A DNA stretch of 64,000 bases from Phaeosaccion multiseriatum (lineage: Eukaryota; Protista; Ochrophyta, other classes): positions 4,650,001 through 4,714,000 of the forward strand of contig OZ218951.1 of assembly GCA_965112735.1 (NCBI GenBank), written 5' to 3'. Positions 1 through 64,000 of this stretch are shown here, piece by piece. Made by a program: the position numbers and the translations under genes. Numbering within the stretch: position 1 is the stretch's first letter; every line of letters starts with the position of its first letter. The notes beneath the pieces are model-generated. The model had not been told where the DNA came from. It ran no database searches and worked only from the letters and a program-made list of their open reading frames with translations.

Positions 1-68
1 CCACACTGAGAGGTTGGAATTCCAGTACAGACCGGCCGCACAAGAACAATGGTATAACAAAATTTAAA

Positions 69-871
69 ATGAGCTTGAAGAACAAGCCGCTCTGTACAAG
101 CCACACGGCGCGCAGCACCTCCGTGTTCCTGCTGGTGCAAGTGTGAGTTGTGGTGCTCATGTTAATCGTTTCCCCACTCACCACCAATACTCTCCTTTCC
201 TCAACCTAACTCCCTTCCCTATCCTCCCTCGCACACAGGGAAGCACGGGAGCCTCCAGGTCCTTCCGGCCCTCCTTCCTCTCCTGTCTCTCTTGTGAAGA
301 CTGCGAAGGAGCTGAAGCTTCTCCTCCTCTCTGTATTGCGCGACATGTACGGCGCTGCTTGCTGCGCCACCGAGGCAGAGCTCGACCTCCTTGCCATGGA
401 CGGCAGCAAGGGAGTTGGGCTGCTCAGAATCGACCAAAGGTGAGGTGACGGAGATCCAGGAAGGAAGGAAAGAAGGAAGGGGAGGGGGAGGACTAGAGAG
501 ATCTGATCCCCTCCGCCCAGAGGGCTCTCTCGGTCAGAGGCTCTCTCGGTCGCACATTGGGATTTGCGTACTACGGGTGGTGATGGGTGGGCCACAAGTG
601 CAGTTTGGCACCCACTCCGCCTCACCATGCTCCTTACTCCCTCCCCCCCTCCCTCCCCACCATGTATGCATCGATCGAATCGCCCCCTTCTCGCCCCTTT
701 CCCCTCCTCCTCGGTCATAGTTTGTTGGTGCCCGTCCGAGCAGCGTTGACTCTGTGTGGGCGCGCGAGCGGCGTGGGTGACGCACCTCCTTGCCGTCTTT
801 CCGTGTTGGAGGCCTCTCCCTTCCTCGCGGGTCTGGCGCCGGCCATCGCTACAGCTGGCCTGGACTTTTGA
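69..871 (+). CDS. RPP14: RNase P/MRP protein subunit p14 (Rpp14/Pop5 family), 3 exons (69-142, 239-439, 721-871)
   Basis: Splicing at GT-AG sites gives MSLKNKP...TAKELKLLLLSVLRDMYG...ELDLLAMDGSKGVGLLRIDQSLLVPVRAALTLCG...CRLSVLEASPFLAGLA. This follows the Rpp14 pattern (KQLLISAVKDLFG...LDIL...ILRI...SSLTLLG...CAFRVIQVSPFLLAL). It is not visible as a single ORF in the track. Confidence 0.8.
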
Positions 872-1612
872 TCTTTGTGATCTTTGACGACTGAGGCAAC
901 GAGGGTATCAATCCACTTGAATGCGCTCTTCTATCGTCGTACTCTTTTGGGCTTCTCGAGATGGAGAAAGGTGGGGAGGGGGGAGGGGTTCTCGGCTCAG
1001 AGTACCTACCGTCCCCGAGGGGGTGGCGTTGCGGGCATCCCTTTCCAAGCCAGCAGACCAACCCGCCCCCCCCGGTGTGGAAGAAGAGGGGCTCCGAGGG
1101 GTCAGTGTTGTGCTACTGACGCCACCGTCCTTCCTTCCCGACGGAGGGAGGGGTCCATGTTTGGATGAATGGATCAATGGGCATGTATTCGGAGCTGGTT
1201 TTCGGGTATGTTCCTTCCCTTTGCTTCCGCTTCCCATGCCCTCCACCGTGTAGGGGTGGGGTACATTTTCAAGCAGAGCAGTTGGTTCATCGGGCTGTGG
1301 TGCGGTGAAAAGAGATGAGGTGGAGACGGATAGGACGTATCAAAAGGCAATTGATGGACTACCCCTACTTCTTTTGCTCGGCCGTTCGGGTGCCTTCCCT
1401 TCCTTCCTCCCTTCAAACCTCGGGGCGGCAGCGTCTACCTCTACTCGTCTACGGCAAGTCTACCAGCAGTACACAGACGAGAGAGGGCAGGAGATGAGCG
1501 AGAGAGCAGGAGATCAGAAGGGGGGGGAGACGGACAATCTCCCCCACAAGCGGCGGGGCGGGGGACATACCTGTTTTTTTCTCTCGACAGCACAGCTCGA
1601 CAGGACACCGAG

Positions 1613-1613
1613 G

Positions 1614-1647
<34 letters not shown>

Positions 1648-1659
1648 GAGAGAGGGGGG

Positions 1660-1690
<31 letters not shown>

Positions 1691-1749
1691 AGAGAGAGAG
1701 AGAGGGGGAGAGAGGGAGAGAGAGGGAGAGAGGGAGAGAGAGAGAGGGA

Positions 1750-1807
<58 letters not shown>

Positions 1808-1883
1808 AAGAGAGAGAGAGGGAGAGAGAGGGAGAGGGAGAGAGAGAGGGAGAGAAAGAGAGAGGGAGAGAGAGAGAGAGAGG

Positions 1884-1937
<54 letters not shown>
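1613..1937. repeat. (GA)n / (GAGAGG)n purine microsatellite
   Basis: Directly visible; it produces the spurious RERERE and SLSLSL ORFs. Confidence 0.95.
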
Positions 1938-1938
<1 letters not shown>

Positions 1939-3481
1939 CTCACGCGGGGCGGCTTTGCTTGCAGGTCCTCCTGGATGGGTGCGAAAGAGTAGGCGCCCTG
2001 CCTGTCTACCTGTGATGTGATTTGAGCAGGGAAGGGAAGGGAAGGGAGGGAGAGGATCTTTGTATGGCGACTGCCCATAGCTGCTGGAAGGGGGGGAGGA
2101 CGGGGCTGCAGAGGAGCAAATGGGCGTGGAGGGTGTTGTTGACTAGCAGTAACAGCAACAGCAGGCAGCATCACCCGCAGCAGCAGCAGCAACAACAACG
2201 ACAACAGCAGCATCATCACCGCAACCACCACCGTCACCAGCATCAGCAGCATCAGCAGCATCGGCGCTCTCTCGACAAGAGCAGCCTGTGTCTGTGCGAA
2301 GGGAGGGAGGAAAGGCAGCAAGGGGCTCAAGCCAAGGCCTTCCCTTCAGTGCACTTGGGCCACTCGACTCAGCCGTCACTGCTCTGCTCAAGTTCATGTT
2401 GGCGACTTACTTTAGGTCGAGAAGAGACGGACACACAGCTTGCGTGCTTGCGTCTGGGCCTCTGTCTATCTCTGTGTAGCTCCATACATGGGAGGCTCCG
2501 AGAGCAGCGGCAACAGAACAGAGCAGCGGCAACAGAGGCTACAGAGGCAGAGTAGGCAAAAGAGCAGTGCACCTTCGGGCAGCAGGCAGAGGAGAATAGG
2601 TATGAAACTTTGTTTTAGACCCTCCCTCGTATTTCTTCTTTTTTCTGAGTCTACTAGTTTTACGTTACGTACAAAACCGACTCACTTCTCACTACACTAC
2701 ATGTATACAATTACAATACAACCATTCCAAACAAGTCAAACATTTGTCAAGCATCTAAGTGTCGTGCAGTAGGTGAGTGTGTCCGAATGATGCATCGTGG
2801 GCATTCAAACGGTGGCATGCCGGTCTATTACCTCCGGCATGCTCGCTTTGACACACACCGCTCACTCACTCACTCACTCTCCCTCCCCGCGTCCCTGCCT
2901 CTTAGCCTGCCCGAACCCAAAAATGGGGAGGGTCCAGGCCTTCGCCCGCCCTCCCTTTGCTTCCCCTGTTGGTCTTCCGTCGCTATTCGCCAGCCCCGCT
3001 CGCTAAAACACACTCCTCCTCTTCCCGGGAGGCCCTCTCTCCCTTTCTCTCCTTCTCTTCCTCATCTTTCTTCTCCTTCCCCTCGTAAACTAAACACACT
3101 CCTTACATTCCACCTTCCCTTCTCTTCTCTTCCCTTTCCCAGTCGCCGAAACGTCAGGATCTAAAGCTGGCCAAGCTTGGCTAAACCCCTGCCCCGTAAA
3201 CAGGAAGACCCCGTGTCCTATCGATGGCTGAGTGGTAAAAGTCGTATATCCCCCCTCCCCAAGAGCTCCGAATGTGCCTCGTCTGCTGCTTGCTCTGCTT
3301 CTCGCTCCTCTCCTTGCTCGCAAACGCAGCCCGCTACACCTCTCTTGTTGGCTCCCCCCCATCCATCACTTTCCCATCCGCATGAGAGAGAGAGAGGGAC
3401 GGGGAGAGAGAGAGAGAATCCAACCCCCCTTTTCGTCTCGCCACTCCCTCCTCTACGCTGTGTACTCCTCCACAGCATCAC

Positions 3482-5787
3482 TCAATACACGACAAGGGGC
3501 CTGGCCTCCCACTCGGGTCTGTGCTCCTCATACATGGCCTTGACCGCCTCGACGAAAGCGGTGTGGACGGTGTCGACGGTCTCCTCCGAAGGGTCTGCCT
3601 CTTGCTTGACAACCATGGGGCTGCACCACGGCCCGGCACAGAACGAAAGAAGCGAGAGAGAGAGAGAGGGAGAGGGGTGGAGGGAGAGAGAGAGGGAGAG
3701 GGAGAGGGAGGCAGAGAGAGAGAGGAGAGCGAGAGCGAGAGGGAGAGAGGGGGAGAGGGAGAGGGAGAGAGGGAGAGAGGGGAGAGAGATTGAGGGCGGG
3801 GGAGGACGGCGATCGGGGGGCGACAGAACTTGAGAAGAAGTACTGAGAGGGGGTGTGGAAGGAGCAGGGAGCAGTGGGGGAGAGGTGGGCAAGGCACGCA
3901 AAAGCATGGGGCATTCTCTAAACAACCAACATGTCAATGAGGGCACTGCCTCCTCTCACTGCTTCTTCCGTTGGCCCTTCGGTCCTTCGCTCAAGACTCG
4001 TTTACAACACCACCACCACCACCACCACCACCACCACTTCCATAACGGTAGCAGCATCACCCAAAAAAAAGCAAAAACACCACCAAAAAAGGTTCTCCAA
4101 AAGGGTTTTCCCTGCGCTGTTCTCACCTTCCCGAGACCATGGTGAGGGGTGTTCTGTAGGGGATGGTCAGTCCGAAGCGACCATAGTACACCACCATGGC
4201 AGCCTTGATCTTGCGTGAGATCAGCCGCAGCAGCCCGTTGCCCTACGTTAGGGAGAGAAAGGGGGGGTGTCGAGTCGATACGGTAGAGGGGAAGAGAAGG
4301 GGGAGGGGAGAGGGAGGAGGAGAGGGAGGGAAGAGAAGCACGGAGCGGAGGTGCGGGAGGTTGGGGGGGGGGGGTGAGGCAGTGAGGCAGTGAGGCAGTG
4401 GGGTGGATGGTACGGCACGTAAAGGTAGACCCTCCTTTGGTAAGTATGCACGAATCTGAAACTGAAACTGAAAGCGATGCTTCTTCTCGAGTCTATACAT
4501 ACCTGTCGACCGCCAGCGAGGTCGAAGAGGAGGCTGTTTCCATAGAAGATGACGGGAACCTGCAGACGGGGAAAGGAGAACAGAGGGGGAGAGGAGAGCA
4601 GAGGACAAGAACCAAATGGGAGGGATGACCATCAACCATGAAGACCGGAGGGCATCGAAGGGCCGTAAGAGGGGAGAGAGAGGGAGAGATAAAAGAGAGG
4701 GAGAGTGTGTGAGAGGGGGAGAGATAGCAACGAGCGAGGGAGGGAGAGAGAGAGAAAGTGCAGACAGGAAGACGGGATGAGGATACCCCTCCCCAGGGGA
4801 ACGGCGTCGCTCGCACACACACTCAACGCGTTCACCTTTCTTCTTACCGATAATCCCTCCCTTCCCTTCGCCCTCTCCTCTTGCTAGCTACACGACTGAG
4901 TAGTAGTTGATAAAGGGGTGCGTGGGGATGGGCTTCCGTACTCACCATGTCGGCGCCCTCCTGAATGGCGAGCCTCACAAAGCCCTTGCGCTTGAGGAGG
5001 TACAGCCTCTCCTCCTCCCTGCTCGCCAAGTGCATTTCTGCGATTCCGCCAACGATGACTGATCAAGATGTCCATGAGTTGATCAATGAGAGGGTCCATC
5101 AAGGATAGGGGAAGGGAGGGAGGGAGGGAGCGGGGGAGGGATAGGATTGACAATGGGAGTTAAGTAGAGATCAGGATCCTTGAGCAGGCAGGGTAGGTCT
5201 TGTCATACTCGCTGCTAACGACGATATGGGTGACTTGCATCCAACGTGCATGAGGGGAGAGAGAGAGAGAGAGAGAAAGTGAGGACAGCGAGAGAGAGAG
5301 AGGCAAAGGGAGAAGGACTTACTTCCGATGGGGAGAGAGGGGAGAGAGAGAGAGAGAAAGTGAGGACAGCGAGAGAGAGGCAAAGGGAGAAGGACTTACT
5401 TCCAACGTGCATGCCGTCCTCGTACATGCCCGAGATGTTCTTCTTGTCCTGAGGGGCGACAAGAAGTACAGCATCAGGTACAGCATCAGACGTACGCGCA
5501 CACACGCCCACACACACACAGACACACGCTCCTGCACAAACACGCACACACACACGTACGCATGCACGTGCACACGCACACACGTAAACAAACGTGCACA
5601 CTCTCTCCCTCCCTTCGTTCCTCGCTCTTCACCCGCCATCATCTCCCATCTACCCGTGTATCGAATCTCTCTGCCTCACTCACCGCCGGCCGGACCCCCA
5701 GTGTCTTGTAAAAGTGCCTGAGGATTGGTATGCGGAGCACGATCTCGGCCGCCACACACGACACTGGCGACAAGTCTGCGCGCGCGC

Positions 5788-5855
<68 letters not shown>

Positions 5856-6929
5856 TTGCGTGCGTGTGTTTGCGTGTGTATGTGTGCGCGTCAGTGTATG
5901 TGTGTGTACATGTGTGTGAGAGAGAGAGTGTGTGTGTTGAGTGTGTACAGGCGTGAAAGTGGAAAGCAGCGTTAAGCAAGGGTTCGAGAGCGAGCTTGTC
6001 CCACAACACGTATGGAGGGAGGAGGAGAGGACGTTAGAGACGTCGGACCTCCCCCACGTTACTTCCCCCTCGCCCAAAGATGCCCTTGACTGCCATCCAT
6101 ACCCTCCCACCCACCCAACCCACCCACCCTCTGTCTTGATACCCAACTTATTCCCAACACACCTGGGAAGGCGTCGAGCATGACTGCCGCAGAGAGGATG
6201 GAGCCGAGAGGCATGATGCCGTGCGGTACCTCTACGAACATGAACTTGCGAGAGGGGTCTAGAGGGGCCGTGATGGTGGCCTGGAAGCGAAAGTAGCGAC
6301 GCCAGGACTGCTCAAGAGGAGGGGGGGGGGGTGGAGGGGGAGGGAGGCGGAGGGAGGGGGAGGGGGAAAGGGAGGGAGGCGGAGGGAGGCGGAGGGGGAA
6401 AGGGAGGGGGGGGGGGGGGGGAGGGAGTGGAGTGGAGTGGAGGGGAGGGGAGGGATGAGGGGAGGAAGGAGATGATGGGGGGGAAGGAGGGGGTTGGAGG
6501 GGGGTGGAGGGGGAGGGGATGAAGAGGGGATGAGAAGGAACCAGGAAGAATCAGGAGTGCGAAGAATCAGGAGTGCCCTTACGTCTTCTTCAGTAAATAG
6601 AGGGAGGAGCTCAGGAGCTGAGCGACAACAACAAAAATCAAGCCAAACACATTCTCGCTGCCTCATCCACTGAAGGCTAAACTAAACAAAATTGAGTTGG
6701 AGCATGTGCCGTATAACGTGCTGGCTTTGGACTCACTTTGAAGAAGCTGGAGCGGATGAAGGTGATACTGGGCATTTGGAAGCGTATGGGTAGCCAGCAG
6801 GTGCTGGTGATGAGCACAATGAGCGTGGCTAGGGTTGCAGAGCCCCACCACAGGGCGAAGGGGAGCCCAAGCAGGACAACGAGAAGTAGCGCTTGGGGGC
6901 AGCTGATGTGGGACGCGAAGAGAGAGAGA

Positions 6930-6969
<40 letters not shown>

Positions 6970-7879
6970 AGAGAGGGCAGAGGGGGGGGGGGATGTAAGC
7001 GAGCGAAAGAGTGAGAGAGAGGGCAGGGGCGAGGTCGGGGGTGCGGAAGATGGGCCCGAGCTCTGCCACGCTCGGCAGATGTTAGTGAGCAAGCCACAAA
7101 AAGATAGCGAGAGAGAGACAGAAAGATAAGAACAAGCATACAGACGGGTTTCTTCAGGTCCCGTCGCTCCTCCTTCATCCTGCCACTTGTCGTTGGCCTC
7201 ACCCTGAGATCAGGCCGAGAGAAGCCGCGGCGAAGAGGTGGGCCAAGACGCCGAGCTCCTCTTTGGTGCAGTACACATCCTCCGTGTCATTGACAGGGTG
7301 CACCTTGTTGCAGTGATTGCACAAGGCCACGTCGGTACGCCCCCACGGGGTCTTCGGTTTCTCCTCTGAGTCCTCCTGCTCCGGCTGCTCCTGTTCCTGC
7401 TCCTCCTTGGCTTGCTGCAGCTGTTCCTGCAGCTGCTGGTGGGTCTGCAGCTCCTTGGTCTGCAGCTGCTTGGTGAAGAAGTCGCTGCTACTGGAGTGAG
7501 CACTGCTGGGTGCGGTATTGGGCGCCGTGTTGGTCACTGCTTTGCGCGGGCTGCCAATACTGCCGGAGGACCGGCTGCAGCTGCGCACGCTCCGCTCGTC
7601 GGCTGTGCTCTCGTCGTCGTCCTCGTCGTCGCCGTACTCGAGCAGCAGACCGCTCATTCTATCTTCCGCAAACTCATCCATTCTCAGGGGTGACATGGGG
7701 GGAGACGGGGACGATGAGGACGCTCCCGACAGTGAGTCGGAGGACTTCCCGGCGCTGGTCTCCATTTTTTCGTCATGTAGGGGGGCAGGCGTCTTCGATG
7801 CGGGCGATCCTCCCTCGTCATTGTCGCTTTTCTTCTCAGGGGTTAGACGGCGTCTGAGGCTGCTCATCCTACCGTCCAT
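3482..7879 (-). CDS. DGAT2: Diacylglycerol O-acyltransferase type 2, about 9 exons
   Basis: Exon translations: TM segment ALLLVVLLGLPFALWWG, WRRYFRF, FMFVEVPHGIMPLG (PHG motif), VLRIPILRHFYKTLGVRPA, IIVGGIAEM...LYLLKRKGFVRLAIQEGADM, VPVIFYGNS, YGRFGLTIPYRTPLTMVSG, and C-terminal VHTAFVEAVKAMYEEHRP. Exon 1 (7199-7879) encodes a long disordered N-terminus. Confidence 0.92.
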
Positions 7880-8282
7880 CGAGAAAAGAGCCTCTTTATT
7901 TCGGTAACGTTACGCTCCGGGCCGGGCGCCGCCGCCGAGCGGAGGTTCTCCTCCTGACCAGTGTCTCAAGACGAGTGTTCCTCCTTCTTCCCACTTGCAC
8001 CACCTCAACCCCTTGATATGTATTCTCCCTCTTTGTGTGTTTGTCCAAGATGTCCACGGGTTGTGTTGTGCGGGGGGGGGGGAGCGACGCGTCCCCAAAA
8101 AAAAAAAAAGCTTCGCCAAAAAAAATTACGTCAATGAAAAAACGCTGGGCCGGGCCCCCGGCTCCCCTCTTTTTCTCTTTTTCCGTTGCCATCATTGGCT
8201 GCCGGTATCGGCATTATCCAGCCCCCTGGAAAGCTTGAAAGAATGGAGAGGAGACATCTGCGGTAGGAGAGGGGGGCCCACC

Positions 8283-9767
8283 ATGATGAGGAAGAGGAGG
8301 CGGGGAGGCTTCCACCTCCTCACCCGACCCAATGGGGTCTTGCGGAACAAGGCTCTATTTATTAGTGTGGTGATGCTCTGCATGGCGACCACGGTGTACC
8401 TCCCACTCCACCGTCTCAGTAAGAGCAGAATAAGCAGATACAGTGGAAGCAGCAGTGGGGAGGGGAGTGTGGAGTTGCGCGTGCCGGACTCGGAGGAGCA
8501 GCTGCTTGTGCGGCAGGTGCTCAAGGCACCACTCAAGCCTATCCCCCCAACTCTATCTCTCGGCCAACCCAGCAAAGCTGCACGCCTTGATCATACTCAT
8601 GGAGAGGAGGAGGAGCAACCGATGCAGCAGCAGCAAGTAGTACGGACTGAGGAGGAGGAGGAGCCCTGGCGACGTCTGGATCGTCGCCGGGCCCTCCGAG
8701 AGCGAGTGGAGAAGCTGCGGCGTAGGAAAGGGTGGGGGGGCAATAGGGAGGGGTGCAAATTCGAGAAGGCGGATCTGCCCGCTGTGGAGGCGCAGGGTGG
8801 GAAATCAGGCTTCTTCCCGTCCCGATCATCCTACATTGTCGTCAACACGGCGAGGACGGGCAGCTCTTTCCTTCAGGAAGCCATGTACGCAATTCCCTCC
8901 GTGAAAGTGCAGTTTGAGCTGGGGCTTTCCTCCGCCACGTGGGCCCTGCAGTGCCAGCAGTGCAGCAGGGGCACACTCAACTCCAAGCTAGAGCGTAAGG
9001 GTGGCCCCGGCGTGGTCAAGTCACACCCGCCCGAGGTGTGCGGCCTGAGTCTGTTCAACCCTCCCATCAACCCGGTGAAGGACCTTGTCACCGTGGCGGA
9101 GGCCCACGATGCTCGCTTTGTGCTGCTGGTGCGGCGCAACCATGTCAGCACGGTGGTGAGCAAGCATCGCATGTTCTCGGGCAAGGAGGAGAAGCGTGCG
9201 GCCACCATCAAGCTCACGGGGATCAATCTGCACCGCTACCTTCTGGAAGAATATGCGCGCTATTGGGACATTTTATCGATCTTGGGCGGGAGCACCAAGC
9301 TTCGCTACATGGTCGTCTTTTACGAGCAGCTTGTGAGCGATCCCTCCACTCTTTTCCACCTAAAGTCCTTCCTCGGACTCGACCCAACCCCCCCACCACC
9401 AGCAGCAGCAGCAGGAGACACCGTCTTGTCGTCCACGAATGGTACAGCAGCTATAGATAGGAATCAAGGGGCCGCCCAGCAGCAAGCGCAACAAGCGTCG
9501 CCGGAGAAGAAGTCTTCGAGCAAGCCATCGCTGGCCTACCTCGCCCCCCAAGCCTTGGCGGAGGGGAGACAACGCGTGGAGGCGTCAGAGAGCCTGACAC
9601 CATACGATCGGGCCCTGCTACGGGGCATGTTGCATGACCAGGCCTATGACGCTACGATCGACTTCCGCGCCTCGTTTGAAGAAGTGTGTCGGAGCAAGCA
9701 CGCCTCCGGCACGGGATCGGCGCCCCTCATTCACTGGACGAACCTCACCTGCTCAGATGTAGTGTAG
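8283..9767 (+). CDS. Type II membrane (Golgi-like) sulfotransferase, Stf0/sulfotransferase P-loop family, intronless
   Basis: Basic N-tail followed by a TM helix (ALFISVVMLCMATTVYL), 5'-PSB motif ARTGSSFL, 3'-PB motif LVRRNHVSTVVS and VFYEQL. Likely start is ATG 8283 within ORF 7995-9767. Confidence 0.7.
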   Translation: MMRKRRRGGFHLLTRPNGVLRNKALFISVVMLCMATTVYLPLHRLSKSRISRYSGSSSGEGSVELRVPDSEEQLLVRQVLKAPLKPIPPTLSLGQPSKAARLDHTHGEEEEQPMQQQQVVRTEEEEEPWRRLDRRRALRERVEKLRRRKGWGGNREGCKFEKADLPAVEAQGGKSGFFPSRSSYIVVNTARTGSSFLQEAMYAIPSVKVQFELGLSSATWALQCQQCSRGTLNSKLERKGGPGVVKSHPPEVCGLSLFNPPINPVKDLVTVAEAHDARFVLLVRRNHVSTVVSKHRMFSGKEEKRAATIKLTGINLHRYLLEEYARYWDILSILGGSTKLRYMVVFYEQLVSDPSTLFHLKSFLGLDPTPPPPAAAAGDTVLSSTNGTAAIDRNQGAAQQQAQQASPEKKSSSKPSLAYLAPQALAEGRQRVEASESLTPYDRALLRGMLHDQAYDATIDFRASFEEVCRSKHASGTGSAPLIHWTNLTCSDVV

Positions 9768-9779
9768 AATGGTGGGGGT

Positions 9780-10690
9780 GTGCTTCATCTCATTGTTAAT
9801 AGAATTGGTGGACTCTTTCGGCATGATGCTTGTTTGAAGGTGCACAAGCGCTCCTCTCCGCCGGTGCCAGCGTGGACTTGGTTGACTTGTGTGGTGCTCC
9901 GGCATTGATCCAGGCATCATTGAACGGCCATCATGCCGTGGTGCAGCAGCTTCTGTCGGCGGGTGCGAAGGTGGAATGGACCACTTTGAGTGGGTGTACG
10001 CCGCTTCATGAAGCCTCACGTAAAGGGCATGAAAGGGTAGTCCATCAGCTGCTTTCCGTCCGCGCGGAGATCCAGCGCCCAAATAGGGAAGGCTTGACTG
10101 CGTTGGTACTGTCCTCCCAGGAAGGGCATCATGCGGTGGTGCAGCAGCTGCTGTCGGCCGGTGCTGATCCCAACCACGTGGATGCTAGAGACGCTGGACG
10201 TCGCACACCCTTGTTGATGGCCGCACGAAATGAACGCCACAGGGTCCTCACGCAGCTGCTGCTCACCGCGGGGGCAAATGCGAATTTGGCATGCCGCGAC
10301 GAAGTGTTTCCGCTTGGCTTTTCGAGCCATGAAGGTCTTTGGTATTGTGGTGGAGCAGCTCATCACGGCCGGCGCTGACCCCGACAGCCGCGGTGGTGTG
10401 GGAGGGAGAACAGCGTTGATGGCAGCGTCTGCGAAACCATTGTGTGAAAGCTGCTCAGGGCTGGCGCAGGGGCGAGTATATTGAGTGACGACGGGTTGGG
10501 AGCGATACGCGCACTGGCTGTGCATGATCTCGCTCAGCTTGGCCATGGCTGCTGGTGTCGAGGCTGGAGGAGCTCCTCTCAGGAGGTGCTGACGTGGAGA
10601 TGCTGACTACTGAAGGGGGTACACCTTTGTTGCTGGCTTCGCTGAGGGGCCACAGCCAGTCTGCAGAGTGACGGCCCATAGTCGCCCCAT
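9780..10690 (+). pseudogene. Ankyrin-repeat pseudogene (copy 1)
   Basis: Ankyrin motifs (GCTPLHEASRKGHERVVHQLLS, RTPLLMAARN, GRTALMAAS) are split across frames by frameshifts and stops. No intact 5' end is visible. Confidence 0.85.
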
Positions 10691-11215
10691 GGCATCCGCG
10701 TCCCCAGCTTTGGCGTTCTCGCAGACGAAGGAACGCACCCACCACTCAAACTCCAAATAAGAAGGTCCCCTTCGCTTGTGCGCGGGAGGGTCCCCGGACC
10801 AAGAGAAGCAGGACTTGACGTCACGATTAACGCAGGCAGCGTCCGCCAGTCTGCATTCCCCGCCGCCATCGCTACTCAGACGCCTGCTCATGTCGCTGCT
10901 GCTGCTCCATCTCCGGGTGCGAGTGCTGGCGCTGCCACAACTGCTGCTGTCTCTCCTGTCACCAGATGGTGAGGCATAAAGGGCCATAGCCGTGAGCCAG
11001 CCAACGGCAACTTGCGGCAAGTGTGCAAGCAGCCAACAGTCGACCAGTCCCCAGCGCGGGCACGCCGCTCACCCGTTGCTGACCCTCCAAGACCTATGCC
11101 ATCAAAGGGGGGGATAATAGGAATCACCTGAAAAAAGTAGCCAGAGTCGATATTAAGGAAGGTAGAAGCAGGAAGCAGACCGGCTGGCGCCGGCCAGAAG
11201 CAGGAAGCAAGGGCG

Positions 11216-11406
11216 GGAGGGAGGGAGGGAGGGAGGGAGGGAGGGAGGGAGGGAGGGAGGGAGGGAGGGAGGGAGGGAGGGAGGGAGGGAGGGAGGGAGG
11301 GAGGGAGGGAGGGAGGGAGGGAGGGAGGGAGGGAGGGAGGGAGGGAGGGAGGGAGGGAGGGAGGGAGGGAGGAAGGGAGGGAGGGAGGGAGGGAGGGAGG
11401 GAGGGA
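11216..11406. repeat. (GGGA)n tetranucleotide tract, about 47 units
   Basis: Directly visible. Confidence 0.95.
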
Positions 11407-11427
11407 GTCGACCCTGGACAAGATCAT

Positions 11428-11570
11428 CTGATTCTGATTACGGCCGGCGCAGCCGGCCTGATTACTGATTATGACCGGCGCCAGCCGGTCTGGTTGCTTA
11501 CAGCCGGTGACCAGCCGGCCTGATTACTGATATTGCGCCGGCCGGGGGCTGATTTTGCGCCGGCCGAAGG
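11428..11570. repeat. Short degenerate tandem repeats CTGATT...GCCGGC(G)...GCCGG with internal hairpins
   Basis: About 5-6 units of roughly 25-35 bp. Confidence 0.7.
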
Positions 11571-12733
11571 AGAGACGGCGACAGCCAGTCCGGCCTGCCC
11601 GCAGGCAGACGAGAGTAGAAGAAGACTTGATATAGATTGATTATGATTTGATAACCCTACTGAGAATGGATAGAAGAGACTACTGAGGTTGACACGTACG
11701 GGCTAATGGCCACGTAGAGACTATACGTTAAGGGGGATAGTGAGATAGATGCGTGGGCACGCTCTATCCCCCCTTATATCCAGGTGGACATAAGTCAGGG
11801 ATTTCCGTAACTGTGAGTGATCCGAAGGCAGAACACATTCACTGTGTTACCTCAATGCCCATCACCTCCGCTCCATCATCTAGGAGGGCATCATTGGAGA
11901 GCTTACATTCCTGTTCGTCATCAGAGCAGCCCTTTACACACCTCCAGCCTAGGCGACGCATCGCCGGTGCAAAGAGTTGACGCCAGTTGGGATTGCCCTG
12001 TTGGCAGATCAGAATGCTGAAGGCGGCCTCATCTTCGAAGGAGTGACGGGGCTGCTGTAGTTGCGCGACTGCTCCATCCGAGGCATCATCGAAGAGGTCA
12101 TCGTCAGCGGTGCCGCTTGGCGTGGTAAGAAGAAAAGTATTTTCGGCTGTCTCGCGCGCCGCAATGTATCATCGCGTTCTCGATTTAGTAAAGGAAGGAG
12201 GGGGGCGGTTCTGGGTGGGCTCCAGGACCGGAGGCATGCCGGGCTGGTAGAGAGACGTCCAGGGGACCAAGATGACGGGGTTGAGTGTGAATGGGGGGGT
12301 CAGAGAGCAGAAGGGAAAGGCAAAGCGGGAAGTTGAGGAGGGCACCGCGGGTCGAAGTCAAGAAGGTGATTTGGGCGCTGTGCTGTGGGCTGTTTGGACC
12401 TAATTTGGGCTAATGTTAGCAGAATAGAGGCCTACACACACTCATACTACAAGAGGGACACTCATTGGGGGGTGTACAGGGCCGTCTACGGTTTATTTTT
12501 GCCCCGACGGTTTTTTCCGCCCGCCCGCGGCAGATTTTTCCAAATGTGCTACGCATTCCGAAATATTTTATCGGTGCGGCCTCGATCGAGGGTCAGGATG
12601 ACGACGAAAAGGGGCCCTTCACACTTGTAAATTCTCTCCCTCACTCTGTAGCTCCTGAAAGGACACTTCGAGCTGCCCAGCACTCAGCCGACTATATATC
12701 CCTCAAGTCTTTTGAAGGGTTTCATATCTCGTT

Positions 12734-13246
12734 CGGCCCCGTGCACGCCTAGCGGCCTAGGCCTATTTTGGAAAATTGCCCGGCCTAGCGAGGGCCGTAG
12801 GCCCTCGGCCTATTTATAGGCCGCCTAGGCGGCGGCCTAGGCGGGGGCCTGAGGCCCGCGGCCTAGGGCAGACGCCAACTAGGCGCAGGTCCAGGGCGGG
12901 AATATGCTCATATGCCCCTGGGCTGGCCGTGAACCCGCCCAAGTGTCGTCAGTTTTAAGCAAATGTATTGCATGGGACAAGTGAGGAGTAGACTTGGTTC
13001 GTATTGTCTCTTTCCGCCTCGCTGGCCCTACGAGGAGTGCAGGCCTAGAGGTGTGCTGCTACCCACTGGCTGGGCGGCACCACGCACGCGCCCACGGTCA
13101 CTGGGAGGCTGCCTAGAGGCGGGCTATAGGCCGCCTAGGGCTGAAAAGTGAGCGGCCTAGAGCGGCCGGAGGCCGCCGGCCTAGGCCTATTTCGGCCGAA
13201 GGCCGAGCGGCCTAGCGGTCTAGGCCGCTAGGCGTGCACGGGGCGG
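12734..13246. mobile_element. MITE / non-autonomous TIR element, copy 1 (hAT-like)
   Basis: Terminal inverted repeats CGGCCCCGTGCACGCCTAGCGGCCTAG ... CTAGGCCGCTAGGCGTGCACGGGGCGG, many subterminal GGCCTAG / GCCGCCTAG repeats, and no transposase. Confidence 0.88.
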
Positions 13247-13313
13247 AGTGTGTGGGCGTGTGTCTCTGGGTGGCAAGTTGGTGATACAAAAAGGTCGGAA
13301 AAGGAAAAAAGAA

Positions 13314-13689
13314 AAAAAGTAGTTCAATAGTTTTCGAGCAGAGCGAGTTTACGAGTCGATAGTATCGAAAACCTATTTTCGGGAAACGGGGAGGACTGGC
13401 AGTTACAGTGTTACAGTCAAGAAATGGTTGAAGGCAAGGGTACGCCGCGCCGACTGACGCAAGGGGCCTAGCGGCCCGCTCGACACGTAGGACGCCCACC
13501 CCACCGGGGTATAGCAAGAATCTAGCATTCACTACTGTAAAAGAGGAGGCGACGCAAGTACGGCGTCGCAAGAGTTGTAGCAAGTGCCGAAGAGCTCAGC
13601 GCGGTGAGAAGGACAGCGAAGGGGCGGAGCAGCCCAGCAGTCCACCGCGCAAAGGAGACGGCAGCGACAGCAAAAGTTTCCGGGGGACG
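13314..13689 (+). repeat. Split direct repeat A1
   Basis: Near-identical to 17662-18039 (TAGTTTTCGAGCAGAGCGAG...CAGCAAAAGTTTCC). Confidence 0.92.
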
Positions 13690-14679
13690 CCGCTCTACGA
13701 GAACGGGATCCGGGACTTTCTACGAGGCGTTTCTTTTCAGATCAGCCGTGTTTTGTGGTCTGAAGAGGAGGCACCGCAAGTTCAGCGTTGCAAGAGTCGT
13801 CACAAGTATTTAAGTGCTCAGCACGGTAAGGGCAGCATGGGGCAGCCCAGCAGCCACGGGGCGGACGGGGCTGGCAGCGATCGTTTAAGTTCCAGGGGGG
13901 ACGCTGCCGCGTTCCGACGCGGGGAGAAAAATTTAACAGAAGGCAGCTCGCCGGCGACCCGTCGTAGTATCGCAGAGGTAGCGAACGGGGTCAGCCCCAC
14001 GGGCGCTGGATGATCCGCATCGGGGCATGGTTGACCATCAGCGGGAGTTTAGTGCCGCGAGTGGGCCCCAGGGCGGGGGATGAGAGAAGATCAGTTCCAA
14101 GTTCCGCTGAGGCAGAAAGGGCAGAACGGGACGGAGGCGGTGGGTAGGGCAGCTACACCCCAGGCTCAGTCGGGCCCTGCGGTCAGCTGCGGGCCCTCTG
14201 TCACGAGCATGCGGGCGGTGGTTCGAGTGTCGAAGGCCATTGCCACTCTAGGTGGGGTTTCACCGCCCACACACGGACCAAGACGACGACGGGGGATAGA
14301 GAGTACATCAGCAACACGCAGTACAGGAGTATGCAGCGGCTGGAAGCAGGGTAGCAGCTCGAAGTGCAGCAGCAGAAGGGAGCGCAGCAGCGGGCTGCGA
14401 AGCGACGAGCAGCAGCAGGGTAGCAGCTCAGCAGCACCAGAACACCAGAAGGGAGCGCAGCAGCGGGCTGCGAAAGCAGATGGAAGTGGCACAGCTCGAA
14501 GGGCAGCAGCAGAAGGCAATGCAACAGGCAGAGCAGCCGCTTGAAGTATAGCACCCGAAGATAGTGGAACAGCGGGTTGCGAAGGTACAGCAGTATGCAG
14601 TTCAGCAGCTGGAAGCATGGCAGCAGCCGTGAGCATGGCAGCAGCTCGAAGTGCACGGGCGGAAGCACGGCAGCGGTTT

Positions 14680-15835
14680 TACGACAGATGATGGAAGTGG
14701 CGCAGCAGCTCCAAGTACAGCGGCAGAAGGCAGCGCCGCAGCAGCGGGCTGCGATGCGACGTGCAGTACGACAGATGATGGAAGGGGCGCAGCAGCATCC
14801 AAGTACAGCAGCAGAAGGCAGCGCCGCAGCAGCGGGCTGCGATGCGACGTGAGTACGACGATGATGGGAGTGGCGTAGCAGCTCCAAGTACAGCAGCAGA
14901 AGGCAGCGCCGCAGCAGCGGACTGCGATGCGACGTGCAGGACGACGATGATGGGAGTGGCGTAGCAGCTCCAAGTACAGCAGCAGAAGGCAGCAGCGGGC
15001 TGCGATGGGACGTGCAGGACGACGATGATGGGAGTGGCGTAGCAGATCCAAGTACAGCAGCAGAAGGCAGCGCCGCAGCAGCGGGCTGCGATGCGACGTG
15101 TAGTACGACAGATGACGGAGGTGGCGCAGCAGCTCCAAGTACAGCAGCAGAGGCAGCAGCGGGCTGCGATGCGACGTGCAGGACGACGATGATGGGAGTG
15201 GCGTAGCAGATCCAAGTACAGCAGCAGAAGGCAGCGCCGCAGCAGCGGGCTGCGATGCGACGTGCAGTACGACAGATGACGGAGGTGGCGCAGCAGCTCC
15301 AAGTACAGCAGCAGAGGCAGCAGCGGGCTGCGATGCGACGTGCAGGACGACGATGATGGGAGTGGCGTAGCAGATCCAAGTACAGCAGCAGAAGGCAGCG
15401 CCGCAGCAGCGGGCTGCGATGCGACGTGCAGGACGACGATGATGGGAGTGGCGTAGCAGATCCAAGTACAGCAGCAGAAGGCAGCGCCGCAGCAGCGGGC
15501 TGCGATGCGACGTGCAGTACGACAGATGATGGAAGGGGCGCAGCAGCTCCAAGTACAGCAGCAGAAGGCAGCGCCGCAACAGCGGGCTGCGATGCGACGC
15601 GCAGTACTACAGATGATGGAGGTGGCGTAGCAGCTCCAAGTACAGCAGCAGAAGGCAGCGCCGCAGCAGCGGGCTGCGATGCGACGTACAGTACGACAGA
15701 TGATGGATGGAAGTGGCGCAGCAGCTCCAAGCACAGCAGCAGAAGGTAGCGCCGCAGCAGCGGGCTGCGATGCGACGTGCAGTACGACAGATGATGGAAG
15801 TGGCGCAGCAGCTCCAAGTGCAGCAGCACAAGGCA
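14680..15835. repeat. Tandem array of about 14 units of 77-91 bp inside the YR element, flanked by degenerate GCA-rich sequence (~14300-17220)
   Basis: Recurring CCAAGTACAGCAGCAGAAGGCAGCGCCGCAGCAGCGGGCTGCGATGCGACGTGCA with two alternating variable segments. Confidence 0.92.
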
Positions 15836-17230
15836 ATGGAACAGCTGGAAGCAGGGCAGTCATCCGAAGGCAGTGGAACAGCGGGCTGCGAAGGTACAGC
15901 AGCAGCCTGAAGCATGGCAGCAGCAAAAGGCAGTCTAGCAGTGGGCTGCGATGCAGCGTGCAGTGCAGCAGCTGGAAGTGTCGCAGCAGCTCGAAGTTCC
16001 GCAGCGGAAGGCAGTGCAGCAGCTGGAAGCAGGGCAGCCGCCTAAAGGATAGCATCCGAGACAGTGGAATAGCGGGCTGCGAAGGTACACAGTATGAAGT
16101 ACAGCAGCAGTGCAGCAGCGGGCGGCGAGGCAACACGCACTAAAGCAGCTGGAAGTAGGGCAGCAGCGCGAGGTAGCAGAGGCCGGAGGCAGCGCATCAG
16201 CACTAAGTAGAGCAGAACGTAGGCAGCGGCGGCTGCGAAACGACACGTAGTACAGCAGTAGACAGCAGCGCAGCATCGATCTGCAAGGCAACGTGAGGTG
16301 CAGCAGTATGCAATGAAGCGGCTGGACACAGCAGTCCCCAGCATGGCAGCCGAAGGCAGTGCAGCCGCTGGAAGCGGGGCAGCAGCTCGTAGAGTTACTG
16401 CAGAAGGCAGTCAGCAGCGGGCCGGCGAAGCGACACGTAGATCAGCATCGGGCAGAGCCGAAGATGGAGTGCAGGGCAGAGCAGAAGCTAGAGGCAGCGT
16501 AGCGGCAGGCAGCGCAGCAGCAGGCAGCGAATCAATAGGCAGCGCAGCAGCGCGCAGTACCGGGGAAGGCAGCGCAACAGCAGACCGTGCAGCATCAGGC
16601 GCTAAGCAGCCCGCAGAAAGACGGAACCAGCGCGACAGTAGGCAGTGAGGCAACGTGCAGCATAGCAGCAGCTGAAGGCAGTGAGCAGCCGGAGGCAGTG
16701 CAGCGGTATGGCGGCGCCGCAACAGGTGGCGAAGCGACAGATAGCGCGACAGTTTGCAGCCTAGTAGCGGCAGGCAGCGCAACGTCAGGCAGAGCAGCAA
16801 GTGGCAGCGCAGCAGGAGCCGGCGCGGCAGCAGACACTGAAGCAGCACACCGCGCAGCCGCAGGCAGCGCAGGAGGAGGCAGCGGAGCAGCAGGCAGCGC
16901 CGCAGAAGGCAGAGCTGCAGCAGGCAGCGAAGCAGCATGGCAGTACAGCAACCGCCAGTGAAACAGCAGGCAGCGCAGCAGCGGGCGGCGTAGCAGTAGG
17001 CGGTTAGCCGTAGAAGGCCGCGCAACACCAGGCAGGGCAGGAGTAGGCAGCACAGCCGCAGGAGGAGCGCAGTAGGCTGGCAGTGCGACAGCGGCAGGAC
17101 CCCCGCAGAGGACAGCGTAGCAACGGCCGGCAATGCGACAGTAGGCAGCGTAGCATCACCGCAGCTGAGCAGTAGACAGTGTAGCAGCGGACAATGTAGC
17201 GTCGGGCAACAAGGCAGCAGGTTAGCACGG

Positions 17231-17460
17231 CACCTCTTCAGATCGGCGCGGCAAGGACCATCGCGGCGAGGGACTTCTCGGACGCCCAGGTACAGCGATA
17301 GGGACCATGGAAGAGCAACTGCTTCATCGTCTACACCCGCCAGAACTCGACGGAGTCAACTGAGGTAACGAATACGCTGGCCATAAGCGAGAGAATCGGT
17401 GCTGTAGAAGTTGGGGCCAGAGGGGAGACTAGGGGAGAAGGGGGGAAGGAGACATGAGAT
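17231..17460 (+). pseudogene. Tyrosine recombinase C-terminal fragment (DIRS/Ngaro type)
   Basis: The frame starting at 17233 reads PLQIGAARTIAARDFSDAQVQR*GPWKSNCFIVYTR, a decayed HSLRIGAAT..A..G.SD..IQ..GRWKS..F..YIR box II. The catalytic Tyr codon is at 17332-17334 and there is an in-frame TAG at 17299-17301. Confidence 0.82.
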
Positions 17461-17476
17461 TTCAAGCGGGTGTAGT

Positions 17477-18254
17477 TGGGAGTAGGGGCGAGGCAGACGC
17501 GTCTGCCCGCCCTGCTTTGGCACCCCCTGGAAATCGCATTTACCCCCCCTTACACAATATAAACAATTATAAGTATTAGCAGTTAGCCTGACTGAGCGAG
17601 AGAGCGCTCGAGGGGAAGGCATGGGCAGTACTAGGTGTCAGGACGTAGTGGACTGAAAAAGTAGTTTTCGAGCAGAGCGAGTTTACGAGTCGATAGTATC
17701 GAAAACCTATTTTCAGCAAACGGGGAGGACTGGCAGTTACAGTGTTACAGTCAAGAAATGGTTGAAGGCAAGGGTACGCCGCGCCGACTGACGCAAGGGG
17801 CCTAGCGGCCCGCTCGACACGTAGGACGCCCACCCCACCGGGGTATAGCAAGAATCTAGCATTCACTACTGTAAAAGAGGAGGCGACGCGAGTACGGCGT
17901 CGCAAGAGTTGTAGCAAGTGCCGAAGAGCTCAGCGCGGTGAGAAGGACAGCGAAGGGGCGGAGCAGCCCAGCAGTCCACCGCGCAAAGGAGACGGCAGCG
18001 ACAGCAAAAGTTTCCCCACCCGCCCGGCCCGGGGGGACGAGTGGGATTATCGGGAATCCAACGGGGTGGATGGGAGTAGGGGCGAGGCAGACGCGTCTGC
18101 CCGCCCTGCTTTGGCACCCCCTGGAAATCGCATTTACCCCCCCTTACACAATATAAACAATTATAAGTATTAGCATTTACCCGAGGGAGGGAGAGAGCGC
18201 TCGAGGGGAAGGCATGGGCAGTACTAGGTGTCACGACCTAGTGGACTGAAAAAG
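17477..18254 (+). repeat. Split direct repeats B1 (17477-17661), A2 (17662-18039) and B2 (18071-18254)
   Basis: B1 and B2 share TGGGAGTAGGGGCGAGGCAGACGCGTCTGCC...GTGGACTGAAAAAG; A2 matches A1. Confidence 0.92.
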
Positions 18255-18294
18255 CCTCAAGCTCTTCGCGCCCTGGAGGAAGATCCCCCTCCGA

Positions 18295-20331
18295 ATGCCA
18301 TCCTTTGAAGAGACGGCTGGGCTTGTGGACGAGTGGTATGAGGGCACGAAGGAGTGGGAGGCTTCGGGCGGGGCCAGCAGCACGGAGCACGTCCTTCTAC
18401 TACTCAAGGTGGTTTTATCCGCTGTGGACCTGAAGCGCTTTAAAAAGAAAGGCTACACTCCGCTCCATGCCCTGGCCGATATGGACAAGAGCAAGAAGAC
18501 ACGCTGCGCAGAGGAGAAGGGCATGAATATGCGGGGGAGCGTTAAGCTGCTGCAGAGTTGCGGGCTTGATATTGACACCAGGAGTGGGAACAACGCACCT
18601 TTTCCTGACCGGACGCCTCTTCACCGAGCTGCAAGGGAGGGACACTTCGACTTGGTCAAGGGACTCGTGGGAGCCGGTGCAAATGTCAGTGCGACGTGTG
18701 AGAATAGGTGGACCGCATTGAGCTTTGCTGCTGCAGGTGACCACCCCCTGATTTTGAGGTACTTGATGAGGCATGGCGCGGAAGTGGAGGGCAGCGGGGC
18801 CCTACACCAGGCAGCGTATGTCGGCAGTCCTGAGTGTGTGGAACCGTTGCTCAAGGCTGGAGCAAGGTCGAATGAGGGAGCCAGAGACGATTACACGGCA
18901 GCCCAGAAGTGCTGCATGGGTGGTGGTGAGAAGAAGGGAGGACGGGCGGAGGCCTTGTCTCTGCTGCTGGAGGGCGGTGCCAACGTGCAAGTTAAGAATG
19001 CCACTGATGCTAACCTTCTGCACCTCGCCGCAGGGAACGGCAATGTGGAGTGCATTCCTGGTCTGCTGGAGAGAGGGCTGCAGCTTGATGCCAGAGATGA
19101 CAGCATGTGCACACCGCTTCATTTTGCATGCTACGGCGGAAGATTGGCTTGTGTGAAGGAGCTCATGTTCTGTGGCACCGCTCTCGACTTGGTGGATGAT
19201 GAGGGCTGTACCCCCCTCTTCGATGCGGTCGTGGGGGGGCATGTGACGAGCGTGTCTGCGCTGATACAAGCCGGTGCCTCAGTCAAGGTGAAGAGCACGA
19301 CTGCCATAACACCTCTACACCTGGCCGCAGCTCTGGGCAACATGGAGCTGTCTTATCTGCTTGTCGAGGCTGAGGCTGAGATCGATGCTCTGACCAACAC
19401 GGGCCAAAGTCCCTTGATGGCCTGCATGCATCCTGATGAACAAGCCTTGTCACAGAAACTTGGATATTACGATGTTGGGCCAGGCAGCCAGGGGGCGCGC
19501 GAGGAGGTGGCTGAATTCCTGCTGAAGAGGGGCGCTGCCGTTGACGAGAAGGTTATCGCTTTGGCAGGAGAGAAGGGCTTCGGTGGCGTGCTTGCCTCGT
19601 TTATCAACACAAAGAGCAACAAGGTGGATGCTCTCACTGACAGATTCGACACTGTAGCGGAGCACTATTCCATCCAGAGCGGCACGCGTAGCCAAGAGGT
19701 GGTGCATGTGCGACTGATGGAGGACGTGAGTGAGGCGAAGGGAGAGAAGCTGTACGCTTTGAGCATCCCGCTGGTGGAGCAGCTGATGGAAAAGGTCAGA
19801 GAGGGAGGGGAGAAAGGAGGAGAGGATGGGACGAAGAACGCTGGCAAGGCCTCTTCTGCTGCGGGTATTCTCCCCACCTTCCTGGACCCTCCCAACTATG
19901 AGTACAGGAGCGGCAAGAAAGGAAAGGGGAAGGACAAGAAGAAAGAGGTTACGCTCAAGTACGACGGAGTGAACTTTACGGAGGAGGGCTTCGAGGCCGT
20001 GGTGAAGTTCGTCACGACGGGCAGCGTGGAGAAGCTGCTGACGAGGAGGCCTGGATCAGCAGGGAACGAGAGCAGCAGCGGTGCGGAGGGGGGCAGCAGC
20101 AGCAGCGGTACAGTGAGGAAAGAGTGTGTAAAGCTGTTTGACGAGATCAGAGCGCAGCAGGCCCTGCAGGCCGCGGAATTCTTCTGCTTGGAGGGCATGT
20201 CGAGGGAGGTGAAGACGTTGATGAGCGAGTACGGCTTTGCGCTGCAGGAGGAGAAGGGTGGGGGGGGAGGAGGAGGACGAGAGGGAGCTGATGGCGAAGG
20301 AGAGCCTTCGCGGAAGAGGGTTCGAGCCTGA
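18295..20331 (+). CDS. Ankyrin-repeat protein (about 10 repeats) with C-terminal BTB/POZ-like domain, intronless, 678 aa
   Basis: Repeats such as RTPLHRAAREGH, WTALSFAAAGDH, CTPLHFACYGG and ITPLHLAAALGN. C-terminal FTEEGFEAVVKFVTTG...ALQAAEFFCLEGM resembles BTB helices. Ends in basic SRKRVRA. Confidence 0.85.
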   Translation: MPSFEETAGLVDEWYEGTKEWEASGGASSTEHVLLLLKVVLSAVDLKRFKKKGYTPLHALADMDKSKKTRCAEEKGMNMRGSVKLLQSCGLDIDTRSGNNAPFPDRTPLHRAAREGHFDLVKGLVGAGANVSATCENRWTALSFAAAGDHPLILRYLMRHGAEVEGSGALHQAAYVGSPECVEPLLKAGARSNEGARDDYTAAQKCCMGGGEKKGGRAEALSLLLEGGANVQVKNATDANLLHLAAGNGNVECIPGLLERGLQLDARDDSMCTPLHFACYGGRLACVKELMFCGTALDLVDDEGCTPLFDAVVGGHVTSVSALIQAGASVKVKSTTAITPLHLAAALGNMELSYLLVEAEAEIDALTNTGQSPLMACMHPDEQALSQKLGYYDVGPGSQGAREEVAEFLLKRGAAVDEKVIALAGEKGFGGVLASFINTKSNKVDALTDRFDTVAEHYSIQSGTRSQEVVHVRLMEDVSEAKGEKLYALSIPLVEQLMEKVREGGEKGGEDGTKNAGKASSAAGILPTFLDPPNYEYRSGKKGKGKDKKKEVTLKYDGVNFTEEGFEAVVKFVTTGSVEKLLTRRPGSAGNESSSGAEGGSSSSGTVRKECVKLFDEIRAQQALQAAEFFCLEGMSREVKTLMSEYGFALQEEKGGGGGGGREGADGEGEPSRKRVRA

Positions 20332-20858
20332 GGTATGCGAGGTAGTCAAACCCTGACGTTCTACCGAACTGTTCTTCGGCAACATGCCCAGAAGGAGGCA
20401 ACAGGTAGAGAGAGTATTGTAGGTAGAGGAAGAAAAAAAAAAAGAGGAGGACGTAGGGTTTCCCCTTTTTACTACGTAGTACTACATAAAAAGGGAAGAA
20501 AGCATACACGAGTCTGTAAGGAGTAGACCGATACAGCTCCTATATCGTAGCTTTATCACGCTCCCGTATGGTACAAAGGAAAGGAAACTATGCTCGCTTG
20601 AAGTGGTACGCAGTGACGCGCACCTTCATCTTAACACTCGATTTGCGTAAGAATCGCCCAAATCGCCCCGGGCGATAATTTTTTTGGACGAGCTCAGGAA
20701 AATGACGCTGGAACAGGCGCTATAGCTCTTCGTGTAGGGGTCGCTTGGGGACACGCTTGGACCCCTCGTGGTGAACCTTCAAGCCGTCCCTTTCTTCTTT
20801 TCTTTTCTGTCTCCAGTCACCTAAGAAGGAAAGGAGGGGCGGGTGCGTATGTATGTGT

Positions 20859-21353
20859 CGGCCCCGTGCACGCCTAGCGGCCTAGGCCTATTTTGGAAAA
20901 TTGCCCGGCCTAGCGAGGGCCGTAGGCCCTCGGCCTATTTGTAGGCCGCCTAGACGGCGGCCTAGGCGGGGGCCGGAGGCCCGCGGCCTAGGGGAGACGC
21001 CAACTATATGCCCCTGGGCTGGCCCGGAACCCGCCCAAGTGTCGTCAGTTTTAAGCAAATGTTAAGGAAAAGGGAGGAGTAGACTTGACTTGGTTCGTGT
21101 TATCTCTTTCCGCCTCGCTGGCCCTACGAGGAGTGCAGGCCTACAGGTGTGCTGCTACCCACTGGCTGGGCGGCACCACGCACGCGCCCACGGTCACTGG
21201 GAGGCTGCCTGCCTAGAGGCGGGCTATAGACCGCCTAGGGCTGAAAAGTGAGCGGCCTAGAGCGGCCGGAGGCCGCCGGCCTAGGCCTATTTCGGCCGAA
21301 GGCCGAGCGGCCTAGCGGCCTAGAGCCTAGGCCGCTAGGCGTGCACGGGGCCG
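20859..21353. mobile_element. MITE / non-autonomous TIR element, copy 2 (same orientation as copy 1)
   Basis: TIRs CGGCCCCGTGCACGCCTAGCGGCCTAGG ... CCTAGGCCGCTAGGCGTGCACGGGGCCG. The body aligns with 12734-13246 apart from a ~29-bp indel and small changes. Confidence 0.9.
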
Positions 21354-22179
21354 ATCTCGTGGTCTGCTGGTCGCACACGCTCCTCCCTCTCCTCACCATT
21401 TTTGAGGTGAAAACTGCTGCCATAAGTGTTTCCATCTCGCCTCACCCCTTCTGCTCCACAGCACCTGCAATCGCACTCTTAGCTGCTCAACGCCGACTTC
21501 CATATGTGGGTCGTAGTCTGCTCAAAGCTATTCCTCCCTCATGGGCTCTTGCTCGCACACGCTCTTCCCCCACTCCCCCCTTGTTTGAGGCCCAAATTCC
21601 CGCCAAAGCAACGGACATTTCAGCTCCACATGTTAGCCCACCATCTCCTAAGACCGCGCTCCCAGCTTCACATCGGCTATTTGACTACATAATCCGTATT
21701 CAGCCCGAAGATTATCACCTCTTGTGTGAGCTACGCCTCTTTCTTTCTCCCTTGTTCAGGGGCAAAGATCTCGTCAACATAGCAGCACATTTCACCTCCT
21801 AAATCGCTCCATACAGACGCAACAATCAGACTTTAAGCTGCTCAACATCTAGAATACTGTCTTTGCCTAAGATCTCCCGAAGCGCTTCGCCTGTGGTTCT
21901 CTGTAGCGTGCGTAATACCTCTTTTCCTGAGCCCACTCGAATTCTACTGATCTTCTACTGACATCCAGGGCTGTTAATTGACATACAAGGGAACATGTCA
22001 TTTGTTGACTTATGTCATTTCTTTCTTTCTCCCCCTCTCTCTCTCCCCTCTCCTTTCCCCTCATTCCCTACACCTCCCTCGTCTCGCCCCACCGCCCCGT
22101 CTTCGCTAAGCTCGATTATCGCCATGTAGAGAGCCGTCAGTGTCGAGGTAGGCTCGGGTCTCCCAAGATTATGTTTCTT

Positions 22180-23668
22180 TGTTCTCATCGTTTCCCTCTC
22201 CCATTGCTTACCCGGCTTGATGAAGCCATCACCAGTGGCCAGAGCGTCACAAAGGTGCAAGCGGCTGTGAGGGCGCTCATCGCTAAAAATCAAGGGAGGA
22301 AGACATGTTTGGACGAACCCGTCAGTGAGGCTGAACACTCTGCCTTGCACTCAGCTGTAGCCGCAGTGACGGGAGCTTTAGCTATTTTGCTGCAAGAGGG
22401 GGCGTCGCCGAATGTTGTCGAGCATACGATGGGCTTCACTGTGTTGAGTGCTGCATATGCGACTAAGGATGCTGCTATTGTGCAAAACCTTCTCTCTGCT
22501 GGCGCTGATGTCGATGGGAAATTCCAAGATGGGATCACGGCCCTCATAGTGGCCGTGATGGTGGTGCAGACGCTGTTGTCCGCCGGTGCAAGGGTGAAAT
22601 TGGCGGACGGTGGTGGCTTCACAGCGTTGATCTTGTCTTCCCGGGAAGGGCATCATGCAGTAATGCAGCAGCTTGTGGATTGGGCAAATAAGGAGGGGCA
22701 TACAGCGCTCCATCAAGCCTCACTTGGAGGGCATAGCAGGGGAGTCCAGCTGCGGCTCTCAGCCGGCGCGGAGGTCGGTAAGACCTGTTAGGTAGGCGGC
22801 ACGGCCTTGTTTTTGGCCTCCCAGCAAGGGTATCATGTGATGGTGCAGCAGCTACTGTCGGCCGGTGCTAATCCCGAACACATGGAGGTGAAGCCCGCAC
22901 CCCTTTGGTAATGGCCGCACAAGGCGCACACCACAGAGTCACGCAGCTTCTGCTCACAGCGGGGGTAAAAGCGAATTCTGCACGCCGCGATGGAGTGTCT
23001 GTGCTTTGTTTAGGTGCGCCAACGGCCAGCAGCAGCTCTTCACAGCCGGCGCTGACCTCGACACCCGTTGTGGTTCGGGAGGGAGAACAGCGTTGATGAT
23101 GGTATGTGCGGGAGGGCACAGAAGTATTGTGCGAAAGCTGCTCAGGGCTGGTGCAGAGGTGAATGCGATCAGTGACGACGGGTTTGGAGCGATACACTTG
23201 GCATCTCACTTTGGCCATGCTCGCGTCGTGGAGGAGCTCATCTGAGGAGGTGCCGATGTGGAGATGCTCGATGTTGAAGGGAACACACCTTTGATGCATG
23301 TTGCTGTGAAGGGCCATGAGGCAGTGATCCGTGTGCTGCTGTCTGCGGGGGCTGATCCTGATAATGAGGGCAATATCTACTGCGGAATGCCCTTGTTTAT
23401 TGCAGCCATGGAGGGCCAGAGCGGGGCGGCACTGGAGCTGCTCTCAGGAGGGGCCTCAGTGTCAAAGACCCTGGTTTTTGCCCGAAGGCTCAGCGATGCA
23501 GTTGTTGAATTCCTGCTGGGCGCGGACACACAGCACTTCGCGTCACAAAGCGCGTAGGACCTGATGCGGGGAACTGATCTTCTCTTTGGCAAGGAACGGA
23601 GGCTGAAAGTGTCGCAGGGAGAGGTGAGCCCTGAGGTGCTGCAGGACGTGGCGGAGGAGATGGCATGA
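22180..23668 (+). pseudogene. Ankyrin-repeat pseudogene (copy 2, paralog of 9780-10690)
   Basis: Ankyrin motifs are spread over ORFs 22012-22791, 22905-23096, 23006-23245 and 23258-23557, with stops at 22789 and 23243 plus frameshifts. Nucleotide similarity to 10130-10660 is visible. Confidence 0.85.
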
Positions 23669-24177
23669 CAAGCTCACGTGTTCATGTACTGGGAAGGATG
23701 CCGGGGAGGGAGACTGGTGATGGCCGGAGCGTCAGGGGCCATCGAAGGAGGGGCGAATGGCCTGCGTAGAGTAAGGAGGCAGCTTCTCGTTGGAGCTGGC
23801 TTTTCGGGCTCTTAGCTAATGCACGCAACCGCAGCCACGGATGGCACCCTATGCCAACTTCTCTCCTCGTCCAGCTCAGCAAGAAGTTGTTTTTCAGCCA
23901 AGAAGTTGTGAGCTGAGTTCAAAGAGAGAGAGGAGAGAGAGTCGAAGAGAGAGTGAGAAAAAACAAAAGAACTCAAACTCAAACTGAATCTGAACCACCC
24001 CTCCCGTCGACCCTCAACCCATTCGCCACGCGGCGGCTCCCGTCGTATATTACTTCACATCTACTGCAGTTCATCCAACTAACAGGATGAGAAGAAACAG
24101 GAGTATCTGGAGAGGCAGGGACAGGAGCTAGAGAGAGATTTTGTCTTAGCAGTTGCTTGTTTCTTTTGGAAGGGAAG

Positions 24178-25699
24178 ATGAAGAGCTTGCTTGTGGGCCT
24201 GGTGAGGGCGTCTAATGCAGCAGCTGTTGGTTGCGCCGTTCGGTGAGTGGCTCTCTCCATGCCAAAGAGAGAGAATGAGCGACATGCCACCCCATGTGGA
24301 GCAACTCTCTTTTCTCTTCGTTTTTTTCGCCTTCACCAAATGCCCCGTCTCCGTCTTGCTCGCTCTCTCTCTTGCTCTCTCGTTCTCTCTCGCACAGAAA
24401 TTGGCACTTCTTCGCGGCGGAGCCTGGGGGAGGCAGGCGACAGAACTTTTTCAAGGTCAGTGAATCTTTTTCCGATACTGCCCGAGCTCAAGTGCCAGGA
24501 CACACACTTGAGGAGAAAGAGGGGCGTGAGAGCGTAAGACAGCGCTCTAAGGACCAGAGGTACCTAACCTCCCCCCCCTTCCCTTCACCTTTTAATCTCT
24601 CATCTTATTCCAGGTGCAGCTGCGGCATTGGCCTCTAACAGGCGATTGGGAGTGTTTACTGTTTGGCGAGAGAATCGCGCAGGGCAAGGTCGGCCCCCTG
24701 GCGGACGCTAACATTGACTGCATGTTGTTGAGCAGAGGAGGAGGAGGAGGAGGAGGAGGGGGTAACCACGTCTACCAGCAGCAGCCGCAGCAACAACAAC
24801 AAGGGGGGGCTGGGAGGCAGCAGGGGCAACCACATAAGATGCGCTTCCTGGTGAGGAGAAGCATGACCACGAGTGGTCTGTGTGCCTACAGGTGAGCGAC
24901 AGCGACGCCGACGGAGGGAGGGAGGGAGGGAGGGAGGTGGTTCGGTGTTGGGATGGAAACGGGTGAAGAAGTCGCACAGTCCTCGCACACACCTCACTCG
25001 CCTGGCATGGCGGAGGGGGAAGAGCGAACGGACGTTCGCGTCCATGTGTTTGTGAGGGTCTGTCTGCCCGTACTCTTTTCCATTACTTCACAGAGAGGGG
25101 GCTTGCGAGCGAGTTGAGTTCCTTCCGCCCTTCCTGCCAGGCGCACCCACAGGGGAGAGAGGGGGGGGGGGGGGGGCAAGTGCAGGGCTGGCGACTGAGC
25201 TATGAGCCATCATTTTGCATCGCTATCGTATAACTTTTGAACTAAGTCTTTCTCCTCTTCGTTCGCCGTGCTTTAACTTCGCCCACACAGCATGCAGCTC
25301 AATGGCGAGAACATGCCAGAAGTCAACCAAATCTTAGGTATGTGTCCTCTTTACTTATTGTCGTGGATGGGGTTGTTCGATGTAGAGGGTGTATGTATAA
25401 AGGGTGCTTCGGAGTATGGGAGCCCTCAACTGATTTTACCATTGTTTGTGATGCAAAGCAGTGATTTCTTCAAAGTACGTCAGTTTTGACGAGTAATCTG
25501 TATTATTTTGTCCCCCCCGCACGCTTGCTTGCCTTGCTGCTGAGTTGCTGCTGCAGCTGAGCTGTTTTGTAGAGTACAGACTTCCTCCTCCATCCCCAGA
25601 ACAAGGCCGAAGCGAATGCGAGACTGCGATGGTCCTCCTCTTTCACTGACTTACTCCTCCTCCTCTCCTTCCTGTCTGCGTGTGTTTTTGTGTGTGTGT

Positions 25700-25743
<44 letters not shown>

Positions 25744-26513
25744 GTGAAGGGGATGGTCCGCTACCCCAATCCGCGGCACTGAAACTGCCGCATCAAGTGC
25801 GTATTACCAACACGCGCAGGCACACGGAGAGGGGAGGGGGCGGGGAGTGGGTCATGTATGAGTGTGTCACCACCCTTGTGTCCGGCTGTGCACCAGTGCT
25901 CGCAGCGGCAACGGCAGAGGCGGAGGCTGCGGCAGCAGCGGCGGCGGGGGAGTGGGCAGGGGGAGGAGGGGGGGGAGGAGGACGAGGACGAGGAGGAGGG
26001 GGAGGAGGAGCTGCTGCTGCAGCAGCAGCAGGAGGAGGAGGTGGTGGAGGAGGAGGAGCACCGCCACCACCTCCACCACCACCACAACCACCTTCCGTGG
26101 GAGGAGGGGGGGCATGGGGGCAAGCTGGGGCTCCAGCCGTACCTCCTCCTTTGGAGCAGCCCGGGGTAGCAGGCGGGATGGGAGGAGTAGCAGGAGGAGA
26201 AGCAGTTGGTGGTACAGCAGCAGCGTCAAGTGGAGGAACGACCATCACGGTGTGGCACCGTTACAGTGATTTTTTGCAGCTGGATACAGACTTGCGAGCG
26301 GCGTTTCAGGGGAGTCATTTGATGACGTCTTTTCCTCTGCTGCCGAGGAGAAAGTCCCTGACAGTGACCAATCACTTTGATGCGGCCTTTGTGGAGAAGA
26401 GAAGACACGCCATCGAGGCGTACATCAATAGGGTGGTGGGCATGCCCAAGCTGAGGGTCAATGTGGATCTTGTCAAGTTCCTGGGCCTGGAGCAGGGGCA
26501 GTCTCTGAGTTGA
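24178..26513 (+). CDS. PX-domain (sorting nexin-like) protein with N-terminal FAIM-like beta domain, multi-exon; start uncertain
   Basis: The last exon has the PX signature VWHRYSDFLQLDTDL...FPLLPRRK...FVEKRRHAIEAYINRVV...LVKFL. Upstream exons (~24398-24455, 24614-24891, ~25291-25337) read NWHFF...FKVQLRHWPLTGDWECLLFG...AYSMQLNG. Confidence 0.75.
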
Positions 26514-27249
26514 CGTGCATCGATGATGAGAGGCGATGTGTGTGGAGTTTGAGTCCAGTTTGCGTCGCTGTGAACCAGCTGTGGGAGGCGGGACGCATTC
26601 ACTCATTCTCGTACTGTGTCACCAACATCACCAATCCCCCGGGTGACCGGTGGAGGGAGTGGGTGGGTTGGGGGGGAAAGAGACCACGAAACACAACACA
26701 CACAAAGAAGGGGACCACACACACACTGGTGTAGAGGAGCAGAGAGTACATACCAAGCGGGGCTGCTTGTTGCCCCCCCCCCCCTGTGGAGGACACTACT
26801 ACGTTCCTTGTGGAGGACAATACTACACTGCTGCAATGGTATTGTGGGGACAATGCTTCAATGGTATTGTGGGGACAGTACTACAATGGTTTTGTCCCAA
26901 TAAATCATGATGTATACTCATGTTTTGGTGTGTTTCACATTCACTTTCCTCCTTAGGGACGGCAGCGCTCGCATCAAAAGTCTTTTGTCCCCCTTCTCCC
27001 GTGCCCCGTAACGTCCTTCTTCTTCCAGTCTTAATTGTGCTTCTTGACTACTCGCTTGGCTTTGCTTGGAGCACGCCTCTGATCTTCATTGCCCCTTAGC
27101 AACCTGCCCACCTACCAACTCACTTCCTTCCTTCCTTCCTTTCGGGTAGGGTTAGCTGGCTGGGGGTAGCTGCCTTCGATCACTTCAGTCCTTTGGAGGC
27201 ACGTCGTTTTGTACAAGCTTCAAGCTTCCTCCTACCTAGCTACTCATCT

Positions 27250-30200
27250 TCAGGCCCACTCCACGGCGATAGGTCCCCCTTCCACGGCCTGCACATAGCC
27301 AGCGTACATGCTCTCACCCCCCTCCTCGCCTCCCTCCTCGGCCCTCTCCGACCGCAAAACCGCCGCAACCCCCTCACTGACGTCGGTGATCTCTTGTCCT
27401 TGCCCTTGAACTTGGCCTTGACTTTGGTCTTGTTGCGGTTGGCGATGTGGTGCTTCGGCGCCACTGCCGGTGCCGCCAGTTCCGCTCGCTCGCCGCCCGC
27501 TGTAAGCTCCCGCTCCACCAGCGGATGCCACGGACAACGCACTTCCTCTTTGTGGACTTGCCCCTCCTCCTGCTCCTCCTCCCCCTACTGCTGCTACTGA
27601 TCCTGCCCCTCTTCCCCCTGCTGCTACTGCTGACCCTCCTCCTCCCCCTCCTCCACCTCCTCCTCCTCCTCCTCCTCCTCCTCCTCCTCCTCCTCCTCCT
27701 CCTCCTCCTCCTCCTCCTCCTCCTCCTCCTCCTCCTCCTCCTCCTCCTCCTCCTCCTCCTCCTCCTCCTCCTCCTCCTCCTCCTCCTCCTCCTCCTCCTC
27801 CTCCTCCTCCTCCTCCTCCTCCTCCTCCTCCTCCCAGCTGTCGCACCCCTCCCTCCCCAATAGGAATGACTCTCCTCTCGGCTTTGCTTCCCCTTCGTTG
27901 CGGTCGCTGCTGCTGCTGCTGCTGCTCTGAAGCATGATGTAGGAGGTCCCCCCCCTCCCTCCGATACGTAGCAGCACCCTTCTTCCCTCCCCCTTCTCCC
28001 CCTCCGCCCTCCCCAAGCATCTCAAGCGGCCTCGGGGAGAGACTGCGAGCCTTGTTTCGTGTGCTTTTCCCTTGATCGACGCCGTAGTTGAAGCTCTTCC
28101 CCGGCCGCACCCCTGCTGGGGGGCAAGGAGAAGGGGAAGCGTGCTGCTGCTGTCTACCCTGTGCATACTCCCCTCCTCCTCCTCCTCCTCCTCCTCCTCC
28201 TCCTCCTCCTCCTCCTGCCGCGTCAGACTGACTCTGATGGTAGTGACCTCCCTGACCATACGTTTTCCCCTCTCTGTCGTCGTCGTCGTCATCGTCGTGA
28301 TCGGCCTTCCGATCCCGCCTCCTGCGTACTACACCGAAGCTCTCGCTTCTTCCCGGAGAGAGACTGCTTGCGTGGTGCCTCGCCTTGGTACCTCTACTGG
28401 CCCCACTGCTGCTAGCCTCTCCCCCCCCTCCTATCTCGCTATTGCTAATAGTAACAGGCTCCGTGCCCACTGCCCGAAGGCTTTGCGCAAAGTCCTTTGC
28501 TAAGAGTACAGGCTTAGCGCCAGGCAGAGTCGATCCAAAGGCCACTGGCACCGCCCCCCCTGACGCTCTCCCTCTTTTGACCCCGGCACCTCCTCCTCCT
28601 CCTCCTCCTCCTCCTCCTCCTTGTCCTCCTCCTCCTCCTCCTTCTCCTGCTACTGCTGCTGGTGGTCCTCCACCTCCTTCTCGTCCTCCTCGTCCTCCTC
28701 CTCCTCCTCCTCCTCCTCCTCCTCCTCCTCCTCCTCCTCCTCCTCCTCCTCCTCCTCCTCCTCCTCCTCCTCCTCCTCCTCCTCCTCCTCCTCCTCCTCC
28801 TCCTCCTCCTCCTCCTCCTCGCCCCCCTCCTCTCCCTCCTCCTCCTTCTCCTCCTTCAACCTGGGGGTCATCCCCGAACGAGCGGCGCGGACTGTTTCGA
28901 TTCGTAGCGGCAATGGTGGTCGTCCCGTACCCAAAGGATCCCCTCCTCGCCACCTCCCTGCCACCGTCCTTCTTTCTCTGGGTAGCTGCATTCAGTCGAC
29001 GCTGTCTCTCTTCTTCCTTCATTTGCAGGAGCTGCTCCTCCTTCCTCTTCATAAGATTCGGAAGGAGCTGCATGGAATGCCCGGAATGCGGCTCAGCACC
29101 GGATAAGTCACCACCACCACTACCATGATGATGATGCTGATGCTGCTGCTGCTGCTGCTGCTGCTGATAATGATGAGCAAGCGGACGAGGACTTGTGGCC
29201 TCCTCCCTCCCCCCCACCCCGACTCCCCTCCCTCCTGACGGCCCGCCGCCGCCGCCGGGTCGTGCAGGTCGCGAGGAGGAGGTAGAGCCTTTGTTGATAC
29301 TACTCCCCTTACCCCCCCTACCACCACCCCCCCCTCTGCCATCACCATCACCACCACCACCACCCCCACCACCCCTGCCTCCTCCCCCTCCCCCCCCTCC
29401 CGGGTGATGTTGGTGATGATGGTACCCCACCGGCCCACCACCACCACCACCGCCGCCACCACCAGTGCCAGTGCCATGGCCGTGATTGTTGCCCCCCGCC
29501 CCACCCGCCCCACGCCCTGCGTGCAGATGATTGCCTCCACGCAGTCCGCTGCTGAAGAACTGGTGCGTATTGGACGCCGACAGTGCGTAAATCTCCCCCT
29601 CCGACCCCGCCGCCGCACCCGCACCGTGTTGGCCGCTGGAGGAATAATCCCCCCCCCCCGCGCCTCCTCCTCCTCCTCCTCCACCACCACCACCACCACC
29701 ACCACCACCACCACCACCACCACCACCGTACTCATGAAGACCAGCAGCGTCGTCCCTGGGATGTCTCTCGCCCGTCTTGTTCAAGTATCGAGGGTGTAAA
29801 GGGGGACCGGGGGGCGGTTGCACATGAGAGGAAGGGTGTACACCTTCCATAGGGGCCACGGCGTCGAGCGCCAGCAGGAAGCGATAGAGGCATGTGAGTA
29901 CTCCAAGGGCGGCCGTTGTGCCTGTCTCAACGGGGATGCGATCCTCGCACAACGGCTTAATGTGCTTGGGGCTTATTTGGAAGTGGAAGCGCTTCTTGAG
30001 AACGTTCTGGATAAAGTTCCAGTTGGACTCCTTGGCGGCCCGGCGAGTGCCCTTGTCCAGAGAGCTTCCCTTGAACTCTTCAGGGAGGTAGTGGGCGAGG
30101 CATTGCCCCACAAGATAGCCGTTGGCTTTGTGTGTGTGAGCGGTGAAGGAGGGAAGGGAGGGAGGGGGGAGGGAGGGATAGAGCGTGAGAGAGAGAGCAA

Positions 30201-31226
30201 CGCTTGATGAATATCTCAAAGGGGAATAGCAGAAACACCGCCTGTGGCTCCGCTGCGGTGCAGTCTGGGCCTCTCGGTCTCTTTTCTCCGTCTCCCTCCT
30301 TCTCCCTCTCCCCCTCCCTCTCCATCCTCTCTCTCTCTCCCACTCGCTCACTCACCCAGCTTGTGCCGGACCTTGTACTCGTCCCCATCGAACTTCTGCG
30401 CAAAGACGTGGCTGGCGAACCAACACACCAAGCTCCGTTCCGTCTCCGACAGCTCCAGCACCGGCGTGGGCGACACCACGCTGCTCCTCAGCGACTGCGA
30501 AAGGGAAGTGCTGGCCTGCGACGCTCCGCCCACTCCCTTGCCTGCAGCTCGTTGCGGCTTAGTGCCTCCCAGCCGCTCGGACAGAGGAAGGGACGGGTCG
30601 TAAGGGGATCTGTATGGAATGGAAGTGTGCTGCACGGAGGGCTGCGCAAAGCCGTCCTCGTCCTCCTCTCCGCCCTCGTCACTCTCCTCGTTGTCGCCGT
30701 CATGTCCACCCCCCCCGCTTCTCCTGTCGCGTCGTCGCTGTGCTCTCTCCTCGAGCTCCTCCTCATCCCACTCTTCGTAGCTATCGCCGAATCTGCTGTT
30801 TCTATCCTCGCTGCTGTTGTCGCTCATCGTCGGACTACTCATTCGACTCACTTGGTCCTCGTCATCAAGGTCACTCTCCCCGAACGCTGTGCCCACAGCT
30901 AATCCATCGCCGCGATCCTTCAACTGATTGGTGTGCCGCTGAATCTCTTCCAGCTTTACAAAGTATTGCGTCAAGGAGACACCATCCGACCCTCTGGTGG
31001 AGTCAGCGTCGCCCGCTCCTGCACCACTCTGAGGACCTCCTGCCCCGCCACTGGCAGCCTTTTCGCCGTTGATGGCACCATCTTTGCCGCCGCCGCCGCG
31101 CTTTCCCCCTGCCCCCTGCAGCTCAGTAGCCCCTGGTGTGCGCCCTGCTGCCCCCTGGTCCAACGCTTCTTCTTTTGGACCCCTCTCCATCTCGCTCCCC
31201 ACTCTCGCCGCCACCACATCGGCCAT
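27250..31226 (-). CDS. Calponin-homology (CH_2 / SPEF1-like) domain protein with long poly-Gly tracts; intron 30126-30355
   Basis: Spliced reading SLVCWFASHVF...KLANGYLVGQCLAHYLP...AAKESNWNFIQNVLKK...LGVLTCLYRFL fits the SPEF1/CLAMP-type CH pattern. The remainder is low complexity. Confidence 0.7.
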
Positions 31227-31651
31227 CTATTGCGGGACCAGTCCAAGAAGACAAAGAAAAATCCCGCTCAAATTCTGCTCTGCGCCGCATAGCTCCGACC
31301 TCCTCCGCTTCCGCCACATCTCTTTCCTTCTGGGTCCTTTTTGGTTAAAGGTGTTCTATTTTGCCTCATGTCCTGCACTCGCCATAACACCAATCTCGCT
31401 AGTATTTTAACCTTGCAGCAACTTGGGAGATTTGAGATTTCGATATCAAATTTCTGTAACGTTCAAAAAACGAAACTCAAACCCACCGGGGTTCCTCTCC
31501 GTCGCCGCTTGCCCACCAAGGGCACTTGCCAAACGATCACCTTGCTTTCAATCGGCTCGTAGCGCGCACAGGAACACGCACGGAGGAGTCTCCAGCAGGA
31601 GAAGGAGGAGTAGGAGAAGCAGAATTCGTAGGAGCGGAGGTGTGGCACACC

Positions 31652-32767
31652 ATGGATGAGCAGAGGGCGCTGCTGGATCAGCTCATGGGCAGAGAGCGCA
31701 ACGTGCCTGAGGACGAGCGAACGAACAGGAAGCGCCGGTTCGACGATGAGGACGTGTGCAAGTTCTTCTTGATAGGGCTCTGTCCGTATCAGCTCTTTAG
31801 CAACACCAAGAGCGACTTGGGGCCGCACCCCAACGGGGAGGAAGATGATGAGGATATGAAAGCCCAGTTCGATGCCTTGGACCCTGCGGAGAGGGAGAGG
31901 TACGTGGCCAAGTACGAGAGGGAGCTGTATCGGAAGGTGGAGGAGCTGGTGAGTCAGTGTGATCGCAAGGTGGAGAGGAACCAGCAGCGAGTCGACTTGG
32001 AGAATGGGGGCTCGACCAATGCCGCTGCCAAGGCTGCGGAGGAGGCCAAAATCAACCGCCTGGTGGAGATTGACAAGCAGATCAACAACAAGACGGAGGA
32101 GAGCGAGAAGCTGGCCGAGGAGGGGGATGTGGACGAGGCACAGGACTTGCTCAATCAGGTGGAGAGGCTGCGGAGGGAGAAGGAGACGGTAGAGCGGGCC
32201 CACATGGCCCGCTCGCACAAGCGAAACATTGTTTGTGACGTCAGTGGAAACATTATGAGTTCGACGGATAATGAGGAGAGAATCCGATGCCATTTTGAGG
32301 GAAAGCAATACCTGGGCTGGAAGGCGTGCAGGGACTTTCTCGTTTCGTACAAGGAGAAGCTGGCCAAGCAGCGAGACTCTTCCTCCTCCTTGTACAGCAG
32401 AGGAGATGAGAGAGACAGCAGAGGAGGAAGAGATGAGGGTAGAGGTGGCTCCCGCGGGCGGGACGACAGGGACAGAGGGCGGGGCAGGGACAGCAGGAGA
32501 GATAGCCGAGACCGAGACTCGTATTATCGCCGAGGGAGGGACGACTACGGAGGGGGAGGATACCGGGGTGGGAGGGGTGGGCGGGACGAGGATGTGGGAC
32601 ACTATGGGCGGCCCTCGAGCTCGAGGGACGACAGAGGAGGAGGGAGGAGCGGCAGAAGGAGTAGGAGCCGGAGCCGGAGTAGGGGCAGGCGAGATTACGG
32701 CAGCTACGGCGGTGGGGGCGGGGGTGGCGACCGGCACGGGTCGTACAGGAGCAGGGATCGCTACTGA
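31652..32767 (+). CDS. LUC7: LUC7-like U1 snRNP-associated splicing factor, intronless
   Basis: MDEQRALLDQLMG, VCKFFLIGLCPYQLFSNTKSDLG, VCDVSG...HFEGKQYLGW, and an RS/RG-rich tail. Confidence 0.93.
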   Translation: MDEQRALLDQLMGRERNVPEDERTNRKRRFDDEDVCKFFLIGLCPYQLFSNTKSDLGPHPNGEEDDEDMKAQFDALDPAERERYVAKYERELYRKVEELVSQCDRKVERNQQRVDLENGGSTNAAAKAAEEAKINRLVEIDKQINNKTEESEKLAEEGDVDEAQDLLNQVERLRREKETVERAHMARSHKRNIVCDVSGNIMSSTDNEERIRCHFEGKQYLGWKACRDFLVSYKEKLAKQRDSSSSLYSRGDERDSRGGRDEGRGGSRGRDDRDRGRGRDSRRDSRDRDSYYRRGRDDYGGGGYRGGRGGRDEDVGHYGRPSSSRDDRGGGRSGRRSRSRSRSRGRRDYGSYGGGGGGGDRHGSYRSRDRY

Positions 32768-33951
32768 GTAGGCTGGCCAGTAGAAGGGGGGCACAGCAAC
32801 AGCAGCAGCAGCGCCAGCAGCAGCAGCAGCAGCAACAGCAGCGACCACCACCAGACGGAGGAGGGGGAGGTACACCCTTGGAGCGAAGAGCGAGGGAAAT
32901 CTCTGGCGGGTGGATGGGTGAGAACCTGACCTTCTCAGCAGCCCACCCTGCCTACTCTTCCCTCCTCTGTCCTCCTCCTCCTCCTCCTGCCTACTGCCTA
33001 CTGCCCACTGTGGAGAGAGAGGCGCAGTACCATTTGACGGGACAACTCGGGCAACAACGAAATCAAGAGGTATGAGCCCACTCGGGCATCAACTGAGTCT
33101 AGAGGTATGAGCACAGCAAGGGCGGGGTGTGGGAACAAAAACGAAGAAGATAGACAGATAGAAAGACAGACAGAGACACAGACAAACACAAGCAGCCAAC
33201 AAAAGTAGTATTTCCCTGTATGTGGAAATAGCGCTTCCCGTAAGACACAACGGAATGGGGGGTGGTTGTGCGGGTGCCGCTCTATAACACCCACTATGCA
33301 CCACGCACGATCGATCACCGGAGCCAGCGAGTGGGTGCCTTTGGGTTTGTGCCTCTCTTCTTCGGCCGCAGGAGGACTGACATGGTCGCTTCACGGATGC
33401 CACTTCACGCGACGGACGAAGCAAGCAAGTGAGACGTGTGCAATGACTGTAATGAGGGAGGGGAAACCTTAGGAAGAGGACGGGCAAAAGGAACATCCTC
33501 CTGGTAGCAGGGGAGGAGGAGAGACACCTTGTCAACCTCTTCAGAAGGCCAGGACATGTGTATGTCGGAAAGTAAGTCGAACCGAAGCATCTACCATGGC
33601 AATTCATTGTCTCCTGTGCTCTTTTTAGCTCGCCTCGCCCCGCCTCGCTCGCTCGCTCACCACATTGTTGTGCGGCAGAGAGCCGCCCCCTTCGTAGCAA
33701 ACGAAGACTGGGGTACACCCAACACCCCCAAAGCACACAGCTGCAGCTGCCGCGCCCCCACCGCCGCCGCCAAGGGAAGAGCAGAAGGCCAAAAGTAAGA
33801 AACGAATCGGTTGCCTGTGTTGCTTCTCTGGATCGCGTATGGTGCTTTGTTGGTTAAGTCATTGGGTGGCTCTTGGTGGTCACGCGCGGCTACCTGCTTG
33901 ACAGGACCATGATGTGTGTGTGTGTGTGAATGTGAGTACGTGTGCGCACCC

Positions 33952-33982
<31 letters not shown>

Positions 33983-34648
33983 GTTTGCGTGTGTGTGTGT
34001 GTTGGGGGGGGGTCCTCTCGTTAGTTTGGGGGGGGTGGTAGTTGGATGTGGCGTGTGGGTCTGTTTTGCTCTCCCTTCCCCTTCCTTTCCCCTGTCACTC
34101 TCCCCAGCCCCCTTCGCCTTGCCGGACGAGGAAGCGAGACGGTCAAACCAGGTGAATCAGTCCAAACCAGTGGCAGTCGGGTAGGCACTTTAGGTGGGGC
34201 GGGGGGGGGGGGGGGTGATGTTTTCATACCTGGTAGCTCCACCCTGCCAAGACGGGTAGGATAAACAAGTGCTTGGAGTGCTAGCCCCTTCCCCTGGCTT
34301 TCTTTCTGTATCAACTCTCCTTAGTATACGATACGGAATTGGGGGTTGATGTGGGCTTGCCTCCCTCCTTGGCCCCAGCCCAAGGCGTAAAAAATATAAA
34401 GATGAAGGGGGGGGGGGGGGAGCGACACCAGGCTTGAGGAGCCACGGCAGAGGAGAGACCTCCTCCCCTTCAGAGGGCGCGCTCTTGCCTGGTGTTGGGC
34501 ATTTCTTCTATATTCATCATCGCATGTCAAATCGTTGTATACTGTTATATACATGTATATACATATAAACATACATATACCCCATGTGTACAATTTCTCG
34601 GTGCAAGTGCATCTTAGTCCTGCGTCTCCCTGAAGTGTTTCTCCCCCC

Positions 34649-35100
34649 TCAAGTCCTTCTCCAACCTCTGTGCTTGTTGCTGGGAGTGGGAAGTGGAGGG
34701 GGAAACAAGTCGAAGGCCGGCAAACCATCCGCACGGCAATTCGCCCAACCCACCTTGTCCGTCATTTGACAGTGAAATTGCGCAAGCTCAAGGAGGACTA
34801 CTGCAGCGTTGACCTTTCCAAAGACTACATTGTTGCACAGATAGGTTCCGCAGTCGCCACAAAACACCTTCTTGGGACCTCCTTCTCGCTGGAACTCTTT
34901 GGGGACTCCTCCGTTGACTACGGTAAATGTCTGTGCAGCCACTGCGGAGTAAGCGATGCCTCCCGTCCACTCTCTGCACCCATTCCAATTGCAGTGGATG
35001 ATTTGCGGCCTGCTGTCTGTGCTGCACTCGAACGCAATAGCCCCACAGTAGCGCTTCCCATGAAGAACGACGGGCTCTTCCTTGGCATCTTCGCCACTGG
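34649..35100 (-). CDS. GFA / CENP-V family protein, degenerate (possibly a pseudogene); start uncertain
   Basis: LHGKRYCGAIAF...HCNWNGCREWTG...VFCGDCGTYL...FH...W...DGLPAFDLFP follows the GFA layout, but two Zn-ligand cysteines are replaced. Confidence 0.7.
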
Positions 35101-35502
35101 TCTTTATTATTCCCTCTCCTCCCCTCTTTTCTTCACCGAGTGGTATCCGGAAGTTATGCAGATGGCGACGACTCCCCCTCGGGTGATTGCTGCACGAATC
35201 TGCAGGACGCAGGAAGTAGTCAATAGAAGAAAAGAAGAAAAGAAAGGCAAGAGGGAAAAAGGGAGTACTGCAGGGAAGACGTGAAGTGACTGGAGAGACC
35301 CTTCTGCCAAACTGCTGCGTTGCTGCTGCTGCTGCTGCTACTACCAAAATTCTCTTCTTCGAGACCGCACACATACTTTGCAGTTTTCTCTTTCAAGTTG
35401 GCTTATGGTCTGCCTATAGGCTCTGCACAAGCGTCGTGTTGGGCGGAGAGGAAGCCCAAAGGATAGGGGCACGCACACAGGATAGCGGAGAGGAGGAGAG
35501 CA

Positions 35503-38500
35503 ATGGCGCCGATCACACCTCCCCCGGCCCGAGCAGACGGAGGAGGAAGAGGAGGGGGGATGGGAGCGAGAGCAGACTGCAGCAGCAACCGCAATAGTAG
35601 CAGCAGTAGAAGTAGTAGGCTGGGGAGGGGCAAGCGAGGGAGGGGGCGTAACAACAACAGCAGCAGCAGCAGTGACAGGCTGCATCGTGTAATCGTGGCA
35701 GGCCTTTTTATATCGTGTTGTAGTACTTGGCTTCATGTGCTGCAGCCGGTCGGAGCTGGATGGATCGACCCGGACACTCCCACCAAGCATCACACCACGA
35801 TATCGCACGAAGACGGGTCTGAATATACGCTGGTGAGTAGTGTGTCGGAAAAAGGGTTCGTGCGTCTCCTGTCGCGGCCTCTCTCCATCTCTTGTCAGTC
35901 CTATCTACCCATCAATCCACCCATCCATGTCTCTCTCTTCTCTCTCTCTTTCTTTCTTTTAACTCTTCTCTTGTCCACTACCCAACTCTCTCACGCCCAC
36001 CTACACACGCGTAGAGAGAGATCCTTCCCTCACCCCAGCAGCCCCGACTGAGCCTTGACCCCGTCTGTCCCTCCTTTCCCCTCCCTCCTCTCCCCTCCCC
36101 CCCTTGGGTACCCTCCTTGGATGCTCTCCTTGGGTACCCACTCCTCAGGTCATGTCAGACGAGTTTGAGGTAGATGGGCGATCAATGGCCGATGGCGACG
36201 ATCCCATGTGGACATGTAAGTTGTTGTACACGCGTAGGCGTGCCTAGATTGCCCCTGTTCTGTTAGCGTGAGGAATTCCCCCGCCTTTTGGAGAAGCGGA
36301 AGGAGCCGTCTTCAGTCTCGCTGTTGTCTCTCTCCTCTCTCTGGTTGTGTGTTTTCTTACTTTGGACTCTCTTGTGCCGCACAAACACCTAATCGTCTGG
36401 CTTGACTCACTCACTTACTGACTGACTGAATCACTTTCCCACCCATCCACTTCCCACCCCCTTCCTTGCCCTTGCACATTTTTTAACATCCCCTCCACCC
36501 TGCCATCCCCCCCCCGGCCCCCGGTGGCCTGCCTCAGCCGTTACAAAGTCCGATGACGCCATGACGAGCTCCGGCCTTGGAGCGCAAGTGTATTACAACT
36601 CGTCGCACTCCACCACCAGAAACGGTCAGTCACGGACTCACGGAGCGGGTGGCTGAACTGACTGACTGACTGACTGACTGACTGAATGACTGGGATGAAA
36701 CCGATGGAGCAGTTGAAACTGGTTAGACGTGGAGCTGGAGCTGGGCGTCTTGAGTTTGAGTTTCCCTTTTGTCGCCCTCTTGTCCTCTCCCCTCTCCTCC
36801 GCTATCCTACCCTACCCTGCCCTATACCCTATGTACTCTACCCTATCCTACCCTACCATCGCTCGCCCTTTGTCGTGTCGTGTCGTGTGGAGGACGCACA
36901 CGAACACACAGCGCAAGCAGATGATTTGAGGGACGTCGAGGGGTCTTCATTAGACCCTGACACTGAAACTGTCCCTCCTCCCCTCCTTCTCTCCCTCCCC
37001 CTCCTCCTCGTCCTCCTCCACCACCACCACCCCCTCCTCCTCCTCATCGTCCTCCCCAACACAGGTAGCCTGGTGATAAAGACGACCCCGGACGTGACCC
37101 AATGGAGGGGCTACAATCCTTATAAGAAGAAGTACGAACAGCTCAAGAAGTAAGTGCCAAGAAGCTGCTAAGAACCTCCTCTCCTCTCCTGTCTTGTTTC
37201 CTCTCCTCCACCCTCCTTTCGTCTCGTCCTCTTCGCTCTCCTCCCCTCTCCTCACCACCCCTGCCCAGCAGTAAGAGCAAATGGGTTTTAAAGGGTGCGG
37301 AGGAGGATGAGGAGGAGGAGGAGGAGGAGGAGGAGGAGGAGGGTTTTCGCATGTGAGATAATCTTAGTGGTCCTTCAGTTTTTCTCTGCACCAAACTCAC
37401 CCTCCCTCTCCTCCCCTCTCTCCCTATCTCTCTCCCTCCCTTCCTCCCTTCCTCCCTCCCTCCCTCCCACTCCACAATCCCCAAAACCATCCACCACCCA
37501 CCCCTCCTCATGTATTACATAGATACTACCGCTCCTCCATGGTGAACACATGGAACAAGTTCTGCTTCACGGGCGGTATCATTGAGATGAATGGCAAGTT
37601 GCCCGGTAAGGCGGATGTGGGCGGTCTATGGCCGGCCTTTTGGCTCCTCGGAAACCTAGGGAGGGCGACCTTCGAGGCCTCTACGAACCTCATGTGAGTG
37701 CGTGCGTGTGTGCGTGTGTGCGTGAGGGCGTGATTGTGTGAGTGAGGGCGTGCGTGACCTGTCTTACTTGTCTGTTGCTTGCTTTCTTGCTGGCTTGCTT
37801 TGCCTTCCTTGCTTCATAGGTGGCCCTGGAGTTACAATGTGTGTGATAGGAAGCTCCAGCGAGCTCAGGAGGTGCGTAAACAGTGAACAGCAGACCCGTC
37901 GAAAGGATGAACAACACACAAATATGGCTGTATCCCCAACTACTGTTCTTCCCATCGCCAACTGCTGCTGCTGTAACACTCACCGCTGCTGCTGGTGTAT
38001 CACCAACTGCTGTACCAACCAACCAACCAAACCAACAGGTGAGCGCATGCAACGGCGTCAAGCACTTCAACATGCACGCTCACCAGGGTCGAGGCTCCAC
38101 AGAGGTGAGTGGATTCATTCATACCATTCGAATCGGACGCTTTTAGTCACGGCTGTACAGCAAAGCACTTTCGGTGGTGCTGTCCACAGCCTCTGTTGCT
38201 TCTTACATCTCTTTGACTCGCTCGCCCCTTGTGGACTGTAACGGTCGTAACGGCTCTAACGGCAGATCGACGTGCTCGAAGTCATGACGGGCAAGACCGA
38301 CCCCAAGGAGATTGCCAAGAAAATGCCGGGGGGGGGGCTGCCCTACGCATCCACCACCCTGCAGGTTGGAGAGGGGAGGGAGGGTGGGTGGGTGGGTGGG
38401 AGAGATGGAGGGAGGGAGGGAGGGAGGGAGGGAGGGAGGGAGAGAGTAATGTGTGTGCTTTTTGTCTCTGTCTTTCGTCCGACCAACCGCCTGTCTTATC

Positions 38501-41500
38501 TGTATCATTCTCGATGCCGCCATCCACCCATCCATCCACACATCCTCTACCGGACCCTCCCCACCCTCCACCCCCACCCTCTCACCACCCCCCCCCCCCA
38601 CACACACACACACAGCTCGCCCCCGGCCTGCCGGATCACCGCCCCATCGGCGGCGAGCTCATCGACCACTCAAAGATGACGTGGTACAAGAACCTTCGCT
38701 ATGGGCCCAACTCGACTGAGAATTGGCGTTTCTACGGCATGAGTGTGGACAAGACGAGTCCGCAGGAGCCCGTCTTCCGTAGTGCCGATCAGGTACATCG
38801 TATATGTATGGTCAGGGATGGGAGATGGAAGGTGGAATTGAATGGACTCTAGCCCTGGCCTCTCTCTCTTTCTCTCTTCTCTGTCTCTGTCTCTGTCTCT
38901 CTTCCCTCTCGCGCTGCCCCTCTCTACCGGCCTGCTCCATCTCTCTCTCTCTTCTCCCTCGCCCTCCCCTGCTCTGCCTCTCAAAGAGATGAGAGTACTG
39001 ACATAATGGACTCTCCTCGCCACTCTCCCTCTCTCGCCCTCCCGCCCTACCCCCCTCCCCCTCTCCTCTACTCTCTTTCTCTTCTCTGTCTCCACCTCTC
39101 TTCCTCTACTCTCTCACTCTACCCATCGACCATCGATACCGAATAGGCCTATTTGGCTGATGCTCTATCGGCACTGACGAAGCTCTCTGATACGCACTTC
39201 GAGGACATGCACAAGTGGAGGTGAGGAGAGGAGAGAGAGAGTAAACAAGTAGAGAGAGTGGATGAGGGAGAGGGAGAACGAGGAGAGTAGAGGGAGAGTG
39301 GACGAGCAGAGAGAGTGGATGAGGGAGAGGGAGAACGAGAGTGGATGGGGGAGAGCGTGAGTGAGGGAGTGATTGCGTGAGGCATTTTACCTGACTCCAA
39401 CCCCTCTCTCCCTCCAACCTGTATCACCAACTGCTGTACCCAATAGACTGGAGTGGATGCCCGGCAAGGGCGGGTACCTGCGTTGGTACCTGGATGACTT
39501 GCTCCTCTTCGCCGTCGACGGGTCCTCCCTTGAAGAACTCATGGGAACCATGGTAAGCCAATCCCGTAGTTTGTCAGTCGCTTAGCTGGTTAGTCATTTC
39601 AGCAAGCTGGTTGGACACTGGACTAAGAGACGTTCGAAGCAAGCTGTGGTGAGTCACGTCGCAGAAAATTGATGTCCTTCCCTGCCCTGCCCTCTCCTTC
39701 CTTCCTCCCGCACTCCCCCTCTCCCTCTCTCCCTTTCTCCCTCCCTCTCTCCCTCCCCTCCCTCCCTCCCCTCTTTTCCTTCCTCCCTCCCCCCCCATCA
39801 GATCCCCGAGGAGCCATCTTACCTCATCCTCAACACAGCCGTGTCCACTTCATGGGGCTTCCCCCCGCCCCCCATCACGTGCGCCTCGGCCTGCTACGAC
39901 TGCAACGACAGGTGAGTGTGTGCATGCTTGTGCGCATGCGCGTATGCGTTGTGTGAGTGTGTGCTTGAATGTGTGTGCGTGTGTGTGTCGTGGGTGGGTG
40001 CGTGGGTGGGGGTGGGTGCCCTCCCCCCTCTTATCTTGTCCTCTCCCCCTCTCCCTCTCTCACCTCGAATCGCTGCCCTTGCACTCTCTCTCTGTCTCTC
40101 TCTCATGTGGTACAGCAAATGTCGCTGCGGGCTCCCCCCGGGCTTCTGCGCCACCCTCCCTGCAGAGTTCCTCATCGACTACGTTCGCGTCTATCAGGTG
40201 CCTATGCGCTAGTTAAGAGGCCCTCTCGTCTTTAGTTAGCATTCCCTGTCTCCTCTCTCTCGTCTCTCTCTCCCTCTCCCTCGGTCTGTCTCTCTATCTC
40301 TGTCTCTCTATCTCTGTCTCTGCATTTCTCTCTCTCCCTACCTCTCCCCCCTCCCTCCCTTTCCCCCCTCCCTCCCTCCCTCCCTTCCTCTCTCACCCCC
40401 CCCCCGCCGCCGCTCTCCCTCGCCCCTCCCTTTCTGATGAGCGCAGCATGTGAACGAGACTCGACAGACAGTGGGCTGTGACACGCCAACGCACCCCACT
40501 CGCAAGTTCATCAAGGCCAATCTTAACCGGTATCTGTACATGGTGAGAAACTCAAACCTCAAACTGAGACTGACAAGCAAAGACTGGCAAACAACGAAAT
40601 GAGACTGAGAGCGAGACCGGGATCCGCCTTTCCTTCTTCCCCTGAAGAAAAAGGCCACCCGACAGCTTGCACAGGAAGGAGCTCGCTTCCCCTAATTCCT
40701 CTATTCATGCACTTCCTCCCTTTCCTTTCGTTCGTGATCTCTCTTGCTCCCCGTTCAGGCGGACAAGGTAGCTCTGAAGAAGCTCAAGATCGGAGGGGGC
40801 GACTGTGAGTCCACATCCGATTGCCACCACGGAGTGTGCAAAAGGCGCCAATGCCACTGCTTGGATGCTTACGTTGGGCCCCACTGCATGGTACGCGTAC
40901 ACACATCATTCATTTATCGCATGCATACATACACACACACCATCACATGCAAAGTGTACACCACTCATCGCATGCATACGTATGCATACGTACACGCACA
41001 GCATCACTAATGTATACCCCACTCATCCATGAATACGCACACCATCATGACATCTTAGCACTCTCATCCTTCATCCTGTCTCTTCACACCACGTGGGCAC
41101 CGCCACTACTCCTTCGCATTCTCATTCTCATCCTGTCTATCCAAGTGCTAGTCAGTCAATGAATCGCACAGCTCCATCCAGACGTACGAGCGTTGTGTGG
41201 TGTGTGACAGACGCCCTCCTCACCCTCCCTTCCCTACCCCCCGCCCCACACGCTCACACACGCACACACCCACACATACCCGATCACGCACCCACTCACC
41301 CCTACCCACACACACACACACGCACGTGCGCACGCACACACACACCGCCATCTGTGAATAGGTACCACACTATCATGACGACTTCGTGCTGGACAACGGC
41401 TCTGGCGAGTGGGAGATTAGAGGCATGCAGGTAAACAAGCCAGCAACAACTCCCTCTCACTCTCGCTCTCTCTCTCTCTCCCTCTATCTCGTTGGCTCTC

Positions 41501-42021
41501 TCTCTCTCTCCGTGTCTCTCTTCTCGCTCCATCCGCTCTGTAAACGGTCTACTAATCTGAAACTGTCTGCTAAACCTGTAACTGAAACTGCAACAGGTGC
41601 CCATGGCCCTCGGGGTAATGGCGGCGGTATTGGCGATAGGGGTGGTGGCGGCAATGGTCGTAGTGGGGCTACAAATACGCAAGGGCAAGGAGGGATTCGG
41701 ACACGAGGTGAGGGAGGGAGGGGGAGAAGGGGGAAGAGGAAGGAGGGAGAGAGTGGGCGAGGGGGAGAGGAGGAGGTGGTAGGTAGGTATCTTTGTTCGT
41801 TGTCGCCTCTTCTCTGTTCCAAGTCGTTCTTTGTGGGCCCCTCGGTCGGTAGGTAAGGGCGTGTAAGGCCGTTTTTATGCTTTGTGCCGCATCATTGTCA
41901 GATTTTCTAACCACCCTTTTGATTACTGCCCCCTCCCCTCCAATCCACTGCCATCTTTGTTTTTTGTTTATTAGTTCGTCCCCTTAACCAGGCGGACAGC
42001 GGTCCAACCTGGGCGCCGATA
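35503..42021 (+). CDS. KRE6/SKN1 family GH16 beta-glucan transglycosylase (TGS-like, chrysolaminarin branching), many exons; 3' end approximate
   Basis: WIDPDTP, VMSDEFEVDGR..ADGDDPMWT, SSMVNTWNKFCFTGG, GGLWPAFWLLGNLGRATF, catalytic GRGSTE|IDVLE, LEWMPG..GYLRWYLD, IPEEPSYLILNTAVSTSWG, FLIDYVRVYQ, an EGF-like Cys stretch and a C-terminal TM helix. Confidence 0.9.
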
Positions 42022-42865
42022 GACAGACAGGCAGATAGACACACAGACAGAGGGGGAGAGTGAAGAGGAGAAATAGAGAGATAGAGGCAGAGAGAGGGAC
42101 AGAGAGGGACAACAACACGGGATAGAGAGCTAGAGATCGATATGCGCACATGACTTCCTGTCTCGAGTGGGTCAAGGGAACGCGATATAGTCCCACCGCA
42201 GGAAGCAGGCAGCGCCAGAAAGCATGCGCACACGGAGCAGGAAGGAAGAAAGGGCGGGACTCTTGCTTCGTTTGCATCATACGGTTCGTATTTGTTCATT
42301 CCAAGTTTTGTGTGTGTGGGTCACACTCCACCATTTGGTGCCATCTATAGAAGTGTTTGCCGTGAGAGAGGCAGGCAGCAAAGGCACAATACAGTGATAC
42401 AGTGCATGCTCTCGCTATTTGTAAGAAAGGTCACTTCACTTCCTTCTTTCATGGTTTTGGGATTGGGATCACCCATGTTGCTCGCGGCCTTTTGTTGTGC
42501 CTTTCTCGTGCTCGTTGAACCTGGGCAGCCACCCTCCTTCATCCGTCCACTTACGGCGTTTTGCTCTTTGAAGAAGGCGACGGACCCGGATGGGATGATG
42601 CAACAAGCCGCTGTGGTCAAGCAGTTTTTCCCCTGGGCAGAATAGGCGGTGCGGGCACCCGCGGTTGGGAGCGCTGCATGACGTCGAGCGGAGGCCTGCT
42701 CGGCGCGCCACTCCGACGGCCCGCGCAGGAAAGGAAGTTTTAGGCATACTGCTGCTGAATGCGATGAGATATTCAAGTGGCGAAAGGTGTCCAGTAAGGC
42801 TTTGTCCGTTCCTTTCCATCGCTGGATGTGCCAACAGCCAACGCCACGCACAGATACACACACAC

Positions 42866-42901
<36 letters not shown>

Positions 42902-43132
42902 CTCTCCCTCCCTCATCTCTCCATCTGGCAGAAGAGCTGATGGGGGGTTGGATGGGATGGGGTAGGGTGCTCTTGCTCAGCTTTATTCCATCTCATGCAC
43001 CTGACAGACCAGTTCAAGAGGCTGCCCTGCCCGGCGCTACCCTGCTGCCCCGCCGTGTATCACCAACTTCCCTACCCTGCCCTGTATCACCCACTACCCT
43101 GCCCTTCTTTCGGTGTTTGCTCTCGCTCTCAG

Positions 43133-43180
<48 letters not shown>

Positions 43181-43671
43181 GCCTTAGGCCCCCTCTCTCA
43201 CTATCTCTCCTTCAGCCATAGGCTTTGCTGCCACACCCCAAGACCCTAGGGGAGCAGGGGGGGTTATTGTTTGGGTCAAGGCCCCCATGCCCCGGTGCTG
43301 GTGACCATGACTGTTACGGGCCATAAAAGGGAGCTCTCCCACTCGGCATGCAAACAACAAACGAAAGCTCCTGCTGCTACTGCTGGTGCTGCTGCTCCTG
43401 GTGCTGGCGTTGGTCCTTCTGCTACTGCTGGCACTGGTGATTCGTCTGTTGGTGCTGGCGCGGACACGCTGGTGGAGTCTGTTGAGAAAGACAGATGGCC
43501 GGAGCATTGATCAAGCAGGCCAAGTCTTGTAACTCTCCACCCTTGAAGCCTAAAAGCGGCTTGGCCGAGAGTTTTTTCCGTGACCGAGGGGTCGCAGGGT
43601 CGAGTCATCACTCGAGTGATGGAGTGATCGCGCCTTTCGAGTGGCAAGGGTAGCGAACAAGACGTTTCGCT

Positions 43672-45456
43672 CTACTTGCTACCGGTGAGGGTGAGGTCCA
43701 CCAGTATCTTCCTGCTGACACTCCCACTACTGCTACTGCCGCCACCTGCGCCCCTTCTCCTCAGCGCAGCAGGCAGGTCCTCAATGGAAACCCTCTCCAT
43801 GTCCGCCCCCTGGGAGTGAAGCGCCCCCTCCTCCACAAGCCTCGTCAGCTCATCCAGCATGGTCACACGCGCCTCCCTCCCGGCGTGCTGGGCCCATCGA
43901 CTGAGCCAAAAGCCTCTCACTTGCACATCATTGAAGATGAGGGACCCCGTGGGCATCATCACAGGCTGGCGACTCATCCCACCATACGTGACGAGAGTGG
44001 GAGTGGGAGCGGCACCTCCTCCTCCCCCTCCTTCCCCTCCTTGCCCTTGTCTGTCTCCACCTCCTGTGAGAAAGCTGGCGACGCTGAGTGAGCTTTTGCC
44101 TCCGACCGCGTTGAGACCGAGCAGAGGGGCTCCTCTTCCTCCTCCGAGCTCCTTCAAGACACGTTTCCGCTCCCCTCTGACCTCCTCCTCGGTGAGCACG
44201 ACCGTAGCGCCCAAGTTTAGCAGTTGGTCCTTCGTATGTTGGGTCTGTTGAGGGTCTGCTCTTGCTCGGATGATGTTGATAGAGTTTATGTTTCTGGCTT
44301 TGCAGAGTTGAATGACGTAGCGGCCCACAGAGCTAGTGGCGGCATTTTGAACCACCGTGCTTCCCTCTACACAGGTGTATGTATGAAGTAGGAGAGGAGA
44401 GTGGACATATGGAAGTCATAGAGAACAGGAGAAGAGAGCGGGGGGGATGGGCAGAGAAAGGGGAAGGGAAGGGAAGAGGAGGGAAGGAAGGGAAGGGAAG
44501 GGAAGGGAGAGAGCGGAAGAGAGACACGCGGTAGCACGGGGGCAGAGGGGGCGTGAAAGGGTTATGAATCAGGTGAAGTCGTCTTCATCACCCTCCTCAC
44601 TCTTCTCCAGCTCCTACATGACCAGCGGTGACAATAACCTAGGGCTTCACCACTACTAGACTCTGGATACGGTCACCCTGTAGCTCCTATAGTACGTAGC
44701 CCTTTGTACCTAACGTACGTGGTAGGTGAACGAAGTCCTGCAGCATGCGAAAGGCAGAGGCAGGGTTGACGGCGAGTGTGGCGGCCATCTCCACGGGCAA
44801 GCTCGACGCTACCTTGAGCAAGTCCTCCTCCTCCCCAATTGCGTGCGTGCGCCAGGTGCCTGTGTGGGGGAGGACGGCAAAAGTTCATTAGTGCCGTTGT
44901 TCTTGCTGCTGTTGTTGTTATTATTGTTCAGCCAGCAAATCGCGTTTCAGGCAGGCGCTGTGGGTGGAAAGAAGGAGAAGGGAGAAGAAAAAGACTTTTG
45001 ATGGCATCACTCACCGAACGCCAGCCCCGCCGGAAGTACTCTGTCTTTAGGCTTGAGCGTGCCAACGTCGCCGCCCACACGCACAACCTCCGCGACACCC
45101 TCATTCCCTCCCACTGCCGGCTCCTCCCATGCCTCCCCTCGCCCCACACCTGCGCACTGCTTAGGCTTGATAGGGTAGACTCCCTGTATCTGGTTTACGT
45201 CTGCGGGGTTGACTGGCGCGGCTAGGAAGCGCAGCAAGACTTGTGTTGGTTTGAGACAATTTTCATCTAGCTCTTCCTCTCGGATCTGGAGGACGGATCC
45301 AGGCTCCCCGTGTTGAAGGTACACAGCAGATAATGTATGGAGGCCATGGAGGAGTCCTCTGTGGGTGGTGGTGGCGGATCTCTTCACTACTGCGTGCCTT
45401 CTATGCAGGGATGAAGCTGCTACAGAAGCCAAGCTTCGGAGGCGCGACCGAAACAT
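43672..45456 (-). CDS. MECR: Mitochondrial trans-2-enoyl-[ACP/CoA] reductase, 3 exons
   Basis: Arg/Ser-rich presequence MFRSRLRSLAS, LAAPVNPADVNQIQGVYP, VGGNEGV, VNPASAFRMLQDF, VQNAATSSVGRYVIQL, LVTYGGMSRQP and RGFWLSRW. Confidence 0.93.
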
Positions 45457-45749
45457 GCTGTCAGAGGGGAATAGTGAAGGGTGACAACCCACACCTCTTC
45501 TCCTCCACGCCAACCTCTTCAGGGAGAAGCTTGGAAGAGGACGAAGAGAGGAAAGGAGAGGTTGAAGGAAGCTCACGTGGTGGTGATACGTAGTTTTCTG
45601 TGAACCGGATCCTCGTCCTATTTTTTTTTTCTCGTCTATTTGCTTGCTTGCTTGCTTTTGACGCACGACACGCCTTCTTGTTGCGATTTGTTTTATTGCG
45701 ACCTCAAGTACATTTTTTCCTCAAGGGCCTAGCGTATAATAGAATCGCG

Positions 45750-46504
45750 ATGATGAAGGCAGGGATCTTCGCCGCTTTTCTCAGTGTCTGGCATGCTGAG
45801 GCCTTTGTTTTAGGTGGCTCTGGACTGCAGCATTGGCAGACGAGGGACGTGGCCGTAAGCAGTAGACGCAGCAAGAGCAGTACCACCCCCAGCAGCAGCA
45901 GCCACAGGAGAAGTAGAACCAGCATGAGCAGCACGAGTGCACAAGAGGACAGGACGGCGGACTACGCACTGTACGGTACTCAAGGCTCGCGTTCACCGCT
46001 CGTCAACTGGTACCTTTACGAGCACGACGTTGCTTTTGACTTCAGAGACGTGGCCATTCCTGAAAATAGAGAAAGGTTGGTGTCCTTCCTCCCCTGCATA
46101 TGTACGTTGTCCTTCTGCTTCTTCTTCGAAGCTTCTGCAAATGCAAATGCATGTGGCAAGCTGGAGGCCAAACACCAAATCGAAGACCATCCGCTCATTC
46201 TGCTTCACACTGCAATTTGCCTCCTTCCACACATCCAATCTCTCTATCCACCTGACACCCCCAACCACGTGCACGTGCACACACATGAATCATCCTTCGC
46301 ATCCCTACCTGGGCTCTCTACCCAATGTCCACCCCACCGAGCAGCAATCCACACCCTTTCCGCCAGGTGCCCTGTCTCGTGCACCTAGACGGGCTTGTCG
46401 AGCCCATTCACGAGTCGGGTGCCATCCTCATCTACCTAGCGCAGAGGTTTGGGGAACTCCAAGAGTGTTCTGACGAGGACAAGATTGAGGTGAGTGAGAG
46501 CGTG

Positions 46505-46543
<39 letters not shown>

Positions 46544-48062
46544 TTTGTGTGTGTGTGTTTGTGAGTGTGTGCGTCTGTGTGTGTTTGTGAGTGTGTGTGT
46601 TTGTGAGTGTGTGTGTGCGTGTGTGTGTTAGAGGGGGGTGGGGTTGTAGGGATGGTTGATGTGGTGAACATGGATGATGGCGTGGGGGAGGGAGAAGTGT
46701 GGAGCAACCAAAGTCCTTTCAGCCCGCCGCAACCAGTCCTGCACCGCACAATCTCTTTTACTACCTTGACTGCTACCACCTTATCAACCCTGCATTCCAT
46801 CCCTCCCTCCTTCAAATCATCAAGTGGGTTATGACTGATTCGACTGTTATCACTCCCCCCCCCTTCCTTGCCATCAGGTGATCAAGTGGGTGATGTGGGC
46901 CAACTCTTCGTTGGATCCCGTCCTCTTCAAGGAGACACCGGAGGTAGGTAGGGGAGGGGAGGGAAGGGGGGGAGGGGAGAGAAGAGGGAGGGAGGGAGGC
47001 GGGGAGGAAGGGGACGGAAGGAGAGAGAAGGGAGACAGAGAGAAGGAGGCAGAGGGAGAGAGGGGGAGGCAGTGAGAGGGGTGGAAGGCACCCTCTGTCC
47101 TGACACCCTCTCCTGACTCTCCTTCTCACCCTCTTCCCTGACGCCCTCTGTTCTGACTTTCTCTCTCTCATTCTCTGTCCTGACTCTGCCTCTCTCTCAC
47201 CCTCTCTCCTGACACCCTTCTATCCTGATTCTCTCTCTCCCTCTCACCCTATCCTGACTCTCTCTCTCTCACACCCTCTGTCCTGACTCTCTCTCACCCT
47301 CTGTCCTGACACCCTCTGTCCTGACACCCCCTGTCCTGAATCTCTTTTTCTCTCTCTCTCTCACCCTCTGTCCTGACACCCTCTGTTCTGACACCCCCCT
47401 GTCCTGACACCTCTCTCCTGACACACCGCACACAGGGCAAGGTGTTTGACACGGGTATGCGAAAGGACCCCAAGGAGCTGTGGCTGCTTGAGGCCCTGTT
47501 CGACGCTAAGCAGGACACTGACCCTGGCAAGGAGGAGTGGATGGCAGGGCCTGACTTTACCTGCGCTGACGTGGTGAGTGAGTGGGTAGGTGGGTGGGTA
47601 GATGGATTGGTGGATGAGGGAGGGAGGGAGGGAGGGAGGGAGCGAGGGAGCGAGGGAGGGAGCGAGGGTGGGAGGGAGTGAGGGAGGGAGCGAGGGTGGG
47701 AGGGAGTGAGGGAGTGAGTGACTGAGTGAGTGGGGAGGTGAGTGAGTGCATGATTGATTGATTGATTGAATGAATGAGTGAGGCTTGGTGATTTTTTATT
47801 CTTCGATGCTATGCTGCTAAGCGTATAACCTCACACCAAAACATTATGTCGATGCGCTCCATATTGATCGTCGACATGGCGACAACAGGCGGTGGGTGCC
47901 TACCTTCTCTACGTACCCCAGTTCTTCCCCGACGTGAGCGCGAGAGTGAAATCCAAGTACCCTGCCCTTGCTCAGTACATGGTGCGCTGCTGCTCCAGGC
48001 CCGCCTACGCCAAGGCCTATGGACAAGAGCTTGTCGACCGACTAAAGAGCTTGCTCACATGA
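45750..48062 (+). CDS. Glutathione S-transferase family protein with bipartite plastid-targeting presequence, about 5 exons
   Basis: Signal peptide ending AEA|F followed by a Ser/Arg-rich transit region. Then GSRSPLVNWYLYE, NPHPFRQVPCL, HESGAILIYLA, KWVMWANSSLDP, FTCADV|AVGAYLLY and YM.RC.SRPAYAKA. Confidence 0.85.
47088..47425. repeat. Intronic minisatellite of ~16-bp CACCCTCTGTCCTGA units; the reverse complement recurs at ~59455-59545 and ~59908-59985
   Basis: Directly visible in GST and ABC1-kinase introns. Confidence 0.8.
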
Positions 48063-48454
48063 CCGACGACGACTAATGAACGATGCATGAATGACAAATG
48101 GCCATAGATGGATAGATATCATAGATAAATAGAATAACAAAGACTCTTCGCCAGACACCAGCAGGGAAGCAGCGCAGCAGGGGCAGGACAACAAGACAAC
48201 ACAATGAAATCGCAAAAAAAGCTGCTGTGCTGTTCGGCGTATTAAAAGGGCTTTGCAGACAAGCACTTTTTGTGCCTCTGACGTACTTGCTGTCGTCTTG
48301 TCTCTATCTCGCGGTGCACGCACGCGCACACGCGCATCTTTCAGTGACAACAACTCACTAAGTCATCATTCATCGTTCATTTACATGTGAGGAAGCAACT
48401 CACTCTCTCCACGCACCGCACCGCACCGCGTCAAAAGAGCATGACCACAGAAGC

Positions 48455-48630
48455 ATCGACTATCGACTATCGACACACAGAGTATGGACTATACCACAGA
48501 AGTATCGACTAAGGACTACAGGGTAGTCGAGAGAGCATGGATTGTGACTGTCGACTTACCGACTATCGACCATCGACTTTCGACCATCGACTTTCGACCA
48601 TCGACTTTCGACCATCGACTTTCGACTATA
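48455..48630. repeat. TCGAC-based 7/14-bp tandem repeats (CATCGACTTTCGAC)n
   Basis: Directly visible between the convergent GST and UGT 3' ends. Confidence 0.85.
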
Positions 48631-51600
48631 CGGCAGCAGCCGCCACAACGTGACTCGGACTCCGCTGCTCCTTGTTGCCATCACGCGTCGTCGGTGTCGG
48701 TGTTGGTGTTGGCGATGTCACCACCCCATTGCTCACCGCATCTCCACCACTGTCTCCACCTCCACCACCGCCGCTAACATCTCCGCTTAGAAGAGGCATA
48801 CTGGCCAAAGGGTGGGCTGACCCCGACCCCGGTCCTGAGCTTGACGACGCTAAGGGGGCTGATGTGGTCTTGTTGTGGCTGTGGCCTTGCCCGTCATTAG
48901 CACGACCACCCTCAGCTTTTGAGGTTACCGCGCCGTAGGAGGAATCCGAAGGAGAGGTAGAAGCTTCTTCTTTCGCCTTCTTTTTCTGTGGCTCTGACTG
49001 CGCCTGTGGCTGTCCCTTCTTCCCAGCTCTCAGACTTGCATATCCTTTCGTTGCTGCTGCTGCGGCTGCGGCTGCTGCTGCTGTCACTGCTGCTGCTGCG
49101 CCCCCCCCCTTGTCGTTGTTGGTACCACCACCATCACCTCCCTGCATCTTCCCATTCCGCCCCGCCATCGTATTGCTGCTGGTGGCACTACCACCCAAAC
49201 CGTCAAACTTGAAATCCGCTGGAATCTCCAAGATGATCTTTTTGTTGCTGTTGTTGCTGTTGTTGTGGTGGTGGCTGTGGGCTCCCTTCTGCTGATGGGC
49301 CGACCTCTGTTGATGGGAAGAGGAAGAAGAAGACGCAGGATGTGAAGAGCCACCCCCCCCCCCACCACCACCGCTGTTGCTGTCAGTCGGTGAGGAGGAG
49401 CCGCCCTCGCCACTGCCGGGCAGGTGGTGAGACGGGGGCTTGAAGCTGCACATATCCCACAGACAACGCCAGATCAGCCGTGCAGTAATGCCAACGAAGC
49501 AAGCCACCGAGCTGTAGAGGAAGTACAAGTCGAGGAGATAGAGCTGGAACCAAGACAGATCGTCGCTGGCGCTATCCCCACCCGCCCCTCCCTTTGCTCC
49601 GTACCGACCATATCCCACTCCCCCTCCTCCCCCACCCCCACCACCGCTGCCACTGGTGCTGCTGGAGCTGGCGCTATCGAGCACATCTGCCAGCAGAGAG
49701 GTGGCGTAGGTGAGGCCTCTCGATGCTCGCAGCATACCCCCTGCCCTCCTTGCCGCTGCAGCGAAGGGCGGCTCCTCCAACAGGGCGGAGACGCACAGCG
49801 TAAGCACCTCGGGGAACGCCGAAGAAGAAGAAGAACCCAGGGCAGAAGAAGAAGACAAAGTACAAGAAGAGCATGAATCGGAGTCCGCTGTCGTCGCCAA
49901 AGGTTGTTCCCACGAGGCAGAAGATAATGGGGATGAGGAAGGAAGACGCGAAGGCGTCCCCGTTGGCGCAGCAGCAGCAGCAGAAGAAGAGGAGGAGGAG
50001 GAGGAGGAGGAGAAGGAAGAGAAGGAGGACGCAGAGGAGGAGGGAGGAGAAGGCAGAGGGGGCACCGGCGACGCCGGAAAGAGAGACCAAGCGGCGTCGA
50101 TGGTCAGCCCTGCCCCGAGCTCAAACACATGCGTGGCCACCTCCCCCTGATCGAGAGACGCTGGTAACAGCAGCACCGGCCTACCCTGCCACAGTGCCGC
50201 CTGCACAACTTGGAGGTCTCCCATAGTAACAAGGGCCTGCACAGAGGAGTGGGCGAGCACGGGAAGCAGCACCGCGTCCACCAGCCCGGCCTCTACCTGC
50301 ACGGAGCCCCTGGCTAGAGACCACTCCAGCGCTGTCACCGTCCGACTCTGATCCTGCTCTTGCTCTTGCTCCTCCTGGTCAACAGCAGCCCGAGGAGAAG
50401 ACCCAGTAGCACCAGGCGCAGGCGCTGAATCACCAACTGCTGCTGCTGCTGCTGCTGCTGCTGCGGTTGCGTCTTCAACTGCTGCGTCTGATGGTACGTG
50501 GCTCGAGTCTTCGATTCCTGCACGACGCTCCTCAGCGCCACCCCCCAGCTGTAGCACCAACGGTTGCAGATGTTGTCCGTCCTTCTGTCCCTCCCCCTGC
50601 TGCTCGCTCTCTGTGCCCTCTCTGACACCGCCTTGTAACCGCTCTCGCTCTTCCTTCTCCCGCCGCTTCAGCTGCTCCAGCTTCTCCTGTTGTATCACCA
50701 ACTGGTCCTGCTCTTGCTGCTGCCGCTCAAGCTCCTGCTCCTGCCTCTCTAGCTGCTGGCGCTGCTGCTGATACTCCTGCTGCCGCTGTCTCACCAGCTG
50801 CTCCACTTGCCGCTCCTCCTCCACGGTCGGCGGAGACGGAGGAAGCTGACCCCTTGGCACCAACCAAAGGCGCCTCGATCCCGTACCTCCCGAGGCTAGC
50901 GTGGCCGCCGCTACACCCGCGTCCAGCCGCCGGAGTGAGTCCGTCCCAGCGGCAGCGTGTCCTTGCGCTCCCAAATAAATGGCAGTCACAGGGATGTCCG
51001 GTGCTGCATCAAGCCAGGCCAAGAGCGAGGGGCTCACCGAGCCGCCGTAGCCGTAGCCCACATAGGTAAAGTCTCCATCCCCGCCACCACTCCCGCCACC
51101 GCTCCTCTCGCCTCCTCTATACGAGGCGGGGTCTGCAGCTGATTCGTGATGCCCCCCCCTTCCGGTTGTTCCAGCCCCTCCTTCTGTCGCTTCGCTCTTG
51201 CCTCTTCTTCCCCGCCCGTCTCCAGCCGCTCCTCCTCCTCCTCCTCCTCCTCCTCCTTCTGCCTCTCCTACTGCATCATGTTGCATTGTTGCCCCCCCAA
51301 GGCTGGCAGCAAGCCTGGCGTTGTCCTCTCCTTCTCTCCAGTGCCCCATCTCCTCCTCTATTCGCTCAACCCCCTTGCGGGCCTCCTCTGACCACAATGG
51401 CCCCACCATATGAATACCAGGTGGAAGGGGGCGAGGGTAGTCTATTGGGAAAGCCGTGTCCACAAGCATTGTCGAGACGCGACTTTTGCCATACGGGAAG
51501 CTCCCCACACCACCGCTGTCGCCAGAAGTGAGTCCTGGTGAGGAGAATGGTGCACTGTGCGTGCGTGCGTGCGTGGCGTTGGGTGGTTGCAGAGGATTTA

Positions 51601-51770
51601 GAGGGAGGTAGTGCAGACAGGAGCATGCAAAGCGTCAGTTTCAATGTATATGACGGCATCTGCGCACACCCGAGAGAAGCAAGCGCACACACACACACAC
51701 AGGAGCAACCACATTCACACACACACATATCCAACCCACACACACACCTACACACACACAGAAGCAAACA

Positions 51771-51808
<38 letters not shown>

Positions 51809-52561
51809 CACACACACACCTACACACACACGCGCACACACGCACACACACACACACCTGAGCCCTTCCTCTTGCGTCCCCGCCTGAAGGATGGTGATGC
51901 GGTGCAGGAAGCGGTAGTACACGCCGAGGCAACGCTGCTCCACACCACACCACCGACAACACAGATGACAGAGAGAGAAGAGAGAGGGAGAGAGAGAGAA
52001 AAGGTTGAGGACAGAAGACAGGCACCATGGCAGCAAGGCACAGCCAGACGACAGGCCGGCAGCAGGTAGGAAGGTAGGCGGGAGGGAGGGAGGGAGGGAG
52101 GGGGTAGAGGACGTAGTAGACACCTGAGTCACAAGACGGATTTACCGTGTTACGGTATCACTACGTAACCTTACGTTACCTTACCTGCCACAGAGTATGC
52201 TGCGCGAGAGTGCGGCCCACGTAGGGGGCAGGGATGTACACCGGGGGGCGGTCTACGTCTAGCAGGAGGGCTGGGCTGTTCAGTACTAGGGGCAGGTCCA
52301 GCACAGTGGCGGCATCGATAGCAGCGAAGGCGTATCTATCCGCCACCACCATCTGTGAGTTGAAGTGGTGGGTGTGTTTGTGGGTGGCGTGGTGGTGGTG
52401 GTGAGTGGCGGTGGTGAAGTGGCACCGGATCGGGAGGGGGGGGGGTCCAGAGCCAAACACAGAATGCGCGATGAGGGATGAGGAGGGAAAAGAGAGGAGA
52501 GGAGTGGAAAAATGGTAGTAGTAGCCGTAGTAGTAGCAGTAGCAGTAGTAGTAGTAGCAGC

Positions 52562-52602
<41 letters not shown>

Positions 52603-53206
52603 AAATAGTAGTAGCAGTAGTAATCGTAGTAGCAGTGAAAGCAACCATACTTGTTGTAGTAGAAATAGTAGTAGCAGTAGTAATCGCAGTAGCAGCGTAA
52701 GCAACCATAGTTGTTGTTGTAGAAATAGTAGTAGCAGTAGTAATCGTAGTAGCAGCGTAAGCAACCATAGTTGTAGAAGTAGTAGGCTTCCCCTTACCTT
52801 GGGCGGGTCTACTGACCAGGAGTCCACGAGATACCTAAACATGGCCCTCTGCATACCCGTATAGTAGTGAAGGTCGTCCCTCAGCATACCTCGCACCCGA
52901 GTCCCTCTGATGTCCCAGTCCCACGAGAGGGAGGGTGCCGCTCGGAGGGTAGGGTCAAATGGTTCGTACGTTGCCGGTAGAATGATCTCCACCCCTCCTC
53001 CGCCTCCTTCAACAGGGTTCCTTGTGCTCTCGTCACCACCGTTGCTACCACTGCTGCTGCTTCTCCCCCAATTTCTGAACCCCCAACCACCCTCACTGCC
53101 CCCCTCCCCCCCTCCTTGAGTCGAACCATCATCCCCCTGAGTAGCGTCGCCGCCGTCGATAGGGGGACCAACACTCACTCCAACAGATGAAGAAGCGGAG
53201 TCGCAA

Positions 53207-53237
<31 letters not shown>

Positions 53238-55196
53238 TATCACCAGCTGCTGCTGCTGTGTCACCAGCTGCTGCTGCTCCGTCCACCCCCTCTACAACAG
53301 GCGCTGCTGCTCCATACCGCACCGCACCTTCCCGTTCCCCTCCCGCTCCCCCCTCGCCCCCCCCCCCCCCTCCTCCTCCTCCTCCTCCTCCTCCTCCTCC
53401 TCCTCCTCCTCCCCGGGCTCTCTCCCACCACCTCGCTGCCTCCCTTCGGAATCCCCCCATAAAGTTATTGGTGTCTGACCCCCTGTCGGAGGCGCCTCTC
53501 ACACTCTCACCCACCGCACTGCTCTCGCTGCCCATATGCCTGCTGCTATTACCGCAGCTCTGTCCGCTCCCCCCCTCTCCCTCACCCCCGCCCTTCCCTA
53601 AGCCTCGGGTGCCATCGTGCCGATCGCCGCTCTCTCCTGTTACGCCGCCCCCGCCTTCCTCTCTCACACCACCACCACCACCACCACCACCACCACCACC
53701 ACCCCCCCCAGTGGCAGGCCCTCCACCGCGCTCCTGGGCATCGCTTCTGGCCCTCTTCTTCCCCATCTTACCACCATCAGCCCCCCCCCAGAGCCAGCCG
53801 GTGCTCTGCTGCTGCATGTGTTGCGTGAGAGGATGCTCCGGTGACCAACACCCCTCTTCACTCGTGGAGCCCGCCGCCCTGTGCTCATAGAATAGAAGGA
53901 GGAGTAAAGAACCAACACATGTACATAGATAGGCGGGTGAGCTGTGAGTATGTGCGTGCGTGCGTACGTGTGCGCGTGCGTGCTTGTGTGTGCGCTTGCC
54001 TCATTGCCTCTCGTGCTGCTGTACAATCCAACCCCGTGTGTATGGGGAAGAAAGGAGGGTAGGCACAACACGGAGAAGAAACAGCACGTTCTTCCTCACT
54101 CACTCACTCGCCGACTCACTCACCCACCCACTCACCCACCCACTCACCCACTCACTCACTCACTCACTCACTCACTCACTCACTCACTCACCTGTACATT
54201 AGCCCAGGCACGTCCCAGACAGCAGCACCCCCTCCCCCTCCCCCCGACGAGGCTGTGTGGCAGTCGGGTGGTAGCCAGAGGGTTGAGGGGTGACCTCTCC
54301 GGATCATTTCTGCTGCAAGTGCCTTGAGTGGCTCTACGTGTCCCTCCAGGGGAAGGCCCACGAAGGCTATGTGCGGGTGTCTGCTTTCGTCGATGGTACC
54401 ATAAGAAATTGTATGGCACAATAGATAGTGCACAAGACGTACAGAGTCCAGGGCAGAGGGAGGGAGGGAGGGGACATGTGGGTTGGGTGGGTGAGCGGAG
54501 AGAAGTAGGGGCGGGTTGAGTTATCTGTTGACGAAAGAGCTTACTAGACCCAGCAGCAGCAGCAGCAGCGGCTATCCTTCAAGAGTAGCCTCAGTCAGTC
54601 AAGAAGGGCCGGTTTGAGCTCTCTCTCTCTCTCACACACACATATATACATACATACATATCTCTTGTGTACTACCAGTCGATTGTTGGAATGGGGAAGC
54701 AGCTCTAAAGCATACGATCATTGCACCCTTACCCGCTGCTGCCTCCGCCGGTGCTGCCCAAGATTTCCTCCACTTCATCGTCGCCTCCCCCGGCCAGAGC
54801 CCGGGCCCAGCAAGATACGAGCCCCTGGCGAGAGGGCAGCACGGAAAGAAACAGCAAGAGCTGCGCCATCCAAAACACCCACAAACGAGACACGTCGAAG
54901 CAGCCCCGCTTCCTCTTGTCCCTCCTCCCTCGACCAAGAAGACTGCCACCGTCGCCGCTGCTTCCACCTTGGCCTCCACTCCTCCGCCCAGCCCGTAGGC
55001 TGCTTTCATCCGCAGAAGACGCCCGAACAAAGACAACAGTCCTCATCACTTCCGTCCCCTCTTCTTCTTCATCGCTTGCACGATCATGGCTCAGCGGCGG
55101 CTCCTCCCATTGCTGTTTCTCCAACACCTGCTCCTGGTGCTGGCCCTGCCGCTGGCGCTGCTGCTGCTCAGTCGGAGGCGCAGCCGCCGTCCTCAT
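48626..55196 (-). CDS. UDP-glycosyltransferase (GT1 / UDPGT family), membrane-anchored, with large low-complexity insertions, multi-exon
   Basis: IAFVGLPLEGHVEPLKALAAEMIRRGH, MVVADRYAFAAIDAATVLDLP, DYPRPLPPGIHMVGPL, PSPG-like HSSVQALVTMGDLQVVQAALWQGRPVLLLPASLDQ, and WFQLYLLDL followed by a TM helix. Confidence 0.85.
52515..52785. repeat. (AGT)n tract with a ~60-bp higher-order repeat (3 copies) in a UGT intron
   Basis: AGAAATAGTAGTAGCAGTAGTAATCG...GCAACCATA repeats with a 60-bp period. Confidence 0.85.
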
Positions 55197-55358
55197 GGCG
55201 GCCCGCCGTCTCCCCCTCAAAATCCACTCTCCGTTTCTCTCCCCGCTCTCCTCTCCTGGGCCGGGGCACAGAAGCCAAATGTCGAGATGCTCAATTTCTA
55301 AAATGGGGATGGCACTGGATGGGTGCAATTTTTGTTCTCATTCTTGCCCTCCTTCTGC

Positions 55359-56568
55359 ATGAGGAGCTTACCAGGGATGAGGCCCCTGCTGCTGGGTGCC
55401 TACGTACCCCCTGCTTCTTCCCTGGTGCTGCTGCTGATACTGCTTTTGTCTACGCAAACAAACGGTGTGTTGGGCGGGCCATCGTCCAGTCCTCGAGGTC
55501 TCCATGCAGCTACTGGAGCCTCATCAAGAGCAGCTCCGGCAGCGGAAGCAGCAGCAGCGACAGACACAACGGTCGGAACGGCTTTAAGGAGAAGCCGTGG
55601 TAGAGGATTGCAAGCGTTTGTGCTAAGGAGAGGCGGGGCAACCGGAGGAGGAGCCACCGAGAGGTCGGCAGTTGTGAAGTCCGGGGCCAAAGCAGACGCA
55701 GCAAAGAGGAGTGAGAGAGGCACGACCATAGAAGTAGAATCAAAATCAGCAGGGAGCGGCGTTTCCTCGGTCATCAGTGCGCTGAATTCAGGTGTCTTGT
55801 CTTTGCTGGGAGGATCAGGGACCGTCAAAGGTGTCATCATGGGCGTCTCCGCTGCCACTGCTGCCACTCTTATGTTGCAGGGCAAAGGTAGTAAGCGAGT
55901 GGCTAGTAGAGAAGGAAGCGGCAACGTCTCTCCTGAGCAGCCTAGCGGGAGTAACCCGGAGGCCAGTAGCAGTAGCATTAGTAGAAGTGGTAGTGGTGGT
56001 GGAGTAAGCAGTAGCCTCAGTAGTGCAGGCCGATCGGGCAGTGATGTCGTCTCCGCCATTTCAGAGGTACTACCAGAGGTGACGGACGAAGAGGTGAGCC
56101 ACGTGGAGGAGGAGGAGGAGGAGGAGAAGAAGAGACAGGATAGGATATTTAGTCCAGAGGACACGCTCACACGTATTGCAATGATTTGTGTTTCACTTTG
56201 GACTGCACGAACGGGCGCATTGGTTGCCATCCACCCCCCCCCTCCCCCCCTTCCATTACCCTTGTCCTTGCCCTTGCTCTATGCGGAAGATGAACGCACT
56301 CAGGGGGAAGCTGCGGGGCATGGTGGTGCAGCGACGGAAGGAGCAGAGGCAGCGCCGCAAAGAGCAGAGGCTCCGCCGCAGGAAGGCGCAGATGAAGCGC
56401 GTGAACGCCATGCCCAAGTTCCCGCTGCCCACAGGTACAGCAGTTGGTGGTACAGTGGTACAGTGGTACAGCAGATGGTGGTACGGCAGAACTTGATGTC
56501 TTTCTCGAGGCGGTCGGATCGGGTCATGTCACGCATGTACGCATGTGTGTGTGTGAGTGTGTGCGTGG

Positions 56569-56626
<58 letters not shown>

Positions 56627-59600
56627 ATTTTTGTGTGTATTCGCAGTCCATCCATACCTCCTCCCTCTACCCACCTCTCTGCTTCTGTCTGGCGTTATGC
56701 TATCCTCACTACCTGTCTGCCTACCTGCCCGCATGCATGCATGCCTGCATGCCTGCCTGCCTGTATGTCTGCCTGCCTGTCTGCCTCGCCTGCCTGCCTG
56801 CCTGCATGTCTGCCTGCCTGCCCATATACCTGTTGTGCTTGAGAGCAGGGGACTCGAGCCTCATCTCCCGCGTGTGGGGCAAGCGCATCGCATCCATGTT
56901 GGACACGGAGGGGGGGGAGGACGAGGAACACGTGCCAGAGGTAAGTAAGATTACGTGAGGAAGGGAGGGAGAGTGGGACGGAGGGAGGAAGGGAGGGGAG
57001 GAGGGGGGGAGGGGAGAGAGAGAGGGAGGGAGGAGTGAAAAGGAAGGAAGGAAGGAAGGGGAGCGACGGGGGGGAGCGGGGAAGGGAAAGATGCACAACT
57101 GTCCTGCATGCAAGGTTTGCATCGTGTGTGTGCGTGCGTGCTCATATGTACTCTCCTCCTGGTGCTGTCTGTTGCCTCCTGTACCACCAACTGCTGTGGA
57201 TTCATGCATTGGACAGGAGAGAGCTTCAGGAGCCAAGATCGCCCGAAGTGCCATCTTCTGGAAGGGGGCGACGACGTGAGTAGTGAGGAGTAGTGAGTAG
57301 TGAGGATGGAGGACTTGGAGTGACATGAGAGCTCTCTTTCTCTCCCTGTGTATGTGTCCTGTCTGTTTTCTCTCGTTCTTTCGCTCCTGACCCTTCTTTG
57401 TATGCACACATGCACATATTGAATGTGCTCCCTCACCTCCCTCCCTCCCATCCACTGCCATTCCTCCCACCCACCTCCATCCCCTGCCCAGTATGTACTT
57501 GAGTTACAAAGCCATGCAGGCAAAGTGCAGAGTGCAGCTTCCACGCATTAAGGACCCCCAGGAGAGGCAGGAGACCGAAGAGCGGGTAAGTCAGAGTCAG
57601 CAAGTCAGCCAGTCAGTCGGCCAGTGAGTGGAAGTCAATCAGTTCTTCAGTCAGCCAGTCAGTCAGTCAGTCTGTCAGCCTGTCAGACTATCAACCTGTC
57701 TGTCAGTCTGTCTGTCAGTCTGTCTGTCAGTCAGTCGGTCAGTCAGTCAGTCAGTCAGTCTGTCATTCTTTCAGCGAATCAGTCTGTCTGTCCGTCAGTC
57801 TGTCAGTAAAGTCAGTCTGTTTAGGAGCCAGTCGGTCAGTGAAAGCATGTCAGTGATCTACTGACTGACGGACAGACAGTCGGTAGGTGAAAGCATGTCA
57901 GTGATCTTCGCACATCCCACCTCACATGCCCCCTACCCACCCACACACTGAATCATTGACTTACCCTCCCACCCACCCACACACTGAATCATTGACTTAC
58001 CCTCCCACCCACCCACACACTGAATCATTGCCCCCCCCCCCGCCCCCGCCCACAGTGGTGGCAAGAGACTCACGAGCTCAACAGCGACCGAATGCTCGCC
58101 CTCTGCCTCAACTTGCGGGGCTTCTACCTCAAGAGCGGCCAGGTGAGGAGGGTGAGGAGGGCGCTGATGGATGAGAGGAATGGATGAAAAGTGAAAAAGA
58201 GCAGCTGTGCGACAGTGGGACAGTGCGACAGTGAAGCAGTGAGGCAGTGAAGCAGTGAAGCAGACAAGGTGCATGGGGGAGAGAGGGAGAGGGGACACGG
58301 GGACAGATGGTTGAGAGGGTCGCACGGGTAGAGAGGGTAGAAGAGAGAGGGGGTGCGGACGGTACGCGGTGGCCATCCTTGCTTCTTCGCGCGCTCTCTC
58401 GCTCCCTCCCTCCCTCCTCCTCCTCCTCCTCCTCCTCTCTCCCTCCCCTCTCTCCATCCCCGCTCTCCCTCCTCTCCCCCCGCTATGTCTCTTTCTCTCC
58501 ATCTCCCTCCCTCACTCTCCCTCCCCTTTCTCCCCCCCCCCCCCCCAACACACACACACCTCTCTTCTTCTCCCTGTCTCTCCCCCCCTCTCTCTCTTCC
58601 CTCTCCCCCACAGTTCCTGGGTACCCGCTCTGACTTCATGCCCAAAGCGTACCTCAAGAAGCTCTCACAGCTACACGACGCTGTCCCACCAATGCCCAAA
58701 GAGCAGGTGAGAGCAGCCAATCGGAGTTTCAGTTTCAGCTCAGTAGCCAACCGGAGGGGGTGGGTGTGTGCCTACGTCAATGGCACTCGTAGGCCTTTTC
58801 TCTCCTTTGCGTTGTGGCTGTTTTGACCTTGCTGTGCTGAGCTGTACTGAGCTGTACTGAGCTGTGCTGTATCACCAACTGCTGCTGTGCTGCTGTGCTG
58901 TGTGTTGTTTATCGAAGGTGGAGGCGGTGATCGAAGAGGAGCTTGGGACGCCCATTCAGGACACTTTCTCTTCGCTGAACCTCACGCATCCCGTGGGGTC
59001 GGCGAGTATCAGCCAGGTTAGTGCGAATACACACACACAAACACACACACGCACACGTGCACGCGCCTTTCATTGTGCCATTCACTGCCATCCACGACCA
59101 TCCACTACCTTGTACTGCCATCTACTGCCATCCCCCCTCTCAACAGGTGCACAAGGGCGTTCTCCTCTCCACAGGGCAGCACGTGGCGGTCAAGGTGAGC
59201 AAGCCCATGCCCATATGCCTTGAATGCCCATATTCCCTTGCCTGCCCAAAGCCCATCCGCCGGGAATCCGACATTGACCTCTACGCTTCCTCCCCCCCCC
59301 ACTCCCTCCGTCCCTTCCTCCCTCCCCCCCCCTCCCCCCCCCCCCCCCCCTCTAAGGTGCAATATCCCGGCGCGGAGAAGACCATGATGGCAGATCTCCG
59401 CAACATTGAGGTACGTTAGTACGTATGTACGTGTACGTTAGTATGGATGGGGGCGTGCCAGGACAGTGGGTGGGAGGTGTCAGGACAATGGGTGGGGGGT
59501 GTCAGGACAGTGGGTGAGAGATGGGGTGGTGTCAGGACAATAGGCGAAGGGTTGGGTGAAGGTTGTGCTTTCCTCTCCCCCGTCTCTTCTCTCTCCCACT

Positions 59601-59656
59601 CTCACACGCACATACGTAATTCTTAGGTGGATTCCTGAAAAAAAAAAAAAAACTGT

Positions 59657-59695
<39 letters not shown>

Positions 59696-61959
59696 CCCTT
59701 TGTCACCCTTTTCTCTGGTTTCTCGTTCCCCATCCTCCCCCTCCCTACCCCCTCTCATGTACACACACACTCATAGCTGGTGGCGACGTTCTTGCAAAAA
59801 TTCGAACTCGACTTTGACCTCTTATCCTCCATAAAGGAGCTTTCCAAGCAGATACACAGGCAAGCATATGGGAGGGCAAGGGCTGACCTTCTGACTTACA
59901 GAGAGAAGGTGTCAGGGCAGTGAGGGAGGGCGTCAGGACAGAGGGTGTCAGGACAGAGGGTGTCAGGACAGAGGGTGTCAGGACGCTCTAGAGTGCTGAG
60001 TACACACTGAGTTCTGTTGACAGGCTTTTCATTTTCTTAACTTTGGCCGCCTTTACTGAAAACTGAAAACTGAAAACACAGGGAGTTTGACTTTACCGTT
60101 GAAGCGACAACAATGGACCGTATGGGGCCCTCCCTTGAGCACGACTGCTCACCACTCCTCAGCGTGCCCAGGAGCATAAAGGTAAGAAGGTCAGAGGGTA
60201 AGAGGGTCAGAGGGTCAGAGGGTAAGAGGGATAGAGGGTAAGAGGGTCAGAGGGTCAGAGGGTAAGAGGGTTAGAGGGTAAGAGGGTCAGAGGGTAAGAG
60301 GGTCAGAGGGTCAGAGGGTTAGAGGGTCAGAGGGTCAGAGGGTTAGAGGGCAAGAGGGTCAGAGGGTTAGAGGGTAAGAGGGTCAGAGGGTAAGATGGTT
60401 AGAGGGTCAGAGGGTCAGAGGGTAAGAGGGTTAGAGGGTAAGAGGGTCAGAGGGTTAGAGGGTAAGAGGGTCAGAGGGTCAGAGGGTCAGAGGGTCAGAG
60501 GGTTAGAGGGTAAGAGGGTCAGAGGGTAAGAGGGTCAGAGGGTAAGATGGTTAGAGGGTAAGAGGGTAAGAGGGTAAGAGGGTAAGAGGGTCAGAGGGTA
60601 AGAGGGTCAGAGGGTAAGAGGGTCAGAGGGTCAGAGGGTAAGAGGGTCAGAGGGTAAGAGGGTCAGAGGGTAAGAGGGTTAGAGGGTCAGAGGGTCAGAG
60701 GGTAAGAGGGTCAGAGGGTTAGAGGGCAAGAGGGTCAGAGGGTCAGAGGGTAAGAGGGTCAGAGGGTAAGATGGTTAGAGGGTCAGAGGGTCAGAGGGTA
60801 AGAGGGTTAGAGGGTAAGAGGGTAAGAGGGTCAGAGGGTAAGAGGGTCAGAGGGTCAGAGGGTTAGAGGGTAAGAGGGTCAGAGGGTTAGAGGGCAAGAG
60901 GGTCAGAGGGTTAGAGGGTAAGAGGGTCAGAGGGTAAGATGGTTAGAGGGTCAGAGGGTCAGAGGGTAAGAGGGTTAGAGGGTAAGAGGGTTAGAGGGTC
61001 AGAGGGTAAGAGGGGAAGAGGGTAAGAAGGGGAAGGTTGCAGGGTGTTGCCTGTTCCTACTCTTGTACCCCGTGCGTTGCATTTTGTATTTCCGGCCATG
61101 ATTACCATCGCATTATCATGTCATCACCACTCATTGCCACCCCGTCTCAACCCAGATACCATCCCATTCCCACGCTGCTAACACCTAATGAACCTCCCCG
61201 TTTTCACCTCTCTAAGGCGACGCCTCGGCTGTTAACCACCCCATTTCCGTTAACCACCCCAATAACCGTTAAACACCCATTACCCTCTAAGGCGACGCCT
61301 CGGCTGCTCATAATGTCCTTCGTGGAGGGGCAAAGCCTCGCTTCTCTGCGGCGCTCCCCTACGGAGCAGCACAAGGCCCTTAGGAAGAGGATCGGGAACA
61401 AGCTCATGCACTCCCTCGCTGACGCCTGGGGGCACATGCTCTTTACGGTCAGTCAGTCCGTCGGTCGGTCGGTCCGTGGAGGGATGGCAGTTGATGGGGG
61501 TTGTGGTGTCAGGACAGAGAGATGGTGTCCGGACAACGTGTAGAGGGGGGGGAGTGAGCTCTTGACGATCAGTCAGCTTTGCCCTTGACCTTTGCCATCT
61601 CCTACCATCCCCTGCCATCCCATGCCATCCCCTGCCATATCCGGCCACCCCTTGCCATCCCCTGCCATCCCTCAGGAGGGTCTGTTCAACGCTGACGTGC
61701 ACCCTGGCAACATTCTCATCATGCCCGCCGACAAGATCGGACCCCTGGGCTTGACTCTCGGTGCGTTTCAGTTTCAGTTTCGATGTCAGTTTGAGCTTGA
61801 GTTTCATTTCAACGGGAATCAGACTCTACCCACCCATACCAATACCCACATACCCTCTCTCTTTCTTTCTCTCTTCCTCGCTCTCTACCTCTCTCCCTTC
61901 CTCTCTCTCTCCCTCTCTCTTTCTCTCATCTCTGTCTCTAATCTCTTCCTCTCTCTCCC

Positions 61960-61990
<31 letters not shown>

Positions 61991-63215
61991 CCATCCCTTT
62001 CCCTCTCCCCCCACCCCCCTCCCCCTCTCTCGTGCAGGCCTACTTGGGCTCAAGACGCCTGAACTTCGCATCGGCCTTCTTGACTGGGGCCAGACGAAGG
62101 AGCTCACAATGGAGCAAAGGACCATGATCTCCACGCTTATGCTCGCGCTGGACAGCGACGATGCAGCCGCCATCGTGGAGGGTGAGTGCACTGCGGTGGG
62201 GCAGAGGAGGAGGGAGGGAGGGAGGGAGGGAAGGAGGGAAGGGGGGGAGAGGAAGGAGGGAGGGAGGGAGACAAAGGAGGGAGGGAGGGAGGGAGAGGGA
62301 GAGAATTGGTGGAAAGTGCTATCATGCATACCATTGTTGCAAGCCCTTAGTTGTTTACTCCACTTCCCTTTCTTTTCCCTTCGCTCCTCCCTCCTGCTCA
62401 CTCTCTCTTCCCCCTTCTCTCCTCTCTCTCTTCCTCTCTCTCACTCTCTTGGAAGGCTTCAAAGGGTTGGGTATTACTTTGGCCAATCCTGAAGACGACG
62501 ACAGCATCGAAAAGCTCGCAAGGGTGAGTGAGTGAGATAGATAAACTTCTTCACTGGGCTGCACCGCCGAAGTGAAGTATCAGAACTATAATTATAATTA
62601 AGCCTCCTTCGCTCCCTCGTTTACCCCCCTCCCCTCGTCCTCCCCTCCCCTCCCCTGCCCGTGCCATGTCCTGCCCGTACTGTGCAACTTGCACACCGAA
62701 GATCATGTTCGACACGAAGACCATTCCCGGCCTGGACTTCAACCCCTTCAGCGCCAACAACGTCCTCAAGCTCAACAGCGTCAAGGAGTACCCTCAGGTA
62801 GACACATCACACCCACTGCCATCCGCTGCCATCAGCGGCCATCAGCTACCATCCTCGACATTACTCTCGCGCATGTTGTACAATTGTCACTTGCATTGAG
62901 TACCTCTGCTGAGACCCCCTCCCCTCCATTCGATCCACTGCCAACCCCTCCCCTCTCCCCCTCTCCCACGCTCCCCTCGTCTCCATCCATTGCCATCCCC
63001 TCCCCTCCATCCGCTGCAATCGTCAAAAGGACTTGTACTTTGTGCTACGGACGTGTTTGATGTTCCGAGGAATGTCGCAAAGCCTTGGACTGGAGTTTAG
63101 CCTCGCCAAAGAGTGGGCCCCGTACGCCCAAAGACACTTGGATCGCTGCCATCACGACCAGCGAAGGCAGGAGCGGCACGAGCAACAGCAGCACCGGCAT
63201 CAGCAGCACCAGTAG
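55359..63215 (+). CDS. ABC1/COQ8/UbiB-family atypical kinase with N-terminal signal sequence, many exons
   Basis: GFYLKSGQ|FLGTRSD (KxGQ motif), LSQLHDAVPPM, VGSASISQ|VHKG, VAVK|VQYPG, EFDFTVEA, LIMSFVEG, FNADVHPGNILI and LLDWGQTK. Confidence 0.92.
57928..58030. repeat. 36-bp tandem repeat (3 copies) CCCACCCACACACTGAATCATTGACTTACCCT in an intron
   Basis: Directly visible. Confidence 0.85.
60181..61030. repeat. 8-bp satellite (AGAGGGT[A/C/T])n, about 105 units, starting at the 5' splice site of an ABC1-kinase intron
   Basis: Directly visible. Confidence 0.95.
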
Positions 63216-63372
63216 CAGCAGTTGGTGGACCGAGAGGAGGATAAGGTCCCCTCTCTTGGGTAGGCAGAGGTACTGCCCTTTCTCCCAACGGAGCGGATTC
63301 ACGCAGTCCGCGCACGGCTTGGCCTTCAGCTAAGCCTAAGCTAAGCCTGGTCCAACCCATTGACAGTAGCAG

Positions 63373-63446
<74 letters not shown>

Positions 63447-64000
63447 CGCTTTGATTCGTCTCTTGAAAGAGGGGCGGGCCAGCTACTGCATCGCATTGAA
63501 GCAGTACAGACTGACAACAAGGAGCCGAGGGGGGGCGGGGGGGTGGCGGAGGGCGGAGAGAGAGAGAGAGAGAGAGAGAGCTATCCCTCCCGCCGGAGGA
63601 AGGAGCATCGCGAGCAAGGTCGACCCGTTTGGTCAGTGGGGTCGGGCCCACCCAGCCAGCGCATCAGAGCTCTGATCAGCTCTATCAGTTGCCATCAACT
63701 GACATGATGAGCCCATGAGCGGCTTCAGACTGTTCACAAGTGCAGTCCTTCCTTCCTGTCAGTGCAGTCCTCCCTTCCTGTCTGCCTTCCTTCCGCCTAT
63801 TTCAGGCCACCAAAGGAAAGGAAAGGGGGGCGGGGGAGAGAGGCGGTGAGAAGCGGAGAGGGTGGGAGCGAAGTGTATGTAGAAGACGCCTGATGCAAGC
63901 AAGTAAGGGGTGACTCTGTTTTGCGTCATAGTCTTGCCGTGAGGAAGACAAGAAAAGAGAAAGAGGAGGAGAAGGAGAAGGAGAATACCCCCACTGGCAA

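Follow-up and report, generated by a model that had tools for sequence, protein, structure and literature searches.

A probable natural composite transposon bounded by two direct MITE copies in the ochrophyte alga Phaeosaccion multiseriatum

Known composite and cargo-carrying transposons

Macrotransposition is established in maize, has been proposed as the origin of Pack elements and is common in bacteria. It has seldom been documented outside plants, flies and bacteria. Few natural eukaryotic cases are on record in which all four element ends and a whole ORF are kept and the empty site can be proven, and none from stramenopiles was found in the searchable papers. In Drosophila, the foldback composites TE1 and TE146 carry whole host genes between two TIR elements, as does the unit described here, but they are far larger, are bounded by foldback elements and come from laboratory stocks.

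In the maize Ac/Ds macrotransposons, the outer ends of two nearby direct elements move the DNA between them, and one duplication surrounds the pair (Huang and Dooner 2008; Wang et al. 2022, both as described in PMC9910405). The direct pair, the outer ends and the single duplication around the pair are features shared with the unit from P. multiseriatum. However, in the same description the Ac/Ds macrotransposons are hAT elements that generate 8 bp duplications and were seen in genetic stocks with active Ac, whereas the present case is a natural insert in an alga, with MITEs of ~500 bp, TCG ends and a 6 bp duplication.

In Arabidopsis, hybrids that carry cargo arise from neighbouring direct insertions, and the Pack-CACTA model begins with two neighbouring direct copies (PMC6379663). 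Pack-TYPE elements (Pack-CACTA, Pack-MULE; PMC6379663) and the giant cargo-carrying non-autonomous DNA transposons of Ectocarpus (PMC12477816) resemble the unit in that they are non-autonomous TIR units containing host sequence and nested insertions. However, a Pack element retains a single left and a single right end, and its cargo is mostly gene fragments (PMC6379663), whereas here all four ends survive and the ORF is whole. By analogy, the unit would be the stage that precedes loss of the inner ends in the Pack model. The bacterial TIME-COMPs (PMC13367494) are also alike, in that whole genes lie between two complete non-autonomous miniature elements and transposase acts in trans, as it would have done here, but they are Tn3-derived and mostly found on plasmids. 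Scans of metagenome, bacterial and viral contigs with the TIR returned only chance matches of 20-22 bp with no further similarity, and no sequence relation to the TIME-COMPs was found in the bacterial and viral scans.

Ends of the unit and the interrupted target

The window, namely the whole 64 kb stretch of DNA analysed, contains two MITE copies in direct orientation with 7.6 kb between them. The unit, bounded by the outer ends of these copies, extends from 12733 to 21354 (8,622 bp). Its features and flanks are as follows.

12580..12732, + strand: left part of the target, one unit of a degenerate ~180 bp tandem array ending at the insertion site (profile search)
12727..12732, + strand: left copy of the target-site duplication, TCTCGT (end mapping, flank comparison)
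12733..13247, + strand: MITE copy 1, 515 bp; outer left TIR 12733-12762 intact, inner right TIR 13218-13247
13248..13254, + strand: inner flank of copy 1, GTGTGTG, where a TG tract begins (flank comparison)
20851..20857, + strand: inner flank of copy 2, GTATGTG, where a TG-rich tract ends (flank comparison)
20858..21354, + strand: MITE copy 2, 497 bp; inner left TIR intact, outer right TIR 21325-21354
21355..21360, + strand: right copy of the target-site duplication, TCTCGT (inverted-repeat scan, flank comparison)
21361..21897, + strand: right part of the target, three ~180 bp array units at 21361-21542, 21543-21720 and 21721-21897 (array comparison)

In the initial annotation, the two copies were described as near-identical TIR elements of ~500 bp in the same orientation. 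Both are present and direct, but they are 97.1 % identical (14 substitutions in 479 aligned bases) with six gaps, the largest of 29 bp, and they end one base further out. The additional terminal base, T at the left and A at the right, is common to all four ends, and the base just beyond it differs at every end; the copies were therefore reset to 12733-13247 and 20858-21354. With the ends set by all four termini, the duplication is a perfect 6-mer and not 7/8 of an 8-mer, and the hAT-like 8 bp duplication proposed at first (7 bp identical, or 7/8) was dropped. A 6/6 match occurs between random flank pairs of the window at a frequency of 7e-4. The outer inverted repeats are complementary at 30/30 positions (12733-12762 and 21325-21354; TCGG...CCGA), and in a scan of the whole window for inverted repeats with a flanking duplication the unit was the only hit that was not a microsatellite. 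Neither copy has a duplication of its own in any register from 4 to 10, consistent with the earlier observation of one duplication around the pair and unmatched flanks for each copy.

The copies have the properties of MITEs, namely a length of 497-515 bp, 30 bp TIRs, no internal ORF of at least 100 aa and a stable predicted fold, which for copy 2 is a long hairpin (z -7.95). Copy 1 includes numerous subterminal CCTAG/CTAGG motifs, and its inner right TIR has substitutions at 13245 (third base from the end) and 13219. The outer TIRs and the duplication are flawless while the copies differ by 3 % and six gaps. There are only two MITE copies in the window, and no transposase was found in the unit or among the 30 window ORFs scanned with Pfam.

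Duplications of 6 bp are known in IS3EU, hAT6 and Dada (PMC12730594, PMC3706591). IS3EU shares with the unit both this duplication length and TIRs of at least 30 bp, but it was rejected on its termini, which are TAYGG...CCRTA and not TCGG...CCGA (PMC12730594, PMC3706591). hAT6 also has the 6 bp duplication (PMC12730594, PMC3706591), and placement there would need the transposase. Dada lacks TIRs and targets small RNA genes, whereas the unit has 30 bp TIRs and no tRNA or Rfam family was matched at the locus; classical hAT was excluded by the measured 6 bp. Compared by termini and duplication length rather than by transposase, the unit points to a candidate lineage that fits no superfamily among those checked.

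The outer flanks are the two halves of one degenerate array. When a profile made only from the units in the right flank was run against the 64 kb, the left flank was the sole other significant hit (E 3e-7), and the match ends at 12730-12735 in four different phases. In a register-anchored test of the left flank (z 4.9), none of 3000 shuffles and none of 6310 window tiles scored as high. When the block is removed, the outer flanks meet at TCTCGT in array register and gap-free. The outer join scored 109, and joins removing only one copy scored 28 and 50; as the right half of the scored outer join overlaps the reference array, the weight rests on the left-flank tests. The first local alignment of the flanks was marginal (equalled by 3/1000 shuffles and eight window tiles), and the register-anchored and profile tests were relied on instead. 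The cargo ends are not part of the array, and six-frame translation of the array revealed no convincing protein. An empty site had been predicted, and it was found within the window as this tandem array, restored gap-free at the junction. Since the two outer flanks come from one array and line up in register across the duplication, the sequence supports reading the whole block as one insert bounded by the outer MITE ends.

Ankyrin gene and nested element

The DNA between the MITEs was originally described as an intact ankyrin-BTB gene. An intact ORF with ankyrin repeats (Ank_2, E 1e-43 in Pfam) is indeed aboard, but a separate nested element accounts for 4.9 kb of the cargo.

13302..13319, + strand: A-rich 18-mer 5' of the gene, at which the nested element landed (matches 20427-20444 at 16/18 positions)
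13320..18254, no strand assigned: non-autonomous nested element, 4.9 kb, with split direct repeats (repeat comparison, Pfam)
13328-13681: repeat A1 of the nested element
14680-16023: internal 87 bp tandem array of the nested element
17469-17661: repeat B1 of the nested element
17662-18015: repeat A2 of the nested element
18063-18254: repeat B2 of the nested element
18295..20331, + strand: intact intronless ORF, 678 aa, ankyrin repeats at about residues 100-380 and a possible BTB-like C-terminal region (Pfam, ESM Atlas)
20427..20444, + strand: A-rich 18-mer, 95 bp past the stop codon (repeat comparison)

The BTB part of the earlier description is only a lead. No BTB domain was matched in Pfam or PDB, and in the ESM Atlas all of the top named hits for the C-terminal region were BTB, with a score of 0.89, below the 0.9 mark. 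A single-sequence structure model of this part was unusable (pLDDT 37), and a homologue search with the region gave none at E 0.001. Exact look-ups of the cargo protein and the window proteins in public sets found no match, and a search with the whole cargo protein recovered only generic long ankyrin proteins (~27-40 % identity) and no close relative. LUC7 and other genes in the window are also intronless, and the intronless state is therefore no sign of retroposition here.

The nested element has the order A1 ... B1, A2, B2 with a shared GAAAAAG junction; A1 and A2 differ at 3 of 354 positions, and B1 and B2 at 11 of 193. Split direct repeats in this order are shared with the Ngaro/PAT-like tyrosine-recombinase retrotransposons, which are abundant in brown algae (PMC6681497, PMC12477816). 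Unlike these, the nested element has no detected coding capacity, as its ORFs gave no Pfam match to gag, reverse transcriptase/RNase H or tyrosine recombinase, and its interior is a tandem array. On its repeat structure it is at most a putative non-autonomous Ngaro/PAT-like derivative.

Origin of the composite unit

The unit has the structure of a composite transposon, in that two copies of one element bracket unrelated DNA and a single duplication lies outside the pair. The block probably moved by macrotransposition, with a transposase working in trans at both outer ends; that the ankyrin gene was aboard when it moved is about an even call. At the donor locus, we infer, two direct non-autonomous TIR copies of ~500 bp came to flank the intronless ankyrin gene, either through two insertion events or because a unit of one MITE and the gene was duplicated in tandem. 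A transposase provided in trans would then have brought together copy 1's left end and copy 2's right end, excised the whole block (3.7 kb without the nested element, 8.6 kb with it) and inserted it into the old ~180 bp array, with a 6-base staggered cut leading to duplication of TCTCGT. The split-direct-repeat retroelement would have landed 40 bp 5' of the start codon before or after the move. The mutation at the third base from the inner end of copy 1 would favour use of the outer pair, which the intact inner left TIR of copy 2 suggests would not be obligatory. Of the initial proposal that the whole unit moved as one piece carrying the gene, the single insert with its one outer duplication stands, and the gene may have been a passenger.

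The gene may also have arrived late. A small composite of ~1.5 kb (MITE, ~485 bp core, MITE) would have formed in place or inserted first, the ankyrin gene would have entered its core at an A-rich site, whether by retrocopying or otherwise, and the nested element would have followed. Across the window, just two sites match the upstream A-rich 18-mer with no more than 2 mismatches. They lie on either side of the ORF, one 40 bp ahead of the start once the nested element is taken out and the other 95 bp beyond the stop, and this repeat may mark a later insertion of the intronless gene. However, 3 % of random region pairs reach 16/18, the match is of low complexity and was chosen post hoc, the downstream copy is not preceded by a separate poly(A) tail, and the absence of introns extends to LUC7. 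We consider this order of events unlikely; if it is true, the MITE pair moved DNA without shuttling a gene. Recombination into a resident MITE, to which we give the same low weight, would also leave one outer duplication and an interrupted target. Here, a lone MITE at TCTCGT would have received a circle with one MITE and the gene, or a donor stretch bounded by two MITEs, by homologous recombination or gap repair, yielding two hybrid copies. The inner flanks, previously called weakly similar on a count of 6/8 that had included TIR bases, do match at 6/7 in the 7 bp register, as if they had once been one insertion site, but at 0/6 in the 6 bp register of the MITE family. A match this strong has a chance of 0.008 for random flanks, but of 0.25 when both lie in TG tracts, as these do. 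It fits a single-MITE circle, tandem duplication of a MITE-plus-gene unit (which, followed by transposition, predicts an equal match) or a shared preference for TG tracts equally well, and recombination requires one rare event more than transposition. A head-to-tail MITE dimer later split by cargo was rejected, as no piece of TCTCGT or of a MITE end is duplicated at the inner junctions.

Two further readings carry very little probability. Direct terminal repeats of 500 bp, a single outer 6 bp duplication and a purine tract 16 bp before copy 2 recall an LTR-type retroelement, but the ends are TCG...CGA and not TG...CA, no primer-binding site adjoins copy 1, the purine tract stops short of the repeat, the repeats differ by six gaps and no retroelement protein was found; 30 bp TIRs with arrays of subterminal motifs are typical of DNA transposons. 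An LTR retrotransposon is thus highly improbable. Equally far-fetched are an assembly artefact and a resident gene between two unrelated MITE insertions whose outer flanks match by chance. A 6-mer is short and target preference could raise the chance of a match, but neither copy has its own duplication, and the outer flanks are halves of one array to which the cargo ends do not belong. Given this interruption, independent insertion beside a resident gene, which had been named as the refuting case, appears close to refuted. The copies are also distinct in sequence, unlike the product of a collapsed or duplicated assembly.

Macrotransposition of the block is the preferred reading, under which the unit is a natural composite transposon in an alga and a good single example of a known mechanism. 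The initial annotation saw MITE pairs as vehicles for gene shuttling, for which this locus would be a single candidate case. It is improbable, on present evidence, that MITE pairs of this unclassified DNA-transposon lineage (TCG...CGA, 6 bp duplications) routinely disperse the fast-evolving intronless ankyrin-BTB genes of this alga, with tandem duplication of a MITE-bearing gene unit making a ready-made composite that moves to a new locus. The locus is a clean snapshot of the intermediate predicted by gene-capture models, and should other members of the ankyrin gene family be found in the same setting, this would offer a testable route for the spread of rapidly evolving gene families.

Termini, target site and interrupted array

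As stated in the initial annotation, the GC-rich MITE occurs as two direct copies, one near 12.7 kb and the other near 20.9 kb; no further copies were found within the 64-kb window. When the four termini were aligned, one extra base was common to all of them and the next base outward differed at each, and the boundaries were moved outward accordingly. Between the copies (12733-13247 and 20858-21354; ends TCGG...CCGA), 14 of 479 aligned bases are substituted and there are six gaps. The outer ends, left in copy 1 and right in copy 2, form perfect 30-bp inverted repeats, and the inner (right) end of copy 1 is substituted at the third base and at position 29.

With the termini redrawn, an exact TCTCGT lies on both outer sides of the pair, and the target-site duplication is therefore 6 bp and not the hAT-like 8 bp originally proposed. 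A 6/6 match has a frequency of 7e-4 between random flank pairs. When the window was scanned blind for inverted repeats accompanied by a flanking duplication, the MITE-pair unit was the sole non-microsatellite result. Around each copy taken singly, no duplication is present in registers 4 to 10, and the earlier statement that single copies have unmatched flanks holds. The inner flanks, both of them TG tracts, match at 0/6 positions in the 6-bp register of the family and at 6/7 in the 7-bp register, the latter having a chance expectation of 0.25 when both flanks are TG tracts and of 0.008 when they are random.

The outer flanks belong to a degenerate tandem array.

Target array on either side of the insert
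12580-12732, left of insert, aligns to the right-flank units
21361-21897, right of insert, three degenerate tandem units of ~180 bp

The 180 bp of left flank next to the insert, aligned to the right-flank units, gave a summed global score of 134.5, against a dinucleotide-shuffle mean of 42 (z 4.9, 0/3000 shuffles as high); 0/6310 window tiles scored as high, and the register peaked at 12732. With only the right-flank units in the profile, 12580-12730 was the sole other significant match in 64 kb (E 3e-7), and with the right flank masked the match ended at 12731-12735 in all four unit phases. The outer flanks, joined via one TCTCGT, aligned to the neighbouring unit boundary, gap-free at the junction. 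The 3′ end of the cargo is not an array member (score -34.5). As the flank halves form one array and the cargo end lies outside it, the entire 8.6 kb is an insert into older DNA, and this excludes a resident gene between two unrelated MITE insertions. The empty site, a check set by the initial annotation, is thus reconstructed in the window, and this makes the observation, which is real, stronger than first reported. The array itself, of about four units, is old and strongly diverged; six-frame translation revealed no convincing protein.

Contents of the insert

Copy 1 is followed by 72 bp, a nested element of 4,935 bp (13320-18254), 40 bp, the ankyrin ORF and 526 bp. Minus the nested element, the block measures 3.7 kb. 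The repeats of the nested element are in the order A1, B1, A2, B2.

Repeats of the nested element
13328-13681, A1 repeat
17469-17661, B1 repeat
17662-18015, A2 repeat
18063-18254, B2 repeat

Inside the element, an 87-bp tandem array passes gradually into shorter repeats of 15-18 bp, and a 72% echo of 13541-13693 lies at 13763-13907. The nested element resembles Ngaro/PAT-like tyrosine-recombinase retrotransposons, which have this layout of split direct repeats (PMC6681497) and are abundant in brown algae (PMC12477816); a reverse transcriptase or recombinase domain was not found within the 4,935 bp. The B2 repeat contains an AT-rich, TATA-like stretch about 130 bp upstream of the ankyrin start codon and could provide a promoter.

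The ORF (18295-20331, + strand) is intact, intronless and 678 codons long. Its product contains ankyrin repeats, and to this extent the reported intact ankyrin-BTB gene stands. The C-terminal BTB domain had no match in Pfam or PDB and a single-sequence structure model of the region was unusable; BTB clusters ranked first in the ESM Atlas (0.89), which makes the domain a lead only. No close relatives of the protein were found in public sets. An A-rich 18-mer, 16/18 identical at its only two sites in the window (13302-13319 and 20427-20444), brackets the ORF. Downstream of the gene are a short palindrome and inverted repeat just past the A run (20455-20490; CCCTTTTT...AAAAAGGG around TACTACGTAGTA), another palindrome (about 20662-20676) and a splice-acceptor-like pyrimidine tract ending CAG (20789-20817).

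Host and neighbourhood

LUC7 protein similarity is highest to Phaeothamnion (66%), followed by Tribonema, Chrysoparadoxa and Ectocarpus, which places the host, as judged from sequence, among ochrophyte algae near the brown and yellow-green algae. LUC7 (31526-32767) and a sulfotransferase-like gene (7995-9767) are single long ORFs without introns, unusual for brown-alga relatives. Window genes with GFA, alcohol dehydrogenase, PX, CH-like and UDP-glycosyltransferase domains appear to be in pieces.

Two broken ankyrin genes of a family other than that of the cargo (9839-10652 and 22200-23600) flank the insert on the same strand, with 68% mutual identity and about 4 kb apart before insertion; the block is inserted into a decaying ankyrin island. 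At 11140-11570, hairpin-rich units in which GATTACT motifs recur lie on both sides of a 200-bp (AGGG)n tract. One of these sides opens with TCGACCC and closes with CCGA; neither a TIR pair that matches nor a duplication was found there, and the region looks like a decayed microsatellite-core composite. The segment 12477-12560, starting CAGGGCCGTC, resembles a hAT-type MITE end, with no inverted partner within the window.

Probable route of movement and relationship to known transposons

The simplest route for the unit is macrotransposition, and transposition probably acted on the outer ends. A transposase supplied in trans would pair the two outer ends and carry all DNA between them, cutting the target with a 6-base stagger; damage at the inner end of copy 1 would tip the choice towards this pairing. 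Two insertions may have produced the pair itself, or a unit of one MITE and the gene may have been duplicated in tandem, and the latter would explain the 6/7 inner-flank match. Direct Ac/Ds pairs in maize move by the same outer-end route (PMC9910405), the Pack-CACTA capture model begins from macrotransposition of a neighbouring pair (PMC6379663), and bacterial composites bounded by MITEs carry genes (PMC13367494).

The same final structure also results if a circle or a MITE-bounded donor recombined into a single MITE already resident at the site, or was copied into it by gap repair; we consider this unlikely. Equally doubtful is late entry of the gene into a 1.5-kb composite, such that MITEs never shuttled it; the bracketing A-rich 18-mer would favour this if it is an insertion scar, but 3% of random region pairs match at 16/18 or better. 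An LTR element fails on termini, primer site and long TIRs and is hardly credible, and a chance flank match or misassembly is just as implausible because the array is interrupted and the two copies are distinct.

In structural tests the unit behaves as a composite transposon; the enzyme moving it is putative. The MITE family falls outside every superfamily considered. Classical hAT elements differ in their 8-bp duplication, and Zisupton, Kyakuja and Plavaka also have lengths other than 6 bp. IS3EU shares the 6-bp duplication and long TIRs but has TAYGG termini, and Dada lacks TIRs. Giant non-autonomous DNA transposons carrying cargo are already known from Ectocarpus (PMC12477816). For genome-wide shuttling of genes by MITE pairs the evidence is one locus, and it is quite improbable that the pattern is routine for the ankyrin-BTB family. 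In this stramenopile the unit is a naturally occurring composite with MITEs as its boundaries, of a kind already known.
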